64,000 bases of DNA, taken from NCBI GenBank assembly GCA_964016885.1, contig OZ024746.1, positions 5,270,001-5,334,000 of the forward strand, written 5' to 3'. The notes under the pieces are model-generated. The model searched no databases. It was not told where the DNA came from and saw only the letters and a list, made by a program, of their open reading frames with translations. Shown piece by piece: positions 1 to 64,000 of this stretch (position 1 is the first letter of the stretch; every line of letters begins with the position of its first letter). This stretch comes from Eledone cirrhosa (Eukaryota). The position numbers and the translations under genes were made by a program.

Positions 1-69
1 CTCCCCACTTTCTCACTTTCTATTTGTATTTGTCTCCATCTTTTGTGCCCCTGTGGCAAATAAAGAAAT

Positions 70-87
70 ATATCTATCTATCTACCC

Positions 88-157
<70 letters not shown>

Positions 158-502
158 ATCTATCTATATATCTATCTATCTATCTATACATCCATCTATC
201 TATCTACATTTATATATATATATGTGTGTATACATATACATACACATATACATACACATACACATATATATACATACGCACGGACACACACACACACACA
301 TACATACACACATACATATATATACACACACATACTTATATATACATACACACACTCACACTCACACTCACACACACACATAAGTTATCACCGAATCTGC
401 AATGAGATGTTGAATCTCATTATCTCTTATCGTTGAGAACACATCTAAACAATACATCTAATTATACCCGGTTATAACATATGTTTACATATACTAACAT
501 AT

Positions 503-566
<64 letters not shown>
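70..566. repeat. compound microsatellite (TATC)n/(CA)n/(TA)n
   Basis: Direct inspection; explains the YLSI/HT ORFs. Confidence 0.95.
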
Positions 567-570
<4 letters not shown>

Positions 571-900
571 AAAAAAGAAAAAATATGAAATCGAAAATGC
601 AAATGGAGTCTTAAAAAAAATATATATATTTATTTGGTTCCTTTACCGGTTTCGCAGTTCTTCTGCTTTTCAAATGTAGAGTTGAGATGGAGGGTCTGTG
701 GTTTTTCTCACATGTGGTAAAGGAACCAAATAAATGTATATATATATTTTTTAAATAAGACTCAAGTTACATTTTCGATTTCATCTTTTTTCCTTATATA
801 TATACTTACATACATGGTGGCTGCCAACTCGTTTTCGAGTACGGCCACTACTTTATATCCATGTAGGAGAACCCCTACCGATGCGCTGAACGAGTGTGAC
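565..900 (+). mobile_element. TA-flanked fold-back element (PLE-like remnant)
   Basis: Imperfect inverted arms ~565-646 and ~716-800; a tail follows with hairpin tggctg-actcg-tttt-cgagt-cggcca; left flank is (TA)n. Confidence 0.65.
640..676 (-). ncRNA. variant/degenerate minimal hammerhead ribozyme
   Basis: Minus strand: TTGAAAA-GCAG-aagaa-CTGC-GAAAC-cg-GTA. Stem II perfect, stem III palindromic (ACCGGT), core non-canonical, stem I weak. Confidence 0.45.
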
Positions 901-1244
901 TTTTTAGTCTAGCCAGCGACTTGAAAACTCTGGTACAAACACTAAACTTGTGACAATTATTGACACATAGTGCTGGGCCCATGGTACCATGTGACGACAA
1001 GTGCAGAGATATCTCCAGATATAAAGCAATGCCTGTGCCGTGAAGCTTTTATAGTGAGCAAAAGCACTGCACAAAGCCAGTCCCACTCTCTTAACCAAGA
1101 TGATATTTACCAAAAAGAAGAATAAGTCAACATACCATACGTACATACATACAGTGATACATACAAACATACATACATACATACATACATACATACATAC
1201 ATACATACATACATACATACATACATACATACATACACACATAG

Positions 1245-1560
1245 TAACTGCCTCAAAACAAATCTTGAGAAGCTAGGCTTCACAGGAACAGAAAGAACAC
1301 AACTAGTTAGGAAATTACAAGTACAATCCATTAATGGAACAGTAAAAATATGTAAAACATTCCAAAAAGTTGCATCTAATAACTGCATATATACATGTAC
1401 AGATACAACTCAAAACATACATATCCACACATACAATAACATCCATGCAGACATGCATACATATCTACCTAGTTGATGTGTAAATTCCAATGAAAGAGTC
1501 TTGAGTCTATGTTAGAAACCGACTCTCTCTATTGGTAAAAAATTGTGAAATTATAAAACC
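1245..1560 (+). mobile_element. 3' end of an RLE-type (R4/Dong-like) non-LTR element
   Basis: Translates as NCLKTNLEKLGF...VRKLQVQSINGTVKICKTF, resembling the C-terminus after the RLE domain; 3' hairpin agagtc...gactct near 1495-1526. Confidence 0.45.
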
Positions 1561-1849
1561 AGAAAAACATAAAATACATACATAGAAATCTCGCAACGAT
1601 TACCTCCGATGTTTGAATTATTCGAAAGTAAAGTTCCGATGAGACGATCTTTGAGACTACATTCACTGCCACCTCCACTCTCATTTATGCTATGACCTAT
1701 AAGATAAATAGCAAACATTACAATAGAAGGCTGCTGACCAATATATATATATACTAGGCCTTTTGTTTTCATTCGCTGAAGCGTATATCAGATAATCAAC
1801 AGCCGGTCGTTGTGCTGCTACCATGACCAAAGTCTTCTGTTTCTACTCT

Positions 1850-2185
1850 ATGTCAAGTCAGTCAATCATATTGATGGCCTCCCCCACAGCAAGGGAGACG
1901 CGCTGGAAGAGCCATTCCAACTTGCGAGGCTCACGCCTGCAGCTGGCCAGCTCAGCGCCTATGGTGGCGAGTAGGGAGGTAGCCCTAGGGCCGAGGACAC
2001 CAGAAGTCTCCACTGCCAAGGGTACAACCGCAAACCTGTCGGAGAACGACCGGTATTTGAAGAGTTTGGCCTCGTCAGCCCGACGTGCAGCAGAACCTGG
2101 CTTAGTCGTAGACTGCACCAGGCTGCGACTGGAGAAAGTGTCGGTGCAAGTGGCATCCCAGACGAGGGGTTTGCCACCATATGGT
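1850..2185 (-). mobile_element. CRE-clade non-LTR retrotransposon 3' fragment (RLE domain)
   Basis: GGKPLVWDATCTDT...KLFKYRS...VVPLAVETSGVLGP; homologous to 54630-54925; 3' UTR shared with 31368-31405. Confidence 0.88.
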
Positions 2186-2312
2186 TTGATTATAACAAGT
2201 TCATTTAAGTGCATTTATTAATTATTGTTACCTACGTCTTGTTGACATTGAGCTTCCTTACCAATGTTAATGACAGCAAAACCATTGCCTTATGTTGTAT
2301 TCTATGTTAACG

Positions 2313-2351
<39 letters not shown>

Positions 2352-2507
2352 CGTGCGTGTGTATGTGTGTGTGTATGTGTGCGCGCGCGCGCGTGTGTGT
2401 GTGTGCGTGTGTATGTGTGTGTGTATGTGCGTGTGTGTGTGTTTATGTGTGTGTGTAAGGTACGCAATACATTAGTAGAATATATGCAACATTCGAAGGA
2501 AATCATC

Positions 2508-2546
2508 CTGAAACAGTTCTAGTCCTGTGGAAGCCATTTCTATATT

Positions 2547-2547
<1 letters not shown>
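2508..2547 (+). mobile_element. short fragment of hammerhead family F1
   Basis: gaaacagttctagtcctgtggaa...tctatattaaa matches 15263-15302; followed by (TA)n. Confidence 0.7.
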
Positions 2548-2596
<49 letters not shown>

Positions 2597-2604
2597 CATA
2601 TATA

Positions 2605-2673
<69 letters not shown>

Positions 2674-2862
2674 CAGACCGAAATAATACAAAATATTGTT
2701 CTGCTCAGAAATATATGGAAGCGCTAGCACAAGACTTGCTGTAATCCTCCATCTTGTACAATATCAAATCCTTTCATCCACAGAACTTCTGAGAATACAT
2801 GTAAAAAATAGTTGTAATGATGTCAATAAAACATGTGTTGCTGTTTTATGGAGCAGATGACC

Positions 2863-2968
2863 TGATAAAACAGATATAACGATAGTTATGATAAAACAGA
2901 TATAACGATAGTTATGATAAAACAGATATAACGATAGTTATGATAAAACAGATATAACGATAGTTATG
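2863..2968. repeat. 26-bp minisatellite x4
   Basis: Unit tgataaaacagatataacgatagtta. Confidence 0.95.
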
Positions 2969-3039
2969 GTATTGGTGTTGAATAAGGATTTAGTTTTGGG
3001 GAACTACATTATATATAGTGAGCAGCAGTATCACCTCTA

Positions 3040-3042
3040 CTA

Positions 3043-3086
<44 letters not shown>

Positions 3087-3430
3087 CATCCTGCCGCCAC
3101 CACCGCCGCCGCCACCACCACCACCACTATCACCGCCACCACCACCACCACCACCTTACCACCTTACCAACACCACCACCACTATAACAACAACAGCAAC
3201 AACAACAACAATAACAGCAACAATAACAGCAACAATAACACCACGACCACCACCACCACCAACAACAACACCAACAATAATACTTCAATGACAGTAGAAA
3301 TAAAAGTAAGGACAACGACAACAACACCAACAACAATAACAACACCAACAAGAGTAACAACAACAACAACAACAGGAACAACACCAACAACAACAATAAC
3401 TACAATAACAACAACGACAACAACAACACC

Positions 3431-3517
<87 letters not shown>

Positions 3518-3611
3518 AACTATATCAATCAATGCCAATGTAAACAATAGTAAGGACAATTACAGCAACAACAGGAACAACAATAACAATTACAGCAGCA
3601 GCAGCAGATGG

Positions 3612-3643
<32 letters not shown>

Positions 3644-3881
3644 CGTTACTGACAAAATCAATAATACCAACAAAAGACTAACAATAACAATAACAATAAA
3701 AATGATAAAACAACTAAAGAGGAAACATCAATAAATTAATTAATATAGGAGGAACAATAATGACAGGAACAACAACATCTACAACAACAACAACAACATC
3801 TACAACAACAACAACAACAACAATAAGAAAAAAAATAACAACAACAATAATGCTATTCTGTCATCTCTCTCTCTCTTACTT

Positions 3882-3945
<64 letters not shown>

Positions 3946-4060
3946 TCATGACAACAACAACAACAAGAACAACAACAACAAGAACGACAACAACAACAAC
4001 AACAAGAACGACAACAACAACAACAACACGAACGACAACAACAACAACAACAACCACATC
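3040..4060. repeat. trinucleotide repeat tract (CTA/CCA/CAA)
   Basis: Direct inspection. Confidence 0.9.
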
Positions 4061-4157
4061 AAATGATGCCAACTTTGATTCCTTTCTTCTGTTCTGTTCC
4101 CTAAAATATAATTGATTAATTGAACTTCAAGTCTACATCTCTGGATTTTGCATATTT

Positions 4158-4468
4158 CTACCTCTCACTACCTCCCACTACCTCTCACTACCTCTCACTA
4201 CCTCCCACTACCTCTCACTACCTCTCACTACCTCCCACTACCTCTCACTACCTCCCACTACCTCTCACTGCCTCTCACTACCTTTCACTACCTCTCACTG
4301 CCTCTCACTACCTCTCACTGCCTCCCACTACCTCCCACTACCTCTCACTACCTTTCACTAACTCTCACTGCCTCACACTGCCTCTCACTACCTCTCACTA
4401 CCTCCCACTAGCTCTCAGTACCTCCCACTACCTCTCACTACCTTTCACTACCTCCCACTACCTCCCAC
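4158..4468. repeat. 10-bp minisatellite (CCTCTCACTA)n
   Basis: About 31 copies with minor variants. Confidence 0.95.
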
Positions 4469-4536
4469 TGGCTTTACAGTGTTTATTATATTTGGTGTAT
4501 TGGAGAATAGCTATGACATATCCCTATTTATCACAG

Positions 4537-4689
4537 GTATATCACCCCCCCCCTTACCACCACCATCAAAAACAACACCTCCAATCACTATCTCCATAAC
4601 AACAACCTCTACAACCACCTCTCCCCCCCCCAACATCACCGCAACTACTAAAATCCCTACCAACACCAGACCACCATTGACTGAGGGCT
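4537..4689 (+). CDS. candidate Pro/Thr-rich (mucin-like) internal exon
   Basis: Acceptor tttatcacAG, donor GTGAGC, 153 nt, phase 1-1, stop-free ISPPPLPPPSKTTPPITISITTTSTTTSPPPNITATTKIPTNTRPPLTEG. No homology recognised. Confidence 0.25.
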
Positions 4690-4764
4690 GTGAGCGCTGA
4701 AAGACATTCCAGTTTCCAAACCTTAAAAATGACAGCAGCAAAATCTTGATGGAAGGAAGAATAT

Positions 4765-4827
4765 AATTGTTTCTACTTTTGGCACAAGGCCAGAAATTAT
4801 CCCAGTGCATTACTGGTACTTTATTTT
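4765..4827 (-). mobile_element. SINE 3' fragment
   Basis: ttggcacaaggccag...cccagtgc...ctggtacttt matches the SINE at 24885-25103. Confidence 0.7.
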
Positions 4828-4849
4828 AGGCAAAGCTAACCAATTTCTC

Positions 4850-5150
4850 CAGCCCCAGCCTGGTGCAGTCTGCGACTAACCCAGGTACTCCTGCACTTCG
4901 GGCTGAGGAGGCCAAACTCTCCAAATACCGGTCACTCTCCGATAGGTTTGCGGTCGTTACCTTGGCAGTGGAGACTTCTGGTGTCCTTGGCCCTAGGGCT
5001 ACCTCCCTACTCACCACCATAGGCGCTGAGCTAGCCAGCTGCAGGTGTGAGCCTCGCGAGTTGGAATGGCTCTTCCAGCGCATCTCCCTTACCATCCTCC
5101 GGGGAAACGCCTTCTCCATTCTGTCCGCCGGGGCTGTGGGGAGGCCAGCA
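4850..5150 (+). mobile_element. CRE-clade retrotransposon 3' fragment
   Basis: AEEAKLSKYRSLSDRFAVVTLAVETSGVLGP...[18 protein letters not shown]; homologous to 54685-54958. Confidence 0.88.
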
Positions 5151-5928
5151 CGTGGGACCCCATTTGCTCACCATACGGATTAATAGGCAAGTTATAAACT
5201 ATTGTAAATAAACCTTTTCATAATCACAAAAAAACAAAAAAATAAAGGAAAGGTTATAGTAGATGGAATCGACCGTTATATTTGTAGCAGTAATATCTTG
5301 GAATAAATTGAACCAATTTTGAATGACTTTGAGGAATTTGAACTCAGAATGCAGCAGAAAGATAATTCAATAATGCTTACGGCAATTGCAGCTGAGTTCA
5401 CCTCTCTCTGCTCCAGATTTGTCAATATTTTCCAATTTCTTTATTGAATTATATAATCAATGGCCAATCGGTTGCAATCAAAACCTTCCTATATGTTGTT
5501 TAACAGTATATTAAATAGAGTTTGGTTTGCTTCAATATGACTACAGAACCATCAATAATCATCTGCATTCATGCGCCCTGTCTTTAATTACCCCCTCAGT
5601 TTGCTCCTCTGTCTGTCTCTATTATTAAACTTCACTATCACACTTGCACTGATATCACTTCCCTATCACTTTTTTTCCAATATTCAGTCGTCAGGTTTTC
5701 TCTCTTTATTTACGGATACGCCTGATAACCATACACATCCATATTCATACATATCCACACACATTCACATGTATACATACACACAACCATATACTCATCT
5801 TCACGCAGATCATTATGAATGCATATGCATTTATATGCAATTTCTAGTTACACGCACACACACATATATATATATATGTATATATGTATATGTGTATATA
5901 TATATATACATACATGCATATATATATG

Positions 5929-5978
<50 letters not shown>

Positions 5979-5980
5979 CA

Positions 5981-6032
<52 letters not shown>

Positions 6033-6086
6033 TATATACATACATACATATATATATATATTCATACATACATGCATACATAAATA

Positions 6087-6118
<32 letters not shown>

Positions 6119-6179
6119 AATATATATATATACATAGATACATATATATTTGTATATGTATACATATATATATATACAC

Positions 6180-6273
<94 letters not shown>

Positions 6274-6779
6274 ATATCAATAAAGTTAATCTATTTAGAC
6301 AGCGATGATTCTGAATCCGTTAATCTATTCCAATTAACCATATCCTTACAGCCCCCCTCCCCCTCCATACAATAAAAATTCAACGCAGCTCACTTCCATA
6401 ATATGAATATATTTCCCCCTCAATTATAAATTATATTTTCATCATTGTATATTATTCCCCCTAATTTTAAGGGGAATATTAGTTCTACGATGGGGAAGAA
6501 TGATCGAATATGCTATTGACGGATGTCATATCAATATATTTCCTATAACTAAAACTAAAATATGATATCATTTATAAAATAGCCATTTATTATTCAATAT
6601 AGAGATCTCTAGACCAGGATTCTTCTATTAAAATAAAGCTTGGACGCTTGTCACAAGCGTTCATCCAATGAACATTGTGTATTTTTTTTATTGCTCGTTC
6701 CTCTTTGAATCCTACATACACAAACATGTGTATAGTACAATTACGAATATATATATATAATTCTGACCACCAGAGATGA

Positions 6780-8430
6780 AGTTTCATGATAATGGTCTCA
6801 ATGCTTGGAAGACAGGCTCACTGCAGTACATCAGAATCTGATGTATGAGATTTCCATGAGATCTTGAGGATGGGGCGACAGTATTGTTGGGGAAAACATT
6901 TGAGGCGCATGATATGCCTTTAGTATATTGTCCATGTCTCACATCCATACAGCAAGGCTGTAAACATACATGCTTGCCACACTTCAACTTTATAGCACGC
7001 ACTGATATCTGGCCGTGAACACAGGCATTCCCCCAACTTACCAACATCATTGGAAGCTTTAGACAGCCGGTAGCTGACATCTTAATCAAAGGTGCCAGTT
7101 CTGGAGAGAGTATTACCCAGGTAGACTAACTAATACACAACCTTCAATATTTTTCCTTTGACACATACGGATGTTGGTACATCACCACTGTAGTTTTCAG
7201 GCTGATTGTCAGCCCAAATTCATCACATGCTACCGAAAAGGATCAGAAGTTGAAGGACATCTTCTGTGTAGCTAAGATCATCGTCGTCTGCATAAAGAAG
7301 ATCACGTATCAGTGCCATATATGCTTTTGATGCATAAATTTTCAGTTGTTAAAGATCCTTCCTAAACATCAGTGTTGTTGAATGCTTTTAACAAAATAAC
7401 CGTAAAGAAGTGGGAGAAAGCAGGTTTCATGTCTATCTGAAGTGAAAAAAAGTTCTAGGAGCTCATTACTAACGCAAACCCAGGCCATCATGTAATTATA
7501 CAAGGAAGGTAGAAACCCTGTAAACTCAGGGTATGCCTGTTTCAAGAGAATAGTTAAAAGGCCATCCTAAGATCGATAAAGCAATTGAACAGATCAGGCT
7601 ATTGCTACTTCACTTTTCCACCCAGTGAAGATCGTATTTGCAGGACATCGATAAGGACGGAATCCACTCAGAGATTCCGGCAGAATGTTGGGTGCAACAT
7701 GCATCAGTAGACGATTAAAAAGAATCTTGGCAAGGATTTTACCAACAACTTATTGTAAAGAGATCCGACAATAGTTGTCACAAACATCAGGTAACTTCTT
7801 GAAGAGGGAGACAAGAATGTTACTCTTCCCGCCCGTCCTGTAGGACTGCATCCTTCAACCACACTTTGTGATATATGTTATGCAACAGATCATTTACTTT
7901 AGGATCACTTTAATGTACAATTTCAGTCACTATACCATATTTCCCAGGTGTTAATCTCTTCCAAAGCGGGACGATTATCAAGCTCATTAATTACGGAAGC
8001 GTGCTCAATAGCCTCAATCACGCCAGGATCGATGTGAAATGCACGGCTTAGTGACGGGAGCTTGCTCCATAGCCTCAGTCACGTCCGGATTGATGTGAGA
8101 TGCACGGCTTAGGACGTCATTATAGTGTTCGCGCCATCTCGTCTTGATTTCAGCAGGCTTACGCAACACTTCGTCCCCCTTCTTTGATCGCAGTGGAGCT
8201 AAGACTGGGGTAAGTGTGCCATATATAATGCACAATTAGTGACATAATTATTTAGCATTTCATTTTTCTACCGAGGCTTATATGCGATGTGATTTATCGC
8301 GACACCATGAAACTTTTGCTACTCGGAATTCGTACTGTATCCGCGCCTTACATTCATTGTAAGGCATCTCCAGCCGAGATTTTTCGGCACCCTCCTTGGA
8401 GCATGACAAGAACTTGTACAGGCAAAGCTC
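6780..8430 (-). mobile_element. decayed RTE-clade (BovB-like) LINE, reverse transcriptase region
   Basis: IKTRWREHYNDVL; CDNYCRISLQ*VVGKILAKILFNRLL..ILPESLSGFRP (~7660-7780); LLYADD (~7280-7300); multiple stops and frameshifts. Confidence 0.88.
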
Positions 8431-8450
8431 GACAGTAAGAAGAGTGGTTT

Positions 8451-8524
<74 letters not shown>

Positions 8525-10404
8525 TCTCCTCTTCCTCTCATACATACATACGAACATATATGCACATGCATTCTATAGATTTGTATGTATGTATCTATAG
8601 ATGTGTATGTATGTGTGCATTTACGCATCTTTGTATGCATGTATGCATATATGGACGTAAGTATGTATGAATGTATATAGGTATGTATGTAAGTATGTAA
8701 GTATGTATGTGTTTATGTATGTATATGTGTATATATGTATGTATGTATGTGTTTATATATGTACGTAAGTATGTATGCATGTGTTTATGTATGTATATGT
8801 GTGTGTATATATGTATGTACACCATATATTATCCATGTACATAACTTTCATTATTTCTATATAGACATTCCAATAATACTGTTTAGTCAATAGGTCAATC
8901 GTTACGCCATCTGGAGGAAGAAACAATCCAATAGCATTTACAGTCAATTTAAACTAATATATTTTAGCTGATCCCTGACACGTTCACCATTGTTGTAACA
9001 GTCGAATGAGTTGCGTTCTGCTTGAGTAGGTCATCCAATGAATATATTTCCCCGGGGTGAGGAGCAAGGGTTATCTTCTTCTTATTTCTGTTTAAGCAGT
9101 GGCGTCTGGTTCAAATAATATATTTAACCGAGATTCTATGAACATGGAGCTCTAGAAAGTGAATCTGTAATTTACGCAAATATTACCCTGGTGAAAACTA
9201 ATTTCGTTTTGTATAACAGATGAAGCTGGACGGTGAAAGGGTAAAACTCTATAACAATACAGTTTACCTAATGATTAGTGTTCAACAGTAAAAGAACAAG
9301 TTACATTAGAGGTATCTTTTTGTTTTGTTTGAAAAACTCATAGACACCCGAGATTTACCTCCTATATATTTATACATTTTTCCAAGACAGGTCTAGTTAC
9401 AGAAGAAAGCCCAAATCTTTCGTTTGTTTTAGCAGTTCCACATCTGAAAAGATAGTTATATCCCTTATGCCATTATACACTGGCTAAAACTTTACCATCA
9501 TATGCCTTTCGTATTTTCTACCAGATTGTAACGGCTTTAAAAAAAAATCATTTATCGATCAAAACAAAAGAATTTTGTTCATACGTCCCAGAAAAAATTG
9601 AAACGCATCATAGATATCAACATCTGATGCTTCAGTGCCAATTCCGTTTGGATATGAAACTCTTATTTGCAGTATTTTACTTCGTAGAAACGATCTTGAT
9701 GTGTCTTCATAACATTTGATATAATAAAGATATTACCTCAAATAATCTTCTTAGTATGACTAACACTGCTTATAAGAATCGTTAGAGTGGGGTAGAAAAT
9801 TATTTTCGTTAGCAAAATATGCCTCTTAAACTATGAAATCAAATCGTATCATGACTTATTTCACATTTCCTAACTTAGAATGATTAACTATCAATTGTTG
9901 TTGTTGATTAAATCGACTGGCCTCTCGCTATCAGCAAAAGTTATAACCTTATTAAATACTTTCACACTAGTTAGCAAGTTTAACGGCAGTTTGAGGTTTG
10001 TATTATTCAACTCATGCTATTAAAACTATGTATTAGACCAGGATATATAGACTGTTTTTATGATTGTTATTGTTAAGGAACGGTTCGTGTCAAGACACCA
10101 GCTGCCTTAATGAAATATATATTGCTATTGGTTTACTATTCAGAGGATTCACAGACAATTAGCTGCGAACGAAACACCGCCCCACCCTAGTCTTAGAGCC
10201 TGTCACCCTCTCCCCTTCATATCTCTTTATTCTGTGACCTAATAGTCCTTCATCTCCCCCACTTCTTCCTCTCATTTATAACATTTATAGTTCTTTCCTC
10301 TACAGTCAGATCTGCCCTTCTTTACCCCCCCCCCCCTCTTCTCTAGTTACCTAATTTTGTTTTTAGCTTTATTGTCTATATTTCCATCATTGTATTAGCT
10401 GCTT

Positions 10405-11190
10405 GTTTGTTGTTGCTGTTGTTGCTGTTGTTGTTGTCGTTGTTGTCGTTGTTGTTGTTGTTGCTGCTGCTGTTGCTGTTGTTGTTGTAGTTGTTGTTGC
10501 TGCTGCTGCTATTGCTGCTGTTATTGCTGTTGTAGTTGTTGCTGTTGTTGTTATTGTCGTCGTTGTTGTTGTTGTTGTTGTTGTTGTTGTTATTGTTGTT
10601 GTCGTTGTTGTTGTTGTTGTTGCTGCTGTTGTTGCTGTTGTTGTTGTAGTTGCTGTTGTTATTGTTGTTGTTGTTGTCTATTCGCAGAAAATGTCTTAAG
10701 TTAAAAAAAAAATGTCGAGGATAACAAAACAGAAACAAGACAAAAAATATATATTTGTAATATTTCTAATTACAACATACTGTGTTATGCAGTTTGTTCT
10801 CACCATAACTTCATCATTATCATCATCACCACCATCACCATCATCATCATCATCACCACCATCACCATCATCATCATCGTCATTATCATCATAATCATGA
10901 TGATGATGATGATTATGATGATAATCATCATCATCATCATTATCGTCATCATATTCATCATCATCGTCATCATCGTCATCATCATCATCACTATCACCAC
11001 CATCATCATCATCATCATCATCATCATCACCATCATCATCATCGTCATTATCATCATCATCATCACCATCATCACCACTATCACCATCATCATCATCATC
11101 ATCATCATCATCACCATTATCACCATCATCACCATCATCATCATCACCACTATCATCACCATCATCATCATCACCATGTTGATCATCATC
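10405..11190. repeat. (GTT/GCT)n and (CAT/CAC)n tracts
   Basis: Direct inspection. Confidence 0.92.
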
Positions 11191-12125
11191 AGCCACTTTC
11201 TCGGAAGTGCTAATATCCTATAAGAAGCTTTTAATTATCTCTAACTTACAATCTAAGAAATCAATTATTTGTGCCAATATAAGAAGTTAGATCTGCATGC
11301 TTTCATGTTAAGTAAATATTTACAGAAGACTGGCGAGATAAGTGTTTTTTCTAAGCTAGATTCTTAATTTCTTATTTCATAACATGTGTTTAGCAAATTA
11401 TTCACACCAGAAAGATTTTCAATTACTTTCAAAATAATTACATATATTTCGCCATTTGAAATTTTATTTTTCCTGTCACGCTTAATTTTGACAACATTGT
11501 CCTAGATTTACGAGAAACATCATAAACAAATTATAATTAGTTCTGCTTGTGAAAATAACAACCCAAGCAATACAAGTTCTATATAATACTCTTTAATAGT
11601 ATATTTATTATAAATTATTGAACCTGGGACGTTCATAGATACCTATGGTCAGACCCAATCTGAAAATGTGATGTTTGTCATGAGATCTTAAGATTGTCAT
11701 ATGTAACAAATAATGATTTTCCATGCATATTCAATATACTTCAGATAAATCAATGGTACTTCACATATACTTTATTAATACAGTTCATAGATATATCTTA
11801 TACATCAGTATGCCATATAACAAATCATTGTTATACGGTAAGGTTAGACAAAGTCTGGGCCAATACTAACCACTTTTAGTCTATATTTCTGATATTTTTT
11901 TATATATTGCAGTTATAACTATATCATTGGTATATCACTCATAGATGCAAACATGATATACCAATGACACCTCACTGGTATATCATTTATACGCCATATG
12001 TCAGTAGCACATGGTTAATATATCATTGAAACATCTATTATATACACATCTCTGATTTACCTGGTGCATTCTTGATACTTTGTTGATTTACGATTGCCAT
12101 TATATACATACATCCACACACAGAT

Positions 12126-12243
<118 letters not shown>

Positions 12244-12747
12244 GGAAGTACAGCATATTCGAAGCTCGAGCCGCAGCTAACCTGACGAATGCATTCAGAA
12301 GTGCAGCCAAGCACTTGATAAGGTATAAAACCTTAGAGTAATAACATACAGTTTAAAGGGCTTGGCAAATTGAAGATAGCGACCGGTAATTCAGCCGCGG
12401 GGGCCGTAGCAACGAAAGAAGTGACTCGCGAGAAAAAATGCATGCATATACATATATATATGTATATGTATTTATATATATATACGTATTGTATATTGAA
12501 TGATATGCGGGATGTTTCTGAAAAAACATTTGAGGGTCTTTCGCTATGAATGTCTAAGGTTGAAACCAACGCCACACACCTATCCTTTTGCTGATGTTAG
12601 ATGTGTGATGTAGGTTAAAACCTTAAAAATCACAGCGAAAGACACTGAAATGTTTTTCATAAACGCCCCATATAGTATTCAATATACCATACGTACATTT
12701 ATGTGGTATACCGCTATGCTGGAGCACCAATACAAATTATATATATA

Positions 12748-13666
<919 letters not shown>

Positions 13667-13672
<6 letters not shown>

Positions 13673-14240
13673 AATATATATTACCGAGAATCGCATTTCG
13701 GCTTTGAAATTAGCGAAAAATAACTTCCGAGATGTGTGGCAAGCGCTCAATAATTCTGACGAACCAGAGCTACAACATACGTTAAAGGCCAAACACACTG
13801 AGACGATGGTTAAACAATCATCCGCACAACCATAGAAACGACCAAGTAATTCGGGTCAAACAAATAAAAAAATATGTGATTGAAAAATTTACCCGGACCC
13901 CTGGATGGTTGGTAAAATCCAGTATTTGGGTTTCTGCGACTCCTAAATCAAGTACTGTCCGCTTAGACAAATAATGTTAGTCTTTTGGTAATATGATTGA
14001 ACAAGGAAGTCACTTTCTCAACAGGTTTTAGTTCAAGTGCCAGGCAAAGGAATGACCGTTACCGATACCCACGTGGGGCTCGACAAGGGAGGCAACCCTT
14101 ATTTTTGGCGGATGAAATTCAGTATGTGTATATTATTGCAAAAATGCAAAATATCACAAAAGGAATTAAGCTCTCAACAGAATGGTTATAAGTTAACAAA
14201 AGCTATTCATCAGTCAATAGAATCAACTAAAATAATCAAG
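13667..14240 (+). mobile_element. ~600-nt structured non-coding element, copy B (most diverged)
   Basis: Shared blocks atttcggc, ggcaagcgctc, acccggacc, cttttggta, tcaacaggt, ttttggc, ttcagtatgtgta, atcagtcaatagaat in the same order. Confidence 0.8.
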
Positions 14241-14251
14241 AATATATATAT

Positions 14252-14418
14252 ATTCTATTAGACTATTCTATTGACTGATAGAATATATATATATTCTATT
14301 AGACTATTCTATTGACTGATAGAATATATATATATATTCTATTAGACTATTCTATTGACTGATTAATTGCTTAAGTTTATTTAAAAACAACTCTGTCAAG
14401 AGCTTTAATTCGATTTGT
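14252..14418 (-). mobile_element. inverted, stuttered terminal fragments of the ~600-nt element
   Basis: tattctattagactattctattgactgat occurs three times, separated by short (TA)n; the last extends ~60 bp inward. Confidence 0.85.
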
Positions 14419-14447
14419 ATATGTATATGTATATGTATATATATATG

Positions 14448-14496
<49 letters not shown>

Positions 14497-14514
14497 GTAA
14501 GTATGTATGTATAC

Positions 14515-14554
<40 letters not shown>

Positions 14555-14577
14555 GTAAGTATGTATGTATGTATACG

Positions 14578-14659
<82 letters not shown>

Positions 14660-14661
<2 letters not shown>

Positions 14662-14885
14662 TACACAGGTGTGTAGGATTGTGTATAGAAGATTATTTTA
14701 ATAAAAGGAATTCCAACTTTGTCTGATTTACTCGTTTATTTACAATCCTTTAACAATATAATGATATTATAATGAAATAGAATGGTAGAATATTAAATGT
14801 TAAGTGTCAATTGAGCAAGTACTTTCATGCTTTCGCAATCTTCAGGTTCATATTCAGTGGTGACAGTCAAGTTTGCAATATTCAA
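14660..14885 (-). mobile_element. hammerhead family F3 element
   Basis: Near-identical to 42265-42487; TA-flanked. Confidence 0.8.
14813..14849 (-). ncRNA. minimal type I hammerhead ribozyme (F3)
   Basis: gaac-CTGAAGA-t-tgc-gaaa-gca-t-GAAAG-ta-CTT-gctc; one stem I mismatch. Confidence 0.65.
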
Positions 14886-15068
14886 ACGATATATATATAT
14901 ATATATATATGTTGATTTAAAACTGCACTATCCACAAGTGTTTTTTAGCCTTCATATCATGTTCTCCTGTTTTATCTGATGAAAACACAAATATTATTGC
15001 ATGATGATGTTTGTTTTTGAAATGCGCATAATAAAATATATGGAACTCCTTTAACCATCTTTTGATCT

Positions 15069-15169
<101 letters not shown>

Positions 15170-15182
15170 TTTTAATATAGAT

Positions 15183-15235
15183 GAGATTCTACAGGACTAC
15201 AACTGTTTCATTCTTTAGAAATCATCAGGAATCTC
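15183..15235 (-). ncRNA. type I hammerhead ribozyme (F1, minus arm)
   Basis: gagattc-CTGATGA-t-ttc-taaa-gaa-t-GAAACAG-ttgtagtc-CTGT-A-gaatctc; 7-bp stem I, 4-bp stem III, GUA triplet. Confidence 0.85.
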
Positions 15236-15236
15236 A

Positions 15237-15289
15237 GAGATTCCTGATGATTTCTAAAGAACGAAACAGTTCTAGTCCTGTAGAAACTC
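15237..15289 (+). ncRNA. type I hammerhead ribozyme (F1, plus arm)
   Basis: gagattc-CTGATGA-tttctaaagaac-GAAACAG-ttctagtc-CTGT-A-gaaactc. Confidence 0.8.
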
Positions 15290-15370
15290 ATCTATATTAA
15301 AACTTTTATACTCTGCTATGTATTGAGTACCTTACTTACTGTGGTTACCTCCGATTCAACCCGGAATAAC

Positions 15371-15434
<64 letters not shown>

Positions 15435-15469
15435 GGAGAGTGAGACAGAGAGAGAGGGGGAGATAGCGA

Positions 15470-15556
15470 TAGATGCAGAAGCGAAAACCAACCCCAACCA
15501 AACAGTGTGTTCTGTTATTATTTCTGGCAATATTAGAACAATATGACCCTCCCCAA

Positions 15557-15558
<2 letters not shown>
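15470..15558 (+). mobile_element. 3' tail fragment of family F5
   Basis: Reverse-complement homologue of ~27505-27595; ends in (TA)n. Confidence 0.75.
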
Positions 15559-15644
<86 letters not shown>

Positions 15645-18109
15645 GAGCTATATATTTTATATTTTACTGATACAGCATGATATAGATGCTCTCAAGAAGC
15701 ATAAATCGTAATTTGGTTTATGTTCCTTTCTGTGGTTATTTTAGTTTACATGCATCACTAGTACGTTGGCAGAGGTACGAATCACATAATATCCGTCAAA
15801 GGATCCCCTTCTAAAGTGTTTAATAGTTAAAAGGTAAAGTTAAAACCTATTAGGATTTGAAATAATATTATTTGCCTTTGTTTTCCTGGTACAATCGTTT
15901 AAAAAGATAAGAAAGGTACAACACTCTATTTCCCCTGCATTAGTATTAGTATCAGTTAAAATATATGAGAACAACAATATCAAAAATGTCGTAAGGATTG
16001 GCACTTAGACCTAGTTTTCCGCACCTTAGAATAGACAAAACCTTCTCGTGAAGAATACTCCAGTCTATCGCAGTCAACAAGAAAGCTTGTACATGGTAAC
16101 CCGATGAATCAAACAGGGAGGCAGTAGATGGTAAATCGACCAGTGAGAAATAGCAGTCAAATTCTCCTCAGATCAAACCATACCAACTTAAAACGAAAAT
16201 AGTGGTTAAATAATAAAGTCCTTGTTATATTGTCTTCACGTAAGATGATGTGGTAATGCATTTACTTTGATAATACGTCATCTTCATCAAGATTAAACAA
16301 CTTCATCAATATCTAGGAATTATTCAGCACTATACCTACAGTAGATATAAAACGAGGGCATGGGAAATAATAGTCCTATAACATGCACGGAATTGCAACA
16401 GTAAGACAATTACAGAATCCATAATGAGAAAGAAAATTTAAATGTATTTCTCAAAATGGCTGCTCCAATTCGAAATGCTACAATGCGTAAATATGACTGT
16501 TAATTTAAAACGATAGACAAATAAAACTTACCACCATCACTACCATTACTAACAACAGGAATAACAACAACAGTACTGATGGTAACAACACATATAATGA
16601 TGATGATGATGATGGTGGTGGTGGTGATGATGACGACGATGATGATGATGATAAAAATAATAATTACAATAATAATAGTGATGATGATGCTATGAATCTC
16701 ACATTGTTGAAGCTTAGTTCACACATAGACACACACAGAGACAGACACAGACACATAGACACACACAGACACACACACACACACACACAAACACACACAG
16801 ACACACACATATACAGGCACACACACACACATAATTCATCCAGATATGAATATACACAAAGCAATTATTGTTTTCGCAAGGATTAAATGGAAATTGTTGT
16901 ATTTTGATTGTGTCTGTAGGTAAAAGTACTTATATTTTAATATGTAATATTCTGGTTTAGATTATTGTTTTCCTTCATAAATAATTACTTTTGTTGGTTC
17001 ATGGAACAATTATCCAGTATTTAAGTGTTTTCTATACTGTTCTCCTCTTTCATTACCTTTTTTATGTATGTTTTTACTCACAGCTTTAAAGTTTATACAA
17101 AGGTGTTTCACGCACTTTCTTATTATGGAATATAGAACATACATAGTAACACACACACATACAATCTCATACACACATATACTCACGAACACACACATAC
17201 TCACACAGACCCACACACCAACACACTCTCGCACACACACATACTCACGTACATACACATGTTCACTCCCATAAACACACACACACATATAGAAATACAT
17301 GTAATAAGAACAGTTAGATCTAAGATCTTACATCGACTACTATATGTCGAGTTTCACGTTACCGCTCAAATCGATAAGTGTTAGAGTAAAATTTGATATA
17401 ACTGCGGGGTGTTTCTTCTCTGAATACCTTCTGCTGTCCTGAGAGTTTCTTACGACTATGTACCACAACTAATATATATTTCACGTTACACTTATGAGTC
17501 TCTGGACTAAATATAAATTTGTTTTAAAAAGTAATTTTATTGCAAACCACATGCTATTCGAACATTCTTTTTCGGGAGAATCCTGTTTCCCCATGTGATG
17601 GATACATTTTTATATATTACTTTTTTTAAAATTTACATCTTACTATAATTCCAGATCCCTTCCACAGGATTGGACATAAAAAAAAAACAGTATTCAAAAG
17701 ATAAAGATTTAGGAAAATCTATAAATTCAAATAAATCAGTTAATGCTAAATTACAGCTGTATTAAAAAAGGGTCAACTTCAAATAGAGTTCCAGGCTTTC
17801 TTTTTATGTCATCGTAAAATCAAGCAAAAAATCAAAATTCCCCGATAGATTATGAAAATAATTTTTCGTTCTACCGTGTTCATATACTTTCCATTATATT
17901 ACTCTAAGATTTATGAGGTATTTCCTGGTTTGCACAAGTCTAATGAACTGTAATAATTAATAGCTTGGTATAGTAAATTATTAAACATTGCATTAAACAT
18001 GGCATATATTCGTTATGGAGAACCTTATCTGAAATATCGCTACTTAGAAGGGAAATAGTGCTTTAATGTATTCCAATACACTTCGCAGTTTATTAGGACA
18101 ACCGATATG

Positions 18110-18243
<134 letters not shown>

Positions 18244-18626
18244 GTAATGAATATATATATATATTTAATCCTGCAAACTCATGCATGTGGAAGCATAGTT
18301 ATATTGGTATATGTACGAATCTCTCTCCCCCTCTATCTCTTCCACTCTCCCTTTCTCTCTCTCTCTCTCCCTCTCTCTGTATATATATATATTTTCCTCA
18401 TGCATTCATATTAATAGTTTTACTTTACAAGTGTGTGTATTAGTGTAAAGTCTAACGGGTATGTGTATGTTATGGATTATATCACTTGGGAGGAATATAT
18501 AAAATCACATACTGTTGTCCATGTATTTATGTACATGCAAATACACACACACACAAGCATACACACACATATACACACACATACACACATATGCCTCCAA
18601 ATTCAAATCACACACACACACACACA

Positions 18627-18730
<104 letters not shown>

Positions 18731-19255
18731 CATGCAGAAATGCAAACCTATACATATAGCTGATAGCCATTACACCCATATTGTTAGAATTGATGTAGTT
18801 AATATAAATTCCTTTTATGTAAAAGTTTTAAAACGTTTTGCTCCCCGAGGCAAATCACACTAAGCGGAATACATTAAATACACTCCATTTCCTATCCGAA
18901 GAAATACATCCTTATTTTTCAATGAATAGGTCTCCTTTTAATTCACTCCACATGGTTTGTCCTTAAAAAAAAAGAAGAAAATAATAAAAAACAAGATGTC
19001 CGCTAAAAGGTATCTATCTTGTAAATCTTATATCATATATACTTATAACATTGGTTGTTGATGATTAGAGATAACATCCGTAATAAATGGCAGATATCGT
19101 TGTAGGCAATCACAGTAACTGTCCTTTCTGATGCTTTTAATGCTTTATTTCGATGATTTGGTATATTCAAGTGTCTCTACTGGAGAAACGACTGAAAATC
19201 TGTCTAAACCGTCATTATTATTATCCTTCTTAGTTTCTTCTTTTTTAAACATTTG

Positions 19256-19287
<32 letters not shown>

Positions 19288-19291
<4 letters not shown>

Positions 19292-19489
19292 AAAATGTTC
19301 AAGACCCCGACGGCAGAGCTCAAGCCGTTTCGACGGCTATTTCCGGTTTCGGTCCAGAAATAGCCGTCGAAACGGCTTGAGCTCTGCCGTCGGGGTCCTG
19401 AACATTTTCCTATTACCCACTCTACTACCCAAAGTATTGAGTACTCTGGTGCGTTATGGTCCACCTGGTTCCTTACCACACTTCCTTCG

Positions 19490-19490
<1 letters not shown>
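19288..19490 (+). mobile_element. family F2 fold-back element (3' half of a hammerhead-like motif)
   Basis: ~55-bp arms; GAAAC-GGC-ttgagctct-GCCGT-C motif; ~80-nt tail; TA-flanked; homologues at 31292, 42023 and 52056. Confidence 0.85.
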
Positions 19491-19529
<39 letters not shown>

Positions 19530-19531
<2 letters not shown>

Positions 19532-19790
19532 AGTAGGAATATTTTCGAAACAGCGAGCGGGTCTGAAATGATTATAAATGTAAGCTATCGCCGTATTTTG
19601 ACTAAAGAAATTAAATAAATTATTTAGCCTGATAGTGGGGTTAAGAGCCCTCGGAGAAATGGAAAAAGATGAGTATTGACGTCAATACTCATCTTTTTCC
19701 ATTTCTCCGAGGGTTCTTAACCCCACTATCAGGCTAAATAATTTATTTAATTTCTTTAGTCAAAATACGGCGATAGCTTACATTTATAAT
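19530..19790. mobile_element. TA-flanked element with spacerless ~110-bp-arm palindrome
   Basis: Centre gac|gtc at 19680/19681; arms ~19572-19789 with one mismatch seen. Confidence 0.85.
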
Positions 19791-20958
19791 AATATATATA
19801 TATATATATATACATATGTAACCATTTCGCCATAAATAGCTGTCATTTTGAGGTCCTTGATATTTCAATTACAAGTTTTATATATACAACATACATTAGA
19901 ATCACGAATAGTTGATTTCCACCGTGTTTGGATTGTTTAAACATTCTTTTTAATAGTGAAAATATGTGACACCCAGCTATAAAGAAAAACCACAAACGTA
20001 ATGATCTGAGAATTTATATTTTGTATATACAGTGTTATACTATTTGTTCCATTCACATAATATTGCTTAGTAAACCAACCTTTTTAGACACTAACAGTGT
20101 TATCTCGTTGTGTTAAATATTAAAATGGCTACACTATAAACATTATCATACTAGATAAAGATTTCAATATACTTGGTAAAGTACTTTATAAAATATAAAG
20201 TATTTTCTTAATTGTTTTACTATATGACGTGTAAATACTAAAATCTGGTGTGGTACAAGATGTCACGTATTGAGCATCTGAGTGTTCGTTATTCAATTTC
20301 ATATTGCAATTGTCTATTATATTTACTTACCTTAATCTAAAATCACAAATTTATCGTTCACACATGAACATATACACATCTATAAACATAAGAACACACG
20401 TACATACTTATACACACACACTTAAATGCATATTAGAATAAGTGTATATATTATAGGAATTTATATAATTTATATATAATCATCTCGTATTTAAATGACA
20501 GTTCATGTAATTTAAAATTATCTTTATCAATGTTTGTACGAATTAATATATTATAAATCAAAGATTAACATAAATGCTAAGCCACACTTGATGGAAATCA
20601 TACTTTTATAGAATAATGAAAAGTAAATAGTCAGTTCATCTACAATAATCCCCCCAAGGAAAATATTCGAAGCAATTTAATTCACTAATATAATCCCTTC
20701 CATAATATTAGACATATATTCACAACATTATACAAGCAATTCACTACACATTTACAGCAGGAAATGTTACTTCGGCTGCATTTCATGGTACTGCATATAA
20801 CCCAGAGAAGAAATCCTAACATCGTCTGCATTATACAAATACATCGTCACGTTTCTTGTTCAGATCTAACGAGAAAATTAGAATAGTAAACACACATTAT
20901 CTCATAACATCGTACACCATACAGGAATTTACAACAGATAACACACTAAAAAACTACT

Positions 20959-21061
<103 letters not shown>

Positions 21062-22111
21062 ACATATATATATATATATATATATTGGTGTGTGTGTGGA
21101 GTATTTGTGTGTATATTTCAGATAGGGGAAGCAATGCATGAAGAAAGAGAAGCTCGTGTATTATTGGAAAGTCTGCATAAGGCATTGGTTAAATAGATAT
21201 CTTTGTCTATAGTTTATTATCCTCGTTTAAGACACTCAACTCTGAAAGTTTCCTGCATTGTACATAAGAGGTAGAGAGGGATAACCTGAGTGGGGGCTCT
21301 GTTACTCACACACATGCAGACACACACATCCATACACAAAGGCAGAGAGACATCGACATGCGAGGTGAAGGATAAAATAGATACCAACTACTATTTTAGG
21401 CTATATTAATCAACAATACTTCACACCTACCATCATTGAATGTCTATTAATTCGTAAAACACAGAAGAGCGAATAGTCACAAAACATAGAGTACCAGGCT
21501 AAACACTGATTCGTTGCCTATATATTCATTTCATCCAGTTATATTCCGAGACTATTTTCTACCAGGATCATATTTAATTTTCTTGATTTCAAGGTCAATA
21601 AACTAACTACTAGTAATATTCCTGATTTAATACTATTGTTTACAATCTTTATTTACAAAATAAGCAATGAAATAGAGTGGAAAGTGTTAAAATCTTAAAA
21701 CTATTTATTTCAACAAAGTTCTCCGTAAATCGACTGAAAGGAAAAGAAAAATATAAAAATAAAGACTGTAGAAAGTGAACATCACTAAAGCAGAATATTG
21801 ACAGGTTTATCATAAAGTCTTGGCCAGGTTGACTTGTCGAGAGCATGTTGAAAAGAAGGCCAATTCTAAGATAATACAAGGTTAGTTTTTAAACCATAGG
21901 AATACTTGGATTGTTGTAGTCATAAAGATACCCGACAGATAATCGATATCCTGCAGGCGCTAACTTTGGCAACTTACAATAATTATCGACATTCTTTCGT
22001 TGATTTAGGAATAAGAATTTAGCTGGGATATTTATACCCAATGGAAGTATATGTTTGTTTTTGGGTTTTACTGATGGTTAAATTTGACAATCTTAGACAT
22101 GTTTGACATTT

Positions 22112-22168
<57 letters not shown>

Positions 22169-22171
22169 AAT

Positions 22172-22440
22172 ATATAATAACTAGAAATTGATTAACATAT
22201 AAATAAACATGAATAATCACAGGAGATAATTTTTACAAGTGTGTAAGCACACATAGCTAGGTAGGTAACTAAATAAATGTTTATTTATATGTTAATCAAT
22301 TTCTAGTTATTATAAAATGCTCGGACCTATTCGTTAGAATCTTAGAGCTTATTTTGCGGGTGATATGGCGCATGTCTTTCTGGCATGACACCCATAATTT
22401 TGATTTAGATTAAATTCATTTTGATTTATCTTAATTTTGG
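22172..22440 (+). mobile_element. family F6 fold-back element
   Basis: Arms ~22174-22210 and ~22277-22312 plus tail; near-identical reverse copy at 40518-40745. Confidence 0.8.
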
Positions 22441-22803
22441 ATATAGATATTTAAATATATATATATGTATATATGTAGATAAATCTACCAAAATATACGA
22501 TAGTGTCTAATCCGTATGAAGAACTCAATGTAATCCAAATATAGAAGATATCATGAAAAGAGAAGATGCATTCAAAAATTTACGATAAAAATCATAGGAA
22601 AACAGAGTCAAGATAAATTAATAAAAACAATGAAATAAAAACAAAGAACAAGTTCCTTATATTAAAAAAAAAATCATCATTTTACAATCGTTTCTGGGAT
22701 GTATATGTGTGTTGGTATGTATATCATATAGATCTATGTAAAAATATTACAAATTATCAGAGGAAATATACATACCTTCACATATACATGCCGTCCTCAG
22801 AAA

Positions 22804-22837
<34 letters not shown>

Positions 22838-23299
22838 TATTAGTATTGGTGCGCTGAAATAGCGATGTATATATGAATGTATGTATAGTATATATGATAA
22901 CATACTGTATGTTATCAAATATACTATACATACATTCATATATATATATATATATATGAAAAGCTGAATGTATTGATAGGGATTACCATTTGTCTGAATG
23001 ACAGAGTAAATGTTTTCAGGTTGGCTCTAAGACGATCATTTATCATACAGGCAGTCACATCTGTCCAAAGAAAATACCCATTGTAGTCCTTCCTTTGCAC
23101 GAAATGAGAAGCTTACATTTTATTTTGCAGGAGGTTAGTATACTGGTTAGTGAATATATCCCAGTATATTACTGAAATTTACTTAACTGTAGGTAGAAAC
23201 ACCTAAGTAATGAGACTTAAACATTGATTGACGGAATTAAATATGTGAAACATCCAGTTCAGAAAATCCTATCAGTTTAGTGATAGATAAAATTTGAGA

Positions 23300-23550
23300 A
23301 TTGATAGAACCGGTGCAACAATGAATTAAATCGATCCCACTGTTTGACATGTACTTTATTTATCGACCCCGAAATAATGAATGACGAAGTTGACCGTAGC
23401 AGGATTTGTACTTAAATGAAGTCAACGCCAGAGACTACTAAATACAAAGACAACGACACAATACTTATGAAAAATAATATATATACAATTTAAAGGTTAT
23501 CAACAGCCCCCCCCCCCCATAATGTCCGGCGCTCTACCGATACTTCCAAT
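23300..23550 (-). mobile_element. degenerate tRNA-derived SINE
   Basis: tttatcgaccccgaaataatgaa...aagttgacc core and gtccggcgctctaccgatact head match 24885-25103. Confidence 0.6.
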
Positions 23551-24117
23551 AATAAAACTCAACTCAATACTCGAAATCGGTGAGTAGGTTTAAATATGTT
23601 TCCATCCAAGTAATGCATTACAACTTCAATGTAATAAGTTTGAAGTTAGGTGAATTGAAAAGTTAGGAAAAATAACTAGCAAATTATGGTGTGACGAAAG
23701 CAGCAATCGAAAGGGAATATAAATCTACCCCGCACAGTGCATGGTCTGAAACAAATAGAACATTACCATAAAATAACAACAGTTGGCCAAGAAAAATATT
23801 TGGGAAGAAACAGAGGAAGGTTGATAAGTGCAACGAAGAAACATGGAAAAACAAAATATTTTTCTCAATATATAAACGATAAAATACAAAACAGAATCTA
23901 ACTACACTGAAACAGAAGATTTAGGTAAAAGAAGAAAACCAATATTAAAATGGAACTACAGTATATACGAAAGAAGAAATGGAGAAAAAGAAAAGGGAAA
24001 CTAAAGTAGGAACAGTAGCTTGAACGGTCCTGTGTAAAAGCAGAAACAGAAGAATTTATTCCATTTACATAAGAACAATGTCTGAACATAAACAATTATA
24101 AGAACAACACAAGGAAA

Positions 24118-24545
24118 GTGGATCTTAACGCCATATGCAAACTGTGTACGTCATCTTCGGTTGCCCATCTTTCCAAGTGTGAATATATACACATACATGA
24201 TCAGGTAGGGTGTTATATCTACAGCGAAATATATCAACACTTCGATATGAACAAAACAAGGAAGTGGTATAAATATGTAACAAATAGATTACATGACAAC
24301 TAAATGGACATTAATATCAGGTACAGTCGCATAGAAACCAGGAGATCAAGGTAAACCATCCAGATGAATTAATCAATGACCGAAGAAAACAGAAACACAC
24401 TGATATTGTAATCACTTGGGAATAAAATATCTCAAAAGAAGTGTAATAATTGTTAAAAGACAAGGATCTTGAAATGGATATGTACAAGATGTGGGACATG
24501 AAAGCAAAAATAATACCAATAGAACTTGGAGCACTAAGTAGTTAA
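24118..24545 (+). mobile_element. decayed R4/Dong-like non-LTR element (Zn knuckle + RLE)
   Basis: CKLC...HL..C.YIH.HDQVG.YI; ..NHPD..; KDLEMDMYKMWDMKAKIIPIELGAL. Confidence 0.75.
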
Positions 24546-24884
24546 GACCCTTCAGAGGAACCCCAACCCCATTTTAGTTGCTTGTATTCTTATTCCTTTG
24601 GTTATGACCATAGGTAGGGGTTTATACTCCGCTCAAAAATAAGAACACAATGCTACACACGACGTAGATACTTTACGCCGTATACTATACACAACACAAC
24701 AAACTGTAAAATATGAGAGGAAACAATTTACAGTAAACTAAGAAGAGGTGTCTATATCTCCTTCCTGATAAAAAGGAAGATGTAATGCTACACACACATG
24801 AAGGACTCGGGGGAGCAGCTGGTTGGTGATGCAGGAGAAACTCGCATGAAACTGGTTATGAAATAGTAGTAATAATAGTAATAA

Positions 24885-25103
24885 TGGTTTCTTATATAGG
24901 CACAAGGCCAGCAATTTTTGGGGAGGGGAAAGTCGATTAAATCGACCCCAGTGCGTGACTGGTACTTGATTTTATCATCCCCCGTAAGGATGAAAGGCAA
25001 AGTTAACCTAGGCGGGATTTGAACTCAGATCATAAAGAGCCGTAACTCTATGCTGCAAAGCATGGCGTCCGACCCTCTACCGATACTGCCAGTCCACCGC
25101 CCT
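24885..25103 (-). mobile_element. tRNA-derived SINE, near full length
   Basis: A box TGGCAGTATCGG, B box GTTCAAATCC, conserved core gcctttcatcc..gataaaat.agtaccag (resembles the Meta/Sauria-type SINE core, from memory), (TAC/TAT)n tail. Confidence 0.85.
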
Positions 25104-25654
25104 AATGGTAATAATAATAATGAGTATAATGATTATAATTATGAGAATAAAACCATAAAAGAAGAAGAAGAAAAAGAAAAGAAGCACAAAGGAAGAAGAA
25201 AGAAGAAGAAGAAGAAGAAGAAGAAGAAGAAGAAGAAGAAGAAGAAGAAGAAGAAGAAGAAGAAGAAGAAGAAGAAGAAGAAGAAGAAGAAGAAAACTAC
25301 AAACAAAAGTTTGGTAAAGTTGCGTGGAGCCAAATGAAAGAATGTAATGGTTACTATTGAAATTATTGGAATCTTGAAATAATTTATGGTCTTTAAAGCA
25401 GGAAGTATGATTGAGGGGAAACATGAAAATATTTGTAAACACTCCGAACATAAAACTTGATTAGGTTCTATCACTACACTGGTTTAAACAGCATAGCACA
25501 ATATTTAAAGACGGCCTCAATATTTCATCTAAATTACAGCTGGCCGTCATTTCACTGATCTTAACGTTATTAGTATATCTAGTCGACTCCTCTCTTATAT
25601 CTGTCGTCTGATATATGAAATATAAATCAATATTTTCTATATCTAACTCATTTG

Positions 25655-26382
25655 ACTACATACCACCAAAATATGACCACCACTACATACCACCAAAACA
25701 TGACCACCACTACATACCACCAACACATGACCACCACTACATACCACCAACACATGACCACCACTACATACCACCAAAACATGACCACCACTACATACCA
25801 CCAAAACATGACCACCACTACATACCACCAAAACATGACCACCACCACTACATACCACTAACACATGACCACCACTACATACCACCAAAATATGACCACC
25901 ACTACATACCACCAAAACATTACCACCACTACATACCACCAAAACATGACCACCACCACTACATACCACCAAAACATGACCACCACTACATACCACCAAA
26001 ACATGACCACCACTACATACCACCAAAACATGACCACCACTACATACCACCAAAACATGACCACCACTACATACCACCAAAACATGACCACCACTACATA
26101 CCACCAAAACATGACCACCACCACCACTACATACCACCAAAACATTACCACCACTACATACCACCAAAACATGACCACCACCACTACATACCACCAAAAC
26201 ATGACCACCACTACATACCACCAAAACATGACCACCACCACTACATACCACCAAAACATGACCACCACCACTACATACCACCAAAACATGACCACCACTA
26301 CATACCACCAAAACATTACCACCACCACCAACACATGACCACCACTACATACCACCAAAACATGACCACCACTACATACCAC
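25655..26382. repeat. 27-bp minisatellite (CACTACATACCACCAAAACATGACCAC), +/-3 variants
   Basis: About 26 copies; explains the YIPPKHDHH ORF. Confidence 0.95.
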
Positions 26383-27451
26383 TTTCTCTCGAATTAAAGT
26401 TGTCTGGAATTATGGCTGATGAATACAAACCAATAAAACTATCTAACATTCAGATACGTCATTTTCCATTCAAGTTCAAACCATTTGCTGTTCCATAGCA
26501 TCCACTACATTCTAAAATACACATATTCTCTCGTCTCGAATAATCGTCCTATCTTCGCCTAGTCATTCTTCAGAATTTTTCCACACCCCGCTTATTATAT
26601 CTTGCTAATCTATCTCCGGCGAAATTTTAGTGGTAGCATTCCTGCGACAATTAATTTTCTTTAGGCATTACAAACACTATACATGACCAAAAAAGTACAT
26701 ACATGAAATCCCATACGTTATAAAATAAATAGGATGGGTTGTGGTTTCAATATGTAAACGAAACAACTAATTCTGGTTTTTTTAAATCAACGGAAACAAT
26801 CTAGAAAAATTACTGATTTTCCACTCATCCTCTTATTCCACCCTTGCTTATTCCAACCCCCCGATTATTTGGGAGCCGGGTGTATACACTTGCACGTACA
26901 GACACACGTATATACATTCACAAATATATATTTATCGACCTATGCATAGAGACATCACACCTACACGTCTACAGAAAAGCAGAAAATATTTACTATATTC
27001 CTTAAATGTTACATGTTACTCATATCTCATGATTGTTATAGTTGATTCTCTTATTGAATTCTCTCTCTCTCTCTCCCTCTCCCCCTCACCTCCTCTCTCA
27101 CTCTATCTATCTCTCCCTCTTCTACCCCCCTCTCTCAGTACGAGGCATTAATGCCTTGTCGAAGAACACTAATAATATAGACATTGAAGTAGATAACCGG
27201 AACTGGAAATCGAAATTAGATAGTGTTTTCCTGTTTGCTATCAACTTCCACATAATATACAGTGCTGCCCGTTATATCTACACAAATATTGGCTAATTGA
27301 AGAAAGAAGCTTTAAACAATAGAAACTACAGAATTCTTTTTAGCTCCATCGACCAACTTTTCTTTACTAAAAACTTCAATAAATAACATTCTCTGCCAGG
27401 TTTTATGTAAAGAATCGGAATTTTCTAATTATTGTTTTATCCTCTTGGGTG

Positions 27452-27500
<49 letters not shown>

Positions 27501-27501
<1 letters not shown>

Positions 27502-27760
27502 TGTTATACTTGGGGAGGGTCATATTTGTGTAATAATATTGCCAGAATTAATAACAGAACACACTCACTGTTTGGTTGGTTTTCGCTTCTGTGTCTTTTA
27601 TATCGGTTAATTTAATTTATTCGGTCCTCAATATTTACCATTGACTGACCAACGGTAAAAAATACAGATATAATATAGACACAAACAGATATATATAGTC
27701 TAACAAAGTTCTTTCGTTGCACATCTGCAACCTCGTCAGTGGTGTTATTATGTAGAGATT
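27501..27760 (-). mobile_element. hammerhead family F5 element
   Basis: Hammerhead followed by ~200-nt tail ending gaccctccccaagtat next to (TA)n; tail shared with 15470-15558. Confidence 0.7.
27701..27747 (-). ncRNA. minimal type I hammerhead ribozyme (F5)
   Basis: taaca-cca-CTGACGA-g-gttgca-gatg-tgcaac-GAAAG-aa-CTT-tgtta; 6-bp stem II, stem I imperfect. Confidence 0.65.
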
Positions 27761-28483
27761 TAGTAGGCTGTGTTATGTCTGTCTGATTTAAAAAGCTGTG
27801 TGATAATCTACTTCGTCTTATAACAACCCAAGATTATATAACCTGCAACTGACTGGACAAACAATAGCAAAGATTAATAACATGAACTTTAAGATTTATA
27901 TAAATCGTTATTCCTTTTGATCATATCTTAATGGAGTCATTATTTATTATATTAGCTAATTGTTAATTACCGAGTTTTAATTTAATGTATATCTATTTGA
28001 CTGTAGATCTAACAAGTCAGTACATTCAGGTCATTTCTCGTTTATATAAAGATATTAGCGTATATTTATATATGTTCCAGCTTCTGCACATCTGGATATG
28101 TTATCGTTGTTGAAATCTGAAATAAACCATGCTACACATATAGATAGGTAGATAGATGCATATATGTACATACATAATACATACATATATACATACTTAA
28201 ATACATATATAAATATATACTTAAATACATACATACGTACGCACACACACACACACACACACACATATATAAAATGAATGAAAATAATCAGGATGTAATT
28301 ACATTATTTAATAGATCTAAACTACTTTATATATAAAGGAGAGAGGCAAAGAAAGAAAGACGAAGAGAGAGTAAGAGAAATATATAGTGACAAAGACAAT
28401 GCAATATAGGGATAAACAGAGAGAGAAAAACAAGTAGATTGATAAAGAGGATTAAAGTAATAGGTAGTGGAAAGAAAAAAAAA

Positions 28484-28531
<48 letters not shown>

Positions 28532-28667
28532 AAAAAGAAACAAAGAAAGAGGCAAAGAGAATACCAATAATTTAGAAAGTGACAAACACAGAAAAGTGAA
28601 AGAAAATGAGTGAAAATGAAATAAAAGGAGAGACTAAGAATGAGAGAAAAGAAAGTGATAATTAGAA

Positions 28668-29163
28668 GCAGAGAAATGTGAGATGAAAGTGATGTGAGTG
28701 AAATGGGAGATGAAAGTGATGTGAGTGAAATGGGAGATGAAAGTGATGTGAGTGAAATGGGAGATGAAAGTGATGTGAGTGAAATGTGAGATGAAAGTGA
28801 TGTGAGTGAAATGGGAGATGAAAGTGATGTGAGTGAAATGGGAGATGAAAGTGATGTGAGTGAAATGGGAGATGAAAATGATGTGAGTGAAATGGGAGAT
28901 GAAAGTGATGTGAGTGAAATGTGAGATGAAAGTGATGTGAGTGAAATGGGAGATGAAAGTGATGTGAGTGAAATGGGAGATGAAAGTGATGTGAGTGAAA
29001 TGGGAGATGAAAGTGATGTGAGTGAAATGGGAGATGAAAGTGATGTGAGTGAAATGGGACATGAAAGTGATGTGAGTGAAATGGGAGATGAAAGTGATGT
29101 GAGTGAAATGGGAGATGAAAGTGATGTGAGTGAAATGGGAGATGAAAGTGATGTGAGTGAAAT
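28668..29163. repeat. 27-bp minisatellite (GAAATGGGAGATGAAAGTGATGTGAGT)
   Basis: About 18 near-identical copies. Confidence 0.95.
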
Positions 29164-29481
29164 GAAAAACGTGAAAAAAAAAGTGCATTAACTGAAGGTG
29201 AACGATAAAAGGGGGCGGGTATATACTGTAAGATAGAATAACTTATATTAAAACAGAAACAGAACCCATACAATTCTAAATGTTTTTGGACAAATTCCTC
29301 CAAGAAATCCCGGATAAACCTCCTACACCCGGATATATCTCCGTAAACAATAACTCTCACCTTGAGTAGACTATGGTGTCCTAATCTTGATTTGAGAGAC
29401 TTCGCAGGTGGTGCTGTTAGGATAGACATGACCTTTGCCAATACTGGCCGAAACCTATCAAAGTTATCAAAGTAATAGATG

Positions 29482-30410
<929 letters not shown>

Positions 30411-30479
30411 AATAGTAATAAACGAAAGATATATACTTTATATCATCTTTATATCATAATGAAATAAATATCATATTTA

Positions 30480-30553
30480 TTTCATTATATATATTTCGAA
30501 GATGTAAAGTTTTATGTATGACGTAAAGCAAAACATGCTCTCTTCAGACAAAA
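30480..30553 (-). ncRNA. type I hammerhead ribozyme
   Basis: ttttgt-CTGAAGA-gag.atgt...acat.ttc-GAAAT-atat-ATA-atgaaa; stem I has two G-U pairs; stem III loop is palindromic. Confidence 0.65.
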
Positions 30554-31022
30554 TATATAGAAAATGTGTAATTCTTTCCTGATATTGCGGTAGACAAAAG
30601 AACTGGACAGATCGATGACCACCAGGCATATATATATATATTATGTGTAGGGCGCTGATGAGTGCTACTGGTAACATGTAACCCAGTACAACCTGTTACA
30701 TGGTCGGGTCGTCGGGGGCTGTGGGTGGGACCCCATCGCGTACCGTTGTAGTTGTTGTAGAAGAAACAGGAAGACAACAACTGGAAAGTTTGATTTTATT
30801 AATATACATTATAATGCAATACACAATTATTTCGTGCTGAAATAAATTAATTTAATATATATATATATATAGAGAGAGAGAGGGTGAGAGAGGGAGAGAG
30901 AGAGAAATTGATAGATACACACAAGTACATGTGTATATAAATAGATGTTTACATACGACATGTATCTGTCAGTAATGAGATTGATGACTGTTAGAGAATT
31001 GACAGGAACTTGAGTATCTGGG

Positions 31023-31079
<57 letters not shown>

Positions 31080-31291
31080 ACACACAGAGACACACACACA
31101 GAGCCACACACACACACACACATACATACACACACACACACACAGCCACACACACACACACAGACACACACACACACATACACATACACACACACAGCCA
31201 CACACATACACACACGCACACACAGACGCAGACACACACACACATACAGAAACACAAACACACACACACTCTCTCTCACACACACACACAC

Positions 31292-31588
31292 ACCAGGTGG
31301 ACTATAATGCACCAGAGTACTCGATACTTAGGGTAGATATAGATATATAAAAAGTACATGATAAAATGACAAGTCAGTCAATCATATTGGTGGCCTCCCC
31401 ACAGCCCGGGCGGACAGGATGGAGAAGGCGTTTCCCCGGGGGACGGCAAGGGAGACGCGCTGGAAAAGCGTTTCCAGCTCACGAGGCTCACGCCTCGGCT
31501 GGCCAGCTCAGCGCCTGTGGTGGTGAGTAGAAGAGTCAGGACCTCGACGGCTGAGCTCCGGCCCTTTCGACAGCTAGACTCGAACCAT
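31292..31588 (-). mobile_element. family F2 element interrupted by a CRE 3' fragment
   Basis: F2 tail 31292-31336, CRE 3' end/UTR ~31365-31530, F2 resumes at ~31530 (aagagtcaggacctcgacggctgagctc). Confidence 0.8.
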
Positions 31589-31701
31589 ATGTGTATACAT
31601 ACATATATATATTATATATATAATTATATACACACACATACATATATAAGCATATATTCAAACATACATATATCTATATATATGGACATATTATACACCC
31701 C

Positions 31702-32004
<303 letters not shown>

Positions 32005-32748
32005 TATTGATTGTATTATGAAATTATTTAATATAAACAGACAATAAATGTTACCACAGAGTTTCTCTTTGGTATGTTGCTTGTTTCAGGCTTTAGGAAT
32101 ATGTAACAAAACAAAGTTACACTTCACATAGCAACAGATTCAACATCCACGGTGTGCTTACCTACCCGCATGAAAACATTGACAAGGCATTTCTTACAAA
32201 CAAAGAAGCAGAAATATACGGAGAAAGTTGCTAAATACACACATACACTTATACAATACATACTAACATTGCTGAAAATATACTAATGCATTCTCGTAGA
32301 TCCCACTGATATTGTGAAAAACACGTTGCAGAAACAATGGGCCTTACTCATATTGAATTTCTTTGTGTTATTCTTCTTCTTTCTGAAGGAAAGTCTTAGG
32401 TATATTCCTGAAAAGTAATAAGAAGTAGAGCTTGCAAGGATTTCAACATCGATAAAAGGAGTAAGAAAATTCCATCTCTACAGTTACATTACTGAAGGAG
32501 AACATTAAAGATAATCACATGATTACGGAATCGGATTCTTTTTTGTGCTGCAATTCAATGAAGGAATGATTAGAAAGAAAAGTATTTGAGGATAGAGAAT
32601 TCAGATTGAGTGAACTATAATCTAAATCAGCCAGCAAACGTTACACCGCGCCGCTACGAATACATACACACATATGCTCTCTCTCTCACGCACAAACGTA
32701 CACACACACACACATATATATATACATGTATACATACATATATTTATA

Positions 32749-32800
<52 letters not shown>

Positions 32801-32842
32801 TAGAGAGATAGATAGATTGATAGATGTACATATATTTGTATG

Positions 32843-32899
<57 letters not shown>

Positions 32900-32956
32900 G
32901 AAATGTGCCCATATGTGTATGTCACTGAGTCTGTTTAATTGTATATTTGCATATCT

Positions 32957-32997
<41 letters not shown>

Positions 32998-33624
32998 AAT
33001 ATATATAAATATATACAATTGTATATCTACATATATAAATACAAACACAAAATACAACACACACACGTCACGTATACTCTCTTTCCATATGATAGGATTT
33101 TCCTGATGAAGTGAATAAAGTAAGAGATATGAGAGAGAAGGTTCTACGTAAAAGATGCACAAGAAATAAATAGATGCGTTTATTTGACGATCTAGTGATA
33201 AGGCAAATCAAAGTAGAGAGATGCATAGCATAAACAATATGGCAGAATCAATAAAATAAGCGTAAAACGGAAGTGGCAACATATCAGTTGATCTCACTTC
33301 AAACGTCTATGGTAATGATGGTGGATTTGTTAATTTTCATGGTCACCGATAATACATTATTTTGTTTTTATCTTTCACCTCTCTATTTCTTCATATTTCT
33401 TCATTTTGTTGTTTTCAACAATGTTTCTAATCACATATTCGTTGTTTCAATGTGACCGTGTCTGAGTGTGTGTGTGCATGTATGTGTATGTTTGTATATA
33501 TATATATATACACACACATATATATATATACACACACTCACATACGTATATATATATACTATTAATGCTTACACATGTACATAAGTATTTGTGTATATGT
33601 GTGTGTATGTACGTGTGTGTTTCA

Positions 33625-33730
33625 GGGTTACTACAGTGAATTGACAGAACTGGTAGAACATCAGATGAAATTACTTGTGGTTTTTATTCCGGTTGTTATA
33701 CCTTCTGAGTTCAAATCCTACTGTAGTTCA
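33625..33730 (+). mobile_element. SINE tRNA-like head, degenerate
   Basis: tgacagaactggtaga A-box-like and ctgagttcaaatcc B box. Confidence 0.55.
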
Positions 33731-33958
33731 CAAGTTTCTCTGAGTTAATCGGTTACCCAGATTAACTACATCACCTGCTCCTAAGGTGCCTTTAGTAGGT
33801 TCCACACTGTTGATAGCATTTGGACTAGGTATCTTCCCTATTCCCAATCTCTCCTGACTAACAGACTTGAAGGTACCAGTCATATTTTTAACTCATTAAG
33901 CCATTCACTGTTTAGACACAAACTGCATTACATTCTCTTATAAATTAACTTTAACGCC

Positions 33959-34022
<64 letters not shown>

Positions 34023-34599
34023 CTGATGGTAGCTAAGATGCTTCCATAGGCGGTATGAGCTCTATTATATATATATATATATATATACATAGTAGAAAGA
34101 ATCACTGTGGCAAATATTGTTCCTTAGTGATTGTAGTCTAGATAGAGTAAGACCTTCGAAATACTCTGTAGGAATCATGTAATTTTCCCTGGTTGGCAAA
34201 CCATCAAAAATGTCTTTATGCATTTCCCTACTTCAATGTAAAAAATGACAATTATTGATACCAAAGAATTTATTGAGTTTTCGTAACAATAAATTATTTT
34301 TTGTCAGTCATGTCGAATGTTTGAATCTCTGTGGGTTGAGAATGAATGAGTTTTTGTTATAATATCTTTGTAAGGAGATGTAACTATTGATCCTGCTTAG
34401 TTGTAGGAAGGGAAATCACCAGAGAAAGTTTGAAAAGTAGAACCATATGATGGTATATATATTCAACTAAATAATGTCTGAATCACTGACAATAAGCCCA
34501 TAGAATGGATAGTAGATATAATATATATAAACAAATTGTCAGAAATTGTCGGTAACATTGTACACAGGCTAAGAGAACATCGGGAAAATATGCTAGAGT

Positions 34600-34669
<70 letters not shown>

Positions 34670-34871
34670 TATAAATATATATATGATATATATATGAAAT
34701 GAACGCAAATTTAAAGGAAAAGTAATCATAAATATAAAGGAAATTGCAATCTGTGTATACAATGCACACGCATATTTACATTAACAACTACACACACACA
34801 CACACATACACACACACGCAAACACAGACACACACATATATATATATATATACATAAACATGCATATATAT

Positions 34872-34946
<75 letters not shown>

Positions 34947-35424
34947 AAGAGGGGGAAACATAAACACACATTTGTATATATATGTCCACGAGAACGTAGA
35001 ATGATATTATAGGGGGACAATAGACTGTGGTAGTATTAGAGGACAATAGTGACAATTGTGGTACTACATCTGTAAAAAACAAGTGTTTCAGACTAGTATA
35101 AAGTCCTCGGAGTTGATATTGTAAATAGTGTTAACAACACAGATACTGAAATTATTTACAGACTCCAACTATTCAAAGTTTGTTCTCTCTTCAATATTCC
35201 TACTATCACCTCTCTCTCGCTGTATAAATATATATACATATATACACACATATATATACATACATACATGTGTATATATATAAATACATACATGTATGTA
35301 TGTATTTGTGTATATATGTGCATATATATATTTACACACACATAAATATATATATACATACATACATGTATGTATGTATGTATTTATTTATATATATATA
35401 AATACATACATGTATGTATGTATT

Positions 35425-35507
<83 letters not shown>

Positions 35508-35610
35508 ATATATATACATGTATGTATGTATGTATTTGTGTATATATATGCAGATATATGTGCGTGTTTATATATATATATATATAAATACATACATGTA
35601 TGTATGTATT

Positions 35611-35675
<65 letters not shown>

Positions 35676-35831
35676 ATGTATGTATTTGTGTATATATATG
35701 CAGATATATGTGCGTATTTATATATATATATATATAAATCCTCTTCTTGCTATATCAAGCATAAACCTAATATATCCCTTCCATATACTGTACCGAATGT
35801 GTTGTTATTTCTGTTTACCTTTTACACACAC

Positions 35832-35906
<75 letters not shown>

Positions 35907-36859
35907 AAGAGAGAGAGAGAAAGAGAGAAAATACAAAGATTAATGTTGTGGTATACACAGAGAGGTGTGTGTGTGCGTGTATTTGTATGTGTGTACATAT
36001 GTCTATGCGTGTGTTGGTGTCTGTATTTACATCTAACAATGGGAGGTTGGTTGTGTTTAAGGTAACTATCAGAAGAAAAGAAATCTCTGAAATAAAAGAC
36101 ATAAAATAGGAAATGATGAATTAAATTTCTGAAAGTGGTACCCAATGATTGGAATTAGTAAAACTGGTAAACAACGAAAATATAAATATACTTAAATAGA
36201 ACTACTTCTTGCATAAATATATTTGAATCTTTGAATCATATCATGGCTACAACTCTTTGTTTTCTAACTTTGACTTCATTAAACACTTCAACTATTTCAA
36301 AAAAAATACAATTTTCTTCGTACGATTTATTTTCTTTACTAAATTTGCCATATGAGGCTATTAGACTTCTTCCATAGCACTCCTCATCTCTTGTTATGAA
36401 CTGTGGTTCTATCAGGTACACAATCTAACTGCTTGAACTGTCAGATGGCACCGAATAACAATATATCTGATTCATATGCTGGTTAGTATCTCTGTTTTAT
36501 ATATACAGATTCAGGTGCATTATTAACGGTTTATTTCTATTACAAAACGTGAAAGAATATATTTGAAAAAAATAAACAAGAAAAAAATACAAGCAAATAA
36601 TTAGCTTCGGGGGAAAAGTTGAAGAACCCAAAATAAATATATTATTCACAACTTTCTTTACTAAACTTATCTCCCTTGAATTTCTCTACGTACGTTGGAA
36701 CTAAAAATAACATTTCAATCTGAAGTTATCTGATTATACTCAGGTATAATTCACCATAAAGTTTAAATTCGAAATAATTTCTTGTTTGAAGCTGGATTTA
36801 TTTAGCAATGGCTACAAGGAAACACAAAGAAGAGGAGAGATTGACAGACTCTACACTCC

Positions 36860-36985
36860 ACTATGAGTGGTGTTTCAGCTGCTCCTCACGGACAAATTGG
36901 CAAAGGTATGGCCGAGGCGAATGGCCAGCGACACCCATTGCAACAGCCACTACCACCAACGGGATTCCTTTCTCTGGAGGCCTGC
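36860..36985 (+). mobile_element. decayed Tc1/mariner-type transposase fragment
   Basis: W..YGRGEWPATP followed by frameshifted DSFLW resembles WPxxSPDLxPxDFFLW. Confidence 0.4.
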
Positions 36986-37124
36986 TGTCTTTTCGATTTT
37001 CCGTAGTGTCAAATTTCTCACTCTATGGGTATTCAACAGAGTTTATACACATTATATACAACCTCACTGCTGCTACGGCTGCGGTACTACTACTACTACT
37101 ACTACCACCACCACCACCACCACC

Positions 37125-37228
<104 letters not shown>

Positions 37229-37717
37229 ATACATAGATATGTACATAGCCATATTTCCATACACACACATATATCTATATAACCACACTACCTCCCTAAC
37301 GCACAATGGCTTATCATTTGCAGATATATATATATATATATCTATATTTGTAAGCAGTCATTGTCACTCTTCAATCAGTTCTTGTTTGTAAATTTATTTA
37401 AATTCCCAACATTCTATTTCATTGTTAGTGTAGCTGATTACTTAAGTTGGAAAGCCTCCATAAACTTACTTTCTTCCACTAGTGGAAACTGTGTGAATAG
37501 GAAAGCAGATATTAGTCGGACAGCTCCATACAAATCTGTTGACTACATGTCTTTCAATGGTAATATGAAATACCAAGCAGACGACATTTAAACATTGTTA
37601 GTGAACGTGATTAACGATAGAGGGACACCTAACTTATTTTGTTGTTTACTCTTCCACCTCATCCTTTGCTGCTGCTGCTACTACTACTACTACTAATAGC
37701 ACCACGACCACTAGCAG

Positions 37718-37783
<66 letters not shown>

Positions 37784-38213
37784 CTTACAACAACATATTA
37801 TTCTGTGTTTTTCGTCTTACTCTCCCCAATTAGGTTGCAGACGACATCGTTAATTTATTTTCATGGCGGCATAAAAGTGGAAATCTATTGATTTTAGAAG
37901 TCAACAAAGCCTTTACAGAAACCACACAAAGGTTTAGTAAAGAATTTCCGGGTCATTTTTCTTATGAGAGCCATTCAGTAACTCTGCGATTTTCATTTTC
38001 TCTTCGGCCTCTTTAGAATGACGTCGACTCAAGCTAATTCTCATTAAGTAATAAACATGACCACTTTGGTGGATTTCGTCTTAGTTAGGGTTGTTATTTC
38101 AAAAGCTATTAGCGCTTCATTACTCATGTGGAGTACACTAATAACAGAAGAGCTTTTGTGTCTTTTATGATTTACGAGAAGAAATTATGTATGTCTGTGT
38201 ATATTATATATAC

Positions 38214-38342
<129 letters not shown>

Positions 38343-38396
38343 GGTACATACATACACATATATATATATATACATACACACATACATACATATATA

Positions 38397-38465
<69 letters not shown>

Positions 38466-38974
38466 GTGTGTATATAAGTATATGATTGTTTATTATAACT
38501 ACAGTGTGAGAGATGTACTTGGCAAGATACAAGGAAAGGTTGTTTATTCAGAACAGACAAAGTTTCTTTTGACTAGACACAGAATCTATATTTTAATGGC
38601 ATCGAAGCAGAAACGTACTTCCGTAACGTGATTTGAATTAAGATGATGAATAAAATATTGCAGAATATTGATGCCTAACAAGGGCGTCAGATTCTATCAT
38701 TTCGGTGATCTGCAAGAACAAAATATAGGTTGAAAGAAGAGTTATCTTTTGTAATCAGAAGCTCCAAATATATGTACTGTGAATTGGTTTCCACAACTTC
38801 CAGGGTTGCATGATCGCTGCTAATTATGAAAATAATAATTAATCAGGTCTCAGGTTTGAACTAATCATGTGGCTGACTATTCATAGTATCAGTGAGGGAT
38901 CAGAATATCTCAGAAATGAATCGTTGGACAGATTTTTACGGGCAAAAATAAATATACAAATAAATAGATAAATA

Positions 38975-39270
38975 AAACCGGCAGGGGATCCATGGATTGA
39001 CCTCGAGCAAGATGGTTGGATAACATTTACGAGCTTGGCTGGTCTCGCTTGGGTATCCAGCTGGATCAGTGGGAGACGGTTGTTTCTGACAGGACCCTCT
39101 GGTAGTGTTTGATGACTCTACCCTAATAAGTGAGAAGAAGAAGAAGAAGAAGAAGAAGAAGAAGAAGAAGAAGAAGAAGAAGAAGAAGAAGAAGAAGAAG
39201 AAGAAGAAGAAGAAGAAGAAGAAGAAGAAGAAGAAGAAGAAGAAGAAGAAGAAGAAGAAGAAGAAGAAGA
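38975..39270 (+). mobile_element. RTE (Expander/Rex3-like) LINE 3' end with (GAA)n tail
   Basis: RARWLDNIYELGWSRLGIQLDQWETVVSDRTLW, then (GAA)n. Confidence 0.75.
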
Positions 39271-40043
39271 ATGTGACTAACTGTTGAAACGAAATTTTCA
39301 TCTTTAAATTCAGAAATCAGCACAGGAAACATGTTTCCACTTTAACATCCGCCGTGATAGGCTACGAATGTCCCTATTATGTGACCCTATACTTTGCTTA
39401 TTCTAATGGTACTATACAAAAATTATCCAGAACTCTTATTATCGTCTGCTATGATTATTTGTGAAACTAGAGAATAACAGAATTTTCACTGTTATAACAT
39501 AGAACCAAGTGAGAAATCCATCAAGCATAGAAACTAACAAATTCATTAAAAATGAAAGAATTTCTATTGATAGTTTCTGAGCATAACTCTTGTAAAGGGG
39601 ATATTATTTCTACGTGTTAACAACAATGGAGCCAATTCATTCAGAGAGAAAACGAGAGGGGGGGGGGGGGAGAGACTATAACACTTTGAAATGATAACGA
39701 CAATATCATTGTGAAATTGTTGGATTTCGGCCAACATGCAGTAAGATAGGTTTAGTCAATATATTGCGACATTAATGAAAACGCCTTCTTATCTTCTTTG
39801 ATTCTACCGAATGACAAATATATACCTGGATTTCAATGTTATTTTAGTTCCTGCTGTTAATCTGATAAAGTGATGTCATTCGAGCGGTTAAACTATTTCA
39901 GCTAAATATACGCAATACAATATGATGAACAGTTTCAATTTGGTAACTTACTTTGTATTATATTATATATATATATTAAGAAATTCAGGAATCACACTAG
40001 CACGAGGTGCTCTGCGTATCCATGATATTGAAACATCGTGCCA

Positions 40044-40084
<41 letters not shown>

Positions 40085-40418
40085 ATGGCTGCCCCCTCGT
40101 TATTGAGTATGGCCATTGCACGATATACCATTATTAATAATTATTAATTCTATCGTGCAATGCCTGTGCGTGAAGATATTTTTTAAAGTGAGGAAAGACT
40201 GTGCACTGAGCCAATCCCACTCGCTGAGCGACAGTAGCTATAACCCGAAAAGAAGAATAGATCAACATCATCGGAAACTACTGAGCCGCAGGTTTTATAT
40301 CGGAGTTATCCCAGTTTCCTGAGTTGTCTTCTCCTAGAAGAATGACCTGACAAAGGCTAGGGGTCCTTCACCCCCAGTGGTTTAACCGCGCGATCTGGTG
40401 TCCAGCCCGACTATTTCT

Positions 40419-41032
<614 letters not shown>

Positions 41033-41159
41033 ATATATATATATATTAGTAAAAAGGAAAAGAAAATGCTGACAAATTTTTCCCAGTGAAAAATAGTTTA
41101 ATTAAGAATAAGTATAAATTAGTAATAAGTATTGGTTAGTATTCAGTTTTAGTTTTAAG

Positions 41160-41196
41160 TTTTTACCGGTTGCGCATTTCTAATGCTTTTCAAAAA
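41160..41196 (-). ncRNA. variant/degenerate minimal hammerhead
   Basis: ttt-TTGAAAA-gcatt-aga-aatgc-GCAAC-cg-GTA-aaa; same architecture as 640-676 with a different stem II. Confidence 0.45.
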
Positions 41197-41269
41197 TAAT
41201 TTCGAGATAGAGCGTTCGTGATGTTTGCTCTAATCTGGAGAACAATGTTCCGTATAACCATGCCCATTA

Positions 41270-41307
41270 CGAGCTGAGGATCCGCTAAGGTGAAACAATT
41301 GTTCTCG
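41270..41307 (+). ncRNA. minimal type I hammerhead ribozyme (F4)
   Basis: cgag-CTGAGGA-t-cc-gctaa-gg-t-GAAAC-aatt-GTT-ctcg; palindromic AATT loop; homologue at 55150-55210. Confidence 0.8.
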
Positions 41308-41339
41308 GTATGGTGAACTAACTGTTGTGTAACAACTTC

Positions 41340-41433
<94 letters not shown>

Positions 41434-41628
41434 CGATACATAAACAGAGAAAACCTTAAGCGACCAACTCCATCTCACTCAACAAACATTAGGATATACC
41501 TAAGTATTATCCCAATTTAGTGTTTGGGGTGCTAACTAATCAGTATTGCGTGGATAACTGGTTGTATTATTTTATATGAGACATTATTAAATAAATATCT
41601 CTTTCGTTATAAGATTTCTACAATTGGG

Positions 41629-41697
<69 letters not shown>

Positions 41698-41940
41698 TGC
41701 GGTGGAAGCATTTCTGAATGGGGGTGGGCCAAATTTGAATAATTTAGTCGTAGTGATTAGTTTAGATCTTTGCACTACAAAATGGTAAGAAAACTTTGAT
41801 ATGCGATAAACATAACATGTAAATAAATTGTAGCGTAATACACATAGATGTGTGTTTTGGTAGTTTGGGGAGAAAATATAATTATTGCAGGGGGGAGGGA
41901 GATGCTACCCACCCCCAGTTCCACCTCCACTGGTCTAGTA

Positions 41941-42022
<82 letters not shown>

Positions 42023-42023
<1 letters not shown>

Positions 42024-42205
42024 CGGAGGAAATGTGGTAAGGAACCAGGTGGACCATAACGCACCAAAGTACTCAATACTTAGGGTAGTAGAGTGGGTAA
42101 TAGGAACGAGTAGGATCCCGACGGCTGAGCTCAAGCCGTTTCAACGGCTAATCCAGAATTAGCCGTCGAAACGGCTTGAACTCAGCCGTCGGGGTCCTAC
42201 TCGTT

Positions 42206-42210
<5 letters not shown>
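42023..42210 (-). mobile_element. family F2 fold-back element
   Basis: Palindrome 42100-42210 plus tail; TA-flanked. Confidence 0.85.
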
Positions 42211-42263
<53 letters not shown>

Positions 42264-42420
42264 AATATACACGGGTGTGTATGATTGTGTATAGAAGATT
42301 ATATTAATAAAAGGAATTCCAACTTTGTCTGATTTACTCGTTTTATTTACAATCCTTTAAAATTTATAATGGTATTAGAATGAAATAGTATGGTAGAATA
42401 TTAAATGTTAAGTGTTAATT

Positions 42421-42457
42421 GAACAAGTACTTTCATGCTTTCGCAATCTTCAGGTTC
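42421..42457 (-). ncRNA. minimal type I hammerhead ribozyme (F3)
   Basis: gaac-CTGAAGA-t-tgc-gaaa-gca-t-GAAAG-ta-CTT-gttc; stem I perfect; AGTACT palindrome. Confidence 0.75.
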
Positions 42458-42643
42458 ACATTGTGTGGTGACAGTCAAGTTTGCAATTTTCGACTGTTGA
42501 ATTTTGTACTCTTTGAAATTTTATACTGTTTGAAAATTGCAATTTTCAACTGTTGACTTTTATACTGTTTGAAAATTGCAATTTTCAACTGTTGAATTTT
42601 ATACTGTTTGAAAATTGCAAACTTGACTGTCACCACACAATGT

Positions 42644-42680
42644 GAACCTGAAGATTGCGAAAGCATGAAAGTACTTGCTC
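42644..42680 (+). ncRNA. minimal type I hammerhead ribozyme (F3, inverted arm)
   Basis: Mirror copy of 42421-42457 with one stem I mismatch. Confidence 0.65.
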
Positions 42681-42793
42681 AATTAACACTTAACATTTAA
42701 TATTCTACCATACTATTTCATTCTAATACCATTATAAATTTTAAAGGATTGTAAATAAAACGAGTAAATCAGACAAAGTTGGAATTCCTCTTA

Positions 42794-42831
<38 letters not shown>

Positions 42832-42933
42832 CACACACACACACATATATATATATTGTGGTTCTTCTCAGATCTGGTTGGTGTTTGGGTGTTACTTCTG
42901 TTTTATATGGAAAATTATATGGCTCGAATTGCT

Positions 42934-42986
<53 letters not shown>

Positions 42987-43054
42987 TTTCTTTTTAATTT
43001 TTAATATATATATAAATATAGATATATGTGTGTGTGTGTATAATGTGGTTCCTC

Positions 43055-43190
43055 CCAAGGGTCTTTGGAGTAACGTTACTCGATAGAGTGCGTAACTCGG
43101 AGATGAGAGTGTCACTCCAGGTAGAGCCGCTACTTCTCCGAATGGAAAGATCACAGCTCCGATACTACCGACATACGGTTAGAATGTTTC
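43055..43190 (+). mobile_element. RTE LINE C-terminal fragment
   Basis: RVFGVTLLDRVRNSEMRVSLQVEPLLLRMERSQLRYYRHTVRM. Confidence 0.8.
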
Positions 43191-43599
43191 GGTACCTTTT
43201 ATGTCAGTCTCGGATCGACTCAAGCCTGGAGAAGCTCATTAAAGGTGATACTATGTCACGTTGATTCTACTTTTGAACTGCCTTAAGGGTACACGTGTCT
43301 GTGGACAATTAATTCAATAATTCAGTTGATTGCGCTAACGTTTAAACTATCTTATTTACTACGAATATTCTGTATTCAGAAACGCATAAATTAGTTTAAG
43401 AAACTGAATAATATGACCTTTTGTTAAAAGATACGAAATAGAAATTGGCTGCTGTGGCTTTTACCTATTGTAGGGGCCTTGGTCTGTCCTTTCTTGCAGC
43501 ATGAACAAATCCTTAGTGACTTCTTTGATAAGTGACATGTGATTGTCATGGAATTTTTAAGGGGAAACTCTATAGTGTGTTTGCTATTGTATTCCTATC

Positions 43600-43950
43600 A
43601 TCAGCTACATTGTTTACAACACCGAGCAACAACACCTAAAACGCAATCAAATGCCGAAAAGAAACTCGTCTCCAATGTAGTTCGACTTCATACGTCCAGT
43701 AGTTCTACTTCATTTTAGTGACCCCTGAGAGGACAAACGTTGATCTCGGTAAGATTTGAACACAGAATGAAAAGTGCCAGAACAGGATGTGTCGTACGAC
43801 AAGTTAAGGGATGTTCTAACACACCACCATATTAATGGCCTAAATGACATAGTATAGCCAATAGAGGGATAGGCTATTTCAAGCTTACATTCTAGGAACA
43901 ATAATTGAAGACGAATATTCGGTGGTGCACCTATAATCCAATAAACTAAA
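43600..43950 (-). mobile_element. highly decayed LINE RT fragment (CR1/L2/Jockey-like)
   Basis: Remnants in RT order on the minus strand: LFLE.KL (D..KAFD-like), SQGS, YIGD. Confidence 0.35.
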
Positions 43951-45049
43951 GGATTTCCTCTCAGTATGAACGCCACTTTAATTTTCGCTAGAGAAGTAAT
44001 AACATGATTAATTTTCATTTGTTTACTAAGAAAAAATTAATGAAATTGTCACAAAAAGGACGATAAAAGAAGAAACTGAGGAAATGGAATATATGCCTGG
44101 CTATAATATGGATCACTTTAGAATCTATTATGTTTGATAAAAAATCAATTTGTAGCTGTACGCTCCTGTCTTCCTTGACGTATTCTGTCAATTCTAATTA
44201 CGGTTTGTTAAGAAGTTGGGTTTGTAACGAGGAAATAATTTTGTTTGAATTTGATGTAGAGAATTTTATTTGGCAAACACACCCTGATACTTGTTAGAAA
44301 CTATTCATGATCAAAATTTGGCGATCGCACTAGACAACATTCGTAAATCCAGTCAGAACCTTAATTTAACAGTTTTGATTGACTTATCGCAACCCCAAAT
44401 AAGCAATACTATCTCTAATTAGTTCTACTAACACCAAAGTCTGTCAGATAGCCATAAATTTAGGTTTGTCTTGAGGAAGGAGATTCTTAGGTAAATGTAA
44501 TAAAATTATTATCAAAAGTCTATAGGTACTGACAAGGCGTTGGATGTCTATTCTAAGAGAATTCAAAAAGAGTAAAGATCGAATCAAGCATTAAGAAAAA
44601 AATGGTTTTATTTTTGTTATTACTCCATAACGTATGTCCAGCCGATAGGCTGAGGCCATGCTAGGGCACCACCATTTTAAAACGTTGCCCTCGTCCCCTT
44701 ACTGACTTGTAAGATAATATAACAAATGTGATGACAAGTATGAGGAAATGTAATGTTTACTTCATAGTTTTATGTAGGTTTATGCTTCATTACATACTCA
44801 CTGATACACATATACACAAAATCACACGCACACACACACATATATATATATATATATGATTGGTGTTCACCTATTTAAGGTGGAAGGTGGGTCAGATAAT
44901 GTTGATAGAACTCAAAGCAGCGAAGCATTTCTGTTTTTGATACTCCACTCTTCCCATAACTATTATTTTATTTGCTGGCTTCCTTGAAAACAGAATTCAA
45001 TGTTGCTTTCTAGTTATTTCTATTAACTTTGTTTTGATGTTTCGATATT

Positions 45050-45200
45050 TTTATAACCTGAGAATGAATATGTTATGATAGTCTTCTAGTTGTATAAGGC
45101 GCTTACCTCTCCTGCGTTTGAGGTAAACATAATAGCTGTCAGTGGTATATTCTCAATGGTGTCATTATTTTACTTGTGTTGTTATAGCCTTCATCTTTTG
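45050..45200 (-). mobile_element. decayed R4/Dong-like RT fragment
   Basis: YLKRRRGKRLIQLED resembles LYLxRxxGGRGLxxLE. Confidence 0.5.
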
Positions 45201-45835
45201 TTCAGAGACTGTGTTTGTTATTTTGAATAATCTTGGGCGATTCCTTTGCTGTTCAGAACTCTGTAACTGCTGCATTGATTCATCTTATATTTTTACCTAG
45301 TTCTTGATGGAATCGTTTTTGCTTGGAGTCTTTGTTTGTTCAAAGGAGAATCGTTGTCGCTTTGCATACCAACGGATTCTTTGTAATTTTGTTGAGGATC
45401 TCTTGCTTCGGGCATTCTTCGATTTTAGGCATTTCGTTTACTTGTTATATTATATTTTTGTAGTATTTGTCCCTCATTCTTTTTCCACATTCGTCTTGTT
45501 TTGTTATTAATTATATTAAGAATTCAGGTATGTTTTTGTTTATCTATCTCTTACTATATTTTCCTACACGTTGTTTGTTGTGTTTCAAATTCCTATATGT
45601 GTAAATATGAAGGAGACTTCCCTTTCCATCCTAACTACAATGACTTTCCTATTTATTTCCTTTGACTTGTTTACACTGATTTACATGTTCGTTTTCATGG
45701 CGTTCGTTATTGTTGTTGCTGTTTTATCAATAACTTTTCTTGGGTGCTACTTTCGTTAACCCATAGGAACATTTATTATATCTTTCTCATTTTTCAATAT
45801 ATTTCTATTTTTGTTTGTATTAGTCTGGTTCTGCT

Positions 45836-46216
45836 TTTGTTGGTCAATATTTTGTAGGTGTTCGGCTTTCGTTGGTCAATGTTTTGTAGGTGGTCGGCTT
45901 TTGTTGGTCAATGTTTTGTAGGTGTTCGGCTTTCGTTGGTCAATGTTTTGTAGGTGTTTGGTTTTGTTGGTCAATATTTTGAAGGTGTTCAGCTTTCGTT
46001 GGTCAATATTTTGTAGGTGTTCGGCTTTTGTTGGTCAATATTTTGTAGGTGTTCGGCTTTTGTTGGTCAATGTTTTGTAGGTGTTCGGCTTTTGTTGGTC
46101 AATATTTTGTAGGTGTTCGGTTTTTGTTGGTCAATGTTTTGTAGCTGTTCGGCTTTTGTTGGTCAATGTTTTGTAGGTGTTCGGCTTTTGTTGGTCAATA
46201 TTTTGTAGCTGTTTGG
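45836..46216. repeat. 32-bp minisatellite
   Basis: Unit ttttgttggtcaatattttgtaggtgttcggc, about 12 copies. Confidence 0.95.
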
Positions 46217-46826
46217 TTTTGTTACTAAACTCACCGTTTTTAACCTTCGTTACATTCATAAGTATATATTTTTATTGTTTGTCTTCTTCTTCTTCTTCTT
46301 CTTCTTCTTCTTCTTCTTCTTCTTCTTCTTCTTCTTCTTCTTCTTCTTCTTCTTCTTCTTCTTCTTCTTCTAGAGAAGACGAATATCCTCACCGCATTGA
46401 TTTTTATTCCCACTGTGCAGCACTCGGCAGCAAACCTATTAAGTGAACGCTGGAGATCATATTCTGACGTTTTAAGTAAACCATCTCATCCGCAAATTCC
46501 AACCTAATAATGCAATTTCTTGATATATCCCTGGGGTTATCACTATGGCTAATAGTTTCGTCTTACTTCCAACAGAGAATGTATATCATATAAGTCGTGT
46601 CAATATATTCGGATGACAAACAGTAAATCCCATCACATCTTAGTTTCACTTCTATGTTACTTATTAATTCAATACCAATTTCCAATATACGCTATCTATT
46701 TATCTATTTTTTTGGATAATTTCTCCATTTCTTTCAGAACATATGGAAGACATCTGTTCTGATAATCTTTGAAAATATCTATTCCGTTTTCTAAGTCTTC
46801 CTGGGTAAATTTGCTATGTTCTAGAA

Positions 46827-46991
46827 CAGTCATGGGAAAACTACGGCCCGTGGGCTGCATGCCGTCCGTTTATCTTTCTAAATAGCACGCTTAATATCAA
46901 AATTGCCTCGAACCTTTTAGTTGTGCGGTCCGTCTTATGATTAACCACATCCTATGCGGCTTACTGCTAAAAAAAGGTTGCCCATGCCCTA
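46827..46991. mobile_element. hAT (Charlie-type) MITE
   Basis: Ends cagtcatgggaaaact / aggttgcccatgcccta; subterminal cggcccg; 8-bp TSD ttctagaa/ttcaagaa. Confidence 0.8.
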
Positions 46992-47759
46992 TTCAAGAAT
47001 ATGTTGACAATAAACTCTAAGGCATTCTGTGCCATATGTTTGCACCAATGCCTGCATGAGGCTATTTCATAAGTTTGTCACGTTTTTTGGTGTATGAAAT
47101 ATGAAATGTCATCATGAAATACTAATATCGACGTTCTCACATGCCAACTGAAGAAGCCTTGACATAATCACATATTGCAACATCCTTTGAGAGTCTGTAT
47201 ATGCTGTTTACTATACACAAAAACATGGTATATATGCCTTCATATACAATTTTATTATGAATCACGATATGTTAGTGCTAAGACTAGAGAGTAAGTTATA
47301 AATAAATCTATTCTTTCTTCACAACCCTTATATGTTATGCAGTTACTGTGTTTTTTAAATATGGTTTTGTTAGTTTCTTGATCAAACCTTTCCTTCTCTG
47401 CCCAGCTGAAAACTCTTGCATCTCAGCTTTGAAGCCCACGCTTGATACCAGCGCTGAGTTTCTTTAAAATGTCTGCTTTAGTAGGATTTATCACACATAG
47501 AGACTTTTCTTTCTAGAATCGTATAAAATTTTAGAGTAGACTTTAACTTTTCAATCGTTCATGAATGTTACCCAAGTTTCCATTTTATATTTATCGATTT
47601 CTCAAAAGAAACAAAACAACTTCGTCTTTTTCACGTGTTGCTATTCATATAAGAAAGGAAATGTCCAAATGAGAGAGAATAAGTCTGCTGGATTAGTTGA
47701 CAGCTGGACAATCAATTATCTGAGAGAAATCTACAATACATTCACCTTCTATTGAAGGG

Positions 47760-47828
<69 letters not shown>

Positions 47829-48059
47829 CTGTCTGTTTGTCTGTCTCTCTCTATCTATCTCCCCACTGTCCCTCTATTTCTCTCTATTCCTCACTCTCTC
47901 TCCCACTCTCTCTCTCCTTCTCTCCCTCTCTCCTCTCTTCCTCTCTCCCTCTCCTTCTCGCCTCCTCTTACTCTCTCTCTCCCTCTACCACTCTCTCTCC
48001 CTCTCTCCCTCTTTCCTCCTCCTCTCTCTCTCTCACACACACACACACTCCCCCCTCTC

Positions 48060-48145
<86 letters not shown>

Positions 48146-49520
48146 CTCTCTCCCCCCCTCTCTCTCTCTCACCGACTGAAAGTAAAACTATGAAATACTC
48201 CATGAAGTAGCCATGTAAGAACAAAGTTAATATCTTTATATTATACCTTCAGATGTTTTACTGCATCTATGGAGCGTTTCTCTTTTTTGTTAGTATCATC
48301 TTTTAGTCGGTGTCCACATCACCATCATCATCACCACCATTATCATCCTCATCACCCACCACCACCGCCGCCATCACCATCATCCTCACCGTCCCCCTCC
48401 TCTTCCTCATCACCATCACCACTACGACCGCCACCACCAACACCACCAACACCACTACCGCCGCCACCAACACCACCACCACCACCACCACCAACACCAC
48501 CAACACCACTACCGCCGCCACCACCACCACCACCACCACTACCACCGCCGCCGCCGCCGCCACCACCACCACCACTAACACCACCACCACCACTACTGTG
48601 ATATAGTAAGACGTAAACGTGTATCACATACAACAAACTCACTTCTATATAAAGTATAAAATATACAATAAAGTCACTTCTTATAAAGTATAAAATATAT
48701 GTAGCTTCTTAGAACAACAAAGAAACAGAAAAAAAAGAAGGCAAAAAAACATAAGAAAAACAAAACTAAATTCTAAAATAACAACAACAACGCAACCTCC
48801 ACCAACACCAACACTAAGTTGTAACTAAGTGAAGTTAGGGCAGTTAACAAGAAATCACAGCAAAACATAAACATCTTTGTTTTCAGTTTTACAATACAAA
48901 AAATACAGTATATTATTTTCTTGTAAAGAATTTGTGTGCAAGTATAGATTTTTTCTACTAAATAGAAAAGAAATTGAATTACATCTTAAAGAAATTGTTC
49001 AACTATATGAATCCACTAGGAAAAATAAGAGAGAAAAGAATTCTTATGATTGCAAATCTCTCTTCTAGTATCATTCATTTGAAAATAATTATGGATACTT
49101 TGAAATTCGTTATATGTCCTTTAATGAGATTTTTTCTCTATGATCAAGAACATTTTTCTAGCAATTCTTTAGTATTACTTACTTTTCTTTACTTTTCCTT
49201 ATGGAATTCCTAGAATTTGTATAATTAATTTTTTTAAATTAAATAAAAGAATTAAATCTAAAACAAAGCAAAAATAAAACGGGAATTAAAACAATAACAA
49301 TTACAATCAATTGGGTTTTATGTTTTGTTCGAAAATCAAAAAAAAAAAATGATTCTTGAGTTTCTGAGTACTTATTAGATTTGCTTTTATCATTTTTTAA
49401 AAAGTTATTTGGGTTTTATTTTTTCATTTTGTATTAGAATTGAGGGAATTATGCCCATCCATAGCATGATAGTACAAAATCCTCATTCTCTTTTCAAAAT
49501 AAATAATGTTGGTATAGGAT

Positions 49521-49581
<61 letters not shown>

Positions 49582-49686
49582 AACACACACACACACGCAC
49601 GCACACACACACATACACAAACACTGGGCCATAAACACTGACACAGGCACAAACTTAAGCATACATATAAACATATATATACTCTC

Positions 49687-49727
<41 letters not shown>

Positions 49728-49741
49728 TATATATATATATA

Positions 49742-50472
49742 CTAGCTAAACTACCCGTCCTTTGGACGGTTCAAGTAGCTTTCGATGTAGCTCTTTAAAC
49801 TAAACAAAATAAATTTGAATACATAGAAGAAAAACGTACTTTATGTAAACATGAAAACCTTAGGTACTATTCCAGCGAAATAATTAATATGTGAGTTCGG
49901 TGTCATCCGTTATACCATGTAACAACAGAAATCCAGTCTAGGTATAAATTGTTTTGACAACAGTAAAAGCGCATCATGAAATAGAGAAGTGTAGTGAATG
50001 ATAGACACTATTATGTACAAAGCATAATATTGTAAAAGTTATGACATCACTTAATGTATGAACATCAAGCTTGAAACGATAAATTATACAATGTCAAATC
50101 TATAACTTAACTTAGTAATCTGTTAGAAATTGCTGGTTGTGAAATATACAAAATGATATTGTTAGTCTCAAGGAAGCGTACCTTTTGTTTCAAGTACAAA
50201 GAGTAAATTAAAATGCGAATGAGCCGAATTACGAAAGATAACTCTTGTCTTACTTAATCACGAAAATTAAGACAAATAACCAACATTTTTTTAATGTCTC
50301 CAAAGGCCCCAATATCGATTTTTGAAAGCCTTTGTGGATCATGTACAGGTTTTGTGCCAGGAGAAGCTCTGTAAAAAATTTCAAAGAAATCGCATGAATG
50401 GTTTAGAATATATGAGCCCTCATTAAAAATTGTCCACACACACATACAGAAAATTTCGTCTTTATATATATA
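49742..50472 (-). mobile_element. non-autonomous Helitron
   Basis: Minus-strand 3' end: hairpin CCGTCC-aaa-GGACGG, ~9 nt, then CTAG followed by T. 5' end tatatataaagacgaaattttctgtatgtgtgtg (terminal TC not clear). Confidence 0.8.
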
Positions 50473-50501
50473 CGTATATATATATATATATATATATATA
50501 T

Positions 50502-50607
50502 AAGTTATTCCGGGTTCAATCGGGGGTAACCACAGTAAGGTACTCAATACATAGCAGAGTATAAATGTTTTAATATAGAAAAGCTTCTACAGGACTAGAA
50601 CTGTTTC
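50502..50607 (-). mobile_element. family F1 3' fragment
   Basis: Runs from GAAACAG through the tail; homologous to 15263-15372. Confidence 0.8.
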
Positions 50608-50666
50608 ACACACACACATATATATATAAGAGGAATATAATATATATAAATATATATATATATATA

Positions 50667-50755
50667 ATTGTTTCTACTTTTGGCACAATGCCAGCAATTA
50701 CCCAGTGCATTATTTTATCGACCCCGTAAGGATGAAAGGCAAAGTTAACCTCGAC
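50667..50755 (-). mobile_element. SINE 3' half
   Basis: ttttatcgaccccgtaaggatgaaaggcaaagttaacct near-identical to the SINE core at ~24970-25009. Confidence 0.8.
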
Positions 50756-51228
50756 CCACAACGTCGTGGTTGCAAAGTGAACTCCTTAACCAAATAGTCA
50801 TGCTTGTACCTATACGTCTCTCTCTCTCTCCCTCCCTCTCCCCTCTCTCTCTTCCTCCCTCTCTTTATTTCTCTCTCTATCCACACACACACACATTCAC
50901 ACACCCACCCACACACATATACGACAATTGTGACATATGAGCGCCAAGTAACCATTCATTCTGTCCCAGGCTGCATCGACATATTGTACTCACTTTCACG
51001 TGACCACCACAGACCAACTTACAGAAATAAGTCAGATTGGGGTATGTGTAGGACCTACTCGTAGTTCTCCTGTAATCGAGACGTTCAGTTTACCAAATAC
51101 CAAAGACAATACCTTCGCTTGCTATTGAATTGGGATTCAAAACCCAACCAAATCGGGGTTGATCTTCCTTGCCTTGCAGTGACCATCATATATAAAGTTT
51201 TTCTTGCCGGAGTTTGTCTAATGTTACA

Positions 51229-51660
51229 TGTGTATCACATAAAGTATTGCATAGTGTATCACATAGCCTATCACATAGCGCATTGCATAGTGTATCACAT
51301 AGTGTATTAGGTAGTGCATTGCATAGTGTATCAGATAGTGTATCACCTAGTGTATCACATAGTGTATCAGATATTGTATCAGATAGTGTATCAGATAGTG
51401 TATCATATAGCGTATTGCATAGTGTATCAAATAGTGTATCAGATGTATATCACATAAAGCATTGCACAGTGTATCAAATAGTGTACCACATAGTGTATCA
51501 GATATTGTATCACATAGTGTATCACATAGTGTATCACGTAATGTATCAGATATTGTATCACATAGTGTATTAGATAGCGTATCACATAGTGTATAAGATA
51601 TTGTATAATATAGTGTATGATATAGTGTATTAGATAGTGTATCACACAGGTGTATCACAG
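51229..51660. repeat. 12-bp minisatellite (TAGTGTATCACA)n, degenerate
   Basis: Direct inspection. Confidence 0.9.
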
Positions 51661-51729
51661 ACACGAAAAGGATTACAATATATAATATATGTAACGGCAA
51701 TGTTAAGCATTACATCACCTGCTACAGTG

Positions 51730-51930
51730 ATCAAGACTTTTGAATAGATTTACTACGATATATATTGTACATAAGACGAAGCATGTTGTGATATTCTGGA
51801 TATTTACCAAGATTATAGCTAGGATGTCTATCTTGGATTAATCCATCCTTTTGACTGGACTTGGCTCGTTCTGCTGGGATTCTACCAAATCTAATCACCA
51901 GGCAATCCTGTTTTGGTGCCAACATCTATT
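51730..51930 (-). mobile_element. decayed RTE-like C-terminal fragment
   Basis: PKQ..(F)G.....R..  QK.. pattern resembling RLPKQLLYGEL..GxR..GGQKKR. Confidence 0.3.
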
Positions 51931-51966
51931 GGATTAAACGTTACCAGTAGCTCTTACGGAGCAACT

Positions 51967-52055
<89 letters not shown>

Positions 52056-52056
<1 letters not shown>

Positions 52057-52254
52057 CGAAGGAAGTGTGGTAAGGAACCAGGCGGACCAAACGCACCAGA
52101 GTACTCGATACTTTGGGTAGTCGAGTGGGTAATAGAAAAGGAGTCAGGACCCCGATGGCAGAGCTCAAACAGTTTCGACAGCTATTTCTTGGTCTAGAAA
52201 TAGTTGTCGAAACGGCTTGAGCTCTGCCGTCGGGGTTCTGACTCTTTTCCTATA
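52056..52254 (-). mobile_element. family F2 fold-back element
   Basis: Palindrome 52132-52254 plus tail; TA-flanked. Confidence 0.85.
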
Positions 52255-52261
52255 TATATAT

Positions 52262-52550
52262 CAAAGGTATATATTGAGTTAGGAACTCAAAATAGTCTCT
52301 TACAACAAAATAGCTCCAAGAAAGAGATATTTCCGAGCCGTATATTATAATTGAATATAAAAGAAAAACGAACACAGCTATATACACATATGAGTTTGTA
52401 TTTATTTTCTTGATTTTTTCTTAAATTGAGACAAGCAAACCCAATTGTCTATAGTTAGTATTCTTTTCACTTTAGCGAATCTGGTCCCTTACGATTTGAA
52501 CTCATATATGTAAATATCTGTGTTCGTTTTTCTTTTATATTCAATTATAT
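52262..52550 (-). mobile_element. family F7 fold-back element
   Basis: Arms ~52344-52397 and ~52498-52549; tail shares gctcgga...tcttRgagc(t)tattttg with F6. Confidence 0.65.
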
Positions 52551-52574
52551 ATATATATATATATATATATTTTT

Positions 52575-52900
52575 AGACAACTCAATCAGAGAAACAATTG
52601 TTAGACTGTAAATAAACCCCTTTTTTGTACTGTTGACCATGACATTCTTCACTTTTTCAATTTTATTACTCCAAGATAAACTTACATAGGAATACAAGTG
52701 AAATCATAAACTCGCCATCTACGTAAACCTCTTGTTGAGTCAAACAAAGCCGTACGCTAAAACTATCCACATATACCCACACCTATCAACCTCCAAAACC
52801 AGCAAAATGGTTTCGCACGATCCAACCGCTACATATGATCTTTTCAAAAAGGATAAACTTCACATGGTAAGCAGACAGCTGCTTACCACGTGGCACATAC
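52575..52900 (+). mobile_element. PLE-related tail sequence
   Basis: 52663-52770 is homologous to the reverse complement of 29688-29791. Confidence 0.6.
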
Positions 52901-52904
52901 ATTA

Positions 52905-54960
52905 CCCCCCCCCCCTCTTCGCTGAGGCCGGGCGCCGCCTTCTGAGTGCAATTGTGGCCCTCACCAATAGGCTCATCCATGGCACCCTGGACCCTCACGA
53001 CCGAGGCCTCTTTTTTTCGGCTAGTCTCACCGCTCTCAGGAAGAAAGAGGGTGGCATACGCCCCATCGCTGTGGGCAATGTCTTCTGGAGGCTGGCTGCC
53101 AAGGTGGTCTGCAGGTCCATAACACCCGCACTGGGTGAGGAGTTCAGTCTGGTGCAACTGGGTGTCGGGGTGTTCGGTGGATGTGAGGGGCCGCACATGC
53201 AACCAGGCAGTTCTTCAATAGCTATCCACTGGAACCGGCATCCAGGGACTCCAGGCATCTCATTGTCAAGCTTGACATGAGGAATGCCTTCAACTGCTTG
53301 CGCCGAGACCATTTGCTCGATGTCTGCCTCAGCCGAGCCCCCTCTGCCTACCCGCTGGCCTACCTGTCGTATGGAGCCCCGAGCATGCTCCTTGCTGCTG
53401 ATACGGCCATAACTTCGGCTACTGGGGTCCAACAGGCCGACCCTTTGTGACCCCTCCTGTTTGCCCTTGGTACAGACCACATCACCCGGAGTATCACGGC
53501 CCCTCTCAACGTTTGGTATCTGGATGATGCTACTTTGGGCGGGCCCGTACAGACTGTCTGCCACGACCTACAATCGGTGGTTCCTGCCCTGGCGGGAATC
53601 GGCCTCCAGTTCAACTCGGCAAAGTCGGAGGTGGTGAATGTCAGCCACGATGCTCAGAGCTTTGCATCCTCCGTCTCGGACGTGGGGGTCCATTCTCCAC
53701 CAGGTACAGGTGATCCCCAAAGAGGATGTCCTCATCCTCGGGTCACCGATCCACAATCAGATCCAGGCTTCAACAACTCCAGACTCTCACGAGCCGACTG
53801 GGTGACCGACGGCCACCCAGCTCTCTTCCTGTTGAGGAACTGCTTCGCCATGCCGAAGCTCCTCTATACCGCTCGCAGCGCTCCGTGCTACACCCACACA
53901 TCTCTCCTCGCTGACCTCGATACTTGGATCCGAGCAACGTCAAGGTTGACGACATTGGATGGCAACAGGCCACTTTACCTGTCAGGTATGGCGGCCTTGG
54001 CCTCCGGTCCCTGACTCGCTGGCTTTGCCGGCGTATCATTCGTCGGTAACCTCGAACCGCGTCCTCGTCAGCAGGGTTCTTCAAAACACAATAGAACACT
54101 CTGTGTTCAGAGAACGTGAGGCTGCCTGTGAGACGTGGGACTGGCTGGGACTTATCCCAGTAGACGTCCCTCCTCCTTCTCCCTCTGTTGACGCCAAGTC
54201 CCCCCAAAGTACTTGGGATGCGATCCAGTGCAGCCTGGCCTCAGACTGGCTCACGCACCAGCTCTACCTGCACTGCCTTGCCTGCTTTCGTGCGGCCTCC
54301 AAACCCCACAGTGGTGCCTGGCTCCATGCCCTGCCCTCTTTGTCCACTGGCACGCAGCTAGACAACAATAGCCTGTGCATCGGCGTATCATTGAGGCTTG
54401 GCCTCCGGATCTGCGATCCACACCAATGTCGCTGCGGATCCACCGTGGACGCTTTCGGCCTCCACCCGCTTTCCTGTCGCCACAGTGCCGGCCGCCTTCC
54501 ACGCTATGCTGCCCTCAACGAGGTCATAAAGCATGGCTTGGACGCTGCGGGCTTCGCTTCCCAGCTCGAGCCGGTGGGGCTGGACCGAGGAGACTGCAAA
54601 AGGCCAGATGGCATGACCATCTTCCCGTTCCACGGTGGAAAACCCCTCGTCTGGGATGCTACTGCACCGACACTTTCTGCAGCCGCAACCTGGTGCAGTC
54701 TGCGACTAACCCAGGTTCTGCTGCACGTCGGGCTGAGGAGGCCAAACTCCTCAAATAGCGGTCGCTCTCCGACAGGTTTGCGGTGGTACTCCTGGCAGTG
54801 GAGACTTCTGGTGTCCTCGGCCCCAAGGCTACCTCCCTACTCACCACCATAGGTGCTTAACTGGCTAGCTGCAGGTGTTAACCCCGCGAGTTGGAATGGC
54901 TTTTCCAGCGCGTCTCCCTTGCCGTCCTCCTCGGGAACGCCTTCTCCATCCTGTCCGTCG
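52905..54960 (+). mobile_element. CRE-clade non-LTR retrotransposon (RT + Zn knuckle + restriction-like endonuclease), truncated pseudogene
   Basis: GGIRPIAVG..RLAAK; QLGVG..GGCE; VKLDMRNAFN; GVQQADPL*PLLF; WYLDD; SGAWLHALP; C.CG..VD..GLH.LSC; KRPDG.T; LVWDAT. Several frameshifts and stops; GC-rich. Confidence 0.92.
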
Positions 54961-55001
54961 CGTAACATTCCATATTTAGGTATCCGAAACACAAAACTTT
55001 A

Positions 55002-55060
<59 letters not shown>

Positions 55061-55061
<1 letters not shown>

Positions 55062-55242
55062 ACACTGGAAGGTAAAATCCGTAGTGGTAGAGCACTCAGT
55101 CCATAGGACGAGTTAAGTAGAAGTGGTAACACAACAGTTAGTTCACCATACCGAGAAGAATTGTTTCACCTTAGCGGATCTCCAGCTCAAGGCGAAACAA
55201 TTGTTTCTCGGTATGGTGAACTAACTGTTGTGTTATCACTTG
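55061..55242 (-). mobile_element. hammerhead family F4 fold-back element
   Basis: Arms ~55121-55172 and ~55189-55241; minus strand gag-CTGGAGA-tccgctaaggt-GAAAC-aatt-ctt-ctcgg is a mutated copy of 41270-41307. Confidence 0.8.
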
Positions 55243-55542
55243 TATATATATATATATATATATATATAGATATATATATATATATAAAGGCATTGAGCGC
55301 GCCACTGATCACTTTTAGATGTCTTGTATTAAGCGCCGAAACAGCTATGATCTCGGTTTACAGCTGATCAAGGGTTTCTTCTCTTGTTTCGTACACATTA
55401 CCATCTTAAACTTTGTTTAAAGTAACCACTTTATATATATATATATAAATATATATAAATATATAAAGGTATATATATATATAAATATATAAGGGTATAT
55501 ATATATATAAATATATAAGGTATATATATATATATATATATA

Positions 55543-55591
<49 letters not shown>

Positions 55592-55594
<3 letters not shown>

Positions 55595-56330
55595 CAAATA
55601 TAAATTCAGCGAGAATCGTATTTCGGCGGGTAGAAATAAGCGAAACGCAATTTCCGAGTTATGCTGGCAAGCGCTCCATGGGCCAAAAGAGACCAGAGCA
55701 ATAAACATAGGTTATAAGAGCCATACAAACTGAGACGGGGGTTAAGAGGCTATCAACCATCTAAGCCCCCCCCCCCCCCAAAAAAAAAAAAAACGAGGCA
55801 AGCTAAACCGGTCAAACAAAATAAATGAAATATTCACCCGGACCAATCGAAATGATGATATAATCCAGTAGAGGGTGTCTGCGACACCTAAATCCCTAAT
55901 ACCGTCTGCTTAAAATAATAAGCTTTTGGTATAATGATCGAACAAGGCTGTCACTTTCTCAACAGGTATTTTGTTCTGCGCCAGCGTACAGAGTCACGCA
56001 GTGTTTTGTAGTAGTGAAAGCACGTGCGTAACTCTACAGGGGAGAAAACCCCGGATTTTGGCAAATGAATTCAGTATGTGTAAATCAATGCGAAAATTGC
56101 AAAACAGCACAAATCGAATTAAGCTTTCGACCGGGTAGTTTTAAAAATAAACTTAAGCAATTAATCAGTCAATAGAATCATCTAAAAAAAATTAACTGGC
56201 TAATTGTTAAACTCGGGAGATTAATACAAATATAAATTCAGCGAGAATCGTATTTCGGCGGGTAGAAATAAGCGAAACGCAATTTTCGCGTTATGCTGGC
56301 AAGCGCTCTATGGACCAAAAGAGACCAGAG
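55592..56330 (+). mobile_element. ~630-nt structured element, copy C with head-to-tail partial repeat
   Basis: Unit restarts at ~56224 (period 632 bp) for ~105 bp; TA-flanked. Confidence 0.85.
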
Positions 56331-56365
56331 CTATATATATAGAGAGAGAGAGCAATATATATATA

Positions 56366-57306
56366 TCTGGGACTTGTCTATTTCTACTCACTTTCCGTTG
56401 CTTAAACCCTTTTTGTTGTTACTCTAGCGTCCCCCTTTATTTACGTGTCCCAACGACTTTTTTTAGCCGTTGTTCGCACCAACCTGAGGCATATGGCCCT
56501 TAAAGCGATGAAATGCCGAGGACGGTTGGAGGGTCACTGATGAAGGACTCACTTTTTCATATGTATCCCATTTGCAACGCCGCAGCTCCATTATTATCAT
56601 CATATTTACACATATTACTTTTCCATGCTGCCTGTCTGTTTCGTTCTTTGTACCTTTTACCCTTTCTAGCAGTCTCTCTCTCTGTTAGCCTCCTCCTCAA
56701 CTTTCACTCACTCATTCTCTGTCACTACCTCTCCTCCTCCTCTTTCCTCCTCCTCCTTCAAGTTTGACCTGTGTGTAATTCTTTTCTCGCGCAGTCTTGA
56801 CCGAGCTGGTATGGAATTTTTTTCTCTCTCTCCTTCGTCTGTGACTTCACAAAACTTGCGTTTACCGAATTCGCAGACCAGACCACCTTATCTTCTTCTT
56901 CTTCTTCTTCTTCTTCTTCTTCTTCTTCTTCTTCTTCTTCTTCTTCTTCTTCTTCTTCTTCTTCTTCTTCCTCTTCTCTCCTTTCTCTTTCTCTCTCTCT
57001 CTCTCTTTTTTCCCCCCGTCAAACTTGGGCGAAATTCTTTCCTTGCTCACATTTCTACCAGGTTCGATGGTCTTTCGTCTCTTGTTCACGATTTCACAGA
57101 GTTTATATTCATAGAGATCTGGGACTTGTCTATTTCTACTCACTTTCCGTTGCTTAAACCCTTTTTGTTGTTACTCTAGCGTCCCCCTTTATTTACGTGT
57201 CCCAACGACTTTTTTTAGCCGTTGTTCGCACCAACCTGAGGCATATGGCCCTTAAAGCGATGAAATGCCGAGGACGGTTGGAGGGTCACTGATGAAGGAC
57301 TCACTT

Positions 57307-57312
<6 letters not shown>
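56366..57312. mobile_element. TA-flanked element with ~195-bp direct terminal repeats (period 751 bp)
   Basis: 56366-56561 is essentially identical to 57117-57312. Confidence 0.75.
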
Positions 57313-57390
<78 letters not shown>

Positions 57391-57777
57391 CAGGGGCGAA
57401 GGGTCCGTGCATGCAACGCGTGCAGTGCATGCGTTATAGAATCTTGAGTTGATCAATTGCGTCGATTGAAGCAAGCAGAATTTTGGCTGCTTACTAAAAC
57501 GTATAGACACAAAAACAGATAACACACACACACACACACACACAAACACATACACATAAACACACGGCAGCTTTGGGGCAAGCAGAATTGTGACTGCTTA
57601 CTAAATCGTAGACACATAAAAAGATAACACACACACACACTAGATAACACTACATGCGGCTTTGACCGGGAGGGTCATTTAGAGGGAATTGGGGTGGGGG
57701 GTAAGGCTGCACAGCCCCACTTTCTGCCATGGCGATTGGACTGCATGCCCTGCTTTCCAGATTACCCTTCGCCACTG
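57391..57777. mobile_element. hAT-type MITE
   Basis: 14-bp TIR caggggcgaagggt / acccttcgccactg (one mismatch); 8-bp flanks gtgtgtat/gtatgtat. Confidence 0.8.
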
Positions 57778-58309
57778 GTATGTATGTATGTATGTGTATA
57801 TATATATATATATACGAACATGCATACATGTTCTGTTAAGCAATCAAAAAGATTGAATTGAAATATTAGAAAAGCGATTGAAGGAATTGCTTGACCAGAG
57901 AATTACTTCAGATTCTATTGTTTCTATTACTCGAATCCAATGTAGTGAGTATGTCTTGACAATAGATTCTCCGGTTAGCAACTTCTAGAATATATCTAGG
58001 TTAAAATGGAAACTGTAGTATAGTTTAAAATAATAACATAAGCATGAAGAATATATCTGAGAAAACAACTTGGATCAATAGAAAAACCATTACAGCGAAG
58101 TGATCTTTCTCTGAAGCTAGCAATTGAATGGAGTACAGGTGCCTAACGGTTGTCTTTTTAAATCATTCTTATCAACGTTGACGTTGAAAACGTACAGTGA
58201 GATGTATGACGTCACTGTGTAGAACAAAACAACATTTGGAAAATAACTACGTAGTAGTCATTACTGATACCTCCATCTTAATACTATAGTCGTTGCCATA
58301 ACTATTGCT

Positions 58310-58373
<64 letters not shown>

Positions 58374-58559
58374 CAACAACAACAACAACAACAACACCTG
58401 CAGCTGTGGTATTAGTAAAAATACAAGCAGAAAAAACAAGGAATAAGGGGTAAGAGATTTAACATTTCTGCAATGATATTGTTCTTAGGCAGTGATGCAG
58501 GAAAGGTGATCTGTTGCAATCAGACAAGTGAATCACTGCAGCCAGATATTAAATAAATA

Positions 58560-58598
<39 letters not shown>

Positions 58599-58837
58599 GT
58601 GTAGTAGTAGGTGTTGTAGTAGGGGTAGTAGTAGGTGTAGTAGTAGGTGTAGTAGTAGTAGGTGTAGTAGTAGGTGTAGTAGTAGGTGTAGTAGTAGGTG
58701 TAGTAGTAGGTGTAGTAGTAGTAGTTGTAGTAGTAGTAGTAGTAGTAGTAGGTGTAGTAGTAGGTGTAGTAGTAGGTGTAGTAGTAGTAGTAGTAGGTGT
58801 AGTAGTAGGTGTAGTAGTAGGTGTAGTAGTAGTAGTT

Positions 58838-58868
<31 letters not shown>

Positions 58869-59218
58869 GTGTTGTAGTAGGGGTAGTAGTAGGTGTAGTA
58901 GTAGTAGTAGTAGTAGTAGTAGGTGTAGTAGTAGTTGTTGTAGTAGTAGTAGTAGGTGTAGTAGTAGTAGTAGTAGTAGTAGGTGTAGTAGTAGGTGTAG
59001 TAGTAGTAGTTGTAGTAGTAGTAGTAGTAGTAGGTGTAGTAGTAGTAATTGCAGTAGTAGTATAGTCGTAGTAGTAGTATAGTAGTAGTAGTAGTAATAG
59101 AAGTAGTAGTAGTAGTAATATTGGGAGTAGTAGTAACAGTAGTAGTATAGTAGTAGTAGTTTTAGTAGTAGCATCAGCAGCAGCAGTAATAGTAGTAGTA
59201 GTAGCAGTCAGTAGCAGT

Positions 59219-59250
<32 letters not shown>

Positions 59251-59590
59251 CAGCAGCAACAGTAGTAGCAGCAGCAACAGTAGTAGCAGAGCAGCAGTAG
59301 TAGCAGCAATAATAGTAGCATCAGCAGCAGCAGTATTAGTAGTAGTTGTAGCAGCCGCAGCAGTAGCAGCAGCAGCAATAGTAGTAGCAACAACAGTAGT
59401 AGTAGCAGTAGTAGTAGTAGTAATAGTAGTAGTAGCAACAACAGCAGTAATAGTAGTTGTAGTAGTAGCAGTAGCAACAGTAGTAGCAGCAGTAATAGTT
59501 GCATCAGCAGCAGCAGCAGCAGTATTAGTAGTAGTAGCAGCCACAACAGCAGTAGTAGTAGTTGTAGTAATAACAGCAAGAGCAGCAACA
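58560..59590. repeat. (GTA)/(GCA)-based degenerate triplet tract
   Basis: Direct inspection. Confidence 0.9.
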
Positions 59591-62500
59591 GTAGTTGCAG
59601 TAGCATACTGCAGTAGAGACAGCAGTAGCAACAACAGCAGTAGTAGTAGTTGTAGTAATAGCAGCAACAGCAGCAGCAGTAGTTGCAGTAGCATACTGCA
59701 GTAGAGACAGCAGTAGCAACAACAGCAGTAGTAGTTGTTGTAGTAATAGCAGCAACAGCAGCAGTAATAGTTGCAGTAGCATACTGCAGTAGAGACAGCA
59801 GTAGCAACAACAGCAGTAGTAGTAGTTGTTGTTGTAATAGCAGCAACAGCAGCAACAGTAGTTGCAGTAGCATACTGCAGTAGAGACAGCAGTAGCAACA
59901 ACAGCAGTAGTAGTTGTTGTAGTAATAGCAGCAACAGCAGCAGTAATAGTTGCAGTAGCATACTGCAGTAGAGACAGCAGTAGCAACAACAGCAGTAGTA
60001 GTAGTTGTTGTTGTAATAGCAGCAACAGCAGCAACAGTAGTTGCAGTAGCATACTGCAGTAGAGACAGCAGTAGCAACAACAACAGCAGTAGCAGTAGTT
60101 GTAGTAATAGCAGAAACAGCAGCAACAGTAGTTGCAGTAGTATACTGCAATAGAGATAGCAGCAACAACAGCAGTAGCAGTAGTTGTAGTAATAGCAGCA
60201 ACAGCAGCAACAGTAGTTGCAGTAGCATACTGCAGTAGAGACAGCAGCAGCAACAACAGCAGTAGTAGTAGTAGTTGTTGTTGTAATAGCAGCAACAGCA
60301 GCAGTAGTAGTAGTTGTTGTTGTAATAGCAGCAACAGCAGCAACAGTAGTTGCAGTAGCATACTGCAGTAGAGAGAGCAGCAGCAACAACAGCAGTAGTA
60401 GTAGTAGTTGTTGTTGTAATAGCAGCAACAGCAGCAGTAGTAGTAGTTGTTGTAGTAACAGCAGCAACAACAGCAACAGTGGTTGCAGTAGCATACCGCA
60501 GTAGAGACAGCAGTAGCAACAACAGCAGTAGTAGTAGTAGTTGTTGTTGTAATAGCAGCAACAGCAGCAACAGTAGTTGCAGTAGCATACTGCAGTAGAG
60601 ACAGCAGTAGCAACAACAGCAGTAGTAGTAGTAGTTGTAGTAACAGCAGCATCAGCAGCAACAGTGGTTGCAGTAGTATACTGCAGTAGAGACAGCAGCA
60701 ACAACAACAGCAGTAGTAGTAGTTGTAGTAATAGCAGAAACAGCAGCAACAGTGGTTGCAGTAGCATACCGCAGTAGAGACAGCAGCAGCAACAACAACA
60801 GCAGTAGTAGTAGTTGTAGTAACAGCAGCAACAGTAGTTGCAGTAGTATACTGCAATAGAGATAGCAGCAACAACAACAGCAGTAGTAGTAGTTGTAGTA
60901 ATAGCAGAAACAGCAGCAACAGTGGTTGCAGTAGCATACCGCAGTAGAGACAGCAGTAGCAACAACAGCAGTAGTAGTAGCAGTTGTAGTAACAGCAGCA
61001 ACAGCAGCAGCAGTGGTTGCAGTAGCAAACTGCAGTAGAGACAGCAGCAACAACAACAGCAGTAGTAGTTGTTGTAGTAATAGCAGAAGCAGCAGCAACA
61101 GTAGTTGCAGTAGTATACTGCAGTAGAGACAGCAGTAGCAACAACAACAGCAGTAGTAGTAGTAGTTGTAGTAATAGCAGCAACAGCAGCAACAGTAGTT
61201 GCAGTAGTATACTGCAGTAGAGACAGCAGTAGCAACAACAGCAGTAGTAGTAGTAGTTGTAGTAATAGCAGCAACAGCAGCAGCAGTAGTTGCAGTAGCA
61301 TACTGCAGTAGAGACAGCAGTAGCAACAACAGCAGTAGTAGTAGTAGTTGTAGTAATAGCAGCAACAGCAGCAGCAGTAGTTGCAGTAGCATACTGCAGT
61401 AGAGACAGCAGTAGCAACAACAGCAGTAGTAGTAGTAGTTGTAGTAATAGCAGCAACAGCAGCAACAGTAGTTGCAGTAGCATACTGCAGTAGAGACAGC
61501 AGTAGCAACAACAGCAGTAGTAGTTGTTGTAGTAATAGCAGCAACAGCAGCAGCAGTAGTTGCAGTAGCATACTGCAGTAGAGACAGCAGTAGCAACAAC
61601 AGCAGTAGTAGTAGTAGTTGTTGTAATAGCAGCAACAGCAGCAGCAGTAGTTGCAGTAGCATACTGCAGTAGAGACAGCAGTAGCAACAACAGCACTAGT
61701 AGTAGTAGTTGTTGTAATAGCAGCAACAGCAGCAGCAGTAGTTGCAGTAGCATACTGCAGTAGAGACAGCAGTAGCAACAACAGCAGTAGTAGTAGTAGT
61801 TGTAGTAATAGCAGCAACATCAGCAGTAATAGTTGCAGTAGCATACTGCAGTAGAGACAGCAGTAGCAACAACAGCAGTAGTAGTAGTTGTTGTTGTAAT
61901 AGCAGCAACAGCAGCAACAGTAGTTGCAGTAGCATACTGCAGTAGAGACAGCAGTAGCAACAACAGCAGTAGTAGTAGTTGTTGTTGTAATAGCAGCAAC
62001 AGCAGCAGCAGTAGTTGCAGTAGCATACTGCAGTAGAGACAGCAGTAGCAACAACAGCAGTAGTAATAGTTGTAGTAATAGCAGCAACAGCAGCAACAGT
62101 AGTTGCAGTAGCATACTGCAGTAGAGACAGCAGTAGCAACAACAGCAGTAGTAGTTGTTGTAGTAATAGCAGCAACAGCAGCAGCAGTAGTTGCAGTAGC
62201 ATACTGCAGTAGAGACAGCAGTAGCAACAACAGCAGTAGTAGTAGTAGTTGTTGTAATAGCAGCAACAGCAGCAGCAGTAGTTGCAGTAGCATACTGCAG
62301 TAGAGACAGCAGTAGCAACAACAGCAGTAGTAGTAGTAGTTGTAGTAATAGCAGCAACAGCAGCAGTAATAGTTGCAGTAGCATACTGCAGTAGAGACAG
62401 CAGTAGCAACAACAGCAGTAGTAGTAGTTGTTGTTCTAATAGCAGCAACAGCTGCAACAGTAGTTGCAGTAGCATACTGCAGTAGAGACAGCAGTAGCAA

Positions 62501-64000
62501 CAACAGCAGTAGTAGTAGTTGTTGTTGTAATAGCAGCAACAGCAGCAGCAGTAGTTGCAGTAGCATACTGCAGTAGAGACAGCAGTAGCAACAACAGCAG
62601 TAGTAATAGTTGTAGTAATAGCAGCAACAGCAGCAACAGTAGTTGTAGTAGCATACTGCAGTAGAGACAGCAGTAGCAACAACAGCAGTAGTAGTTGTTG
62701 TAGTAATAGCAGCAACAGCAGCAGTAATAGTTGCAGTAGCATACTGCAGTAGAGACACCAGTAGCAACAACAACAGTAGTAGCAGTAGTTGTAGTAATAG
62801 CAGCAACAGCAGCAGTAGTAGTTGCAGTAGTAGTTGCAGTAGCATACTGCAGTAGAGACAGCAGTAGCAACAACAGCAGTAGTAGTAGTAGTTGTTGTTG
62901 TAATAGCAGCAAGAGCAGCAGTAGTAGTAGTTGTTGTTGTAATAGCAGCAACAGCAGCAACAGTAGTTGCAGTAGCATACCGCAGTAGAGACAGCAGCAG
63001 CAACAACAACAGCAGTAGTAGTAGTTGTAGTAACAGCAGCAACAGCAGCAACAGTAGTTGCAGTAGCATACTGCAGTAGAGACAGCAGTAGCAACAACAG
63101 CAGTAGTAGTAGTAGTTGTAGTAATAGCAGCAACAGCAGCAGTAATAGTTGCAGTAGCATACTGCAGTAGAGACAGCAGTAGCAACAACAGCAGTAGTAG
63201 TAGTTGTAGTAATAGCAGCAACAGCAGCAGTAGTAGTTGCAGTAGCATACTGCAGTAGAGACAGCAGTAGCAACAACAGCAGTAGTAGTAGTTGTTGTAA
63301 TAGCAGCAACAGCAGCAACAGTAGTTGCAGTAGCATACTGCAGTAGAGACAGCAGTAGCAACAACAGCAGTAGTAGTTGTTGTAGTAATAGCAGCAACAG
63401 CAGCAGTAATAGTTCCAGTAGCATACTGCAGTAGAGACAGCAGTAGCAACAACAGCAGTAGTAGTTGTTGTTGTAATAGCAGCAACAGCAGCAGTAGTAG
63501 TTGCAGTAGCATACTGTAGTAGAGACAGCAGTAGCAACAACAACAGCAGCAACAGTAGTTGCAGTAGCATACTGCAGTAGAGACACCAGTAGCAACAACA
63601 ACAGCAGTAGGAGTAGTTGTAGTAATAGCAGCAACAGCAGCAGTAGTAGTTGCAGTAGCATACCGCAGTAGAGACAGCAGTAGCAACAACAGCAGTAGTA
63701 GTAGTAGTTGTTGTTGTAATAGCAGCAAGAGCAGCAGTAGTAGTAGTTGTTGTTGTAATAGCAGTAAGAGCAGCAGTAGTAGTAGTTGTTGTTGTAATAG
63801 CAGCAACAGCAGCAACAGTAGTTGCAGTAGCATACTGCAGTAGAGACAGCAGCAGCAACAACAACAGCAGTAGTAGTAGTTGTAGTAACAGCAGCAACAG
63901 CAACAGCAGTAGTTGCAGTAGCATACTGCAGTAGAGACAGCAGTAGCAACAACAGCAGTAGTAGTTGTAGTAATAGCAGCAACAACAGCAGTAGTAGTAG
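59590..64000. repeat. ~88-91-bp minisatellite with hairpin core, runs off the window
   Basis: Core gttgcagtagcatactgcagtagagacagcag; measured periods 88, 88 and 91 bp for the first units. Confidence 0.95.

Follow-up and report, generated by a model that had tools for sequence, protein, structure and literature searches.

A short bulged hairpin located just 3' of element ends appears to be the cis-signal that sets the start of reverse transcription in Hydra-clade Penelope-like elements (PLEs), a reading to which we assign a probability of about 0.62 and for which we infer both protein binding and priming at this site. Judged from sequence comparison, the hairpin is a real, conserved cis-element of this clade, with full elements carrying two copies (referred to here as M1 and M2).

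The hairpin was originally predicted in a 64-kb stretch of microsatellite-rich animal DNA (hereafter, the window) as an ACTC/GAGT helix with a variable inner stem and a 3' bulge, present in the tails of otherwise unalignable repeat families. The five main sites of this prediction, at 15310-15328 (+), 19419-19442 (+), 55094-55113 (-), 29718-29786 (-), and 52668-52740 (+), were exact, and three further window families absent from it (F5, F6, and F7) carry a G-C closed form. The carrier families of the window, copy by copy, are as follows.

15310..15331 (+): M1 hairpin of F1 (ACTC to GAGT at 15310-15328), A-U closed, with a UU bulge and a 3' AC; E 0.26 with the non-window model.
15168..15370 (+): F1 foldback insertion in (TA)n, with the inverted short arm at 15168-15235, the direct arm at 15237-15304, and the tail at 15305-15370.
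15237..15290 (+): type I hammerhead-like motif in the F1 arm, by core pattern and helices on inspection, with GAAAC 42 nt before M1; in Rfam, a weak Hammerhead_3 match (E 0.6) under the gathering score.
31854..31872 (-): M1 of the second F1 copy; pattern and model match.
50542..50560 (-): M1 of the third F1 copy; pattern and model match.
19419..19442 (+): M1 of F2 in the foldback at 19290-19490, the top model match (E 5e-4); this copy has a hammerhead 3' half with GAAAC 45 nt upstream of M1.
42071..42094 (-): M1 in the F2 foldback at 42024-42207; pattern and model match.
52103..52126 (-): M1 with a mutated first inner pair in the F2 foldback at 52057-52253; model match, the pair being restored by the consensus letter (read-mapping run X1).
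55094..55113 (-): M1 variant of F4 with a one-base bulge, in the foldback at 55064-55241, with GAAAC 49 nt upstream; missed by the model.
41274..41341 (+): tail-less F4 copy that stops 4 nt short of the M1 position and shows the complete minimal hammerhead pattern; no Rfam hammerhead match.
30174..30410 (-): Hydra-clade GIY-YIG endonuclease remnant comprising the last 79 aa and containing CxxC and CxH; tblastn E 5e-11 against full-length Hydra-type proteins.
29718..29786 (-): long-loop M1 in the 3' repeat of the Hydra endonuclease remnant, with the element end at ~29630 in TA; missed by the covariance model because the loop is too long.
52668..52740 (+): long-loop M1 of a related high-copy family (52574-52776); depth stops at 52776, and the listed variants lie in the loop.
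22319..22348 (+): G-C closed M1 of F5 in the foldback at 22173-22440, 4 nt past the short-arm end.
40609..40638 (-): G-C closed M1 of the second F5 foldback (40518-41031).
52313..52338 (-): G-C closed M1 of F6 in the foldback at 52262-52545.
12832..12859 (-): G-C closed motif of F7 in a 600-bp TA-flanked repeat with no hammerhead recognised; model E 0.03.
13745..13770 (-): F7 motif, second copy; model match.
55673..55699 (-): F7 motif, third copy; model match.
56305..56331 (-): F7 motif at the very start of the tail-only copy 56226-56331; model E 0.012.

The insertions of F1, F2, and F4 into (TA)n have a head-to-head arrangement in which one arm is short and the other runs on into the tail. 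The window copies adjoin TA runs, with one F4 end adjoining a TC run, and only one copy (30174-30410) retains coding sequence. No hammerhead was recognised in F5, F6, F7, or the remnant at 29.6-30.4 kb. The motif-distal end of F7 also occurs as short exact pieces on both strands that share the same last base before TA (13264-13341, 13544-13605, and 14254-14415). The motif is missing from four other foldback families of the window, which may be members of other clades. TA-flanked foldbacks without the motif lie at 19531-19790, at 42264-42796 together with 14658-14887, at 574-795, and at 12485-12693, and two of these show a one-sided extension of ~40 nt, as known for other PLE clades.

Within the window, the position of the motif is the strong part of the evidence and its count the weak part. 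The ACTC/GAGT-closed pattern has 8 matches compared to 1.43 +- 1.27 in 200 dinucleotide shuffles (maximum 6; inner part up to 70 nt), and 6 compared to 0.35 when the inner part is limited to 20 nt. This count alone is weak evidence, because the 8 matches are copies of only 4-5 independent families and other outer 4-mers give similar counts (e.g., 7 for CAGT). A relaxed pattern is found in 8 window families, with 3.2 +- 1.7 starts expected by chance. As for position, the motif starts no more than 12 nt past the inverted-arm end in 5 of the 9 listed foldback families, for a chance of 3.5e-4 per end.

The predicted fold itself is inconspicuous. Folding energies of the window tails gave z values of -1.8 to +0.5 in seven of eight cases and -3.3 in the other, indicating a thermodynamically weak hairpin that predicted energy alone does not single out, and the inner part (stem plus loop) ranges from 6 to 63 nt across motif copies. 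None of the 150 listed Rfam matches in the window reached the gathering score, and no Rfam family fits the motif; matches to miRNAs were ascribed to long palindromes, and readings of the hairpin as Twister, HDV, or SECIS elements did not fit by eye. In the read-mapping run, the variants listed for F2, for F6, and for the 52668 family changed the second bulge base or the loops, or kept the first inner pair, and none of the 40 listed out of 52 fell in the closing helix. M2 was not visible for any window family, and none of the 7 loose ends seen out of 377 in this run continued into a second hairpin.

Two 'shorter forms' in the original prediction, at 827-840 and ~40095, proved to be a single, longer hairpin that belongs to a separate repeat family and lies at its non-tail end; it lacks the bulge-plus-stem form and was not found by the covariance model. 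The copies of this family, at 810-1135 and 40080-40420, have a separate block in common, a stable 5' hairpin (z -5.1 at 810-860), and a CATA-repeat end. Elsewhere in the window, a frameshifted non-LTR retrotransposon at 52850-54980 (+), which may be CRE-like, shows the pattern of a reverse transcriptase (RT) and a C-terminal restriction-like endonuclease, with nothing found for it in Pfam, and 3' fragments of it lie at 1886-2178, 4841-5150, and 31366-31530. Minisatellite arrays with units of ~27, 27, 32, and 88-91 nt occupy 25640-26400, 28660-29200, 45828-46223, and 58990-64000, respectively, and account for long spurious ORFs.

The group that bears the motif is, on the protein signatures of its relatives, the Hydra clade of PLEs. 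The 79-aa endonuclease fragment has 307 relatives at E<=0.001, and the full-length ones carry the diagnostics of this clade (RWK in 50/54, DKT in 53/54, CxCx5C in 52/54, and both CxxC and CxH in 54/54). The RWK, DKT, and CxCx5C linker motifs were present in all 11 full ORFs of related loci and are missing from the window through truncation. Families F1, F2, and F4-F7 were assigned to the clade by motif, position, and target, the window PLE copies being devoid of RT sequence; we propose that they represent short products, 5'-truncated or dependent on a helper, whose tails display hairpin 1. Pfam returned nothing for the window protein fragments, a word-indexed protein search returned no match for the 79-aa fragment, and viral contigs contained no relative. 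The Neptune clade, with a CCHH endonuclease and a CX2-5CxxC linker, was rejected, as the relatives show the Hydra linker and C terminus instead. A non-LTR retrozyme was likewise rejected: the definition given in the portion available of bioRxiv 10.64898/2026.07.22.740005 calls for tandem repeats with a type I hammerhead in each, and the window copies are dispersed and head-to-head.

The form of the hairpin was established in 101 loci (306 kb in all), comprising the 80 best of 523 metagenome matches and 21 from genome contigs. Selection of these loci relied on a single endonuclease motif, a few host groups contributed most of them, and they are related to one another, so the locus counts below are not independent and the pair figures are not probabilities. 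Some of them (L081-L101) are animal Hydra elements in contigs filed as bacterial MAGs or symbiont genomes, i.e., host contamination. A hammerhead pattern was found 3' of the ORF in 79 of 98 scanned loci, and the motif follows the hammerhead in 29 of 45 sequence families, many of the others ending in TA just before the place of the motif. In general, the hairpin consists of GCTC, 6-21 nt of stem-loop, a two-base bulge, and GAGC followed by RCT, summarized as GCTC-(stem)-TN-GAGC-RC, and the bulge in 56 distinct cases reads TT (38), TC (9), or TA (9). The 12 nt upstream are strongly A/T-rich, and the base after GCTC is a paired T or C in 54 of the 56 cases. Pattern counts gave 58 M1, 17 M2, and 16 other matches, and full-length elements have the order hammerhead pattern, M1, 57-83 nt, M2, and an ATG 5-42 nt after M2 (14 distinct M2). 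In predicted folds, M1 and M2 can cross-pair.

These loci also show how the helix varies. The closing helix had been described as constant, whereas ACTC/GAGT is only the minority form of a wider RCTC/GAGY; since the loci of other animals read GCTC/GAGC, the window form is a compensatory variant. Both sides of the helix are changed in five window families, with A-U for G-C at the first pair, and in L088, with A-U for U-A at the third. When sequences were anchored on the 3' side only, GCTC was found upstream in 39 of 40, and inner pairs were kept in 39/39, 36/37, 30/33, and 19/29, the first three exceeding all 2000 shuffles (means 31, 21, and 19; maxima 35, 29, and 25). The predicted covariation of the inner stem is thus upheld by its first three pairs, and wobble pairs in this set are G-U (6) rather than A-C (0). 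The pair counts rest on this 3'-anchored test, as the count on alignment A4 is circular for the first inner pair, paired sequences having been selected for it.

The covariance model was derived from 47 instances outside the window. When it was run on the window, family copies made up 11 of the top 12 matches (four of F2, three of F1, and four of the newly added F7), with E values mostly modest, from 5e-4 to 1.2, but F4, F5, F6, and both long-loop copies were missed. By eye, among the six published Hydra consensi in File S7 of PMC8557442, three have the canonical motif (Hydra-2_Amil, Hydra-1_Ajap, and Hydra-2_Ajap), Hydra-1_Crog has only a degenerate copy, Hydra-1_Amil was not scorable, and Hydra-1_Obim has no canonical copy at the expected place of M1, which is evidence against universality. 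In Hydra-1_Ajap of that file, two copies precede the AUG and the consensus begins 2 nt before the first of them. For the Naiad and Chlamys consensi from the same source, no motif stood at the termini in the passages covered, which included all 22 GAGCACT places.

The hairpins are closely tied to where elements end. Among tail-less copies, 24 of 28 distinct ends lie 1-8 nt before M1, where 22% of comparable AT-rich sites are found; of the remaining four, one falls at -13, another within M1 where the sequence inverts, and two are tailed copies whose M1 is mutated. These 28 were scored from 91 hammerhead matches without M1, after setting aside 58 without a family reference, 3 cut by contig ends, and 2 duplicates. 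Among tailed copies, 14 had an M1-M2 reference, in some cases from a sister subfamily, and 3 of these were cut by contig ends; 9 of the 11 untruncated copies end 2-7 nt before M2, and two end at -15 and -27. The rule can be seen within single contigs in L072 (two families) and L088, the latter with a tailed end at -4 from M2 within one locus. For F1, F2, F4, F5, and F6 of the window, BLAST places the short-arm ends 4-11 nt before the motif, the distance being 4-7 nt when TA shared with the host repeat is counted. As both classes of end track M1 or M2, an element end sits immediately 5' of each hairpin and the 'tail' is the interval that separates the two hairpins, its length matching the M1-M2 spacing where M2 is visible. 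We consider this link between hairpin and end very probable, whatever the chemistry. The distance to the 3' end varies, from ~30 to 110 nt in the window; what is fixed is a place 1-8 nt downstream of the tail-less end.

Copies that consist only of tail or leader (56226-56331, L055, and L062) begin within a TA run, at the hairpin or immediately ahead of it, which suggests that the site preceding M1 serves as a target or stop point in its own right. Tail-to-tail inversions in L071 (1085-1389) and L081 (1840-2091) have their turning point at hairpin 1 or within it, as would result from fold-back of cDNA or RNA.

We propose that the element's protein would bind the bulged helix on the sense RNA, that its endonuclease would nick the (TA)n target, and that the nicked end would anneal to UA-rich RNA immediately upstream of the hairpin, where copying would begin. 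The hairpin in use would then stay uncopied, because copying starts 5' of it: a start at hairpin 1 would yield a tail-less end, and a start at hairpin 2 would copy hairpin 1 as a 'tail'. Of the roles in the original prediction, that of a cross-family cis-signal of a PLE group is supported by independent loci, covariation, and the link to ends, probable recognition by RT is the best reading, and 3' processing found no support. Evidence that counts against a start signal comes from Hydra-1_Obim and the degenerate copy in Hydra-1_Crog, from the thermodynamic weakness of the hairpins, from the outlier ends (tailed at -15 and -27, tail-less at -13), from the lack of a visible M2 in the window, from the families missed by the covariance model, and from the four foldback families devoid of the motif.

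More tentatively, a single RNA with two identical hairpins might load two protein copies, each priming on one nicked (TA)n strand, one beside each hairpin. The head-to-head pairs fit this possibility, with 14 (7 from loci and 7 from the window) combining one tail-less and one tailed arm, and two symmetric ones (both arms short in L094 and both long in L085) found by eye in the remainder of a screen that favours mixed pairs and from which two rows, L087 4360-5983 and one of L091, were left out as chance. If correct, a single event would produce a head-to-head insert with a tail on exactly one side, and the hairpin would be a portable, non-copied start signal for a telomerase-related RT that targets a microsatellite.

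The same end rule is predicted if the hairpin acts in DNA, single-stranded or as a cruciform, by guiding the GIY-YIG endonuclease to cut the TA-rich site just upstream during resolution of an intermediate or cutting of a donor copy. Craig et al. (PMC8557442), in the part of the text available, ascribed the tail to endonuclease-mediated resolution, and, as cited in PMC11167929, recognition by the D. virilis endonuclease depended on the tail. G-T pairs form in DNA too, and the tail-only copies mentioned above begin at or near the hairpin. We nevertheless regard this as unlikely, given that an inner part of 6 to 63 nt makes duplex recognition improbable, that the 6 to 0 excess of wobble pairs favours the sense strand and so argues against a folded first-strand cDNA, and that genomic ends coincide with reverse-transcription starts in the only PLE tested, according to the portion available of PMC11167929.

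Less probable still is some other RNA role in the 5' leader, such as packaging, translation control, or mimicry of a tRNA D-arm for a host factor, with ends arising through UA-rich annealing to (TA)n. The short distance from M2 to the AUG (5-42 nt), the A/T-rich upstream sequence, and the cross-pairing of M1 and M2 in predicted folds would all suit such a role, but comparable AT-rich sites elsewhere, expected to receive 78% of ends, take few, and the end rule holds at both hairpin copies and in ORF-less families. As for D-arm mimicry, the motif pattern does match the D-arm of a tRNA-like sequence in L017; however, the motif has T or C after GCTC in 54/56 rather than the A of tRNA. A true tRNA D-arm or Pol III A-box was rejected because this base is T or C and paired, and no tRNA match was found at M1 or M2 in L001, L072, or L088. 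The tRNA-like sequence in L017, at 1704-1781, matches Rfam tRNA with 35 bits, and the likeness of the Hydra hairpin to its D-arm may be chance or mimicry. That the motif has no function, and reflects repeat ancestry in common plus chance matches in AT-rich DNA, is very improbable: the modest window count after collapsing to families (8 vs 3.2 +- 1.7) and the unremarkable folding energies would be expected, but a near-invariant helix and bulge among families with unalignable flanks, together with the covariation of stems, the presence of two copies in each element, and the end rule, largely refute it.

In stringent LINEs and their SINEs, and in the R2 3' UTR, RNA structure near the start of copying recruits the element's protein, and these signals are copied into every insert. 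Under our proposal, the Hydra hairpin would differ in occurring twice and in that the one in use, located 3' of the start, does not pass into the insert. As such, it would be a minimal cis-signal for a telomerase-related enzyme, and it offers a marker for classing the many ORF-less foldback repeats in (TA)n-rich animal genomes.

The carriers share with the Hydra clade of Craig et al. 2021 (PMC8557442), as far as the available text describes it, the C-terminal GIY-YIG domain with CxxC/CxH, the RWK, DKT, and CxCx5C motifs, a hammerhead-like pattern in terminal repeats, and the (TA)n target; the Hydra section of that paper covers protein motifs, hammerheads, and target, and the hairpin, its duplication, and the link to ends are not described there. 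Head-to-head arms with an extension on one side only are likewise shared with the PLE tail and inverted 5'-truncated copy in the available parts of PMC3846280 and Craig et al. 2021, with the difference that the tails here are ~50-155 nt rather than 30-40 and have a conserved structure at their beginning. The existence of tails, of foldbacks, and of two start sites was thus already known, whereas the motif and the end rule were not found in the accessible portions of the PLE literature, with Repbase reports, Arkhipova 2006, and Pyatkov 2004 outside its scope.

The closest parallel is Poseidon_Ac (Frangieh et al. 2024; PMC11167929), for which, in the text available, in vitro measurements placed two internal start sites at the boundaries of the tail. 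As proposed here, the spacing of two starts equals the tail, the target is AT-rich, both strands are extended, and a dimer is predicted. Poseidon_Ac belongs to another clade, its RNA in Fig. S1 of that paper lacks the motif by eye, priming needed no homology, and no sequence rule was given there for the two sites. On the choice of start, the one-sided tail, and the inverted arms of PLEs, this one in vitro study, as available, provided two starts and no rule, and a short hairpin, repeated twice, that predicts both ends within a few bases now allows defined mutants and a testable explanation of the tail.
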